Sequence record: NZ_CP117815.1
Length of the DNA stretch: 56,207 nt
Direction: 5' to 3' (one strand)
DNA from: a plasmid
Shown here: positions 1-56,207 of the stretch, one piece after another
How the letters are laid out: each line of letters starts with the position of its first letter
Numbering within the stretch: position 1 is the first letter of the stretch
Program-made: the position numbers and the translations under genes
The notes under the pieces: model-generated
The model's database searches: none
What the model was told of the DNA's origin: nothing
The model's input: the letters and a program-made list of their open reading frames with translations, nothing else

Positions 1-978
1 ATGAGGATATCAAAAATATTATGCTTAGGTTTATTTATTATCAGCTCAATAGCATTTGCAAAACCTGCTGAAACTATCCCGTCAATACAGGTTATAAATT
101 ATAAAAATGACTTGGCTTATATTATTACGGCAGGTCCTGAGGTTGTGCACGGTTCTAATTATGAAGAGGCCTGTAGTAAATTAGCATCATACGGATATAC
201 ATGGAAAATTGTTCCACACAAAAGCGCCGACCCTGCATGTTACTCCCCAACAGATAACGTACTTATGGGAGCTAATACTTGGTACTGCGCCGATTCAACA
301 TTAGCATACTACAATACACCTTGGTGGCTCTGCAGTGAATCTTTTACCACTTGCCCTAATCCTACCTGGACTCGTTCTAACGATGGATTAAGCTGCTCAA
401 GACCAAATTCAACTTGTACTGAAACTCCAGCTACGGTTTCTGAAGTAAAATTACTCGCAGCTATAGTTTATGGGGAAGCATCTGCTACTAATAGCACCTA
501 TGAGGAAAAAGCTGCAATTGCAAATGCTGTAGTTAGATATAAAAATTCTAATGGCTATCCTACTGTGAATCAATTAATTCTGGATAACCCAGCTTATTCA
601 GCTGCAGCCTCTAATAAAGTAGTAAGATATCGTCAAGTGATGTGTTCTGATGTAGCTATCGAATATCCAGATCTATATAATGCTGCAATGAATGCTCTTG
701 ATCCTGAGGGTGTCGACTATGCAAATGGTGGATGCTTTTGGGATGGTAATGATTTAGTAACTAAAGGGGCAAAACATAGACATTATCGCAAAGGGTATAA
801 ATTTACAGATCCTACACATGATGTATTGTCAGTTGGAGATAGCGCCCCAGCAAATTTAACTGGTAAATTTGGTACCTATAATTACACTTTTGAATCAACT
901 GCAGGATATGGTCAGACTGTATTTTGGAAGTTAACACAAGAATTCTTAACGGCGCAAAGGGGTAAACAATGTCACTAA
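1..978 (+). CDS. Secreted Cys-rich protein with C-terminal SleB-like cell-wall hydrolase domain; may be 5'-truncated by the window edge.
   Basis: N-terminal signal peptide MRISKILCLGLFIISSIAFA. Motif LLAAIVYGEASATNSTYEEKAAIANAVVRYKNSNGYPTVNQLI matches the SleB/Hydrolase_2 core (ivyGEA...AVanVv.NR). Many Cys in the N-terminal half. Confidence 0.5.
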   Translation: MRISKILCLGLFIISSIAFAKPAETIPSIQVINYKNDLAYIITAGPEVVHGSNYEEACSKLASYGYTWKIVPHKSADPACYSPTDNVLMGANTWYCADSTLAYYNTPWWLCSESFTTCPNPTWTRSNDGLSCSRPNSTCTETPATVSEVKLLAAIVYGEASATNSTYEEKAAIANAVVRYKNSNGYPTVNQLILDNPAYSAAASNKVVRYRQVMCSDVAIEYPDLYNAAMNALDPEGVDYANGGCFWDGNDLVTKGAKHRHYRKGYKFTDPTHDVLSVGDSAPANLTGKFGTYNYTFESTAGYGQTVFWKLTQEFLTAQRGKQCH

Positions 979-1493
979 ATCAATTACATATTATTTTATT
1001 TGGAATGCTAATTTCTCAATTCGTATTGGCAGATGTACCTGTTGAAGTGATTGGATCTTGTAAAAATTCTAGAGCAGTTAACGCTTCAGTTACTTATACC
1101 AAAATAATTCCGCCAGCAGGAGTTGATGATTCCCCCGGATGTACCAATCACATAGAATCCACAGAAGGATCTTTTAATTACGGTGCAATAACATGTAATC
1201 ATGAAAATTATCTGATTCTTAAGTCAGATCGCATCAATTTAAATACAGCTCAAAATCATTCAGTCAATCCTTCGATAACTCCTGGAAACCGTATAACACA
1301 ATTATCAGATTGGTCAAAGATAGTATTCGATAATAATGAGTATCTTTGTATTGATGTTGAATTATCAGAATCTGGAGAAGGCGCTGATGTTTCACAATAT
1401 TATATAGTTGAAAATGCTTTTAATACTTCTACACCAGTTCTCCATTTTTATTTTTTCAATAAAGACATTATGCCAATGACTGATGCTAACTAA
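969..1493 (+). CDS. Secreted hypothetical protein; overlaps the upstream stop by 10 nt, suggesting translational coupling.
   Basis: Signal peptide MSLNQLHIILFGMLISQFVLA. No recognisable catalytic motif. Confidence 0.4.
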   Translation: MSLNQLHIILFGMLISQFVLADVPVEVIGSCKNSRAVNASVTYTKIIPPAGVDDSPGCTNHIESTEGSFNYGAITCNHENYLILKSDRINLNTAQNHSVNPSITPGNRITQLSDWSKIVFDNNEYLCIDVELSESGEGADVSQYYIVENAFNTSTPVLHFYFFNKDIMPMTDAN

Positions 1494-1721
1494 ATGAGAA
1501 ATTTTTGGTAAGTGTATTGATTCGTTTGAATGTGAAAAACTTAAAAATTAGTTTCTATCAATACTCGTTTTCGTCATTACAAGCCGCCCACTTTTGCGAA
1601 TAACTAATTAGTAAAGCGGACGGCAATTAAAGTATATTTGTCATTTTTAAAATAGTTGTCTTGCACCGTATATAGTTATAGTGATAAAAAGACCAAAGGA
1701 TAATTTTAACCATCTATTGAA

Positions 1722-2153
1722 ATGTCCCATATCCCACTATCAAACTATGGTACCTCTCCTTTTGAAAAACTGCTTGGCTATGTTCCGGAGATCTTAAATA
1801 ATTGGTCTAATTTAGAAAATGCCTTTTTGCAGAGCAAAACTTTTGAACCTAATTTTTTAGAGCAGATAAGACGCGCTTTAGTATTTGATAATCTTTGCTA
1901 CTATTATATAGCTAAGGCAGAACCTCCTGACCAACTACCAGAAGATATTCTGCTTACGGCCGCATTAAAATTTGCAAATAAATTTGCTATCGATCATAAA
2001 ATAATCAATGAACAAGATATTGATGAGTTAAAGCAATGTTTCTTGACTAACGAAATCAGTGAATTAATATCTTATTGTTCTTTTATTACCGCATCACAAC
2101 GTTTTGGATCTGTGTTAGGTCTACAGCCAGCTTTTAAATATGATCAAAAATGA
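1722..2153 (+). CDS. AhpD/carboxymuconolactone-decarboxylase (CMD)-like protein.
   Basis: LEQIRRALVFDNLCYYYIAKAEPP...LLTAALKFANKF...DIDELKQCF resembles the AhpD-core/CMD family pattern. Confidence 0.4.
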   Translation: MSHIPLSNYGTSPFEKLLGYVPEILNNWSNLENAFLQSKTFEPNFLEQIRRALVFDNLCYYYIAKAEPPDQLPEDILLTAALKFANKFAIDHKIINEQDIDELKQCFLTNEISELISYCSFITASQRFGSVLGLQPAFKYDQK

Positions 2154-2381
2154 TGGTCAGCTATAAGAATCATTTCATCACAAAAAATGTTTTTCATTGC
2201 CTGTATTATTCGAATTGCTAGATTATTGGGATTTTATTGGTGTCATCTTGTGGTATACGCTAAATTGACACTGAGCAAAGTGAAAAAATATGTCAGAATA
2301 GAGCTAAATTTTTAATAAATTGACATAATCAATTTAAAGTCTTAAACTTTATCCTGACGATTTTATAGAAATGGAGTTTTT

Positions 2382-2948
2382 ATGTCTTCATCAGGTAAAA
2401 CCATCGGATATGTTCGAGTAAGCTCTTTTGACCAAAACCCAGATCGCCAGCTAGAGGGAATTATTCTAGATAAAAAATTTATCGACCACATTTCCGGGAA
2501 AAGTATTAAACGACCGCAACTAGAAAAACTTCTCGATTATGTCCGTGATGGCGATGAAGTAGTCGTTCACAGCATGGACCGACTAGCCAGGAACCTGGAT
2601 GATTTGAGGCAACTCGTTAAAAGTTTAACACAGCGAGATGTGACTCTGCGTTTTATCAAAGAAAATTTGGTATTTAAAGGTGATGACTCGCCCATGTCCA
2701 ACTTGCTTTTATCTATTATGGGTGCCTTTGCTGAGTTTGAACGTGCATTAATTAGAGAAAGGCAGCTTGAAGGTATTGCCATTGCTAAACAAAAAGGGAA
2801 ATACAGAGGTAGGAAGCCCTCTTTAAATAAGGAACAGGCTGCAATTCTACAAGAGCGAGCAAAGGCTGGCGAACGAAAGACTAGCTTAGCCAAAGAATTT
2901 GGAATCAGCAGAGAAACACTCTATCAATACTTAAAAAACAATCAATAA
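2382..2948 (+). CDS. Serine recombinase (resolvase/invertase family).
   Basis: N-terminus GYVRVSSFDQNPDRQ carries the catalytic Ser motif. Central FAEFERALIRER and a C-terminal HTH are typical of Tn3/gamma-delta-type resolvases. RBS GGAG lies upstream. Confidence 0.85.
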   Translation: MSSSGKTIGYVRVSSFDQNPDRQLEGIILDKKFIDHISGKSIKRPQLEKLLDYVRDGDEVVVHSMDRLARNLDDLRQLVKSLTQRDVTLRFIKENLVFKGDDSPMSNLLLSIMGAFAEFERALIRERQLEGIAIAKQKGKYRGRKPSLNKEQAAILQERAKAGERKTSLAKEFGISRETLYQYLKNNQ

Positions 2949-3491
2949 GTAACTAATCAGAACCAACTACTATTTCAGCAACTGACGAAACCAGGAGAGC
3001 ATTCACCGTATGATTTTGTGAACTATCTAAATTTATTATTGAGTTTTTGAGGATTAAATAATTCTCAGTAATTTAGCATTGACTCAGCGTGATTCAAACA
3101 GCACGGCTGGGTATCTCCTAGCTCATCAGGTAGTAATTTTTAGCATACGTGCATAATTAACATACAGCCTTAGGCTATTCTGATGATTCAATAGATACTA
3201 ATCAATTAAATTTAATTTTCTCAGCAATCAGACTTTATTGTTCATGGCCAAGTTGAATCTACTCTGGATAATTTAGGTGCCACACTTCCCTGCAAGCAAC
3301 TTTCTCTACTATGAATGCCTCTTCTTTAAATGATTTATTTCTAAACGACAATATTACAGTGATTCCAGATTCTTTTATATTAAAAATCCAGCTGGTTCAG
3401 GTAATTATAATGTTTACCATGCTTAAGCAAAAAAGATGTTTATATAAGTAGTTTAAAATTAAATAATTACATTTATAAAATTAGACCTCTT

Positions 3492-4133
3492 TTAATCCAG
3501 GTCAATGATATCGCTTGTCGCTTTACAAAGAAAAAAACCTTCCACCGCAAAACAGTTATTCTGGTTTAATATTCTTTTATAGGCGCAAAAGGTAGCGCCG
3601 GATGTAATCATATCGTCAAATATTAAAATAGGATTATTGCCTAATTGACTTATCAAATAATTATCGATTTCCAAATTTTGAATTTTCTCAGTTATATCTC
3701 TTTTGTTAGTTTGATGACTGGGTGGTGTGGAAATTTTTGTAGAAAAAATCTCTAAAAATCTAAATTTTGGTAGCATTTTCTGAACTTTTAATAAAATTTG
3801 TATCAATCTATCATCATACTCTGGGTCACTCTTTTCCTTTGATGGCGCTACAGGTATCCATATATAGTCTAAAAATTGAGGCTGTTCAATTATGGTTTCG
3901 TATATTAATTTGGATACATTATCTATTTCTTTATTCTTGAAATAAGTAAAAGTAGGATTACCTTTAAGCTCAGAAGGGGATCGTTTTAAATTTTTTATCA
4001 TACTTCTTGTTGGGTTATTTATATAATCGGCTTTCCCATTGTAAGTAAAATAAAAATAACACCGGTCTTGGATGGTAAGATTTCTCCGATGTCTTGCTAT
4101 ATCGAACTCATCAATTACAAGTAAATTTGTCAT
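3492..4133 (-). CDS. Phosphoribosyltransferase (PRTase)-fold protein, ComFC-like but without the N-terminal zinc finger. It is the second gene of a two-gene operon with the DprA-like gene.
   Basis: PRPP-binding signature PILIFDDMITSGATF. The start overlaps the upstream gene's stop by 4 nt (ATGA). Confidence 0.65.
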   Translation of the reverse strand: MTNLLVIDEFDIARHRRNLTIQDRCYFYFTYNGKADYINNPTRSMIKNLKRSPSELKGNPTFTYFKNKEIDNVSKLIYETIIEQPQFLDYIWIPVAPSKEKSDPEYDDRLIQILLKVQKMLPKFRFLEIFSTKISTPPSHQTNKRDITEKIQNLEIDNYLISQLGNNPILIFDDMITSGATFCAYKRILNQNNCFAVEGFFLCKATSDIIDLD

Positions 4134-4981
4134 TTTAAAGCATCAACGATTTGAGAAAAATCTGAAACTCTAATGGCTCCTAATTTTTCAAATTTCGCTG
4201 GCCAATTAAGAGTACTATCCTCGAAATTATTATTTAAAATGAATAACTTCCTTCCTTGCTTTAGAGCTGCTTTTGCCTGAGTGAGAGTTCCAGATGTATT
4301 ACTCGCTTCTACTATAATTGTTGCGTCACTAATTGCCGACATTGTTTTGTTTCTCTCTGGGAAATTAAATCGGTTTAATTTAGGATTTCCTTTGCTGTAA
4401 CGAATAATCGGTACTTGAGATATTAATAAATGGTTTTTTGCTATTTCTAATTGTAAATTTTTATTTGCAAACGGATAAAAGCTAGTTATTGGAGTTCCTA
4501 TAACGGCTATAGTTCTACCTTCATTTTCAATAGCTGTTGAATGTGCTACGGTATCTATACCTGATGCTAAGCCAGATATAATAGTAATATCCTGTTCTAA
4601 TAAGAGTTTTACTAATTTCTGAGTTCGCTTAACTCCAAGAGGTGAAGGGTTTCTAGTTCCAACAACTGCGACACCTTTTGTGTGTAAATAGTTTAAATTT
4701 CCTTGATAATAAAGAAGAGGAAGCGAGTATTCAGCATCATAAAGTTTATCTAAATAATCCATAGTCCCACGAACAAATACATTAATGTCTATGGGTTGTT
4801 TGGAAATTATATTCCAGACTTGATCTATATATTTCTTAGTTAATGAGCTGTTTACTAATTCGCTAGCAAAATTTACTTTTTTTTCTTTCATTAAATCCGA
4901 AAGCTGTTTATATGATGAAACTACTTCATCAAATAAATATTCATAAGCGCCAATTTCATGAGCTGGTGATATTGCTAACAT
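4130..4981 (-). CDS. DprA/Smf-family Rossmann-fold protein (DNA-processing protein A-like).
   Basis: GVAVVGTRNPSPLG...ISGLASGIDTVAHSTAIENEGRTIAVIGTPITSFYP...FPERNKTMSAISDATIIVEASNTSGTLTQAKAAL matches the DprA Rossmann core, including the FP.RNR and SG(S/T)L motifs. Confidence 0.8.
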   Translation of the reverse strand: MLAISPAHEIGAYEYLFDEVVSSYKQLSDLMKEKKVNFASELVNSSLTKKYIDQVWNIISKQPIDINVFVRGTMDYLDKLYDAEYSLPLLYYQGNLNYLHTKGVAVVGTRNPSPLGVKRTQKLVKLLLEQDITIISGLASGIDTVAHSTAIENEGRTIAVIGTPITSFYPFANKNLQLEIAKNHLLISQVPIIRYSKGNPKLNRFNFPERNKTMSAISDATIIVEASNTSGTLTQAKAALKQGRKLFILNNNFEDSTLNWPAKFEKLGAIRVSDFSQIVDALK

Positions 4982-5674
4982 AGAATTTATCTCTTAATAA
5001 TTATTGCCTGTTAAATAAATATCAAATACCAATATTTATCTCAGCACTTTCCTAATGATAGATTAGTATTTATTATTTGAAAATAACTGTCTAAGTTTTA
5101 GTCATTAATTTGCGGGGTTAATGATTTAATCAAATTTCAAATTTTATTACGTTATCTATTCTAAAATCAAAGTTTACAATGAGAATAAATTCTAACATCT
5201 TCTTTCACCCAGCCAGTGCATTTCTCATAAGGAAGCACTGAGAAATTATCAAGAGATCAATCCCCTCTAATATCTTTTCACATACTTCCCACGCACCATT
5301 CACTATCATTAGAACTTCTTTAAGTTTGCGTACTGAAGTTTATCTATGTGCTGAATGATATTCCATCAGTCTTACTTTGGTTTAGAGACCAAATTATCAA
5401 AACTAACGTATGATCATTTATTTGGCAAACCGGCGTTAGCATTCTTTCAATATGAGTTAACATAAAAAGGTGGCTGTTAACCACCCAACCCTGCTTCCAA
5501 AACTAAAACCAAGCAAATTGGGCTAATCAATCTGATTAATTATTCTAAATTTAAATAAACAACAGTTTCTCTCTAAATTTAATTATCATTCAAAGCATTG
5601 TGTTAATAAAAATGAACTCGACAACACAATAGAACCAATAACAATTCTATAATGTAGAAAAAATGGAGTAGAAA

Positions 5675-6373
5675 ATGAACAAATGTTGGCTGTGTGGGGA
5701 TATCGCTACGACACGTGAGCATCGAATTAAAAAAACCACCGTTAACTATTTATTTTTATATGAGAAAAATCCAACAATTACAGTAGGTAAGAAAATTAAA
5801 AAACTACAATCCCCTAATTCAGGGTTAATTAAATATGATTATAATCTTTGTCAAAAATGCAATTGCGAAAGAACACAGCCCTTTGATAGGGCATACGAAA
5901 AATTTTTTGAATATCTAATCCAAAATCAAAAGAGTATTTTGAAAAACCGAAGGGTAAAGGTAGCTGATTTAGAAATCGATCAACAAAATTTGTTTAAATA
6001 CTTTATTAAATCATTTTGTTGTATGGTGGATAGCTCCCACACAAAGCCTGTACCTAAGGAACTGATCGATACCCTTCTAGGGGCAGATTATAACAAAAGT
6101 TTAGTAATACAGTTTTGTATTAATATGGCGACAATTAATTACCCTTTAACTAAAGTAATGATGACCGGAGAATCAATGTTCTTTCCATATACAAATGACG
6201 AGTTCTATATGAGTTATTATGAAGCTTATGGTTGGCTAAACATTCGATATATCTATCAAACTGTTTGGGATAAAAGGGAATACAATTTTCGGTTAAATAA
6301 AAATAATCTTGTGCCAAACTACTGGGTTGGAAAAAGTAAATATATATTTTTTTCTATTATCCCTTCCGTTTAG
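5675..6373 (+). CDS. Hypothetical protein with a possible N-terminal HNH-like metal-binding motif.
   Basis: CWLCGDIATTREHRIKK ... NLCQKCNCE gives CxxC...EH...N...CxxCN spacing reminiscent of an HNH nuclease. The spacing is longer than canonical, so this is a weak call. Confidence 0.35.
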   Translation: MNKCWLCGDIATTREHRIKKTTVNYLFLYEKNPTITVGKKIKKLQSPNSGLIKYDYNLCQKCNCERTQPFDRAYEKFFEYLIQNQKSILKNRRVKVADLEIDQQNLFKYFIKSFCCMVDSSHTKPVPKELIDTLLGADYNKSLVIQFCINMATINYPLTKVMMTGESMFFPYTNDEFYMSYYEAYGWLNIRYIYQTVWDKREYNFRLNKNNLVPNYWVGKSKYIFFSIIPSV

Positions 6374-6703
6374 CATGTTTTTTTAATACATGCTGTCGAC
6401 CAACAATAATTAGTCTTTTCTGGTAATCAGAAGTTAAATTAACGGATTTACTCTGTAAGCTATTAAACTATTTTTTACTATTAACTGAAAAGTTAATAAT
6501 CATCAGAGCGATCTCCTTGCCAACCCTTAACCCATGTATTTATTACTTGATACTTATCTCCTGTGCAACGAAACGACATTAAATTGGGCTTGTTCCTCTT
6601 TAGCCAATTATAAAAGACCAACCAAAGCGGGGTAGATATTTATCTTGTGGCTCATTCCAATTAAGCCAGATTCTATATATTTCTGTTTTTGCATCGTCTT
6701 TTT

Positions 6704-7540
6704 TCATTTATTTTCTACCTCTACATTGGGCATACCCTTTAAATGATCAATAATTCTATCTACATAACCCTCTATTTTTGTTGCACCACAAATTTTTGAT
6801 AACTGTCTGCCAGGCTCAGTCAACATTACTTTACCAATTGACACTTCATTATTAGTTTTTTTATTAAATTTAAATAAAATAACATCCCCAAAGTAGCTAA
6901 AATATGACTTTTCTCCATCTATATTTATAGAAAAGTGCACTATTGAATCAAAGTTAATTAACCCGATATTATCTAAATGTTGTAATTTTTCAAAATTTAA
7001 CCCTTTTTCAATATAAACCTGATTTTGATAATCAATAATCAAAGGATATAGAGAGCCTCCATGATAAACGCCAAAGGAACATAAGCTAGTAAAAAGCTTA
7101 GCATCAGACTTATCAAGTAACTCAACTAGATTTATAGTTCTTTTGGAAAATGAACCTGGCTTTTCCAATTCACCAGAAAGTAAGTTTGCCCATATGTCTT
7201 GCATTTGCTCATCTGAAACCATTTTAGCTTTTTCAAAGAAAAATCTTAACCAGTCATCATCTACGTCATCTGCTTTAGTCGCTTCCTTCATAGATATTAA
7301 ACATTTTAAAATAATGTTAGAAATATTCTTTTCGTCTTTTATTCCTTGATGAATTTTTCTTTTTTCGTATGCATCATATAGTTCTTGAGATTTAATATCC
7401 GAATTAGTTGAAATTAATTTAGCTTCAGCATCTGCTTTAGCTAATCTTCTAATTTGTTTAGGCTCACAATACCAGCCAATGGCTTTACTCAATTTCTCTA
7501 TAAGCAAATTCAAAGTTTCAGAAGATAGTTTAATATCCAT
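6704..7540 (-). CDS. Hypothetical protein, no confident family assignment.
   Basis: Intact 278-aa ORF in an AT-rich cargo region. Its start ATG lies 5 nt from the downstream resolvase remnant. Confidence 0.4.
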   Translation of the reverse strand: MDIKLSSETLNLLIEKLSKAIGWYCEPKQIRRLAKADAEAKLISTNSDIKSQELYDAYEKRKIHQGIKDEKNISNIILKCLISMKEATKADDVDDDWLRFFFEKAKMVSDEQMQDIWANLLSGELEKPGSFSKRTINLVELLDKSDAKLFTSLCSFGVYHGGSLYPLIIDYQNQVYIEKGLNFEKLQHLDNIGLINFDSIVHFSINIDGEKSYFSYFGDVILFKFNKKTNNEVSIGKVMLTEPGRQLSKICGATKIEGYVDRIIDHLKGMPNVEVENK

Positions 7541-7559
7541 ATTGATTAATATCCTAATT

Positions 7560-7799
7560 TTACCGATTTATATATTTGTATAGTGTAGTCTTTCCTACGC
7601 CAACCATCTTACAAATTGATTGTATTGAATGTTTTTTATTAGCATATAAAGTTTTGACTAACTCTTTTTGTTCGTCAGTAAGCTTTTCTGGCCTTCCTCC
7701 CTGCCTACCAATGGCTCTTGCAGCCTCAAGACCGTCCAGTGTTCGCTCTTTAATTAAATTTCGTTCAAACTCGGATATGGCGCCAAACACATGAAACAT
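7560..7799 (-). pseudogene. Truncated serine recombinase (resolvase) remnant: only the C-terminal linker and HTH part remains.
   Basis: FHVFGAISEFERNLIKERTLDGLEAARAIGRQGGRP...HTH aligns to residues of about 100-185 of the intact resolvases at 2382 and 47386. No catalytic Ser domain is encoded upstream (7800-8030). Confidence 0.6.
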
Positions 7800-8033
7800 A
7801 AACCTACCTGAGGTGTTTCTGTATTAATAGCTTCGGTGATACTATGGAACCGATTCCCTTTTTCTCTAATTTACTCACATAAGAAATAAGATGCTTCAGT
7901 TATCGCCTTAACCGATCCAATCGCCAAACAACCAAAACATTCCCTTCCTTTAGGAAACTTTATACTTTCTCTAATCCAGGGCATTCGGATACCGAGCCAC
8001 TAATTTTATCTGTAACTAGCTTCCCCCTCCTAT

Positions 8034-9311
8034 TTAAAACAAATGAACCAGCGGAACTTCAGACCATCGTGTGGTATAGGCAGGTGATTTTAGTTCAGCA
8101 CGCATGGCCCAAGGTTTTGAAAAACCTTCTGCTGCGAGGCGAATTGTGCTTCGTCCATATTTTTGATTGATTTGGTCAAAGACCGCCATCAATTGTTCCG
8201 TGTGGTTTAGATGCTCGTCACTTGGTTGATGAAACATATCCAGCTGTCGTGGGCTTTTAGGAATTAAATCTTCAAGACATACTCCTGCCTTTTTATAGTA
8301 ATACCTTGGTTTAAAAATGCGTTGCAGACATCGTTTGGCTATTTTGGTAATTAAGCGCAAATCATCTGTGGGATTAATCAGATTAAATTCGATGGACTGA
8401 AAGTGCTGTGCCAAATCTTCCCGAAATCGGTTCGTATGCACAAATACAACCAGACGCTTCGCCACTAATTGCTGGCGACGCATTTTCTCCACCGCACGAG
8501 CACAATGACTACTGATTGATTCCTCAATCGAAGCAAGTTGGGTTTGCATCTGACCAAAACTTTTAGATGACATAATACTTTGTTTAGGCTCTATTGCCTC
8601 TAAACCGCTACAAGCAATTCCTTGAAGCTCCATGGCCGTACGCATCAACACGACGTTAAAACATTTCTTCAGAAGGTGAGGATTGGTCATTGCCAAATCA
8701 TAAGCCGTATGAATGCCTCGCGAAATTAATTTATTGGCCCATTGCCGCCCTACCCCCCAAATGTCCCCAACGGAAATCTGTTGCAATAGCCGCTCACGAT
8801 TCGAGGAGATATTAAACACAGGGATTTTATAAACTTTTTTGCATAAATGATTGGCGGCTTTGGCTAGTGTTTTGGTCGGCCCAATGCCGATGGAAGTGGG
8901 TATTCCCGTGTGCCTCAAGATTTTCTTTTGTAACTGCTCGCAAAACAAATCATGTGAGTTAACTGGTAAACTCCTTAAATCAAGAAACGCTTCATCAATC
9001 GAGTAAATTTCGATATGGGGCCAGGCTTCTTCAATAGTGCACATCACGCGATGACTCATGTTACCATACAACGTATAATTTGAGGAAAAAGCTTTCACGC
9101 CATGCTGTTCGCACAAATGTTTAATTTTGAAGTATGGCTCGCCCATGGCAATGCCCAATGCTTTGGCTTCATTCGAGCGTGCGATACAACAGCCGTCGTT
9201 ATTGGATAGCACCACGATGGGGACATCCTTTAAATCAGGACGAAACAAACGCTCGCAACTGGCGTAAAAATTGTTGCAGTCGATAAGGGCAAACATCTCA
9301 GGCAAGCTCAT
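8034..9311 (-). CDS. umuC: Y-family translesion DNA polymerase subunit UmuC.
   Basis: N-terminus [22 protein letters not shown] is the classic UmuC start. 425 aa. Overlaps umuD by 14 nt. Confidence 0.9.
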
Positions 9312-9804
9312 GTAGAACCAAAGTCACCACTCCCCAAATCACCATCTCACTGTCCTCTGTAATGTCAATGGGTTGAAATTTGGGATTAGCAGGAAGTAAT
9401 TGCACCCTTCCCCCTTTTTTCGAAAGGCGTTTAACTGTAAGCTCACCGTTCACAGCTGCAATGACAATGCGTCCATCCGAAGGTTCTATGCTTCTATCGA
9501 CTAACAGCCAGTCGCCAGAAAAAATTCCAGCATCCACCATAGACTCCCCTGTGGCTTGCAAAACAAAGGTAGACGATGGGTGTTTAATAAATTTGGTGTT
9601 TAAATCAAGATACCCCTCGATGTAATCATCGGCCGGTGATGGAAATCCTGCTTGAATTTTGCTAGCAAATACCGGCAATTGATACGATACATGACTCTTT
9701 AGACGCTCTAATTCAGCAAGTTGAGATAATGATATACGAACTGCTTTGGTAGGCTCACCCCTTGGGCGACCCGCCCCTACTCTTTTTCCGCCTCGTGGTG
9801 ACAT
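9298..9804 (-). CDS. umuD: UmuD (LexA-like S24 self-cleaving peptidase subunit of Pol V).
   Basis: S24 core [20 protein letters not shown]...VKRL carrying the catalytic Ser/Lys dyad. Sits upstream of and overlapping umuC. Confidence 0.88.
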
Positions 9805-9938
9805 GATGATTCTTTTTTTGATTTACGTACAAATATCATAGACAAGGAAAAATAAGCTGTAAATCCCGCCTCAGAACAACATGAGTTGAAATCAACACTA
9901 AGTCTTCGAGAATATTAAGAAAATTATTTTTAAATTTT

Positions 9939-10607
9939 TTATTCAGATAATGGCTCCATCGCCAATGGATGGTCAAAATTGGCTTTGTTCACTAAAGTAG
10001 TCACTCGATACCCTTGTAAATCCTCATAGGGATAAGGCTTCATCAAAGCGACTAACTGTTCTTTAGGGCATTGAATGTTATTGAGCCAAATGACTTGGCC
10101 TTTTTCATCTAAAATCAACGGCATACGATTGTGCACCGGTTGCATCAAGGGATTCGCATCGGTTGTAATCAGGCAGCAAGAATGAATTACTTCATCGTTT
10201 TGCTGCCAAGTATCCCGAATAGCAGCAACAGCCAGCAAATCATGATTCTTTTTTTGAAAAAAATAAGGCTGTTTTACACCATCCTCTTGGTGCCATTCAT
10301 AAAAGCCACTCATAGGGATTAAACAGCGTTTCGATTTTATTGCCTGACGAAAAGTCGGCTTTTCAAAAACTGTTTCGGCTCGTGCATTGATGAGATTTCC
10401 TAATTTTTTTCTGTCCGTTGTCCAGGAAGGAATCAATCCCCAACGCAATAATACGCATTGAATTTCATGACCAACGGTTTCAACAAGACATACTACATCA
10501 GCTCCTGGAGAAATATTAAAGCGCGGAGGTATTTCAATCGCATTGGCTAGATGAAATTGGTATTTTAGCTTGTCATAAGAAGCAATATAAGCAAATCGAC
10601 CACACAT
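9939..10607 (-). CDS. SOS-response-associated peptidase (SRAP/YedK-like abasic-site processing protein).
   Basis: Protein starts MCGRFAY, giving the catalytic Cys2 after Met removal. The track's longer ORF, starting at 10685, adds 26 non-conserved residues. ...SGFYEW motif present. Confidence 0.8.
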   Translation of the reverse strand: MCGRFAYIASYDKLKYQFHLANAIEIPPRFNISPGADVVCLVETVGHEIQCVLLRWGLIPSWTTDRKKLGNLINARAETVFEKPTFRQAIKSKRCLIPMSGFYEWHQEDGVKQPYFFQKKNHDLLAVAAIRDTWQQNDEVIHSCCLITTDANPLMQPVHNRMPLILDEKGQVIWLNNIQCPKEQLVALMKPYPYEDLQGYRVTTLVNKANFDHPLAMEPLSE

Positions 10608-10904
10608 CTTTTCATCCACCGAAAGAGTTATTGTCAGTATAATACTAAATCTCAAATAATGAGAAAAATCAGGCGAAATATTCATTCATTAAAACAATAT
10701 TTGCAACACGAGCAATGATATCCAAATTTAGCACCCTCTTTAGTTCAGAAAACTGTATTAACCCGGCTAACCATTTTTATATTAACTCAAAATTTCTAAA
10801 GATGAGTAACGACATGGATATCGACAAAGATATCATCACAGAGACCATTACAGGTATCACAAAAAGAATCATAATAGATATATTTATAGGTACCATATGG
10901 ATAT

Positions 10905-11180
10905 TTATATAGATATCCATATGAAAACATATAAGATATCAACAAAGATAACATAATGATATATAATTCGTTATCTTAGTTTATCACGCCTATATTTTAT
11001 ATAGGTCACAGCGCAAAAGGCAAATATACAGATTAGGTATCTTTATGGGTATCTACTAAGATACCCTTTAGATATCTTTATAGGTATCTTTTGGATAACA
11101 AAATGGTTTAATACTCTCCTTTTAGATATCTTATAAGATCACACTTTAAGTATCCATTTAGATATCACTTAGATATCATT
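10905..11180. repeat. Iteron array: at least four copies of TTTAGATATC plus variants (T/G)AGGTATCT and GGGTATCT, directly upstream of parA. Candidate centromere (parS-like) and/or replication iterons.
   Basis: Copies seen at about 10911, 10934, 11034, 11048, 11071, 11081, 11124, 11160 and 11170. An AGATAAC...GTTATCT inverted repeat lies at 10945-10975. Confidence 0.6.
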
Positions 11181-11332
11181 CATATGTGATTATGATTTAC
11201 AAAAAAAAATCCATCTTGATCGGAAGGTAAAAACATTATAAACATTTGTAAAACGTCAACATTAAATAATATTGAAATCTTCGTAAAATTGCATTTTTAT
11301 CATTACTTTATAGTTTACATGGTTTACGTTTT

Positions 11333-12394
11333 ATGATTAAAATCATACAAAACATCAACCACATAATGAGATTCAATATGGATATACAAAACAATGTCAC
11401 TCAAAATCACCAACCCAAAAGAGCAATATCTGATGTTGCAGATTTTCTCGGCATCTCAATGCAAGCCGTCCATAAACAATTAAAAAATAAAAATATAAAT
11501 TGCGAAAAAATAGGTAACAAATCTTTTTTAACATTTGAATCAGCTAGAGAGTTATTTAATTTTAAGTTCAAGCGAAAAAAAATCGCCGTTCAAATTGTTA
11601 AAGGTGGAACTGGAAAAACTACAACAATCAATAATATAGCTAGTTGTGCCAATACTTATGGAGCAAGAGTGCTATTGATTGATGCAGATCCACAGGGTAA
11701 TTTAACAGACGCAAATGGGATTGACGCGGAAGAATATCCTGTATTAATAGATCTATTGAAAGATGGAGCATCAATTCAAGAAAGCATAGTAACAGTTTCA
11801 CAAGGATTAGATCTAATACCAAGCCGCATTGAGAATGTAATTCTCGATAATGAAATTGTCAACGGAAGGTATCCATTAGAGAAGCTTTATAATAATTTAT
11901 TAAGTAAAGTCGAGAACTATTATGACTTTATATTGATAGATTGCCCGCCAACTATGGGACAAGCCGTAACTGCCGCTAGTCTGTACGCTGATATTATTCT
12001 AGCCCCTTTAAATCCTGATAAATTTAGCGCTAAAGGGTTAAAAATATTAAAGCAAGAAGTTGATACATTAAATAAACATTTCCATAAAAAAATTGAATAT
12101 AAGGTATTTTTGAATAAATTCAGTTCAAAAACAATTTTATCTGATAAAGCAATCGTATCACTTATTTCTGACCCAGAATTAGAAGGGAAGGTATTATCTA
12201 CTACAGTACAGTATGCGCAAGAGATACCTAATATTACAGATGATAACAAAAGCTCATTTAGTAATTTGAAAAAATCCTTGGTAAGAGATGATTTTGATAG
12301 ATTGACACGAGAGTTACTTGAAATAAACGCAGAAACTTTTGCTAAAGACGAACGAGCATTATCCAAAAATTTAAAAGAAGAATCTTTAGCATAG
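11333..12394 (+). CDS. parA: Type Ia partition ATPase ParA/SopA-like, with an N-terminal HTH extension.
   Basis: Walker A KGGTGKTTT and LIDADPQGNLT are deviant-Walker ParA motifs. About 100 aa of N-terminal DNA-binding extension is typical of P1 ParA/F SopA. The exact start is uncertain. Confidence 0.8.
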   Translation: MIKIIQNINHIMRFNMDIQNNVTQNHQPKRAISDVADFLGISMQAVHKQLKNKNINCEKIGNKSFLTFESARELFNFKFKRKKIAVQIVKGGTGKTTTINNIASCANTYGARVLLIDADPQGNLTDANGIDAEEYPVLIDLLKDGASIQESIVTVSQGLDLIPSRIENVILDNEIVNGRYPLEKLYNNLLSKVENYYDFILIDCPPTMGQAVTAASLYADIILAPLNPDKFSAKGLKILKQEVDTLNKHFHKKIEYKVFLNKFSSKTILSDKAIVSLISDPELEGKVLSTTVQYAQEIPNITDDNKSSFSNLKKSLVRDDFDRLTRELLEINAETFAKDERALSKNLKEESLA

Positions 12395-12407
12395 GGAGAG
12401 CTATAAT

Positions 12408-13805
12408 ATGCCTGATTTAGAGGAACTTCTACAGTCGCGTAGTAAAAAGAAATTCATGAAGAAATCCTACAGACCATGGGACTTATCAGGTGGACCCACA
12501 TCCTTGACCGAGAAAAATGAATTCGGAACAACAACTTTAGAAAATCTAGTTCATCAAAAGGATTCTGTTGTTAAAAACAATCTATCGGTAGTTGCCCAAT
12601 GCATAAGTCAAGAAAATACACATTCCACATTAGATAACGATAAAGATATCGGAAAGATAACAAACAAATATCAATCAGGTACCGATTCGGAAAACCATGG
12701 GATATCTAATGAATACCAGATGGATAACTCAACTGATACCATTAAGGAAACTACAAGGAACCATTTAGATAACAACTTAGATAACAAAGAGACATCAAAC
12801 AATCAATCAATTTTAGAAAAATTTATAAAAGAAACATCCGAGATTACAAACAATTTCAATGAAAATCTTGAATATGATCATAATGAAATAGACTTAATTT
12901 CACCTTCAAAAATAGAACAAGAAATTATACGCCTTTCGGGAAAGCAAAAACTTATATTTGATATGGTCATAGAGATATGCTCAGCAAGAAAATGCTTTGA
13001 AACTGGGCCAGTACAAACATTGACTTTGGCAACATTGGCACAAACAACCACTGGAACAGCAAAAACCACGATTAAAAGATTAATAGACAAGGGTTTAATA
13101 TTTAGACATCAGGGAAAAAATGCAAAAGGCGGCTATATTAACTTAGGCATTAATCAGGTTATCTGGGAACATGTTAAAAACATAAAAAATAATAATAAAA
13201 CTTCGATTTTTACTAGCGAAGCTATATTGAATAATAGATATCAAAAAGATATCAATCCAGATGATATAAATAGTAGTATTTATAATATTAATACTACTAC
13301 TTTATCTAAAAGACATGAACAAATACCTCCGGAATGGGAAAAAATTAATTTTGAACCATTGTCACATATAGGATTTTCTAAAACACAGATAAAACAATTA
13401 ATCGGAAAGAATGATCCAACGATAGTCCAGGAATCAATTTATCATTTTGCATTTGGTTTGGAATATAATCAAAAAACTAAGAAGTATGATGATCCCTTGA
13501 ATGTATTGATGGGAGTTTTAAGAAAAGGACAAGCTTGGATAGAAGGCGATTATCGTTCAGCGATAGAAATAGCACAAGAGAAACTGTTAGAAAGCAAAAA
13601 AGCAGAAATTGAACGTAAGAAGAGTCTTGAGGAAAAGGCTTTTAAATTAGCTTTCCACGAATGGGAAAGTGAAATAACTGAAAGTGAATTACAGAAGTTA
13701 ACCGAGCGAAAAAATGGAGACCTTACGCCTCCTAAGGCAAAGTTAACTATGTACTTTAGAGAAAATATTTGGCCTTCAAAAAAAGGGGAGTATCTTTTGT
13801 TTTAA
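12408..13805 (+). CDS. Hypothetical Asn-rich protein in ParB position downstream of parA; no canonical ParB box seen. Possible winged-helix DNA-binding partner.
   Basis: Start is 14 nt after the parA stop with RBS GGGAGAG. Internal segment LSGKQKLIFDMVIEICSARK...TGTAKTTIKRLIDKGLIF looks wHTH-like. Confidence 0.35.
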   Translation: MPDLEELLQSRSKKKFMKKSYRPWDLSGGPTSLTEKNEFGTTTLENLVHQKDSVVKNNLSVVAQCISQENTHSTLDNDKDIGKITNKYQSGTDSENHGISNEYQMDNSTDTIKETTRNHLDNNLDNKETSNNQSILEKFIKETSEITNNFNENLEYDHNEIDLISPSKIEQEIIRLSGKQKLIFDMVIEICSARKCFETGPVQTLTLATLAQTTTGTAKTTIKRLIDKGLIFRHQGKNAKGGYINLGINQVIWEHVKNIKNNNKTSIFTSEAILNNRYQKDINPDDINSSIYNINTTTLSKRHEQIPPEWEKINFEPLSHIGFSKTQIKQLIGKNDPTIVQESIYHFAFGLEYNQKTKKYDDPLNVLMGVLRKGQAWIEGDYRSAIEIAQEKLLESKKAEIERKKSLEEKAFKLAFHEWESEITESELQKLTERKNGDLTPPKAKLTMYFRENIWPSKKGEYLLF

Positions 13806-14093
13806 ATTCAGAGAGATATGTTAAATTTACCTGCAAGTAAATTATCAGAGCATATCTACATTTTCCGTTAAATATTGCTATACCTGCTGGGAAAATGGAT
13901 TTAGCTATATGTGCAAAAATATATTGAGTTGGTTCTATAAATTTATCGCTATTCTTAAACATTCTTTATTATTGGTTCCAATAATACACTTAAAAAAATT
14001 AGTGATGTAAAATTTATTAGCTTTTGATTGTAGGTTTTATTCGAAAATAATTTGCATTATGCAAGTTATTACTACCTGAGGATAGGATATTAA

Positions 14094-15548
14094 ATGGATT
14101 CTGTAAAAATGAATAGGAAAGGGGTAGTTTATTTACACTGGTTAAACGGAATAAGTACATTCAGTTTTGCTATCTTATTTTCATCATTATCACTCTACTT
14201 GACTAAAAATATTGGTTTAAGTCAAGTGCAATCTAATGGGGTTGTAGGTTTTTTTCTGGCTTCAAATTTCATTCTTCATTTTATAGCAGGTTATCTCGGT
14301 GATAAGTGGTTAAGTAATCGATTGCTATTTGCCACTTCGACAATTGTACAAAGTATTGGCCTCATAGTGCTGAATTTTTCCGAATCATTTGTATATTTAG
14401 GATTAAGTTTATTTGTTATTGGATGTGGTTTAGGCTCCACCTGCATTAATTGCCTTATTACACAACAATTTAATAGTCAAGAGGATGAATTAAGAGAAAA
14501 AGCCTTTTTTCATAATTACGGCGCAATGAATATAGGGTTTCTTTCCGGCTATATCTTAAGTGGATACATTGACATCAATGATAAATATGAACATTTATTT
14601 GAAATGAGTAATCTGATTAACCTGATTACAGTATTTTTCATTATTAAATCATGGAAGCATTTTGCTAAAAAAACAGTAGCTATCAGAAAAGAGATCGGGG
14701 ATGGTAAATTGGGATTATTATTAATTTTATTAATAATACCTATTCTCTTTGCGGGATTTTATTACTATTGGTTGGCAAATGGACTCATACTTTCTATAGG
14801 AGCTGCGGCTTTATTTTACATAACGCTATTGGCACATGGTTTTAAAAATAATAATGAGAGAAAAAAAATTTATTCTTTTATATTTTTGACTGTAAGTTCT
14901 ATTGTATTTTGGATGCTTTACTTTGTCGGGCCGATGGGAGTTACTCAATTTTTGAAGTATAACGTGAATATATACGTAGGCACATATTATATTCCCCCTC
15001 AGTGGTTGATGAATTTAAATTCACTTTTTGTGATTATTGGTTCACCTTTAATGATCTCTTTATTAGAGCGACTAAGAAAGAAACACATAATTATTTCTAT
15101 CCCGAAACAATTTATTTGTTCCCTAGTGTTTATCGCATTGTCCTTTTCAGTGTTAGCTCTTGGCATATTAAAATCAAGCCCTGATGGGTTAACTAGTGTG
15201 AATTGGATTGTTGCACATTATTTTTTTCAAGCGGTAGGAGAGTTGCTCATTGCTCCGGTGGGTTATGCTATGATAGGACATCTCGCGCCGGAGAAACTGC
15301 AGGGGCTTATGATGGGAATATGGATGATGGCTTCTGGTGTATCGGTCACATTGTCCAATTATTTTTCCAATTTAATGACTCAATCCGAGTCATTAAATCC
15401 TTTCATTAGCAATGAGCACTACATGAGCGTATTTAATCAACTAGGTCTTTATGCTGTTCTTGGAGCGTTGATACTGTGGTTATTTTCTAAGACTATTGAA
15501 AACAGTATACAAAAAACGTCAAATCGAACAATTGAAGGAATCGCATAA
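14094..15548 (+). CDS. MFS transporter, POT/PTR2 (proton-dependent oligopeptide transporter)-like.
   Basis: About 12 predicted TM segments. N-terminal pattern FSFAILFSSLSLYLTKNIGLSQVQSNG...IAGYLGDKWLSNR resembles the POT family TM1-TM3 region. Confidence 0.65.
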   Translation: MDSVKMNRKGVVYLHWLNGISTFSFAILFSSLSLYLTKNIGLSQVQSNGVVGFFLASNFILHFIAGYLGDKWLSNRLLFATSTIVQSIGLIVLNFSESFVYLGLSLFVIGCGLGSTCINCLITQQFNSQEDELREKAFFHNYGAMNIGFLSGYILSGYIDINDKYEHLFEMSNLINLITVFFIIKSWKHFAKKTVAIRKEIGDGKLGLLLILLIIPILFAGFYYYWLANGLILSIGAAALFYITLLAHGFKNNNERKKIYSFIFLTVSSIVFWMLYFVGPMGVTQFLKYNVNIYVGTYYIPPQWLMNLNSLFVIIGSPLMISLLERLRKKHIIISIPKQFICSLVFIALSFSVLALGILKSSPDGLTSVNWIVAHYFFQAVGELLIAPVGYAMIGHLAPEKLQGLMMGIWMMASGVSVTLSNYFSNLMTQSESLNPFISNEHYMSVFNQLGLYAVLGALILWLFSKTIENSIQKTSNRTIEGIA

Positions 15549-15549
15549 T

Positions 15550-16572
15550 CTATTGGAGTGATAATTCCCCCTGTATTTTGGATAGTTGTATTTCTTCTTG
15601 AGCTAATATTTTTAAGAAATTTTCCAATATATTAGGATTTTTTATCGTTTTAATATCTTTTTTAATTCCATTAACAAGACTTTGTTGCAGTTGAAGTGAA
15701 TTTTGTAAGTTAATATTAGAACAAGCTCGACGATTCAAATCATACACATTATGTAGACGTTTATTTGTTGAAATTTCATTTAACCCTGAATAAGTACATT
15801 CGTCCTTTTTGATTTTCAATCGAGCAGTATTTTCCTGATCACATTGTTCTTGATAACGTTTAGCTTCAGGTGAGTATTTGTTAAATCCTTTCGGTGTTCT
15901 CCAGCGGTTGTTACGAAGGAGTTGAGAAATGATATTAATTTTATGTTGAAAAGTGTCAATATTTTGAAATTGCTCTTTATTGCTTAATGAAAATACAATT
16001 TCGTCTAAAACCTTTTGAGGGGATGATAGCTTTACTCCATGGCTTTTTTGAACATTCAATAACATCCCCTTAACGATATTGAGTTCGTTTATAGGTAGTT
16101 TATCGTCTAATTGATTAAGAGTAATATTATTAATTACTCTATTTTTTTCTTTATTATTGGTATCTGCTGAAACAAGATAATCCATTCTCTCGTTTATATC
16201 ATTTCTAGATGTAGGTTTTTTTTCTTTTATTTCTATAGTGTTTTCTTTCTCTTTTGAGAGAAATTGTAATTTGCTTTGAAGTGTTTCTGTAATTGCTATA
16301 AAAGATCGAGGTACACCGTAATATTTAAATCTTTTTCGGATAATCAGTCCTTCTTCTTCTAAATTTTTTAGGTAGATATAAATCCTGCTTTCACTAAAAC
16401 CGAGTTCCGCAGCAAGATCAGGAATTTTTTTTGTAAACCATAATTTATTTTCGCGTTTTAAAAGAGTGCCTTGATAATGAAATATGATTTTATCTAAAAG
16501 CAGAGCTTCTTTAGGGCAGTTAGTTAATGAAAGAAGCTTGTTAAATCTATGATAGTAAATTGAATTATTCAT
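15550..16572 (-). CDS. Hypothetical protein with N-terminal winged-helix-like domain; possible replication or regulatory protein.
   Basis: ...IPDLAAELGFSESRIYIYLKNLEEEGLIIRKRF... is a wHTH-like segment. The C-terminal part is Lys/Asn-rich. Downstream of, and likely co-transcribed with, the small HTH gene at 16593-16799. Confidence 0.35.
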   Translation of the reverse strand: MNNSIYYHRFNKLLSLTNCPKEALLLDKIIFHYQGTLLKRENKLWFTKKIPDLAAELGFSESRIYIYLKNLEEEGLIIRKRFKYYGVPRSFIAITETLQSKLQFLSKEKENTIEIKEKKPTSRNDINERMDYLVSADTNNKEKNRVINNITLNQLDDKLPINELNIVKGMLLNVQKSHGVKLSSPQKVLDEIVFSLSNKEQFQNIDTFQHKINIISQLLRNNRWRTPKGFNKYSPEAKRYQEQCDQENTARLKIKKDECTYSGLNEISTNKRLHNVYDLNRRACSNINLQNSLQLQQSLVNGIKKDIKTIKNPNILENFLKILAQEEIQLSKIQGELSLQ

Positions 16573-16592
16573 AAAACATCCATGTGGTGAAA

Positions 16593-16799
16593 TTACTTAA
16601 TTAACCCTGACGTGGCCAACATATAGATTAGCTGAGGCGTGGTTTTGCAATTAAAGCTAGTCTTTAAGTCACTAAGTCTATAGAGGATGTATCTTTTTGA
16701 TTTTTTGGTATCTTCAGCGATTTCGGTAACTTGGCTACCGTTTATTATCATTTTTATTATCTGGCTATCAACATGGTCAATTACCATTAAAAGCTCCAT
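16593..16799 (-). CDS. Small LuxR/GerE-type HTH transcriptional regulator (stand-alone DNA-binding domain).
   Basis: IINGSQVTEIAEDTKKSKRYILYRLSDLKTSF...QLIYMLATSGLI fits the GerE/LuxR HTH consensus (G.s..EIA..L.iS..TV..h...i..KL...r.eL...A...GLI). Confidence 0.45.
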   Translation of the reverse strand: MELLMVIDHVDSQIIKMIINGSQVTEIAEDTKKSKRYILYRLSDLKTSFNCKTTPQLIYMLATSGLIK

Positions 16800-16805
16800 T
16801 TTTAT

Positions 16806-16852
16806 TTAAATGCATCCCAAGTGATATAATTTATAACTTGAAATGCATTTAA
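16806..16852. promoter_or_regulatory. Operator/promoter: a perfect 10-bp inverted repeat (TTAAATGCAT ... ATGCATTTAA) flanks an extended -10 element, TGaTATAAT, in the divergent region between the LuxR-like gene and the thioamidation operon.
   Basis: Left arm 16806-16815, right arm 16843-16852. TGATATAAT at 16822-16830 is oriented toward the + strand operon starting at 16971. Confidence 0.45.
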
Positions 16853-16970
16853 GCAAGAAATATTATTATTTTTAGCAATAAATTTTATTGCATGAAATAC
16901 AGGTTCATTGAATACACTAATGTTCTCTTGTATGATTCGGTTAATTAATAGGATTTTAGATTGATGTCAT

Positions 16971-18233
16971 ATGAGTGAATTATCTTGGGATAGGGTAAAA
17001 ACGGACATAGCTCGTGTTAATAAACGCCTCTATGAAATATTAGAAACCATAGATGGCATTCAAAATATGCTTTTTACTGTCCTTGAATATCAGTATGGAC
17101 AAATCATTGCGGATGAGGACTATTTTTATTTGCCAAATACTTGTGGAAAGCTATCCTCGGTTCCATTTTCAATGGTTTTAGAAAAAAATCTTGAAATGTT
17201 TATTGAATTTAAAGGGAAGTCAAGCACACACCAAGTCTATAAAGAAGGGGATTTTTTAAGCGTTAGTTCACTTTATAATGCTTCAAATACTCATCATCCC
17301 ACAGATATACTGCAAATATCATCAGGTGCAAGAAATACCTTTTTACTTTGTCCTGTGGCAGACGCAAGGCCACATGCCAGTTTAGAAAAATATTTTAAGG
17401 CTGACATTCCTGTGCCAGATGAGCTTGGAAATCATTATTTAACCTTTAAGAGTTTATGTGAGGCAGCCAACTGTAAGTGGCGTTCAAAATTATTGGTGTT
17501 TCCTTCTGAAATTGTAACGTTAATTAAAGAGAATAAATTGCCAACTCTTTTGAGTTTAGTCATGGAATTTGATTCTAATCAGACAGGTTATTATGCAAAC
17601 TTACCTTTTTATAATTATCTAATGGCCTACGTCCGAGCCAATAATCCTGAAATATCTCAAAATGAATTTACTAATAACGCCATTAGTCAATTGATTACTA
17701 TAGGTACGGGACAAGTTCCCGGTTACGGTTTAGCCGTAGGGGATGATTTATTGCCCTTAGATTTTATTGTTGAGACGTATCGCGATATATATAAATCCAA
17801 ATACACTCCTTTTGTTATGGAGCCTGTTCATTTTGACAAAAATAAAAACAACCCTGTTTTTTATTCGATCCTCAAAGAAGAGATGGCTTTTAAGCCTACC
17901 TCATTTTCAAATAAACCACAGCGTTGTGAATTAATATACGATACTTATTTTCAGTACGCTGATCATATAAAGAAATTAGGCCATCTTAAGAATACGCCAT
18001 TTTTTGAAAGTGCAACAATGCTCGATTTAACACTTTTTCATGAAAAGAACAATCAAGTGACTAATAACTTATTTAAACTACCTAGGGAGACGATTTTTTC
18101 TTACGATCCTCGATTTTTGGAAGTAACAAATAAACTTGGGTATTCAGTTGATCAATTCCCTTCGAAAACAACGTTTTTAGTAGGATGTTTTGGTATTAAA
18201 TATAATGAGAATAACGACACTGTTATGCATTGA
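16971..18233 (+). CDS. Hypothetical 420-aa protein, first gene of the thioamidation operon. No recognisable motif.
   Basis: Intact ORF with RBS-like GGATTTTAGATTGATG context. Followed without a terminator by the ATP-grasp gene. Confidence 0.5.
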   Translation: MSELSWDRVKTDIARVNKRLYEILETIDGIQNMLFTVLEYQYGQIIADEDYFYLPNTCGKLSSVPFSMVLEKNLEMFIEFKGKSSTHQVYKEGDFLSVSSLYNASNTHHPTDILQISSGARNTFLLCPVADARPHASLEKYFKADIPVPDELGNHYLTFKSLCEAANCKWRSKLLVFPSEIVTLIKENKLPTLLSLVMEFDSNQTGYYANLPFYNYLMAYVRANNPEISQNEFTNNAISQLITIGTGQVPGYGLAVGDDLLPLDFIVETYRDIYKSKYTPFVMEPVHFDKNKNNPVFYSILKEEMAFKPTSFSNKPQRCELIYDTYFQYADHIKKLGHLKNTPFFESATMLDLTLFHEKNNQVTNNLFKLPRETIFSYDPRFLEVTNKLGYSVDQFPSKTTFLVGCFGIKYNENNDTVMH

Positions 18234-18267
18234 TCCTCTTCAGGACTATGAATTAATCGATTGTGAG

Positions 18268-19368
18268 ATGCTTCTTCAATTGGGCATTACTCCCTTTTTT
18301 TTGATTAAAGATGCATCTAAGGCTGTTAAGGATCGGGAAAATGTATTAGTAAACTCATTTTCATATGAAGATATCCTAGCAATTTGTGATTCAATTCGTC
18401 CAAAGTATATCGTGTGTTTTTCTGAGGATATGTTCGTGGATATAGCAAAAATCCGAGAACATCTAAAGATTGCTGGTATGAGTTCGAATACGGCAATGCT
18501 ATTAAGCCACAAGGATCTTATGTATCAAAAGTTGGATGGTTCATTTCCATTTCCTAAAACAACCACATTGATTGAATCTCCAAATTTAAAATCAATTCAA
18601 GAAAAGATAGGTGTTCAAGAGATTTTTGTTAAACCTATTAATTCCTCTGGTTCCTATGAGACCTATCATATTAAGACTGAGAGAGAGTTTTCTAATTTTT
18701 TAGCCAATAAGAAAGAGGATGAGGAAAACTATATCGCTCAAGCTTATGTGGCAGATGATTTATATCATTCGGAGTTGGTAGTTTTTGATGGGAACATTTT
18801 GTTTGTAGAAGCCAGGAAATATACCCATCCAAACCATTTAATGGTTAGTAAAAATTTTCCTATATTTAGTTTGAATATTTTAGAAGCGCCTCAACGACAA
18901 TCAATTATTGATGCTTCAGTTAAGGTGAGCCAGTTATTGGGATTCCATAATGGGGTACTTCATACTGAATTCTTCATGAATGAGGATGGTTATATTCAAT
19001 TTATCGAAACCAATGCTAGACCACCAGGTATTGGTTTAAATAAGTTGTACCAGAGAAAATATTCCATAAGCCTTGAAACAATTTTATGTTGTATTGTTTG
19101 TGGAGTTGAACCTCCTAGCATGGTAGAAAATAAAAGTCACTTCGTATGTGGTTACTTTCCTACAAAGATGGGGGTTATAAAAAAGATAAACAAACCTGAA
19201 CTTCATGTTCAAAATGAATGGACTTTTTTTGTTAAGCCTGATGATACAAGCGAACAAATGGCACATATGTCTAAGTCAGCGATGGTTCTTTGTTGGGATG
19301 ACTCTGTAACTGAAATAAATAAGACTGGTAACTTTCTTGCAGAGCAAGATATTGTAGAGGTTTATTGA
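18268..19368 (+). CDS. ATP-grasp family ligase.
   Basis: C-terminal ATP-grasp signature ...LHTEFFMNEDGYIQFIETNARPPGIG... (E-x-N-x-R). The ORF track begins at a TTG (18190) that overlaps the upstream gene; the first plausible ATG after the upstream stop is 18268. Confidence 0.6.
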   Translation: MLLQLGITPFFLIKDASKAVKDRENVLVNSFSYEDILAICDSIRPKYIVCFSEDMFVDIAKIREHLKIAGMSSNTAMLLSHKDLMYQKLDGSFPFPKTTTLIESPNLKSIQEKIGVQEIFVKPINSSGSYETYHIKTEREFSNFLANKKEDEENYIAQAYVADDLYHSELVVFDGNILFVEARKYTHPNHLMVSKNFPIFSLNILEAPQRQSIIDASVKVSQLLGFHNGVLHTEFFMNEDGYIQFIETNARPPGIGLNKLYQRKYSISLETILCCIVCGVEPPSMVENKSHFVCGYFPTKMGVIKKINKPELHVQNEWTFFVKPDDTSEQMAHMSKSAMVLCWDDSVTEINKTGNFLAEQDIVEVY

Positions 19369-19515
19369 ATTAAAAATAGATTATAGCCTCATTTTGGCTG
19401 CTGATGAGTTTTTAGTAAGATCTTTAAACAGTTGTTCGTTCATATTTCACCACAATTGTTAAAAATATAAATAAATTATATATATCGTTTATATAAAAAT
19501 CTACAGGTTATAAGA

Positions 19516-19767
19516 ATGCATGAATACCAATTAATAGAGTTTAGTTCGTCCAAAAAAGAAATCCAATTGGTTTCTAATCAATCAAACTTGCAACAAGTAT
19601 TATTAGAATTTTATAAAGAGAAGTTTGAAAAGATGTTTGATGAAGACGGTTGTTCAAAGGGATACATTTCTGTATTTGTTAACTCAAAACAAATTACATC
19701 AGTTAAAGAAATTGCACTTAACCCTAATGATGAAATCTGTATTGTAACTTCGATATCAGGGGGGTAG
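19516..19767 (+). CDS. ThiS/MoaD-like ubiquitin-fold sulfur-carrier protein ending in a free Gly-Gly.
   Basis: 83 aa with C-terminus ...NPNDEICIVTSISGG-stop, the canonical beta-grasp sulfur-carrier C-terminus. Immediately upstream of the E1-like gene (4-nt gap, RBS GAGGAA). Confidence 0.7.
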   Translation: MHEYQLIEFSSSKKEIQLVSNQSNLQQVLLEFYKEKFEKMFDEDGCSKGYISVFVNSKQITSVKEIALNPNDEICIVTSISGG

Positions 19768-19771
19768 AGGA

Positions 19772-20794
19772 ATGGAACGGTATAAACGCCAGATCGCAGT
19801 GATCGGAGAGCAAAGTCAAAAAATACTAAGTAATGCAAGAATTATGATCGTTGGTCTAGGCGGTATCGGATGTCCTGTTGCTCAATATCTTGCCGCTGCT
19901 GGTGTTGGAAAGTTAATCCTAGTCGATAATGATAAAGTAGATCTTTCTAATTTACATAGACAGATTTTATTTAATGAGGCAGATGTCGGAGATTATAAAG
20001 CTGAGAAAGCGAAAGTTGCTCTAAGTCAAGTTAATTGCAATATAGTTCTTGAAGCATACACCAATAAATTTGATGTAGATTTCGGTTACTCATCAGTCTC
20101 AGATGTCGATCTGATCATCGATGGAACAGACAATTTTGAAACGAGATACCTTATTAACGATATTTGTGTCTTACAAGAAAAAGTATTTATAAGCTGTAGT
20201 ATTTTTGTAAATGTCATTCAGCTTGTTTTATTTGATACGAAACATTGCTGTTATCGTTGTTTATATCCTAACCCGCCTCCTACAGGTGCAATTCCTAACT
20301 GTTCCGAAGCGGGTGTTTTAGGCACAGTAACAGGAATAGCCGGAACCATGGCCGCTAACCTTGCTCTAAATTATTTACTTAAGGTAGAGGATGGGGAAGC
20401 ACCACAAGTACGAATAGTAGATGCAAAAAACTTTAGTATCTCCTCTTTGACTATAAAGCAAAATAATGAATGCATTGCATGCAAACAAAAGAAAATCAAC
20501 TTTGATTATTTGCAAACCAGTAGTGCTGATTATGGGATCTCCATAGAAGATCTTGATAGAAACAAGCATTTTCTGGTTGATATAAGGCAAAAAGAGGAGA
20601 GAGAGATTATAAAGTTAGATGATGATTTATTTTTTCCTATTAAGGATAATAATAATTATGCGTTTTTTTTATCTTATAAAGATAAAAAATTAGTATTTTA
20701 TTGTGCTTCAGGGTATCGAAGTAAATTGTTTGCTTCAGAGCTTAGAACGTTAGGCGTTGATGCTTATTACCTCAAAACGAGTCTGTCTAAATGA
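19772..20794 (+). CDS. E1-like adenylyltransferase (ThiF/MoeB/MoeZ family) with C-terminal rhodanese domain.
   Basis: YKRQIAVIGEQSQKILSNARIMIVGLGGIGCPVAQYLAAAGVGKLILVDNDKVDLSNLHRQ is the canonical ThiF/MoeB nucleotide-binding motif. Two CxxC pairs (CCYRC, CIAC) are present. The C-terminal FYCASGYRS is a rhodanese active-site CxxGxR loop. Confidence 0.85.
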   Translation: MERYKRQIAVIGEQSQKILSNARIMIVGLGGIGCPVAQYLAAAGVGKLILVDNDKVDLSNLHRQILFNEADVGDYKAEKAKVALSQVNCNIVLEAYTNKFDVDFGYSSVSDVDLIIDGTDNFETRYLINDICVLQEKVFISCSIFVNVIQLVLFDTKHCCYRCLYPNPPPTGAIPNCSEAGVLGTVTGIAGTMAANLALNYLLKVEDGEAPQVRIVDAKNFSISSLTIKQNNECIACKQKKINFDYLQTSSADYGISIEDLDRNKHFLVDIRQKEEREIIKLDDDLFFPIKDNNNYAFFLSYKDKKLVFYCASGYRSKLFASELRTLGVDAYYLKTSLSK

Positions 20795-21852
20795 TTATTA
20801 GGCATGCAGAAACTTCTTTTAGAGCACGTCATTTCAGTGAAACACTAAACTTATTGAATCAGTTTAAGAAACTAGCGGGAATTACTCGATTAGCAGACTT
20901 AACACATTTAGATTACACCAGCCTACCCGTCTATACTGCAATAAGGCCTAGAGCAAAATCATTAACAACGAGTCAAGGAAAAGGATTAACAAAGGAAGCA
21001 GCTAAATGTTCGGCCTTGATGGAGTCGATTGAGGTGTATTTTGCTGAAGAAATAATTCCACAAGTGACTAATAAATCAGAGCTTGAATTAACACAAAGTA
21101 ATAACCTTTTTATACCAATAAATCAACTTGCAAACTCAGTGCGGTTTACCAATCCCTCACAGCCAATAAATTGGGTATATGCTGATTTAGTATTCTCAGG
21201 GAAGACCATTCTTGTACCTTTTGCAGAATATTCATTAAATTCTTATTTACCGGAAGTTTTAATTTATTCTCCTGATACAACAGGACTCGCAGGAGGAAAT
21301 AACTATAAAGAAGCTCTGTTACACGGAATTTTGGAAGTAATTGAGAGGCAAGACGCGCAACAGATAACCGAGATTGCTTTTGTTAATAGCAATTTAGTTG
21401 AAAATTTATCAATAAGGTTTGATTGTTTCATTACTTATCAAGAAAATTATTATAGAGTTCCTTCATTTGAAGTGTTGCTTAAATCAAAAAATCCTTTTGA
21501 AAATCAAATCCTATTTAAGGGTAGTGGAAGCCATTTAAATAAAAAAATAGCCTTAAATCGTGCACTCACTGAAGCCATTCAATCGCGAGTAACTACTATA
21601 GCAGGTTCTCGAGATGATCTAATTAATACTAAATATGATTCTAAGGCCAGTGAGTTTCCTGTTGTTATGAATAAAAAGAACTTCGATGAAGTACAGGATT
21701 ATTCTGTAGGGACAATAGAGGATGCACTTTCTGTACTCTATGAAAAGATTAAAGAAAATAATCAGGATATTTTAGTGTACACGTATTATGACAAAGAAAT
21801 TTGTATTGTGAAGGTTAAACTAATTTCTATGGACTTGATAAGCCATGTATGA
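20791..21852 (+). CDS. YcaO-domain protein (ATP-dependent peptide-backbone amide-activating enzyme).
   Basis: TSQGKGLTKEAAKCSALMESIEVYF and TGLAGGNNYKEALLHGILEVIERQDAQ match the two conserved YcaO motifs (sGKG.t...A..sAl.Ea.E ; G.A.G....A.l.gl.E.iER). Overlaps the upstream gene by 4 nt. Confidence 0.8.
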   Translation: MIIRHAETSFRARHFSETLNLLNQFKKLAGITRLADLTHLDYTSLPVYTAIRPRAKSLTTSQGKGLTKEAAKCSALMESIEVYFAEEIIPQVTNKSELELTQSNNLFIPINQLANSVRFTNPSQPINWVYADLVFSGKTILVPFAEYSLNSYLPEVLIYSPDTTGLAGGNNYKEALLHGILEVIERQDAQQITEIAFVNSNLVENLSIRFDCFITYQENYYRVPSFEVLLKSKNPFENQILFKGSGSHLNKKIALNRALTEAIQSRVTTIAGSRDDLINTKYDSKASEFPVVMNKKNFDEVQDYSVGTIEDALSVLYEKIKENNQDILVYTYYDKEICIVKVKLISMDLISHV

Positions 21853-22879
21853 AACAGTCGTTTTTTTAGAAACCTCTTTATCCCATCAAGAAGCGATGCA
21901 TCTATTGCCAGATGCAAAGTATCTACCATCAATTAAAAAGGGTGATGTGCTTAAATCAATAAATGATGGATATAAACGAATTGTCATCATTGATGGAAAT
22001 TTTTCTTGTGTTCCTTCTGTTTGGCATAAAGAAATATTAACTGCCCTAGACTATGGTTTAGAGGTATTCGGAGCTGCTTCAATGGGGGCTTTGAGAGCAG
22101 CAGAGCTGGATGCTTTTGGTATGAAAGGGTATGGGCGTATTTATGAGATGTATAAGAATGAAGAAATTGATGGTGATGATGAAGTTGCCATTGCTTATTC
22201 TAAATACAACAATGAGCAAACCATTCCTTTGATCAATATTCGTCTGACGCTTGAAAGAATAAATATAACTAATAAGGAAACGATTTTAGATTCTATTCGA
22301 TCAATATTTTATGCTGAGAGAACATGGGGTAGGATTGCCCAACAGGTTTCAGAGGAACTTTATCATTTAATTAAGTCCAATTATGCGGACGTGAAAAAAG
22401 AGGATGCAAAATCCTTATTGTTTTATTTAAATCACCAGCAAATCCTTCCAATGACTTTAGCCTTTGGTAAGAAAAAAAGAAATTTTACCCTTTTTGAAAA
22501 AAAATTAATTGAAGCTACTTTATCGCCTGTTTGGTTGAATTCTCATGAACTAGAGCAAATAGGAGAAGTGGCTCATCTTCAGCGAGCTGAAAATATTGTT
22601 AAATTACTATCCATTCCTAAAACAAAAGCTAATATGCTTCATTATCAATCTATAATAGCAATGCTAGATAAACAAGAATACGAAATAACCGAATGCGAGC
22701 TTATCTACCAGGTAGAACTATTTAGAGAGGAGCGTAATCTGTTGAAGGGAGATGAGTTTGTTAATTGGTTAAAGGATAGAGGTTTGTATGACTCCAATCT
22801 AGAGCAACTCTTTTACGACTATGTAAAATTATCTAAATACTTTGCGATTACCTACGATTACAATAGCTATTTCAATTAA
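21845..22879 (+). CDS. TfuA-like protein (YcaO partner in peptide thioamidation).
   Basis: ...IVIIDGNFSCVPSVWHKEILTALDYGLEVFGAASMGALRAAELDAFGMKGYGRIYEMY...DGDDEVAIAY matches the TfuA core (IIDG.F...V.H.EIL.AL..G..V.GA.SMGALRAAEL...GM.G.G.I...DDEVA). Overlaps YcaO by 8 nt. Confidence 0.85.
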   Translation: MYETVVFLETSLSHQEAMHLLPDAKYLPSIKKGDVLKSINDGYKRIVIIDGNFSCVPSVWHKEILTALDYGLEVFGAASMGALRAAELDAFGMKGYGRIYEMYKNEEIDGDDEVAIAYSKYNNEQTIPLINIRLTLERINITNKETILDSIRSIFYAERTWGRIAQQVSEELYHLIKSNYADVKKEDAKSLLFYLNHQQILPMTLAFGKKKRNFTLFEKKLIEATLSPVWLNSHELEQIGEVAHLQRAENIVKLLSIPKTKANMLHYQSIIAMLDKQEYEITECELIYQVELFREERNLLKGDEFVNWLKDRGLYDSNLEQLFYDYVKLSKYFAITYDYNSYFN

Positions 22880-22922
22880 ATTCCACACCCTAAAAATTTT
22901 TTCCACTTTTTTATTATCCTTG

Positions 22923-22942
22923 CACCTAGGTGAATGCACCTG
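22923..22942. promoter_or_regulatory. Perfect 10-bp palindrome CACCTAGGTG plus an adjacent half-site repeat GCACCTG, 28 bp upstream of the small ORF/csrA-like operon; candidate operator.
   Basis: CACCTAGGTG at 22923-22932 is self-complementary. GCACCTG at 22936-22942. Confidence 0.35.
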
Positions 22943-22949
22943 ATCTTAA

Positions 22950-23177
22950 ATGATGATTCAATGGCATTATCGCTTATCAAAGAAATTCATTATGAATGCA
23001 GAACAAGAGGTGTTCGATATTTTAGAAGGTTGTATTTTGTGCTTGCAAAAAGCAGCTACAGAAATCGGTGGCTTTGATTTTGATAAACACGCACAAGCAG
23101 CAGTGTTTGCATATTCTTTATTAAAGCGGCAGCAATTGTTTTTAATTTATCCATTTGAGAATGAGACAGTGCATTAA
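22950..23177 (+). CDS. Small hypothetical protein (75 aa) directly upstream of the csrA-like gene; positionally comparable to lvrB of Legionella ICE regulatory modules.
   Basis: Intact ORF. No motif recognised. The assignment is by position only. Confidence 0.35.
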   Translation: MMIQWHYRLSKKFIMNAEQEVFDILEGCILCLQKAATEIGGFDFDKHAQAAVFAYSLLKRQQLFLIYPFENETVH

Positions 23178-23233
23178 ACGATGCTATCAATAAATTACTT
23201 TTTCTAAATAATCAATAGAAGAGGAAGGGGAAT

Positions 23234-23392
23234 ATGTTGATATTAAAACGCAGGGTAGGGGAGACAGTAGCGATAGAAAACAAAGTGTTTTGTATGGTAC
23301 TGGATCATCAACGGGATGGTCAGTTGAAGTTAGCGTTTGATGCGCCAGAATGTGTTCCATTCCATCGTTTTGAAATTCAAGAGGGTTCATGA
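23234..23392 (+). CDS. csrA: CsrA-family RNA-binding regulator paralog (52 aa; lvrC/csrT-like). Not in the supplied ORF track because it is under 60 aa.
   Basis: Translation MLILKRRVGETVAIENKVFCMVLDHQRDGQLKLAFDAPECVPFHRFEIQEGS: MLILxRxxGExxxI followed by V.v..v.......lg..AP..v.i.R.E matches CsrA. Strong RBS GAGGAAGGGG 4-13 nt upstream. Confidence 0.8.
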   Translation: MLILKRRVGETVAIENKVFCMVLDHQRDGQLKLAFDAPECVPFHRFEIQEGS

Positions 23393-23525
23393 AAAAAATT
23401 CAGGATGGAGCTTATAGACGAGAAATCAGTTGGGATGGAACTATGATTAATCGATTAATAAAAAAGTTTAGGAAGTGTTTTACTGGAATTCATGACTAAT
23501 TGTTAGGACAAATAAGGATAATACA

Positions 23526-24272
23526 ATGATTGAAACTATGAAATCAGGACTTACTAAAACCCTACTGGCTAGTGTTGTAATAGTGCTTACGGGATGTGCA
23601 GCAACTCATACTGCTATAGAGCACGGTTCTTTACAAGTCAGCACCAAACAAAGTGAAACGATTTTTTTGGATCCAGTCCCAAACACTCAGAAGACAGTTT
23701 ATGTTTCAGTAAAAAACACATCGGATGAAGACGTGGATATTGCTCCTCAATTAAAAACAGTCTTAAGCGCGCATGGCTATAAGGTTGTTAATAGTCCAAG
23801 TTCAGCTCACTATCTGTTACAAGCCAACGTACTCAAGGTGGGTAAAATGAGCGTTGCTGCAAGTCAATCTGCGTTGGGTGGGGGTTATGGTTCTGCCATT
23901 GCGGGCGCAGCAGCAGGTAGTGCTGCAGGAAGTTTGACTCAATCAAGCACTGGTATGATAGTGGGTGGCCTTGCTGGCGGGGTCATTGGGATGGCTACTG
24001 ATTCTTTAGTCAAAGATGTGAATTACACCATGATAACCGATGTCCAAATCAGTGAGAGAGTCGGTAAGGGCATTAAAATCAATGAGCAGTTCCAATCTCA
24101 TTTAAAAAACGGTAGCAGCACGGTTACTTCCCAAACATCATCGCGCGATAGTCAATATCAGCGCTATAGAACCCGCGTGGTATCTAACGCAGACAAAGTC
24201 AATTTAAAATTTCAAGAGGCTCGTCCTTCATTAGAACAGGGATTAGTCAAAGTGATTTCAGGAATCTTCTAA
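23526..24272 (+). CDS. Lipoprotein with glycine-zipper segment (OM lipoprotein/17-kDa antigen-like).
   Basis: Lipobox VLTGC. Gly-zipper GGGYGSAIAGAAAGSAAGS...GMIVGGLAGGVIGMA. Confidence 0.55.
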   Translation: MIETMKSGLTKTLLASVVIVLTGCAATHTAIEHGSLQVSTKQSETIFLDPVPNTQKTVYVSVKNTSDEDVDIAPQLKTVLSAHGYKVVNSPSSAHYLLQANVLKVGKMSVAASQSALGGGYGSAIAGAAAGSAAGSLTQSSTGMIVGGLAGGVIGMATDSLVKDVNYTMITDVQISERVGKGIKINEQFQSHLKNGSSTVTSQTSSRDSQYQRYRTRVVSNADKVNLKFQEARPSLEQGLVKVISGIF

Positions 24273-24327
24273 TGAGTCAAAGAACTTAAAAAGAGATTTT
24301 ATTCTCGTAATAAAAACATTGTGATTT

Positions 24328-24360
24328 TTGCTTAAAAATTAAGCAATTTAGGTGCTTAAG
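24328..24360. promoter_or_regulatory. Inverted repeat TTGCTTAA-aaa-TTAAGCAA plus a third GCTTAAG half-site immediately upstream of traA; candidate operator in the tra promoter region.
   Basis: 8-bp perfect arms at 24328-24335 and 24339-24346. GCTTAAG at 24354-24360. 32-64 nt upstream of the traA ATG. Confidence 0.35.
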
Positions 24361-24391
24361 GGATTTTTATAACCTAAAAACGGAGAAAGTA

Positions 24392-24679
24392 ATGAAAATG
24401 GGTAAAAAGATAGTCAGTTTGATGCAAAAAGCAGGCTCGGCGTTCATGTTTGCAATGCTTTCAAAAAGTGTCTTTGCCAATGACTTATTGGCTCGTGCAT
24501 TAGAAGGAGATGTCAAAGATTCGCTGGGAAGTGGTTCGATGTTTTGGAAAATCTTTATTTTGGTGGACATCATTCTTGCAACCGCAATGGCCGTCAAAAG
24601 CAAGAATCCCATGGTGTTTATTGGCGTGACTGCGGTTGCCTTTATTCCAGCCTTTTTACTGAAAACCTTTGTTTTTTGA
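24392..24679 (+). CDS. traA: F-type propilin TraA.
   Basis: First gene of the tra operon. 95 aa with a basic leader ending ...SVFA, then a short hydrophilic segment and two hydrophobic helices (WKIFILVDIILATAMAV / MVFIGVTAVAFIPAFLL), as in F pilin. RBS GGAG. Confidence 0.7.
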   Translation: MKMGKKIVSLMQKAGSAFMFAMLSKSVFANDLLARALEGDVKDSLGSGSMFWKIFILVDIILATAMAVKSKNPMVFIGVTAVAFIPAFLLKTFVF

Positions 24680-24691
24680 TGGAGGAAGGAG

Positions 24692-24988
24692 ATGAGTAAC
24701 ATGAACTATCAATTCTTAAACCACATTGATGCGCCCAAGAGGGTCTTAACGCTAACCATGGATGAGCTGGTAGTGACGGCCTTAAGCTTTATCTTGCTCA
24801 TCCTCTCCAATCAAAAAGTATTGGTATCAATGTTGGGATTGGGTTTGTTAAGTGGGTTGCGGCATTTGAAGAAAGGGGAGGGTCCAAAGGTGCTTTTAGT
24901 GTTGGCTTATTGGTATTTACCCAGTTATATCACTCAGTTTTTTCTGCCCAAATTACCTTTATCACACCACCGTGTGTATGTGGCTTAA
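24692..24988 (+). CDS. traL: TraL (pilus assembly, small inner-membrane protein).
   Basis: 98 aa, one TM, directly after traA as in F. RBS GGAGGAAGGAG. Confidence 0.65.
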   Translation: MSNMNYQFLNHIDAPKRVLTLTMDELVVTALSFILLILSNQKVLVSMLGLGLLSGLRHLKKGEGPKVLLVLAYWYLPSYITQFFLPKLPLSHHRVYVA

Positions 24989-24997
24989 GGAGAGAGC

Positions 24998-25567
24998 ATG
25001 GATTTTAAAAGTTATCAAAGCCGCTTAAGTCAGCTGTCAGCACGGTTTAATCTGATGGTTGTTTTAGTATTTGGCCTTTTGATATCGAACGTTTTGCTGT
25101 CTTGCTTTTTATTTAAAGCATGGAATCAACATACGATTGAGGTCACTCCTTTTAGTGGTGCGCCTTCTTATTTGAAATCAGCTTCCAGTGTTGATGGCCA
25201 CTATTTAAGCCTGATGGCAGAAAACTTTGTTAATGAACGTTTAAGCGTCACACCAGAAACGGTAGATGCCAGCCATCAACGCCTTCTTTCTTATGTTGGG
25301 CATCAAAACTACAACCAAATGCTACGGCTACTAACTAATGAGGCCAAGGTCATCAAAGATAAAAAAATGTCGTCCATTTTTTATATTGATAAAAATAAAG
25401 CCAACCCACACGAACTGACTGTCGTTGTTTCAGGGATTTTGAAGCGGTTTGTAGGGCTTCAAGCAGTAAATGACGAGCGTAAAACTTATGTTTTGCAGTT
25501 CCAATACAAAGACAGCCGTCTATCCATAGTTCAGTTTGCGCCTTTAAAGGAGAAACAAGATGCATAA
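24998..25567 (+). CDS. traE: TraE (VirB5-position inner-membrane pilus assembly protein).
   Basis: 189 aa with an N-terminal TM. Position and size match F TraE (188 aa). Confidence 0.65.
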   Translation: MDFKSYQSRLSQLSARFNLMVVLVFGLLISNVLLSCFLFKAWNQHTIEVTPFSGAPSYLKSASSVDGHYLSLMAENFVNERLSVTPETVDASHQRLLSYVGHQNYNQMLRLLTNEAKVIKDKKMSSIFYIDKNKANPHELTVVVSGILKRFVGLQAVNDERKTYVLQFQYKDSRLSIVQFAPLKEKQDA

Positions 25568-26276
25568 ACCATTCAGTATTGCGCTGGCCTTATTATCAAC
25601 GGTTGCAATGGGAGCTAACAGCATCCCCGTGAAAGACAACAGTGATATTGCATTAACTTTAAGTCAGGGTAACTACAACCGTCTTGTAGTCAAGAACGAT
25701 AAAATTATGGAAGCTGTATTCCCACCAAACGCTATGGCCATTAAGCGTGATGAGCAGGATGGCTCGGTGTATGTTATGCTCGCAGCCGCCAATCCCTTTA
25801 CTTTATTTTTAACCACTGAGTCAGGCCGACATTTTTCAGTGACCGTAAATGGAGAAGAGTCACTGGGCAAGACCATTGAACTGGTTCCCGTGCTGCCAGT
25901 GGTTGCTGCATCCAAGACTCACGCCCCAATAACAAACCCTAAAAAAATCACTCAGGAAGCAGTCCCTGAAGCTATTATTGCCATGCTAACCCACATGGAA
26001 CAACAAAAGCCATTTGCCGATGTGAAAGTAAGACGTCAATTTGGCCGCGCGGAGCACTGGTCAAAAGGATTAACGCTTTTACCCAAAGAGTCGTGGGACA
26101 GCAAGTTGTTAAAGGGCGAAACCATCGAATTGTACAATGGCGGTAAAGAACCCCTGGAATTAGCGCAAGATTGGTTTGCTAAAGAAGGTACGCTTGCGAT
26201 TAAGTTTTCCAAACCTTCCATTAAACCTGGAGAGCGTGCCATGCTGTATCGTGTGGAAGCGAGTCATCATGGCTAA
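25560..26276 (+). CDS. traK: TraK (VirB9-like, periplasmic/OM core).
   Basis: 238 aa with a signal peptide. Position and size as F TraK (242 aa). Overlaps traE by 8 nt. Confidence 0.65.
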   Translation: MHKPFSIALALLSTVAMGANSIPVKDNSDIALTLSQGNYNRLVVKNDKIMEAVFPPNAMAIKRDEQDGSVYVMLAAANPFTLFLTTESGRHFSVTVNGEESLGKTIELVPVLPVVAASKTHAPITNPKKITQEAVPEAIIAMLTHMEQQKPFADVKVRRQFGRAEHWSKGLTLLPKESWDSKLLKGETIELYNGGKEPLELAQDWFAKEGTLAIKFSKPSIKPGERAMLYRVEASHHG

Positions 26277-27642
26277 CTGGCAGTGGAATAAAATGGTTAA
26301 AGGGCGTCAAGTGCGCACCTTGATTGTCGTAGGATGTGGTCTGTTTTTTCTCTTTGCTATGATGATTGTGCTATTGGCCGATGATCGTCCCAAAAAGAAT
26401 CTTGAGGCTAAAAAATCAGTGAATTTAACAGGAATCATAGAGGAATCGTTTACTGATGCGGTGGCTGACAATGCACTCACAGCACAACAAACAGAGCTTG
26501 AATCATTAAAAAAGCAAGTTAGTGAATTGACCCTTAACATTAAATCAATGGCCGAGGCACATCAAAAAGAATTGCAAGCGCAAAAAGAAGAATTGACCTC
26601 TCAAGTACAAGAATTGGTTTTAGCTAATCAGGAAAAACAAAGTAATTCGGAACAACAAGATAACCCTTCCGAATTAAAGGAAGTTCAAAACCCTCAGCTA
26701 TGGCATAACCCCAACGTGTATTCCATGAATAATACGATGAATAGAGGTACGGTTTTGTCTGATGCCATTCCACGTATCCACACCGTCTCTTTTCGTCCAA
26801 AACGACACATTACAAAGAAGCACCACAATTTCTATCTTAATCCTGCTCATTATGTGCCTTCTAATACATCAGTACGTGCCGTCATTTTAGGTGGTGCGGA
26901 TGCAGATGCTTCAGTGAATGGCCAATCGAAAAATAATGGCGTGATGCTCTTTAAGTTTCTAGAAGACGGTACGCTACCGAATGGTCAGCGCTCACGCTTA
27001 AGAGGGTGCCGAGTCAGTGCCAATTCCTACGGTGATATTTCCAGCGAGCGTGCTTTTGCCACACTCTATCGTTTGTCTTGCGCTCATCCAGGCGAACCCA
27101 TTATTGACAAGGAAGTTACAGGCTGGGTGTTTTTCAATGGCAAGGTGGGTATTAAAGGGAAACCATTGATGCGAGATAACAAAGTGATGACTTGGGCTGG
27201 TGTGAGTGGTGCCTTGTCTGGTATTGCAAGTGCTGCACAATACGCGCAAAGCGTACAAGCCATTGGACCATATGGCGCAACATCCGTTGTGCCAAGCAGT
27301 CAAATTGCACCCTTTGCAGCTTATGGTGGTGCTTCCAAAGCAGCTGACACCTTATCTCAGTACTATGTCAAACGAGCAGAACAATACCATCCGGTGATTC
27401 AGGTAGGTTCTGGCAATGTGGTTACCATCGTCTTTAAAGATGGCTTTTACTTGGAGCCCGATGAAGACAAGAGCCAACATGCGATGCAGAGGTATAAAGC
27501 GCAGGAGGAAACACAGGAATTGATTTCTAGAGGTGAGGAAGAGAAGAACTCGGAAATGAATTTTACAGTCCCTCCAGAAGTCTTGGGAAAAATTAACCGT
27601 GTGAATACCTTAAGCCGCAATGAAACAGGAGGTTTACAATGA
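26269..27642 (+). CDS. traB: TraB (VirB10-like).
   Basis: Start chosen at ATG 26269 (MANWQWNK...), overlapping the traK stop; the track's 26176 start is an in-frame upstream extension. N-terminal TM, coiled-coil with QQ-rich linker, conserved C-terminal domain. Size about F TraB (475 aa). Confidence 0.7.
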   Translation: MANWQWNKMVKGRQVRTLIVVGCGLFFLFAMMIVLLADDRPKKNLEAKKSVNLTGIIEESFTDAVADNALTAQQTELESLKKQVSELTLNIKSMAEAHQKELQAQKEELTSQVQELVLANQEKQSNSEQQDNPSELKEVQNPQLWHNPNVYSMNNTMNRGTVLSDAIPRIHTVSFRPKRHITKKHHNFYLNPAHYVPSNTSVRAVILGGADADASVNGQSKNNGVMLFKFLEDGTLPNGQRSRLRGCRVSANSYGDISSERAFATLYRLSCAHPGEPIIDKEVTGWVFFNGKVGIKGKPLMRDNKVMTWAGVSGALSGIASAAQYAQSVQAIGPYGATSVVPSSQIAPFAAYGGASKAADTLSQYYVKRAEQYHPVIQVGSGNVVTIVFKDGFYLEPDEDKSQHAMQRYKAQEETQELISRGEEEKNSEMNFTVPPEVLGKINRVNTLSRNETGGLQ

Positions 27643-27929
27643 GACACTCTATTGTTGTCCTAATGCCGATTATCTCAGTTCTTTTAACTGGCTGTGGCCC
27701 AATGAATTCTAATTTCAGCTGCAATGCCACGGCAGGTGACAGTTGTTTGACGATTGAGCAGGTCGATGCTATGACTCGTTTTGCTGATGATATAAAGCCA
27801 ACAAAGCAGTCTTTGGGCATGATGAAAGCGGAAAATAATATCCCAAATCGCCAAGGGAAAATAATCAAACAAAATAACGGGCAATCTTTATGGGTTGCAC
27901 GAAACATGGAGGAGAAATCATGGGCGTAA
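27639..27929 (+). CDS. traV: TraV (VirB7-like lipoprotein).
   Basis: Lipobox LLTGC and two-Cys motif after the signal peptide. Position between traB and traC as in F. Shorter than F TraV. Confidence 0.65.
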   Translation: MRHSIVVLMPIISVLLTGCGPMNSNFSCNATAGDSCLTIEQVDAMTRFADDIKPTKQSLGMMKAENNIPNRQGKIIKQNNGQSLWVARNMEEKSWA

Positions 27930-30517
27930 ATTTCTCTCTTTGGCGCGATAAAGCGCGAGATTTATTGCATCGTACAAGTCATCTACTTGGAGAAACTTCA
28001 GGAGTGAAACCTGATTCTCTTTGCTCCTATGATAAAGCATATGAGTCGTGTACTTTAGATTTGCCCTCTATCAAAAGCCTTTTACCCTATGAAACGGTGA
28101 ATGAAGCCGGTTTTTTTGTGAATCGCAACTCAATGGGCTTTGGCTTGTTGTTAATGCCCATGTCGGGTGCGGATGAGTCCTTAATGAACAGCCTGTCGCA
28201 ACTGTTTAAAAATAAATTAACTGTAGGGACGGATTGCACGGTGTTGTTGTATAAACACCCATGGATTGGAGAACAACTTGCGCAAAACTATGAGCCTATT
28301 TTAAAACAAGGTGGTATTTATGCTGAGCTTGCACGGGAGACGCTGAAATACCATCTGAATGCCATTAAAAAAGGATATAAAAATGGCCGTAATGTGCCGG
28401 CGGGCTTAAGTGATTATTGTGGTTATCTTTTTGTTTCAAGACCGATGCAATCTGATGTGGAAGGGCAGCTCCAACTGTTGCTAGCCGACTTTGAATCCGA
28501 ACTTAAAGTCGCGGGTTTTGGAATTAGGCGGTGTGGGGAAGATGAATTTAAGGTGCTGATGCGCGCATTAATTTCGCCTGATTTCAATGAGTTGTCCTGG
28601 CCAATCATTAATGAATCAGATGGGTTTATTGCAGAAGCTATACCCTGTCCCTCAACCGTGATTGAAATTGGAGATGAGGCTATCGAGGTATCAATTACTG
28701 ACTCTCAAGCACAAACAGTGCGAACTCGACTGGTTAATTGTGAGGTGAGTCACTACCCAGCCAAGCCATTTGCTTTATGGCAAACACCGGATTTATTTGC
28801 CAACTTGCTTGATACTGAGCAGGGGATCCAATGTCCTTTTTTAATTTCATTCACCATTCGAGGTATGAATCAGGAAAAGATGAAGGCGAAAGCACGTGCT
28901 CGTGCCAAATCCTTAAACGCGAATAATAATCCCGTTCAATCCTTTATTAACCCATCCATTCGTGAGGAAGCAGCCGAGTGGCAATTTGTGCACGATCATG
29001 CATCAAAAGGCGAATTGCACCTTTTACCTACCTTTTATAATGTCATTCTTTATACAACTAGCGACCACGAACGTGAGCATGTTGCCAAGGCAATTGCAAG
29101 TTTTAGGCAAATGGGTTTTACATTAACTCAGAGCCGTTGCAAACAATGGTTAAGATTTTTAGGTTCCCTTCCTTTTATATGTACTTCCGGCCTTTTTTCG
29201 AGTCTTGAGCTCTTGGGCATGACCAAAAAACTGAGTCACGCCAATGTTGCTAATCTTCTGCCGGTCATTGCTGATTTTAAAGGAGCAAGACAGGGGCTCA
29301 TTGTACCTACGTATCGCCATCAACTGTTTTATTTAAATACCTTTGATGACAGGGTTTTGCCCATAACTAATTTTAATCGACTCACAGTGGCTTCCACAGG
29401 AGCTGGTAAATCTTTCTTTGAGCAAGCACAAATTTTGGATGGTTTATCGCGAGGCCAACAAATTTTCGTCATTGATTTAGGCGGCTCTTACAAGCATTTA
29501 TGCGAGATGGTTGGTGGCAGCTACATTGATGCCTCCACTTTGACGCTTAATCCATTTACGCTGTTTGATTTTGATGGGGTCACCGAGATTAAAGGGGAAC
29601 AAGTCAACGATTACATTCAAATCAGAGATTTGTTAGCAATCATGGCAAGCCCGTCAGAGGCATTAGGGGAAGTTCAAAAAGCATGGCTTTTAGATGCTGT
29701 GACTGAATGCTGGAAAGCGCGGGGCCGTCACGCAAAAATGGATGATGTTTTAACCTCACTTCAAAGGATGCTAGAAAAACCTCAATCCCAAGGTGACCAA
29801 CGGCTTAAGGATTTGCTGATTTTGATGAGTAAATATGGAAGTCAGGGCATTTACGGCCACCTCTTTAACAGCGATACACCTCTACTCAATGGTTCCAATT
29901 TGGTGGTTCTTGAAATGGGTGAGCTGGAATCTAACCCTGAACTGCTCACCATTGTCATGTTTGTCATGATCGTGATTATCCAGGGGCAATTTTATCACTC
30001 GGATAGAAGGCGCGAAAAACGATGTATCATTGATGAAGCCTGGCGTTTTTTGGCTCGTGGTTCTAATCCAGTGTGTGCCAGCTTTATCGAGCAGGGCTTT
30101 CGTACTGCAAGAAAGCATATGGGTGGTTTTGCAGTCATCACACAAAACCTTTTAGACACCATGAACACTATTCAGGGACGTGCTATTGCGGCAAGTAGTG
30201 ATACTAAAATCATTATGCGCCAGGGTTCGTTTAAGCAATACCTAGAGGAACATCCAAAGCATTTTAGTCCGCTTGAAGCACGTGTCATCGAATCTTTTGG
30301 TGAGGCAAAAACTCAAGGGTTTTCCAATCTGATGATTCAGTTTGGAAATGTCACCACGTTTCATCGTTATTTTTGCGATCCCTTTTCCCGCGTGCTGTTT
30401 TCAACCTCAGGGGATGAAGTAAGTCTCATTGAGTCGTTAACCAAACAAGGGGTCAGCTTAAGTGAGGCAATAAAACGCGTTGCAAACAAATATTATAGGG
30501 AGGAATTATGCGATTAA
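27920..30517 (+). CDS. traC: TraC (VirB4-family ATPase).
   Basis: Start at ATG 27920 with RBS GGAGAAATC, overlapping the traV stop. Walker A VASTGAGKS. About 866 aa (F TraC 875 aa). Confidence 0.85.
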   Translation: MGVNFSLWRDKARDLLHRTSHLLGETSGVKPDSLCSYDKAYESCTLDLPSIKSLLPYETVNEAGFFVNRNSMGFGLLLMPMSGADESLMNSLSQLFKNKLTVGTDCTVLLYKHPWIGEQLAQNYEPILKQGGIYAELARETLKYHLNAIKKGYKNGRNVPAGLSDYCGYLFVSRPMQSDVEGQLQLLLADFESELKVAGFGIRRCGEDEFKVLMRALISPDFNELSWPIINESDGFIAEAIPCPSTVIEIGDEAIEVSITDSQAQTVRTRLVNCEVSHYPAKPFALWQTPDLFANLLDTEQGIQCPFLISFTIRGMNQEKMKAKARARAKSLNANNNPVQSFINPSIREEAAEWQFVHDHASKGELHLLPTFYNVILYTTSDHEREHVAKAIASFRQMGFTLTQSRCKQWLRFLGSLPFICTSGLFSSLELLGMTKKLSHANVANLLPVIADFKGARQGLIVPTYRHQLFYLNTFDDRVLPITNFNRLTVASTGAGKSFFEQAQILDGLSRGQQIFVIDLGGSYKHLCEMVGGSYIDASTLTLNPFTLFDFDGVTEIKGEQVNDYIQIRDLLAIMASPSEALGEVQKAWLLDAVTECWKARGRHAKMDDVLTSLQRMLEKPQSQGDQRLKDLLILMSKYGSQGIYGHLFNSDTPLLNGSNLVVLEMGELESNPELLTIVMFVMIVIIQGQFYHSDRRREKRCIIDEAWRFLARGSNPVCASFIEQGFRTARKHMGGFAVITQNLLDTMNTIQGRAIAASSDTKIIMRQGSFKQYLEEHPKHFSPLEARVIESFGEAKTQGFSNLMIQFGNVTTFHRYFCDPFSRVLFSTSGDEVSLIESLTKQGVSLSEAIKRVANKYYREELCD

Positions 30518-30843
30518 CTCCTCTATTTTTAGGTTGTGCATTAGCGGTTTTTGGTGTGGTTTTGGGTTTTTATGGTGTATCACCTCAAAAATCGATTGTT
30601 ATTTTTGATAAAAAGGAAGTCTTAAGTCAATTCATTCGCCAATTGGCCGAAGCAAAAGCGACAGAGTCCCAAGTGGAGCAATCAACAAGAAGATTTAATG
30701 CATTACTGAATAAGGTATTGGTTGATACAGCACAGCAAAAGAAAGTCATCATTTTAAGGGCGTCTGATGTTCTTGCCGGAGGTGTTGATATTACGGATGA
30801 GATGCGAATTAAGATGAGCCACGCCATGAGGAACAAATTGTGA
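30508..30843 (+). CDS. trbI: TrbI-like small inner-membrane protein.
   Basis: 111 aa with an N-terminal TM. Position after traC as in F. RBS GGGAGGAA. Confidence 0.5.
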   Translation: MRLTPLFLGCALAVFGVVLGFYGVSPQKSIVIFDKKEVLSQFIRQLAEAKATESQVEQSTRRFNALLNKVLVDTAQQKKVIILRASDVLAGGVDITDEMRIKMSHAMRNKL

Positions 30844-31475
30844 ACATTATTTTTTACTTGTTTCTTCTTATGATTTCAATGGGGCAAGTTCACGCCAAAT
30901 CCTTTGGTGTAGTCGGTGAAGTGTTTCCTATTGCTGAAAAGAGCTTTTTAAGGCTCATTGAAGAACGGTTAGCCTCATTGAAGGCAAGTGGTGAGCTTAA
31001 GTCTTTGAATCAGCGCTGGATTCAAACGGCAGCCGAGCATGCGAATAGGCCACCAGCATTGAACATTGTGCGCACACACCATTCAATTAAACACGAGTAC
31101 GTTCCTGAGATTACCTTAAGCCAAGACATAACCAATGAAAAAGGCCAGATTCTGTATTCAAAAGGAACTCATGTGAATGCGTTACAACATATGCCTTCCT
31201 ATACACCGTGTTGGTTATTCTTTAATGCTGATGATGATGCTCAGTTAAATTGGGCAGATCATCAAAAAACTCAGTGTGCAAACCCTAAATTGATTCTGAC
31301 TGGCGGTGCCGTCAATAAAGCTGAAAAAAGGTTGGACTCGGTGATTTATTTCGACCAGGCAGGGAAAATTACCAGCAAACTGCACATTGGTCACGTTCCA
31401 GCAAAGGTGATACGTCATCAAAACAGCCTTGTCATTCATGAACAAGCAATCAAGGAGAATGGCGATGTACTTTAG
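30840..31475 (+). CDS. traW: TraW (periplasmic pilus assembly protein).
   Basis: 211 aa (F TraW 210 aa) with a signal peptide. GTG start overlapping the upstream stop. Confidence 0.7.
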   Translation: MNIIFYLFLLMISMGQVHAKSFGVVGEVFPIAEKSFLRLIEERLASLKASGELKSLNQRWIQTAAEHANRPPALNIVRTHHSIKHEYVPEITLSQDITNEKGQILYSKGTHVNALQHMPSYTPCWLFFNADDDAQLNWADHQKTQCANPKLILTGGAVNKAEKRLDSVIYFDQAGKITSKLHIGHVPAKVIRHQNSLVIHEQAIKENGDVL

Positions 31476-32448
31476 AGTACTGCTTCTAACTGTTTTGTAC
31501 CTTGTGTCCTATCAATCTTCTGCGAAGCTTTGTACAGGACATTTTGTGAACCCTATTACTGATGTATGCTGGCGATGTTTATTCCCCTTATCTATTGGCA
31601 ACGCAAAGGTTGTGAATTCATCACTTCCTGATACTGAAAATGCATCCAGCCCTATAGGCGTTTGTCCAGCCAGCACCGGTGTTCGCTTGGGCTTGAATAT
31701 CGGATTTTGGGAGCCGATGGCGCTTACCGATGTCACGGATACACCTTATTGTCTGGTGAATCTTGGTGGCACTCAATTAAATCTGGGATTAAAGCAGGGA
31801 AGAGGTGGACGCCATGTGGTTGGTAATGGGCAGCAGAGAGCATTTTTTCATGTGCATTGGTATAAATATCCGCTCATTAACTGGCTTAATTTGATTACCT
31901 CTTCAGGTTGCCTGCAAAAAGGTGATTTTGACATTGCTTATCTGACCGAACTTGACCCGACATGGTCTGATTCAGAGATGAGCTTTGTGTTAAGTCCTGA
32001 GTCAGTATTGTTTGGCAACCCTGTGGCCGCAAGTGCGTGTGCTGCGGATGCACTCTCATCTACCATCGCTAGTAAACCACTGGATAGCCTTTTTTGGTGT
32101 GCTGGCAGTCAGGGAACGCATTATCCGATGACAGGACACGTTAATGCGTCTGTATCACCCGTGCAAACAGCGTGGCTTCTGACTGAGCGCATGAATTACA
32201 AAATGCACCGTGAGTTTTTAGTGTCTGACTCAAGCCCTAAATCTGATGCAATTTGCAAAGAGCATTATTACACCGTAACCCCTAAATCACGTTATCGCTA
32301 TGAGCTGGTGAATCAGGTGGCTGATGGCAAGCGTTGTTATCCAGGGGGTTCAAGCACTCTAGCCTGGGAAGCCGGAAAAATCAAGCCGCATACACCTGAC
32401 CAATATGGGTTTTTGGTGTGGCGAAAACGAAACTGTACGTTTCTTTAA
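31465..32448 (+). CDS. traU: TraU.
   Basis: Start at ATG 31465, 7 nt after RBS AAGGAG. Signal peptide MYFRVLLLTVLYLVSYQSSA. About 327 aa (F TraU 330 aa). Cys-rich periplasmic protein. Confidence 0.75.
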   Translation: MYFRVLLLTVLYLVSYQSSAKLCTGHFVNPITDVCWRCLFPLSIGNAKVVNSSLPDTENASSPIGVCPASTGVRLGLNIGFWEPMALTDVTDTPYCLVNLGGTQLNLGLKQGRGGRHVVGNGQQRAFFHVHWYKYPLINWLNLITSSGCLQKGDFDIAYLTELDPTWSDSEMSFVLSPESVLFGNPVAASACAADALSSTIASKPLDSLFWCAGSQGTHYPMTGHVNASVSPVQTAWLLTERMNYKMHREFLVSDSSPKSDAICKEHYYTVTPKSRYRYELVNQVADGKRCYPGGSSTLAWEAGKIKPHTPDQYGFLVWRKRNCTFL

Positions 32449-32461
32449 GCAGGAGTTTGTT

Positions 32462-32884
32462 ATGTTAAGAAAAGGAATTTTGGTATTGATTGGGTCTGTA
32501 ATCATGACCTCATCCTTTGCAGCACAAATATCTGTATTGGTTAGCTTTTCCATACCGGAAACTCTTTTGCAAGAGACATTAAAAGAGAGCGCTCAATTAA
32601 ACATTCCAGCCTATTTAAACGGACTTTATCGTGACTCGATGAGTGAGACGGCACTGAAGGTGATGGCATTAAGCAAGCATATTCCTAATTTGAACTTGGC
32701 AATTGACCCCACTCTGTTTGAGCGTTTCGGAATTCAGCAAGTACCTGCTGTAATTGTTGATGATGGTCAGACCTTTGATGTGATTTATGGCCATTTGAGC
32801 ATTCAAGAAGGATTAGCTCGTATGGCAGGAAGAGGGGATGTTGATTTTACACCAAGGGATATCAGGAGGGTAATCGGTGAGTAA
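32462..32884 (+). CDS. trbC: TrbC (periplasmic).
   Basis: Start at ATG 32462 after RBS AGGAG. Signal peptide MLRKGILVLIGSVIMTSSFA. Position between traU and traN as in F. Confidence 0.6.
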   Translation: MLRKGILVLIGSVIMTSSFAAQISVLVSFSIPETLLQETLKESAQLNIPAYLNGLYRDSMSETALKVMALSKHIPNLNLAIDPTLFERFGIQQVPAVIVDDGQTFDVIYGHLSIQEGLARMAGRGDVDFTPRDIRRVIGE

Positions 32885-34568
32885 AGTCGGACTAATTTTC
32901 TTCTGCATCCTATCTTTCTCTTCTTTTTCTCAAAACCAGGTTGATGCACTTCATGCACGTGATGAAGCCTTGCAAAACTTAAAAGGATTTAATCCAGCAA
33001 CTGCATTAAAAGGCTACACAATAAATCCTCAAGAAACTTCGCTTCAACCGCAAGAAGGAAGCAATCCTTTTGCTTCTCTTGGATTAAATGCACTTAAAAA
33101 CAACTCGACTGCCCATGAGGTTTATAATAAGGCCTTAAACAGATCTCGAGTGCGTGCGAATCCCAACACTCCTGAAATGCAGTATGCTGAAACAATTCTT
33201 GGTGATCCAGATGGCGTCTTGGAAGGTACCTGCTATAAAGAGGCAAGCCACTGCAAAATCGAATCAACAGTTAAATCCTGCGAAGAATCCCTGCAGTACT
33301 CCATGGTTTCTTGCAAAGAGATGACATTGAGTGTGACAGTAAAATCACTCAGTATGAGCTTTTCTCGAACTGTGGTGCCACAACGATATAAGTCAGTGAC
33401 AACATTTGATTTAACAGCTTGTTCCCCAGCTGATAGGCAGTGCTCACCGGCTAATACCGTTATTCTGACACAGCCTTGTGAAGAGATTTCTGTTCATGTC
33501 ACACACCACGGCCAACCTTTGCGTGTGACTAAACAACCGACTTGTACCGACACAACTGTTACAGTGCAACTTTCAGGCAATGGAAGGCTGTCTGTTCCAT
33601 TGCAGGTAACAGTCACAGAATACGTGAGCGATGACCAATGGCAAACACAGGTTTGTGAACCTATTCAATCAGAGAACCTGAATGGCTATTGTTTTTTGGA
33701 AGAGAGTCAAGCGTGTTTAGAGCCTAATCAGGTGAAAGTGATTGGAGGAGTTGCTATTAAACGACCTTGTTGGGGTAGGGCATTACAGTATCAATGTGGA
33801 TCAGTTCAATCCACCACTTGTACTGAGTACATTAATCAGGGTTGCTCGCAAACTGCATCCACCTGTGTAAAGTCAAAAGCTAATCGCTGTGAGCGTTATT
33901 CCCAAACATTCCAATGTATGCAGCAATTTTGTATGCCAGAAAAAACTGCATGCCCGGGAAAAATGTATTGCATCGATGGACAGTGCGACACCTCAAGAGA
34001 TGAAACCAGTGATGACATGGCAGAAGGTATATCAAGGCTTGGGCTACTCGCCGGCGTGGCTGGAGACGTGACTGCAAACCAGGTTAGGAGCGGAACTCCT
34101 GCAATTTTTAACGGAAGTGCGCAAGAATGTAAAAAATATCCTCTGGGTTTTCGCGATTGTTGTACTGATTCAGGATGGGGTGATTGGGTAAAACATTGTC
34201 CGGAAGCACTGCAGGTGCTTCAACGTGCAAAACATGAAAACCGTGTGGTGTATTTAGGCTCTTATAAAAACCATAAATTAGGTGCTCGACATTATACCTT
34301 TTGCATATTTCCTACTAAATTAGCATCAATTGTTCAAATTCAGGGGCGTGGGGGGCAATTAGGTATTCCGTATGGAACAGCACAGTATCCTGATTGTCGA
34401 GGACTTACCCCTGAAGAACTCGAACGCATTAATTTCGCCTCATTGGATTTATCACCCATCCAGGAAGAGCTGGTGGCTCGCATGGTCTTGCCTAAGAATG
34501 ATTCTCTTAAACAGACCAACCAATCCCATATTGAACGATTAAAGCAACAGGGGCGTGCTCATGATTAA
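32877..34568 (+). CDS. traN: TraN (outer-membrane mating-pair stabilisation protein).
   Basis: 563 aa. Signal peptide followed by a very Cys-rich sequence, especially the C-terminal third, as in F TraN. GTG start with RBS AGGAGGG. Confidence 0.8.
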   Translation: MSKVGLIFFCILSFSSFSQNQVDALHARDEALQNLKGFNPATALKGYTINPQETSLQPQEGSNPFASLGLNALKNNSTAHEVYNKALNRSRVRANPNTPEMQYAETILGDPDGVLEGTCYKEASHCKIESTVKSCEESLQYSMVSCKEMTLSVTVKSLSMSFSRTVVPQRYKSVTTFDLTACSPADRQCSPANTVILTQPCEEISVHVTHHGQPLRVTKQPTCTDTTVTVQLSGNGRLSVPLQVTVTEYVSDDQWQTQVCEPIQSENLNGYCFLEESQACLEPNQVKVIGGVAIKRPCWGRALQYQCGSVQSTTCTEYINQGCSQTASTCVKSKANRCERYSQTFQCMQQFCMPEKTACPGKMYCIDGQCDTSRDETSDDMAEGISRLGLLAGVAGDVTANQVRSGTPAIFNGSAQECKKYPLGFRDCCTDSGWGDWVKHCPEALQVLQRAKHENRVVYLGSYKNHKLGARHYTFCIFPTKLASIVQIQGRGGQLGIPYGTAQYPDCRGLTPEELERINFASLDLSPIQEELVARMVLPKNDSLKQTNQSHIERLKQQGRAHD

Positions 34569-35301
34569 TAGGATGCTAATTGTTTTTTTGCTACTTAGTG
34601 GGGTTGCGTTTGCTGATAAACCGGTGGGTTTTCTATGGTATACAAAAGAAAGGGAAACAAAAAGAGTCGAGAAAAAAACCTCGGGTATTCCTTTTAAGAG
34701 TCTAAGCTATACAGAGCGCGATGCTGTTCTGCGCTTCTACACCATGGAAGCGCTTCATAAAGCACGGTACACCAAAAAGATGGAGGACATGCGCGTATTT
34801 TTAAGTCTGCAAGATTACTGGCTTAAAGAGTCCTCCCGATTTAAGTCATTGTTTCAGAAAACGATGTTGGCACATCCAGAATATGATTATGCAGTGACTC
34901 ATCCGACTTCTAATCTGGGCGCAAAAATCACCGATGAGGTGCGCGAATCCCAAACCATAGAAGTTATAAACCGCTTGTCCAAATCACATGGCTTGTTGTT
35001 TTTTTATCGTGGAAAAAGCCCTTATGACTTAAAGCAAATACCCATTATTGTTGATTTTTGCAAGCGATTTCGCATTCAACTGATCCCAGTTAGTGTTGAT
35101 GGCGCAACCTCTCCCGAACTGCTGAATTCTCGAATGGATCAAGGGCAAGCTAATCGATTGGGTGTTCGTTATTTTCCAGCACTGCTGTTGGTGAATCCTG
35201 CAAGCCAACAGGTTTCACCTGTGGCATATGGCTTAACTACGCAGGATGTCTTGATGGAACGTATAAAACAAGTGGTCAACCAATTTAAAGGAGAGGAATA
35301 A
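34561..35301 (+). CDS. traF: TraF (thioredoxin-fold periplasmic pilus assembly protein, no CxxC).
   Basis: Signal peptide then a thioredoxin-like fold without an active-site CxxC. Position and size (F TraF 247 aa). Confidence 0.7.
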   Translation: MINRMLIVFLLLSGVAFADKPVGFLWYTKERETKRVEKKTSGIPFKSLSYTERDAVLRFYTMEALHKARYTKKMEDMRVFLSLQDYWLKESSRFKSLFQKTMLAHPEYDYAVTHPTSNLGAKITDEVRESQTIEVINRLSKSHGLLFFYRGKSPYDLKQIPIIVDFCKRFRIQLIPVSVDGATSPELLNSRMDQGQANRLGVRYFPALLLVNPASQQVSPVAYGLTTQDVLMERIKQVVNQFKGEE

Positions 35302-35807
35302 TGTTTGCCCGTGTATTTTTGATTGTGATGTTCGCTTTTATTGGCTTGGGTGCTAAGGCCGAAGGATCTCAATGGCTAACTAACCTGATTGCCGAACAAG
35401 AAGGTTTAGTAACGCACCAACGAGAAGAGCCACAAAATACAAAAAGAAAGGGATTTTTTAGCACCCATGGATTGATTTTGTTTTATGGAAGCCAATGCCC
35501 ACATTGCAAGCGGTTTGCACCGATATTAAAAGGGTGGGCAAATCGCAACAAAGCAGAAGTCTTGCCTTTGTCGTTGGATAATCAACCATTGCCTGAATTT
35601 CCAAAATTTTTACCGGCAACTACAGAGTGGATTAATGCGGCATTTGGTGGTAATTCCATTAATTATCCGGCACTTTTTGTGGTTAACCCTAAAACAAAAA
35701 CATTATATCCAGTGGGTTTTGGTTCCATGACGAACGCTGAACTGAACGACCGAATGGCTGTACTCATTTCAAAAATCAAAGCGTATGAAATCAAGGGGAG
35801 ACTGTAA
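35301..35807 (+). CDS. trbB: TrbB (thioredoxin-like disulfide isomerase).
   Basis: CPHC active site within FYGSQCPHCKRFAPIL. 168 aa (F TrbB 181 aa). ATG overlaps the traF stop. Confidence 0.75.
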   Translation: MFARVFLIVMFAFIGLGAKAEGSQWLTNLIAEQEGLVTHQREEPQNTKRKGFFSTHGLILFYGSQCPHCKRFAPILKGWANRNKAEVLPLSLDNQPLPEFPKFLPATTEWINAAFGGNSINYPALFVVNPKTKTLYPVGFGSMTNAELNDRMAVLISKIKAYEIKGRL

Positions 35808-37171
35808 TGAAAAAAGCCGTTATAACTCTGTTTTTATGGGCTTTTTTCCCTGTTGTTCAGGCTAATGTAAGTCAAGATCTCGATAATTTCTTTAACGGGA
35901 TGGGCTATGCGTCTAATGTGACTTCGCCCGATGCCTTTGAATCTCAAGCTGCAGGATTTTTTGGTGGGGGTTCACTCTATGCTCGTAATCAGGTACGTCA
36001 GTATCAGTTGGTGCAATTGGATTTGCCCAGTTACCGTGCTGGATGTGGAGGCATTGATTTATATACTGGCAGTATGAGTTTTTTAAGTGAGCAAAAGCTT
36101 GTTGATTTGGGAAAATCGGTGATGACCAATGCTGGTGCTTATGCAGTGGATGTGATGCTTGCCTCTACGGTTCCTGAACTGAAACAGGTAAGGGATTATT
36201 TGCAGCAATTGGAACAAATGGCTAACCAGGCCAGCATTAACTCCTGTCAGCTCTCACAAAACATGGTGGGAGGCATTTGGCCAAAAACCGCAGAAAGTCA
36301 ACAAAAAATCTGTAAAGACCAGGCGGCCATGGGAAAAGAGGGATTGTTCAGTGATTATGTGAAGGCGCGAATGGTTTGCGCAGGTACTGGCTTTGATAAT
36401 GTGATGAGCAAAGCATCTCAAGATCCTGAGCGTAAAAAGCAGGTGGTTTTAAATAAAAATCTTGTATGGTCACTGTTGCAAGCCAAATCATTCTTAAACA
36501 GTGACAGAGAGTTGGCTGAAATGGTGATGAGTTTAACTGGGACACTGATTATTGACAAAGAAGGTAAGGTAACCAACGTACCTTCCCTTGCTGGAAATGC
36601 TGATTTAGTGAATGCGCTAATTGGTACTGGAAATGGCCCGAGATCTGCAAAGATATGGCGTTGCAAGGATGCGGGCAGCAATAGCCAATGTATGCAGGTG
36701 AGTTTGCAAGATATCACCATTCAAGAAACTTCAACGCTTACCTATAAAGTACGCGAGATTATTCGCACCATCAATACCAAACTCATTAATGACGAAAAAC
36801 CTGGTAATCGTGAGCTTAATTTTTTAAGTATGACATCGCTGCCTGTGATGAAGTTTTTGTCGGTATTAAACAGCATGCACTATGGCAGTAGTGCGGTAGA
36901 CATAGAAGAGTATTCAATGCTGATAGCCCAGGACTTGTTAACTAATTACCTAATCGAATTACTGCGTGAGGTCAGTGTAGCCACAGCAGGGTCTGAATTA
37001 AATACCGATTTGGTCAAAGAAATTCAAAAGCGCATTAATGAAGCAACCACACACGTGGAATCACTTGATCCAAAGGTAGGTCGCAAACTACAAGAAAAAC
37101 TCAACCTGATTGAGCGTATGGCGCAAATTGAAAAACAGGTCTCTTCTCAAATGAACAGTACTGCGGGTTAA
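35807..37171 (+). CDS. traH: TraH.
   Basis: 454 aa (F TraH 458 aa) with a signal peptide. Position before traG. Confidence 0.8.
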   Translation: MKKAVITLFLWAFFPVVQANVSQDLDNFFNGMGYASNVTSPDAFESQAAGFFGGGSLYARNQVRQYQLVQLDLPSYRAGCGGIDLYTGSMSFLSEQKLVDLGKSVMTNAGAYAVDVMLASTVPELKQVRDYLQQLEQMANQASINSCQLSQNMVGGIWPKTAESQQKICKDQAAMGKEGLFSDYVKARMVCAGTGFDNVMSKASQDPERKKQVVLNKNLVWSLLQAKSFLNSDRELAEMVMSLTGTLIIDKEGKVTNVPSLAGNADLVNALIGTGNGPRSAKIWRCKDAGSNSQCMQVSLQDITIQETSTLTYKVREIIRTINTKLINDEKPGNRELNFLSMTSLPVMKFLSVLNSMHYGSSAVDIEEYSMLIAQDLLTNYLIELLREVSVATAGSELNTDLVKEIQKRINEATTHVESLDPKVGRKLQEKLNLIERMAQIEKQVSSQMNSTAG

Positions 37172-37182
37172 GGAGACAATAG

Positions 37183-39990
37183 ATGATAACAATTCATGTC
37201 TTGGCTGGAGGTGAATTATTCCAACACGTACTAAATGCCATTAGCGCCTTTATGAAGCAGGACAGTTTTTTAGGGCTTTTACGAATTACCGCATTAATTG
37301 GAATCGTCATGGCCACCATCGGTTTTATTAAAACCCGTGATCCGATGGCATTTGCTCGGTGGTTTTTAGGTTATGTGCTGTTTGTGAATTTGGTGATATT
37401 ACCTAAAACCTCCGTAATGATTGACGATATTTCTTCTCAAACACCAAAACTCGTAGATAATGTACCCGTGGTATTTGCGTTAAGCTCCAGTTTAGTCACA
37501 ACCATTGGCTATGGTTTGGCTCAATCCTACGATGCATTACTTACCATGCCCAATGATTTGCAATACACCAAAACAGGAGCTCTTTTTGGTTCCCGTCTGG
37601 TTTCAGCATCAACCTCATTTCGTATTAAAGATCCCGTGCTTAAAGAAGAAATGAATGAGTATTTCCGTATCTGTGTCGTAGGAGACATTCGATTAAATCG
37701 AAAGTACAGTGTCAGTGATTTAGCGCATTCCACGGACATTTGGAATCTTATTACTGTGAAAGCTTCACCGCTTCGTATGCTCTCTGTGAATGGCAAATTA
37801 GTTTCATGCTTGGAGGCCTCAAAACCTGATGGGCAGTACAGTTTGCGCAAAAAGCTGGATGCTGAAATTAAAAAAGCCTACACATTTTTTGGCGTGAATT
37901 TGTTTGGAAAGCCTAAGAATACCACTTATGAAGCGTTATTTGCTACTCATCTTAAATCAGCCTTTGAGTATTACCAGGGATTAACCGACTCATCCAGTAA
38001 CATTTTTTTACAAAGCATGATGATTAACGCCATAGGCGATGGCGTGGCGCATTATCAGGCGTTTACCGATGCAACCGCAGGAATTGTGAACCAACAATTT
38101 ACAAAATCCCAGGTACAACACCGCTGGAGCTGGGAAGTATTAGGGCAAAAAGCCTTATGGATTTTGCCGATTACCCACACCTGCTTAACACTTATATTAT
38201 TTGGTGTATTTCCGTTGATTATTGCATTAACCACATTACCTGGCGGGATACGAATTCTTTATGGCTATATGCAGTTTTTTATGTCGCTGCAATTTTGGCC
38301 AGTGCTCTTTGCAATACTCAACGCAGGAATGACCATTTATGGCGCTTCCTCATCGGGTGAATATGGTCAATTTACGATGGTGAATCTTGATAAGATTGAT
38401 GAGTTGCATGCGGATATCTCAGGAGCATGTGGCTATTTGATGATGCTTATTCCTTTTCTCTCGCATGGTTTGGTTTCTAATCTAGGCGGCGCATTCAGTA
38501 ATCTCGCAACCAGCATGATGAGTCATATGCAAGGCTCCAGCATGTCAGTGGCAGCGGAGGCAGCCAGCGCCTCTTTTGGTCTTGGTCAAACCAGTTTCTA
38601 TAACACTACTGCTAATAATTTCTCAGCCAATAAACACGATTCCAATTGGACTCACCTGCACGGCATGCGGACTTCCCAATTGGGAAGTGGTGTGTTAAAA
38701 ACCATTACGGGCAGCGGTGATAGAGTGTTTGATGTCAGTCCAGGAATGACGAGAAGTGCTGTATCTATAAATGCACTGGAAGGTTTAAGCGCATCACTGA
38801 ACCAGGCTTATGAGCAATCGACACAAGCTGCTCGAAACGAATCTGCACACTATCAGAATTCATTATCAAATTTTGCCCATCGAGCCCTGCAATTATCACA
38901 ATTGGCAGGGCATGACATGCGTTTGGGAGATAGCATATCGGAAAGTGAGACAGGTCAATACTCCAAAGCCTTATCAACCATTAGCCATATTGCAGAGGAT
39001 GTGGCGCGACGCTTAGGTGTTAGTAAAGAAGACGCACTAACACATTTGACAAGCGGTGGTTTAAGTGCGCAAGTTGGTTTTAAAAGCCAGGGTAGTATAT
39101 GGGGTAAGCTTGCACAATGGGGAACTGGTTTTCATGCAAGCGCTGATGCGCATCTTAAATTCGATCGTAATTCTACAAGTCAAGATAAATATCACACCGG
39201 TATGGACGGTTCCCTTTCGTCTCGTGAATCGCGTGATTTTAATGACGCGATAAGTTATGTGAAACAGTTTTCTCAAAATCATCATTTTGATGATAGTCAT
39301 TCACAAGCGGCTTCATTGTCTAATCAATTGGGTGCTGATCTGAGAGAGGCAGAAACAGCCAGCCGTAATGTGGACGCTTCCCTTGCCAAAGCCACACGCA
39401 TTCAGAATGCCAAAAACTTCGTGGAATCTCATTCATCTCAAATTACCACTGATTTAAATCAAGCATTTCAAGCTTATGTAGCTGCTAGGCTTAATGAGTC
39501 AGAGCGCGATGAATTGTATAGTCACCCAGGGGATCTGCGAGCGCTTAATAAACTTCAGGCATTAGGCCATGACTTTATTGCATCCAAACGAGACGAGTTA
39601 ATTGCCCAATTCGGTAATACAGAACATAAATCACAGATAGAATCGTTTTATCAAAAAGAAAAAAGCGGCTTTATTGCCAAAGAAAACCAATTAGGATCCC
39701 ATTATCAAAAAAACAGCGAAGAGTTTCTTCATCAGGCACAATCAATGAAGGTTGGCATAAATGATAAAGAGCTTGGAGTATTTCATCAAGAGGTGCATCA
39801 ACAAAAGAGTACTTTGCCTCAAAATCTAAAACAAGGAGAGCAATTGATTAAGTCAGGGAGCCGTGATCTAATGAATGAAAAAGATTTGAGGTTACAAGAA
39901 GGCATGATGAATGCTCAAAAAAATGTAGTAGTGCCAGAGAATATGCACCTGCCTTTTGAGGACAAGAAATTACATAAAAAAGGAGAGTAG
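37183..39990 (+). CDS. traG: TraG (VirB6-like polytopic N-domain plus large periplasmic C-domain; mating-pair stabilisation).
   Basis: 935 aa (F TraG 938 aa). Multiple TM helices in the first about 450 aa. RBS AAGGAG. Confidence 0.85.
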   Translation: MITIHVLAGGELFQHVLNAISAFMKQDSFLGLLRITALIGIVMATIGFIKTRDPMAFARWFLGYVLFVNLVILPKTSVMIDDISSQTPKLVDNVPVVFALSSSLVTTIGYGLAQSYDALLTMPNDLQYTKTGALFGSRLVSASTSFRIKDPVLKEEMNEYFRICVVGDIRLNRKYSVSDLAHSTDIWNLITVKASPLRMLSVNGKLVSCLEASKPDGQYSLRKKLDAEIKKAYTFFGVNLFGKPKNTTYEALFATHLKSAFEYYQGLTDSSSNIFLQSMMINAIGDGVAHYQAFTDATAGIVNQQFTKSQVQHRWSWEVLGQKALWILPITHTCLTLILFGVFPLIIALTTLPGGIRILYGYMQFFMSLQFWPVLFAILNAGMTIYGASSSGEYGQFTMVNLDKIDELHADISGACGYLMMLIPFLSHGLVSNLGGAFSNLATSMMSHMQGSSMSVAAEAASASFGLGQTSFYNTTANNFSANKHDSNWTHLHGMRTSQLGSGVLKTITGSGDRVFDVSPGMTRSAVSINALEGLSASLNQAYEQSTQAARNESAHYQNSLSNFAHRALQLSQLAGHDMRLGDSISESETGQYSKALSTISHIAEDVARRLGVSKEDALTHLTSGGLSAQVGFKSQGSIWGKLAQWGTGFHASADAHLKFDRNSTSQDKYHTGMDGSLSSRESRDFNDAISYVKQFSQNHHFDDSHSQAASLSNQLGADLREAETASRNVDASLAKATRIQNAKNFVESHSSQITTDLNQAFQAYVAARLNESERDELYSHPGDLRALNKLQALGHDFIASKRDELIAQFGNTEHKSQIESFYQKEKSGFIAKENQLGSHYQKNSEEFLHQAQSMKVGINDKELGVFHQEVHQQKSTLPQNLKQGEQLIKSGSRDLMNEKDLRLQEGMMNAQKNVVVPENMHLPFEDKKLHKKGE

Positions 39991-40030
39991 AGTGGATCCA
40001 AAACAATTAAAGCAAGCCATAGCAGAGGAC

Positions 40031-40579
40031 ATGAAAACTATTAAAATGCTAAACCCAGAGATTATTCCTGCCCGTTTTTATTACGGAGGGCTCTTAAAAG
40101 GAGTTTTTAATGGGGTATGGCGGATGTCTATAATCCTTTTTTTAACGCTATGCTATGTTATGAGTGATGACAAGGAGCCGATCTCTTTTTCCTCCTTGTT
40201 TATTGATTCAGGCATTACCGCTCTATTCTTAAGCATCGTTGCGATGCTTATCTTGCTAACTCCCATTAGTTTTTTTGTTCAATTTCAGTTTCATCTGGAG
40301 AAAAAATTAAAGACTAGTGCATTAATAAGAAAAAAATGTAACCACATTTCAATGGTGTTTTTTGGCATGTTTGCATTCTTGTGTATTTTGTTTGGCAGTT
40401 ATGCTTCTGGACAGCAGATTTTTTTTATGTTGGTAGTGTCATTCTTCCTGAGTTTAGGAGCGACTCATATTGCGGTCCATATGGAATTAAGCCGAATTGG
40501 CTTTAGCAGCCTATTTACTCTATGTAATGAATTCTTTTCTAAAGGAAAAACTGTCTCAATAGAAGAAGCCCAGAAATAA
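40031..40579 (+). CDS. Polytopic inner-membrane protein in traS (entry-exclusion) position between traG and traD.
   Basis: Four hydrophobic helices. Start chosen at ATG 40031 with RBS GCAGAGGA; the track's start at 39956 lies inside traG. No sequence-level family call is possible, which is expected for TraS-like exclusion proteins. Confidence 0.45.
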   Translation: MKTIKMLNPEIIPARFYYGGLLKGVFNGVWRMSIILFLTLCYVMSDDKEPISFSSLFIDSGITALFLSIVAMLILLTPISFFVQFQFHLEKKLKTSALIRKKCNHISMVFFGMFAFLCILFGSYASGQQIFFMLVVSFFLSLGATHIAVHMELSRIGFSSLFTLCNEFFSKGKTVSIEEAQK

Positions 40580-40670
40580 AAAATAAAACGCAAAAAGAAT
40601 AAATTTTAACCATTTTACAGGCAATGGTAGCTACTGCTTTGCCTAAAAAAGAGGATAAGGAGTAAATATT

Positions 40671-42506
40671 GTGCGTGAAGAGCCGAATTTCAAACACTAT
40701 ACTCGTGGCGGGCAAATCAGTTTTCACAATCTGCGGATGTGGGATCAAATTACTAAAACGTTGGTATGGGTTTGTCTTTTTCTTTGGGTCGTATTAACCG
40801 GCTTAATTACCTGGTTGGTTATATCTCCCGAAAAATTCCACCAAGCCATTGCTTATTACTATGCAAGTTTCTTAAATCTCGTTGGGCAAAAGCATACCTT
40901 CACGCTTCCCTTTCACGGAAAAAACTATCAACAAAACGTGGAGACAATTCTGCATTATCCTTATTACAAAGAGAATGCCGATCATATGGTAGATCTATTA
41001 GGAAAATCTTCATTGGCAGCTTTCGTATTTTCATTTGTTTTGGGACTTTGCTTTGCCTTTTATTTTATCCACAGGGGAAAAGCGCAGCGTGCTAATCAGT
41101 TTATTCGTGGCAGCCGTATTGATACAAAGGAAAATGTAATCCAACAAATCCTGGACAAAAAAGAAAACTCTGATATCACTATTGACGGGTTTCCCCTCAA
41201 AGCGAACAGCGAAGTTCAACATCTGTTGGTGCATGGAACTGTAGGTACTGGAAAAAGTCAGCTCATTATGAAAATCATGGATGCCTTACGCAAGAGGGGA
41301 GATAGAGTTATTGTCTATGATAAGGGATGTGCCTTTATTCCGCATTATTTTGATTCAAATCAGGATGTCATTCTAAATCCCTTTGATGCGAGGTGTCCTA
41401 ATTGGGATATGTGGCTTGAAGCACCTCGGGATTCTGATTTCGAAAACATGGCAGAAAGCCTTATTCCGATGCATGGCGATTCTGAGCCCTTCTGGGTGAA
41501 TGCCGCGAGAACTGTATTTTCTTCGGTTGCTGCTAAAATGCGAAAAGATAAAGATCGATCCGTTGAAAAATTGCTTAAGTTGCTGTTGACCGGTGAGTTT
41601 TCTCATTTAGAGGATTATCTTAAAGGAACAGCTGCTGCAACTCTAGTTAGCGGTAAAATTGAAAAAACGGCTATTTCCATTCGTTCAGTTATTACCACTT
41701 ATTTAAAATCGCTTTCTACCTTATCAGGACTTGATTCAGAAGGGGCAAGCCCATTTTCTATTCGTGACTACATTTTAAATGAACAGCACAGTGGTTGGCT
41801 TTTTATTTCATCCAATGGCGAACAACACAAATCATTAAAGCCTTTAATGTCTATGTGGTTAGCCATGGCTTCCCTCACATTGTTAAGTCTTACGCCTAAT
41901 CCAGATCGCCGGATTTGGTTCATTTGTGATGAATTGCCAAGTCTTCATAAATTACCGCTTTTAGGTGAGACCATTGCAGAAGTCCGAAAATTTGGTGGTT
42001 GCTTTTTATTAGGAATGCAAAGTTTCTCTCAGCTCACCAAAGTGTATGGTCAATCAGGCGGTGCTAAGGAATTGTTTGACTTGCTGAACACCCGTTTTTT
42101 CTTTAGAAGCCCAAGCGCTGATATGGCTCGTTTGGTTGCCAGCGAGCTGGGAGAAGAAGAAATTGAAGAATCACGAGAAAATTATTCCTATGGAGCTAAT
42201 AGTATTCGAGATGGAATATCTCTTGGTAGCCAGCGTGTGACACGTCCCATTGTATCCTATCCACAAATTTTGGAACTGGAAGATCTAAGATGTTTTGTGC
42301 GTCTTCCAGGAAGTTATCCCATTACTCAACTCACGCTTGAACTTGAGAATCGGCCTAAATATTTGAAAGGGTTTGTTGAGCGCCAATTCATTATTGATGA
42401 AATGCTACAAAAGCTCGTTAAAGAAACTGAGAGCACAGAGGATGAAGCTATTGCGAAGCGCAAATGCCATAACAAAAAATCCGTGGAAATAGAATTTGAA
42501 GTTTAG
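40671..42506 (+). CDS. traD: TraD (VirD4-family type IV coupling protein).
   Basis: N-terminal TM helices. Walker A HGTVGTGKS. 611 aa. GTG start with RBS AAGGAG. Confidence 0.85.
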   Translation: MREEPNFKHYTRGGQISFHNLRMWDQITKTLVWVCLFLWVVLTGLITWLVISPEKFHQAIAYYYASFLNLVGQKHTFTLPFHGKNYQQNVETILHYPYYKENADHMVDLLGKSSLAAFVFSFVLGLCFAFYFIHRGKAQRANQFIRGSRIDTKENVIQQILDKKENSDITIDGFPLKANSEVQHLLVHGTVGTGKSQLIMKIMDALRKRGDRVIVYDKGCAFIPHYFDSNQDVILNPFDARCPNWDMWLEAPRDSDFENMAESLIPMHGDSEPFWVNAARTVFSSVAAKMRKDKDRSVEKLLKLLLTGEFSHLEDYLKGTAAATLVSGKIEKTAISIRSVITTYLKSLSTLSGLDSEGASPFSIRDYILNEQHSGWLFISSNGEQHKSLKPLMSMWLAMASLTLLSLTPNPDRRIWFICDELPSLHKLPLLGETIAEVRKFGGCFLLGMQSFSQLTKVYGQSGGAKELFDLLNTRFFFRSPSADMARLVASELGEEEIEESRENYSYGANSIRDGISLGSQRVTRPIVSYPQILELEDLRCFVRLPGSYPITQLTLELENRPKYLKGFVERQFIIDEMLQKLVKETESTEDEAIAKRKCHNKKSVEIEFEV

Positions 42507-42520
42507 AATAAGGAATAGGC

Positions 42521-45469
42521 ATGCTCAGTGTAGAACCGCTTAAATCAGCTCAAGGTGCTGCTGATTATTACTCTAAAGCATTCAATTATTATTCAGGCGA
42601 TGCCACAGCCATGCAGTGGCTAGGGCAGGGTAGTCAAAAATTGAAGCTCTCTGGTGTTGTGCAAAAAGAACAGATGCTGGCTTTATTAGAAGGTAGATTG
42701 CCAGATGGCCAAGTTTTACAAAATCTTGAAGGAGAACATCGGCCTGGTTTTGATATGACCTTTTCTGCTCCTAAATCAGTGTCAGTTTTAGTAGGATTAG
42801 GTTTAGCACCTGAATTAGTACGGTTTCATGATGAGGCGGTGCAATTGACTATCCGACAAATTGAAAAGGAATTTGCAGAAACCAGGGTTTCCCGTAGGGG
42901 TGAAATTTCTTTTGAGAAGACCAATAACTTATTGGTTGCAGCATTCAGACAGCCAAGTTCTCGTGCTAATGATCCAGCATTACATACCCACTGTGTCACC
43001 ATGAATATTACATTTCATGAAGGTAAAGCGCGATCATTGTCAAGTGATCCTTCAAGAGAACATGGGGTAATCGAGCAGATTCAAAATAATGCTCACTATT
43101 GTGGTTTAATTTATCGTCAACATTTGGCCAATAAGCTTAAGGAAACGGGCTTTCATTTGCGATTAACAGGAAAAGGTTTGTTTGAAATTGATGGTGTTCC
43201 TGATGAGGTTTTACATGAATTTTCAACAAGGCGAATGGATATTTTGGGGTATATGGATGAGAAGGGTTGGAATGGTGCAAAAAGTGCATCCACTGCTACT
43301 GTACTGACTCGCAAGAATAAAGAAGAACATGATATCAATCTCCTTACAGAAGATTGGAAACAACGCGCAAAAGATATAGGGTTTGATGCTCAAGCGTTTA
43401 TGCAACATCGAGATAAATCGCAATCTATTTCTTGGCTCTCAGGGGTTAAAGATAGATTATTGGCTTTAGTAAACAAATATAAAAAAGATTCTAGCCCATC
43501 AGAGATAGAAGCAGCACACGCTTGTGTTGTCGTCGCAATAGAAACGTTAAGTCAGCGAACTTCAATTTTTTCAGAAAGAATGTTAACTCAAGAAGCGATG
43601 AAACATAGTCTTATTTATCCAAAAGCGGTTTCAAGGCAATCAATTATTGAATCTATCCAACAAGAAATAAAAAGTCAAACGCTATATGAAGCAAGATGCT
43701 TCGATCGTGGAGAACGCTTGCTCACAACACCTTGGCTTTTAACTTTGGAAACAGAAACTATAGCCAGAATTGATCGCAATAAAGGTGCAGTTCCCGCTAT
43801 TGCCCACCTTAATGCAGTTACAGCTTTCCAGAAAATGCGCAGCTCTTTGTTACCTTACCCCATGACCAATTCACAAAAAGAATCCATGAAGGTGTTGTTA
43901 ACGAGCAAAGATCGATATTTGGCTATTCAAGGTTATGCAGGAGTTGCCAAAACTTCTATGCTTTCAGAGGCGAGAATTTTTATCGAAGCTCAAGGGCATA
44001 AGCTCCGTGGGATTACGGTTGCAAGCTCTGCAGCACATGAGTTGCAAGAAAAAGCAGGGATTAAAGCTGATGTATTCCCCTTGGTGCATCAGGAATTGAA
44101 AGAAGCACAAACAGCTTCCTTAACTAAAACACTATTTATTATCGATGAAGCATCCATGCTTTCTTCTCACCAAGGCCATGAGTTGATGAAGCAAATTGAG
44201 CGTGTTGGTGCACGGCTCGTATTAGTTGGGGATAGAGCTCAGCTACCCAGTGTGAATGCAGGGCGAATCTTTGGGTTAACCCAAGAATATGGTATTGAAA
44301 CCGCTGTCATGGATGAAGTTGTTCGGCAAAAAAACGAGATCTTAAGGCAAGCTGTAATAGCAACCACGAAAGGTTTTGTGCAAGAAGCATTAGATAATTT
44401 GGATGTTAAAACGCTTGCGACTCATAAAGAGCGTATTGCTTGGATTGCCAATCATTGGCTTTCTTTATCCGCATCCGCGCGAGATGAAACGTTGCTATTT
44501 GCGCCAACACACGCCAATAGAGAAGAAATTACCACATTTATTCGCAGTGGATTAAAACAAGAGGGGACCTTAAAAGGCGAGCAGTTTAGTCAAATTATTC
44601 TTAAAACAAAAATGATGGAACCTATCCAGAGCCGATTTGTGGCCTATTACCAGAAAGGCGATATGGTGCGTTTTAACCAAAGTTTTAAAAGGAATAAAAT
44701 TCACGCTGGTAGTTATTACACGGTAGGAGAAATTAGTAAAAAGCATCGTCAAGATAATGTGTTACCACTGATTGATGAGAGTGGTAATTTAATCAAATTT
44801 AATCTAAACAATCTGCCAAACTACAAAACTCATACAGCCCCTTTTGAACGAACCATTGAAGTATATGAAACAAAATCCTTGGAGCTTTTGGTTGGTGATA
44901 AGGTCATGTGGACGCGAAATTTTAAAGCTAACGATATACGAAATGGTCAATGTGCGACTCTTCATGAAATAAAAAACAACTCTTTTATGTTTATCACGAA
45001 AGAAGGGCGTTTATTAACACTCGAAAAATCCCATCCCGCCTTAAAACATCTTGATTATAGCTATGTTCTTACTAACTACAAGGTTCAAGGGAAAGATGCA
45101 CCCTATGGCATTGGTTTAATGGAATCATTTCACCGATTTGGCAGTACCTTAAACAATTTTTACGTCCAAATTTCCAGAGCAATTCATGGTATGACTTTGG
45201 TAACGGATAATAAAGAAGAATTAGTTCATGCTATTCGAAGAAATTCGAACGAAAAACCAGCCTCAATGGATATTACCTCAAGCGCACAATTAATTCATCA
45301 TGAGCGTCGATTCGGGGCGCAAAATCAATTATCCATACAATCAGTAATTGATAAGAAAAAATCCCTTGAAATTCAAGAAATATCTAAATCAATGAATCAA
45401 GATGATCTCATTATTGAGAAGAAAGGACCTCATTTAACCAAGCAATTAAGTAAAGAATTAGAACTATAA
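42521..45469 (+). CDS. traI: MOBF relaxase-helicase, TrwC/TraI-like (982 aa).
   Basis: N-terminal relaxase domain: ...DMTFSAPKSVSVL... and the His triad HTHCVTMN align with TrwC/TraI_F. C-terminal helicase domain with Walker A GYAGVAKTS. Length is close to TrwC (966 aa) rather than F TraI (1756 aa). Confidence 0.85.
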   Translation: MLSVEPLKSAQGAADYYSKAFNYYSGDATAMQWLGQGSQKLKLSGVVQKEQMLALLEGRLPDGQVLQNLEGEHRPGFDMTFSAPKSVSVLVGLGLAPELVRFHDEAVQLTIRQIEKEFAETRVSRRGEISFEKTNNLLVAAFRQPSSRANDPALHTHCVTMNITFHEGKARSLSSDPSREHGVIEQIQNNAHYCGLIYRQHLANKLKETGFHLRLTGKGLFEIDGVPDEVLHEFSTRRMDILGYMDEKGWNGAKSASTATVLTRKNKEEHDINLLTEDWKQRAKDIGFDAQAFMQHRDKSQSISWLSGVKDRLLALVNKYKKDSSPSEIEAAHACVVVAIETLSQRTSIFSERMLTQEAMKHSLIYPKAVSRQSIIESIQQEIKSQTLYEARCFDRGERLLTTPWLLTLETETIARIDRNKGAVPAIAHLNAVTAFQKMRSSLLPYPMTNSQKESMKVLLTSKDRYLAIQGYAGVAKTSMLSEARIFIEAQGHKLRGITVASSAAHELQEKAGIKADVFPLVHQELKEAQTASLTKTLFIIDEASMLSSHQGHELMKQIERVGARLVLVGDRAQLPSVNAGRIFGLTQEYGIETAVMDEVVRQKNEILRQAVIATTKGFVQEALDNLDVKTLATHKERIAWIANHWLSLSASARDETLLFAPTHANREEITTFIRSGLKQEGTLKGEQFSQIILKTKMMEPIQSRFVAYYQKGDMVRFNQSFKRNKIHAGSYYTVGEISKKHRQDNVLPLIDESGNLIKFNLNNLPNYKTHTAPFERTIEVYETKSLELLVGDKVMWTRNFKANDIRNGQCATLHEIKNNSFMFITKEGRLLTLEKSHPALKHLDYSYVLTNYKVQGKDAPYGIGLMESFHRFGSTLNNFYVQISRAIHGMTLVTDNKEELVHAIRRNSNEKPASMDITSSAQLIHHERRFGAQNQLSIQSVIDKKKSLEIQEISKSMNQDDLIIEKKGPHLTKQLSKELEL

Positions 45470-45485
45470 GATAGGAGGAGTTTAT

Positions 45486-45809
45486 ATGTCACGTTTAACC
45501 ATTTCATTGCCAGATAATTTGCATCAACACATATCAGCATTAGCTATAAAAAATAATGATTCTATGTCCAATATGATCAATCAATTAATTCAAGTTGGAT
45601 TACATCACTGGTTTAAAAATGACGGAAACTTCAAAGCAAATCCAGCTGTCGAAAAGTACTGCCATCAACTAATTATTCAGATGAATGCGCTTATTAAAAA
45701 TATGTCAATTGAGTTGTTGAAATTGGATAGAGAGGATTTTGAGAAGCTACAGCAGGCTGCGGCTATTAAATATAGCGAACTTAAAAACAGTGCGCATGAA
45801 AATCTTTAG
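45486..45809 (+). CDS. Ribbon-helix-helix (CopG/Arc/MetJ-type) DNA-binding protein; possible relaxosome accessory protein (TrwA/TraY-like) or orphan antitoxin.
   Basis: N-terminus MSRLTISLPDNLHQHISALAIKNNDSMSNMINQLI matches the RHH beta-strand plus two-helix pattern. Last gene before the transposon insertion. Confidence 0.55.
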   Translation: MSRLTISLPDNLHQHISALAIKNNDSMSNMINQLIQVGLHHWFKNDGNFKANPAVEKYCHQLIIQMNALIKNMSIELLKLDREDFEKLQQAAAIKYSELKNSAHENL

Positions 45810-45814
45810 AAGAT
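45810..45814. repeat. 5-bp target-site duplication AAGAT (left copy) of the Tn3-family transposon.
   Basis: An identical AAGAT is found at 51147-51151, immediately outside the other terminal IR. Confidence 0.8.
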
Positions 45815-45852
45815 GGGGTGTGACAAGCAATGGAACGAAAAGGTACTCTAAG
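45815..45852. repeat. Tn3-family 38-bp terminal inverted repeat (left).
   Basis: See the mobile_element entry. Confidence 0.85.
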
Positions 45853-45991
45853 GAAAAATCACTAAGCCAGTTCTAGTATTTCAGTGGTATTAAGCTCTCT
45901 TAATTGTTCTTTTTGCTGCGACTTAGGCAACATAGATGAAAAGTTGCCCAGAAAATTAATATGTTTTCATCCTAGAGGTGTAATTCTCGGA

Positions 45992-46435
45992 TCATCTATT
46001 CCTATTGTTCTCTGAAAAATTAACTGCTAAGTGATTCACGCCATAAATTGTTTCAACATAACACCCACTTGTGCTATTTATTGGAACACCGGTTATAAAA
46101 GTAATTGTGTCAAAGGGGCCTGTTGATTTCATACTACGTTTGGTATCAAGATAAAAATCACAACCAGAATTACCATTAATGTAACGAAAGTGCTGTATAC
46201 CTGTATCATTAGGTGTTGGAACACTAAATACGACTGAGCCATATGCTGGTATAAACCGGGCCTCTTCTGGAATTAAATTTGAATCAGTTGTTATCTCCAT
46301 ATTCGCTTGATTATTTAAACTAATGCGAACATAACTTTGATGATCATTGCTTGAATTTTCAGCATTTAACACGGAAATATCTGCGTGACTTAAACATGAA
46401 AATAGTAGTCCTGGAATTAAGTAGTTAATTTTCAT
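45992..46435 (-). CDS. Secreted hypothetical protein (transposon cargo).
   Basis: Signal peptide MKINYLIPGLLFSCLSHA. Beta-rich with two Cys. No motif recognised. Confidence 0.45.
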   Translation of the reverse strand: MKINYLIPGLLFSCLSHADISVLNAENSSNDHQSYVRISLNNQANMEITTDSNLIPEEARFIPAYGSVVFSVPTPNDTGIQHFRYINGNSGCDFYLDTKRSMKSTGPFDTITFITGVPINSTSGCYVETIYGVNHLAVNFSENNRNR

Positions 46436-46483
46436 AATATACTTCCTAAGTTAGTTTAGTTTCTAAATTTACCAGCATAAAAT

Positions 46484-46699
46484 TCATTCATTTTTTTCAT
46501 CTCGAAACGCTAAAATATCACCTGGTTCGCAACTTAAGTATTTACATATTGCGTTTAGAGTTGAAAAACGAATGGCTTTCGCTTTACCTGTTTTTAATAA
46601 GGATAGGTTTTGTTCTGTAATACCGATAAACTCTGCTAATTCTTTAGAGCGAATTTTGCGCTTAGCAAGCATCACATCTAAATTGATAACGATTGACAT
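46484..46699 (-). CDS. XRE/Cro-C1-type HTH transcriptional regulator (YozG-like), transposon cargo.
   Basis: MSIVINLDVMLAKRKIRSKELAEFIGITEQNLSLLKTGKAKAIRFSTLNAICKYLSCEPGDIL is a canonical XRE HTH with the YozG-like C-terminal GDIL. Confidence 0.8.
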   Translation of the reverse strand: MSIVINLDVMLAKRKIRSKELAEFIGITEQNLSLLKTGKAKAIRFSTLNAICKYLSCEPGDILAFRDEKNE

Positions 46700-46708
46700 A
46701 CTTTTTAA

Positions 46709-47158
46709 TCATACAGTAAGTTGTTGTTCTTCTCGAATTCGATAGGCTTCCATCATAATCCAAGAGTTAATTATAATTAAGAACGCTAAGAAGATCATTT
46801 CAATGCTGTCGATACTAATTCCAATCCATGTAAAAGAAGAAGTAATATATTTACATAAAGGAATAAGTATTTGCTCGGCTAACAAAATGTAGCCAATATT
46901 GCGAATAAACTTCACGTTAGAAAGGGTAAAAAAACTGTTTTTCTTATATGAATCAAATAACCGAATAAGAAAAAATAAAATCAATAAATTTGCCAAAGTG
47001 GAAATTAACGCCATAGAAAAATTAGTCCAAGGCTTATCTAATTGAGTAATGCCCATGCAAACGGCTAACCAACTAACGACAAATCCTCCAGCTAGTAACA
47101 AAAAACTGATTATAAAAATAGTTTTGAAAACTGAACTTATGCGTTGAATTTTATTCAT
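46709..47158 (-). CDS. Small polytopic membrane protein, the usual partner of YozG-like HTH regulators (DUF2975-like). Transposon cargo.
   Basis: Four hydrophobic helices. Immediately upstream of, and 9 nt from, the HTH gene on the same strand. Confidence 0.5.
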   Translation of the reverse strand: MNKIQRISSVFKTIFIISFLLLAGGFVVSWLAVCMGITQLDKPWTNFSMALISTLANLLILFFLIRLFDSYKKNSFFTLSNVKFIRNIGYILLAEQILIPLCKYITSSFTWIGISIDSIEMIFLAFLIIINSWIMMEAYRIREEQQLTV

Positions 47159-47385
47159 AAATAACTACTCCGAACATCTAGGTTGTTAGCGGAGGATAAT
47201 AAGTCATTTATTATTGTTTTTCAATAATTATTATATAAATAATAATAAAATATTAATTTTTTTCATAGAAACCTTATCTTGGCAAATATCTTGTCAACTC
47301 CAATTTTTGTTTATTGAATAATAAGACATTGAAAGATCGCTGTATATTTAAGGTTGAGGATTAGTTAATCGCCAAAGTAATAAAA

Positions 47386-56207: not shown

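Follow-up and report, generated by a model that had tools for sequence, protein, structure and literature searches.

The closest described relative of the operon analysed here is the archaeal system that thioamidates McrA (Liu et al. 2021, Nat Chem Biol), for which the accounts in PMC8153245, PMC8939145 and PMC13063428 state that TfuA hydrolyses thiocarboxylated ThiS and that ThiS in this form is the sulfur donor for YcaO. Genes for ThiF, MoeB, MoaD and rhodanese proteins are sometimes found near ycaO-tfuA (PMC5589413), and TfuA-type RiPP clusters (thioamitide-like) with local ThiF/ThiS homologues have been described (PMC9576775). MoeZR with CysO/MoaD in Mycobacterium, Uba4-Urm1 and MOCS3 each involve an E1 with an adenylation domain, zinc-binding CxxC pairs and a C-terminal rhodanese domain with a catalytic Cys, and all of them thiocarboxylate a GG-terminated beta-grasp protein, the sulfur of which is destined for cysteine, Moco or tRNA. 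Dedicated pairs of a MoeB-rhodanese E1 and a small carrier also lie inside secondary-metabolite clusters, as in QbsC-QbsE-QbsD (thioquinolobactin) and similar systems, in which the GG of the carrier is followed by further residues and a JAMM peptidase is required. Finally, a GG-ended ubiquitin-fold protein and an E1-family adenylation core are found together in Bil, Bub and CBASS-Cap2, which are ubiquitin-like conjugation systems for defence.

The window, by which we mean the whole stretch of DNA analysed (56,207 nucleotides, sequence record NZ_CP117815.1), is a conjugative, pLPL-like Legionella pneumophila plasmid. It encodes a carrier, an E1, YcaO and TfuA in this order on the plus strand, with neighbouring genes abutting or overlapping, and the following features accompany or make up this gene block:

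14094-15548, plus strand: POT/MFS peptide transporter (Pfam PTR2, 1.6e-30; MFS_1)
15550-16572, minus strand: putative regulator of 340 aa, one of two divergently oriented (weak winged-HTH matches only)
16593-16799, minus strand: putative regulator of 64-68 aa, conserved across loci (HTH character by eye only)
16971-18233, plus strand: 420-aa protein from a large family that is uncharacterised; the conserved core starts with this gene (homologue search)
18205-19368, plus strand: ATP-grasp protein of the L-amino-acid-ligase type (Pfam ATP-grasp_4, 7.5e-8; PDB 4wd3)
19381-19443, minus strand: unannotated 20-codon ORF, MNEQLFKDLTKNSSAAKMRL, candidate precursor peptide (conservation, position)
19516-19767, plus strand: ThiS/MoaD-like sulfur-carrier protein of 83 aa (ORF read directly; Pfam ThiS; AF2; Foldseek)
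19772-20794, plus strand: E1-type adenylyltransferase with C-terminal rhodanese, 340 aa (Pfam, NCBIfam, PDB alignment, homologues)
20791-21852, plus strand: YcaO, ATP-dependent backbone-amide activation, TfuA-associated (thioamide) type (Pfam, TIGR00702, PDB 6pe3)
21845-22879, plus strand: TfuA, domain at approximately residues 4-196 followed by a C-terminal region of ~150 aa (Pfam, NCBIfam, PDB 6xp8)

The E1 start codon lies 4 nt past the ThiS stop, which is overlapped by a GAGGA Shine-Dalgarno-like sequence; ycaO and the E1 gene share 4 nt at the E1 stop (ATGA start/stop), and the overlap between tfuA and ycaO is 8 nt. The order of the four genes and their abutment or overlap are the same in every Legionella-type locus covering them. 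A single operon of ThiS and E1 with YcaO-TfuA is an arrangement of a known type, and these four genes are already named in RefSeq. Exact cluster proteins occur on ~650 contigs, mostly from L. pneumophila. Across Legionella species, the cluster is carried as conserved cargo by conjugative plasmids and by integrated elements.

The small protein was described beforehand as ending at Gly-Gly-stop with no extension, and direct reading of the ORF bears this out: its C-terminus is VTSISGG, and the two glycine codons and the stop read GGG GGG TAG at 19759-19767. The Gly-Gly-stop is found at 83-84 aa in all 42 complete homologues of the carrier (48-100% identity), while two further copies, each on a single contig, carry a frameshift. 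At the sequence level the carrier matches Pfam ThiS (PF02597) marginally (23.1 bits; gathering score 22.5), in an alignment that runs through the C-terminal GG; 26 of 32 homologues match this family and no other family was matched. The NCBIfam model moaD_arch scores 28.6 bits, below its cut-off of 49.5, the SAMP1 and Urm1-like models match weakly, and a PDB profile search was also weak, with the MoaD-like protein Ta0895 as best match (E = 0.046). A beta-grasp fold had been set beforehand as a test of the assignment. Modeling from the single sequence was uninformative (AF2 pLDDT 48), and AF2 was rerun with an alignment of 32 sequences, giving a model with a pLDDT of 92.2 and a pTM of 0.82, a beta-beta-alpha-beta-beta-beta topology and a floppy tail. 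The best Foldseek matches to this model are HVO_2177, SAMP1, Urm1, a MoaD-like protein, TtuB and CysO (TM 0.55-0.68). According to this high-confidence model, the carrier is a beta-grasp protein with a free GG terminus. Word-based searches with the single sequence and with a profile returned only Legionellales-type sequences with at least 48% identity, and in these searches no sequence bridged the carrier to canonical ThiS or MoaD; within the limits of word-based searching, the carrier family seems, in Legionellales-type sequences, to be confined to this cluster.

The E1 consists of an adenylation domain (approximately residues 1 to 240; Pfam ThiF, 3.6e-68, residues 4-234) and a rhodanese domain (approximately residues 250-340; Pfam Rhodanese, 1.8e-5, residues 261-339). 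The two CxxC pairs and the CASGYRS rhodanese loop ascribed to it in the preliminary description could all be located: the zinc ligands are C160-YR-C163 (nt 20249-20260) and C234-IA-C237 (nt 20471-20482), and the rhodanese loop, which has the active-site Cys, is C311-ASGYRS, with the Cys codon at 20702-20704. Full-length alignments were obtained with E. coli ThiF (1zud, 1.3e-39), Uba4 (6yub) and MoeB (1jw9), and none of the catalytic or zinc residues of E. coli ThiF is missing. In nine E1 homologues with 58-81% identity, C160, C163, C234 and C237, the crossover-loop Cys177, and Cys311, Arg316 and Ser317 are invariant, as are the ATP-site motifs RYxRQ, GxGGxG, NLHRQ and DGTDN. These features point to an E1 of the MoeZ/Uba4/MOCS3-type architecture, but by sequence it is not a MoeZ orthologue.

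The intact active site also bears on the idea that this E1-like protein is a non-catalytic, precursor-binding partner of YcaO in the style of azoline cyclodehydratases or Ocin-ThiF. Azol(in)e RiPP pathways offer well-known cases of ThiF-like proteins that partner YcaO (PMC5589413, PMC12596934). The E1-like partners in azoline formation bear an N-terminal RiPP recognition element (RRE), usually together with a degenerate adenylation site. Here, however, RYxRQ begins at residue 3, so that an N-terminal RRE or peptide clamp is lacking, the residues for ATP, Mg and zinc binding are intact and invariant, the gene of a cognate GG-terminated carrier ends 4 nt before that of the E1, and YcaO is of the TfuA-dependent type. 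We therefore regard such a non-catalytic role for the E1 as having next to no chance of being correct.

A second alternative takes the pair for a surplus or horizontally acquired copy of ThiS/ThiF or MoaD/MoeB, serving thiamine or molybdopterin synthesis, that simply happens to neighbour ycaO-tfuA. Names in RefSeq and UniProt, among them "molybdopterin converting factor 2 (subunit 1)" and "thiamine biosynthesis protein ThiF", suggest as much, and the MoeB, ThiF and MoeZ models of NCBIfam match the E1 strongly. Nevertheless, the equivalog cut-offs of all three models are missed by a wide margin (209.7 bits against 647 for the MoeZ model NF005902; 211.7 against 275 for the ThiF model TIGR02356), thiG, thiH, thiO, thiC, moaE and moaA were found neither in the cluster nor in the pLPL annotation, and the L. 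pneumophila chromosome has its own separate, riboswitch-controlled thi operon (PMC5338858). Together with the apparent restriction of the carrier family to this cluster and the order and overlaps with ycaO-tfuA that are fixed in all loci, this makes a stray cofactor-biosynthesis pair highly improbable.

The two genes downstream of the pair encode proteins related to the McrA-specific enzymes. YcaO is matched above cut-off by Pfam YcaO (3.2e-37, 129 bits) and TIGR00702 (151 bits), and TfuA by Pfam TfuA (4.8e-36, 123.6 bits). The model for the YcaO of McrA thioglycine formation, TIGR03266, also matches (4.4e-41), at 141 bits against an equivalog cut-off of 365, and TfuA matches ThioGly_TfuA_rel of NCBIfam (3.2e-53) and reaches 180 against a cut-off of 235 for NF033432. 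As the E1, YcaO and TfuA all fall below NCBIfam equivalog cut-offs, they are divergent proteins, and judged by sequence YcaO and TfuA are not the McrA-specific enzymes themselves. Their closest relatives in the PDB are archaeal, MJ1094 for YcaO (6pe3, 9.2e-16) and 6xp8 for TfuA (2.3e-30), the latter sharing the motif GxASMGALRAxELD with the protein encoded in the window. The plasmid locus and the archaeal system thus have in common YcaO and TfuA, encoded by overlapping genes, and a GG-ended ThiS-type beta-grasp carrier as the presumed source of sulfide. They differ in that the plasmid locus combines carrier and E1 in one block with YcaO-TfuA, that its E1 is fused to a rhodanese and that its TfuA has an extra C-terminal region of ~150 aa, for which no Pfam match was found. 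Moreover, the host is an aerobic bacterium, the genes are plasmid-borne, and the likely substrate is a 20-aa peptide instead of McrA.

Independent examples of a carrier and an E1 beside YcaO-TfuA come from our own sample of 80 metagenomic TfuA loci. YcaO-TfuA-E1 is present in nine of these outside the Legionella type, duplicates among them, and in all seven loci that reach far enough a MoaD-like ORF ending in FPPVSGG-stop comes after the E1 or, in L034, adjoins it. Five such loci (L031, L032, L035, L060 and L079) share with the plasmid cluster, and with the TfuA-type RiPP clusters, a local E1 and a GG-terminated beta-grasp carrier by YcaO-TfuA. The metagenomic operons have the order YcaO-TfuA-E1-MoaD, which is reversed compared to the window; their E1 of ~245 aa ends at the second CxxC and has no rhodanese, whereas the plasmid E1 is rhodanese-fused; and their carriers have the classic MoaD tail FPPVSGG in place of TSISGG. 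The rhodanese fusion thus distinguishes this E1 lineage from the other TfuA-linked E1s sampled. No local E1 is present in 68 of the 80 loci, indicating that local carriers are not required in general.

A further question is whether the ubiquitin-fold protein might instead be a protein modifier, either SAMP/Urm1-like or of the Bil/Bub/CBASS-Cap2 type, that is activated by the E1 and joined to lysines of target proteins. Its closest structural matches, SAMP1 and Urm1, are dual-function modifiers and the corresponding NCBIfam models match it weakly; its GG terminus is free, the crossover-loop Cys177 of the E1 is conserved, and Urm1 is conjugated without an E2 or E3 (PMC9574740). In addition, the E1 core matches the Cap2 E1-E2 models of PADLOC weakly, but these matches reflect the shared Rossmann core only (at most 63 bits, compared with 230-255 for ThiF/MoeB models), and there was no PADLOC match for the carrier. 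In agreement with the statement that no JAB-type peptidase is encoded nearby, the suggested search of the neighbourhood for E2 and JAB genes gave neither: JAB/MPN and E2 were absent by Pfam from the cluster genes and ten further ORFs of the window, by RefSeq from the pLPL annotation, and by PADLOC, and the scanned ORFs and annotation likewise contain no E2 domain and no DUB. In contrast to Bil, Bub and CBASS-Cap2, the E1 here includes a rhodanese and lies in a biosynthetic gene context. The invariant Cys of the rhodanese points to sulfur chemistry, and the pair lies in one abutting and overlapping block with YcaO-TfuA, for which ThiS-COSH is a known co-substrate. The preliminary description had kept conjugation as an alternative, which was a fair caveat on the sequence alone; with the evidence now available we consider conjugation to be a quite improbable function of the pair.

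Altogether, our results support a model whereby the plasmid-borne ThiS-E1 pair is probably a sulfur relay dedicated to thioamidation by YcaO and TfuA. Delivery of the sulfur to thioamidation and not to thiamine or Moco synthesis, as proposed earlier, is supported by the abutment and overlap of the genes in one block, by the archaeal thioamide relatives of YcaO and TfuA, by the published mechanism of TfuA and by the independent metagenomic operons. In this model, the adenylation domain of the E1 would use ATP to adenylate Gly83 of the carrier, as the complete conservation of the ThiF/MoeB active site suggests, and Cys311 of the fused rhodanese would hold a persulfide loaded by a cysteine desulfurase of the host. 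By analogy to MoeZR, Uba4 and MOCS3, the persulfide would attack the acyl-adenylate, and reductive release, possibly with the help of Cys177, would give ThiS-COSH; the predicted thiocarboxylation of a GG-terminated beta-grasp protein is thus shared with these systems, while the proposed destination of the sulfur, a peptide backbone, is different. TfuA would then hydrolyse ThiS-COSH and pass sulfide to YcaO, as has been demonstrated experimentally for the archaeal homologues, and YcaO with ATP would activate the backbone amide oxygen, leading to the thioamide. The 420-aa protein, the ATP-grasp protein and the POT transporter may further process and export the product. The pair had been called the minimal architecture able to form a protein thiocarboxylate, and the GG of the carrier and the residues of the E1-rhodanese are indeed intact; because no cysteine desulfurase is found among the pLPL annotations or the ORFs of the window that were scanned, however, the persulfide must be supplied by the host and the pair is not fully self-sufficient. 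Compared with the QbsC-QbsE-QbsD type, this carrier ends at its GG, and the searches gave no JAB gene.

The spacer between the ATP-grasp and ThiS genes contains the 20-codon ORF on the opposite strand. An ORF of the same length is found at the same position in 16 related loci, with ten distinct peptide sequences among them, and all related loci that cover the spacer have it, including the variant without an adjacent ATP-grasp gene; none was found in the unrelated loci examined. Pairwise differences at codon positions 1, 2 and 3 number 244, 177 and 449, and no other part of the spacer is as well conserved (68% for the ORF, compared with 17-57%). The consensus of the peptide is MN[ED]x[LF]xxD[LI]xKxxxxx[KR]M[RK]L. 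Upstream of the ORF on the minus strand are purine runs resembling Shine-Dalgarno sequences and a TAnnAT element that is conserved and reads TATAAT in the window; a scan for promoters and terminators gave counts no higher than in shuffled sequence and no significant site for the peptide ORF, and an Rfam scan of the cluster returned nothing relevant. The ORF has no RefSeq annotation. Its conservation and position suggest that the 20-residue peptide is likely the thioamidation substrate of YcaO and TfuA. As another candidate for the precursor we considered a 61-aa ORF downstream of tfuA (22992-23177), which is conserved but precedes the CsrA gene of the plasmid and is absent in one locus (L003); it was assigned to the transfer-region regulators and not to the cluster.

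The accompanying genes leave room for another acceptor. The ATP-grasp protein has an L-amino acid ligase as its best match in the PDB (4wd3, 1.6e-13) and weak NCBIfam matches to DdaF, BacD and PylC, and a variant cluster (L020) has, in place of the window-type protein, a different Lal-type ATP-grasp with a LAL_C2 domain. The POT transporter is conserved upstream in the Legionella-type loci and replaced by an EamA transporter in L020; it is a probable exporter or immunity component of the cluster. The 64-68-aa putative regulator has no Pfam match. The 420-aa protein has no match in Pfam, NCBIfam, PADLOC or the PDB sequences, either whole or in halves, and 718 representative homologues at E<1e-3; a third homologue search, with a profile of this protein, gave mostly close Legionella relatives. 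It is present in every Legionella-type locus and lies beside a TfuA in L023, and distant members of the family, in a housekeeping context or on a plasmid with a POT transporter, occur without ThiS, E1 and YcaO. The family thus has no intrinsic link to sulfur carriers and no intrinsic need for a thiocarboxylate.

Accordingly, ThiS-COSH could be made and its sulfur end up elsewhere than in the 20-mer, for example in a thiocarboxylate or thio-amino acid formed through the ATP-grasp or the 420-aa protein, or in a protein of the host that YcaO thioamidates. Several small-molecule pathways draw on sulfur-carrier proteins, among them those for thioquinolobactin, 2-thiosugars and thioplatensimycin, the L-amino-acid ligases that the ATP-grasp protein resembles work on free amino acids, and the conserved POT transporter is of the di/tripeptide type. 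The nearest characterised YcaO enzymes modify proteins, namely McrA and, in E. coli, uL16 (PMC13063428), and with McrA being a protein and not a leader-bearing peptide, the true substrate could be a protein of the host. Against these acceptors, the 20-codon ORF is retained even where an adjacent ATP-grasp gene is missing, distant relatives of the 420-aa protein do without any ThiS or E1, and TfuA is the only protein here whose homologues have demonstrated activity on ThiS-COSH. An acceptor other than the 20-residue peptide is thus, in our estimation, unlikely. Returning to the thioamidated 20-mer, we tentatively speculate that the operon may be the sulfur-supply half of an undescribed plasmid-borne class of thioamide peptides, in which the antisense-encoded 20-mer would be thioamidated via a dedicated ThiS-COSH, tailored by the 420-aa enzyme and the L-amino-acid ligase and exported by the peptide transporter; the product might be bacteriocin-like or a factor of benefit to the plasmid, passed between Legionella by conjugative elements.

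Because the mechanism linking ThiS-COSH, TfuA and YcaO is published and the genes were already annotated, the earlier reading of the pair restates an established paradigm, and the pair itself adds little conceptually, ThiS-thiocarboxylate having been described as the donor and local ThiF/ThiS homologues having been noted before. What is new here is the conserved unannotated 20-codon ORF, the accompanying 420-aa protein and ATP-grasp, and the rhodanese fusion of the E1 lineage. The carrier, E1-rhodanese, YcaO and TfuA form a compact block of ~3.4 kb in an aerobic gammaproteobacterium, with a candidate 20-residue substrate adjacent, and reconstitution of physiological (non-sulfide) thioamidation in vivo in E. 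coli should therefore be straightforward. For the biology of Legionella, the value of the locus lies in a core 420-aa family of more than 700 representative clusters without assigned function and in a probable precursor gene that had escaped annotation, both of them parts of a cargo that is conserved across species of this genus.

The carrier/E1 pair, comprising a ThiS/MoaD-like protein and a ThiF/MoeB-type E1 fused to a rhodanese domain, is well supported as the sulfur supply for YcaO-TfuA thioamidation, as the preliminary description had proposed from sequence alone. Both genes are part of a conserved block with the following members:

POT/MFS peptide transporter
two putative regulators, divergently oriented
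16971-18233, plus strand, 420-aa protein
18205-19368, plus strand, ATP-grasp enzyme
19516-19767, plus strand, carrier (ThiS), the first of four sulfur/thioamide genes
19772-20794, plus strand, E1
20791-21852, plus strand, YcaO
21845-22879, plus strand, TfuA

The order ThiS-E1-YcaO-TfuA and its tight spacing are constant in all related loci holding these genes; in the window, the E1 stop and ycaO start overlap as ATGA, and ycaO and tfuA overlap by 8 nt. The TfuA domain matches the solved archaeal TfuA (6xp8; 2.3e-30), with which it has the motif GxASMGALRAxELD in common, and MJ1094, a thioamide-forming enzyme, is the one solved YcaO relative with E<1e-3. Archaeal TfuA, according to published work as summarized in two citing papers, hydrolyzes thiocarboxylated ThiS as the sulfur source for its YcaO (PMC8153245, PMC8939145), and thiF, moaD, moeB, and rhodanese genes adjoining ycaO-tfuA had been reported by 2017 (PMC5589413). 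ThiS thiocarboxylate feeding TfuA and YcaO is an already established model, and it is this published mechanism, together with the gene order and overlaps and with TfuA and YcaO being closest to the archaeal enzymes, that supports delivery of the sulfur to thioamidation. TfuA residues ~195-344 (window 22427-22876) form an extra C-terminal region of ~150 aa that is conserved in Legionella-type loci and has no match in Pfam; similar long forms occur in four of the loci compared (L023, L034, L065, and L094), and the region could be a substrate-binding domain.

The 83-aa carrier ends in SISGG-TAG, and the GG terminus noted in the window is kept at the same length in all 42 complete homologues retrieved (48-100% identity), longer database entries being merely upstream start-codon calls. 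The sole exceptions among 44 carrier sequences are two single-contig copies from Logan assemblies (P0027 and P0044), in which a mid-gene frameshift removes the GG terminus and which are probably assembly errors or pseudogenes. The Pfam ThiS match is just over threshold and extends through the terminal GG, ThiS is the sole Pfam match in 26 of 32 homologues, and a carrier profile run against PDB sequences gives no more than a suggestive match. The preliminary description had made its reading depend on a beta-grasp fold, and this is the fold obtained: the AlphaFold2 model (32-sequence alignment; pLDDT 92.2; pTM 0.82) has the order strand-strand-helix-strand-strand-strand with a disordered GG tail, and its best Foldseek matches in the PDB are HVO_2177, SAMP1, Urm1, a MoaD-like protein, TtuB, and CysO.

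The E1 gene starts 4 nt past the carrier stop codon, and residues 3-238 of its product align with E. coli ThiF (1zud; 1.3e-39) as well as with Uba4 and MoeB. Across nine homologues (58-81% identity), the motifs RYxRQ, GxGGxG, NLHRQ, and DGTDN, the zinc cysteines C160, C163, C234, and C237, the crossover-loop Cys177 (counterpart of the Cys in the NCRTAGV loop of E. coli ThiF), and the rhodanese Cys311-x4-Arg316-Ser317 are all invariant (9/9), confirming the two zinc-binding CxxC pairs and C-terminal rhodanese loop read earlier. MoeZR, Uba4, and MOCS3 share this domain arrangement. The E1 reaches none of the NCBIfam equivalog cut-offs for MoeZ, MoeB, and ThiF and is therefore, as judged from its sequence, a divergent paralogue rather than an orthologue of any primary-metabolism E1. 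That the pair is a spare ThiS/ThiF-type copy for thiamine or Moco synthesis is contradicted by these missed cut-offs, by the lack of thiG and moaE in the cluster and in the annotation of the L. pneumophila Lens plasmid pLPL, by the constant association with ycaO-tfuA, and by the existence of a separate thi operon on the chromosome. A role as a non-catalytic E1-like YcaO partner was also considered and excluded; the protein has no N-terminal recognition domain and its active site is intact.

Resemblance of the carrier fold to SAMP1 and Urm1, the latter of which works without an E2, makes it conceivable that the carrier is a ubiquitin-like modifier conjugated to a target. We consider this very improbable given the invariant rhodanese Cys, the operon context with ycaO-tfuA, and the lack of E2 and JAB genes in the ORFs and annotation searched. 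The earlier reading was that no JAB-type peptidase is encoded nearby; neither a JAB/MPN peptidase nor an E2 turned up when the cluster genes and ten further window ORFs were scanned with Pfam, in the RefSeq annotation of pLPL, or by PADLOC, where the E1 gives only weak hits to the Rossmann core of Cap2 E1-E2 fusions and the carrier gives none.

Local carrier/E1 pairs recur outside the Legionella-type cluster. When metagenome contigs were scanned with a TfuA alignment and the 80 loci returned were searched with the window's proteins, YcaO was adjacent in 65 and an E1 was present in 12, three of the latter being the Legionella-type cluster. In the remaining nine (some of them duplicates), TfuA has 32-39% identity and the order is mostly YcaO-TfuA-E1, and all seven sufficiently long loci carry an ORF of 91-112 aa ending in FPPVSGG-stop 3' of E1 (in L034 next to it). 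A local carrier and E1 are thus a recurrent but minority solution among the TfuA loci sampled. Where the full gene is present, the E1s of these nine loci end just past the second CxxC, mostly at ~245 aa, and none has a rhodanese domain; among the loci sampled, the rhodanese fusion, the ThiS-first order, and the divergent TSISGG carrier are each peculiar to the Legionella lineage. Five loci (L031, L032, L035, L060, and L079) are independent YcaO-TfuA-E1-MoaD operons with FPPVSGG-stop carriers and ~245-aa E1s without rhodanese, raising the question of their persulfide source.

Among the other members of the block, the ATP-grasp enzyme is of the L-amino-acid-ligase type (4wd3 at 1.6e-13; weak DdaF, BacD, and PylC matches), and ATP-grasp enzymes have been associated with YcaO-TfuA by bioinformatics (PMC8939145). 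The 420-aa protein has no match in Pfam, NCBIfam, PADLOC, or PDB sequences; its family comprises 718 representative clusters at E<1e-3, typically of 410-450 aa, with conserved motifs including AGARSxFMLPKI and PVYYSL. Distant members lie in housekeeping contexts or, on a different gammaproteobacterial plasmid, adjoin a POT transporter with no ThiS, E1, or YcaO present, and in L023 a member is convergent to a long-form TfuA. In the variant cluster L020 (1-11746; metagenome contig Ga0155617_1180), in which the TfuA linker contains a long acidic (SE)n repeat, the ATP-grasp gene is missing between the 420-aa gene and ThiS, and downstream on the other strand lie an EamA transporter and another, distinct ATP-grasp of the Lal type with an LAL_C2 domain. 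This substitution suggests that the pathway needs both a ligase and an exporter to function.

When the 148-nt spacer that separates the carrier gene from the ATP-grasp gene was aligned across loci, a further ORF emerged:

19381-19443, minus strand, 20-codon ORF encoding the peptide MNEQLFKDLTKNSSAAKMRL

It occupies the same position in 16 related loci, always with 20 codons and with ten distinct peptide sequences, and L020 retains it (MNDKFCNDIVKTAAFVVMKL) despite lacking the adjacent ATP-grasp gene; it is absent from the unrelated loci examined. Differences by codon position (244/177/449) are enriched at the third, pairwise identity is 68% vs 17-57% across other spacer parts, and replacements are conservative, with M1, D8, and K11 invariant and a C-terminus of [KRV]-[MI]-[RK]-[LM]. 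Upstream on the minus strand lie a conserved TAnnAT element, which reads TATAAT in the window, and purine-rich stretches resembling Shine-Dalgarno sequences; a generic promoter scan was uninformative. The ORF has no RefSeq annotation, and its putative product, a candidate RiPP precursor, is the most likely precursor peptide of the pathway.

From residue conservation and homology, we infer that E1 would adenylate carrier Gly83, that rhodanese Cys311, after receiving a persulfide from a host cysteine desulfurase (no plasmid gene for one was found in the pLPL annotation or the window ORFs scanned), would turn the adenylate into ThiS-COSH, and that TfuA would hydrolyze ThiS-COSH beside YcaO. YcaO and ATP would then convert a backbone amide to a thioamide, a reaction demonstrated for archaeal homologues only, most likely within the 20-mer, and the 420-aa protein, ligase, and transporter may complete and export the product. 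Transfer of the sulfur to another acceptor, either a ligase-made small molecule or a host protein, appears unlikely.

The window at 14000-23500 is 99.9% identical to pLPL (NC_006366.1) and two further L. pneumophila plasmids, and this same nine-kilobase block recurs at ~81-82% identity in L. pneumophila Paris, L. hackeliae, L. longbeachae, and L. sainthelensi, again on plasmids; each of the 22 plasmid records matched has a prediction of being conjugative. Identical proteins occur on ~650-670 contigs, and because some of these reach 3.4-3.5 Mb the element is also chromosomally integrated. RefSeq already names the four products 'MoaD/ThiS family protein', 'MoeB/ThiF family adenylyltransferase', 'YcaO-like family protein', and 'TfuA-like protein', and ycaO and tfu were drawn beside Legionella tra regions, function unknown, in 2011 (PMC3218107). 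Plasmid CsrA, TraT, and tra genes follow the conserved block; at 22992-23392, a 61-aa conserved ORF sits immediately upstream of the CsrA paralogue and ahead of TraT and tra, and its role is probably in regulating the transfer region, not in the biosynthetic cluster. Elsewhere, cargo at 3492-7540 matches only the edge of a pLPL recombinase gene over its first 336 bases and nothing in the plasmid collection beyond them. Its ORFs are a weak PRTase-CE-like one overlapping a DprA/SLOG-like one, an unknown 232-aa one, and a DUF2806/Abi_alpha-like one, and since it takes the site of the pLPL type I-F CRISPR-Cas locus, the segment may be a defence island that was exchanged. Two further genes point to insertion of a Tn3-type transposon into the plasmid at 47386-51099:

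47386-47958, minus strand, resolvase
48094-51099, Tn3-family transposase

Thus the observation of the carrier/E1 pair is confirmed and its interpretation supported, and the pair belongs to a known kind of system, from which its architecture departs modestly. The interest rests less in the pair than in an uncharacterized, widely spread Legionella plasmid cluster and its unannotated candidate precursor gene.
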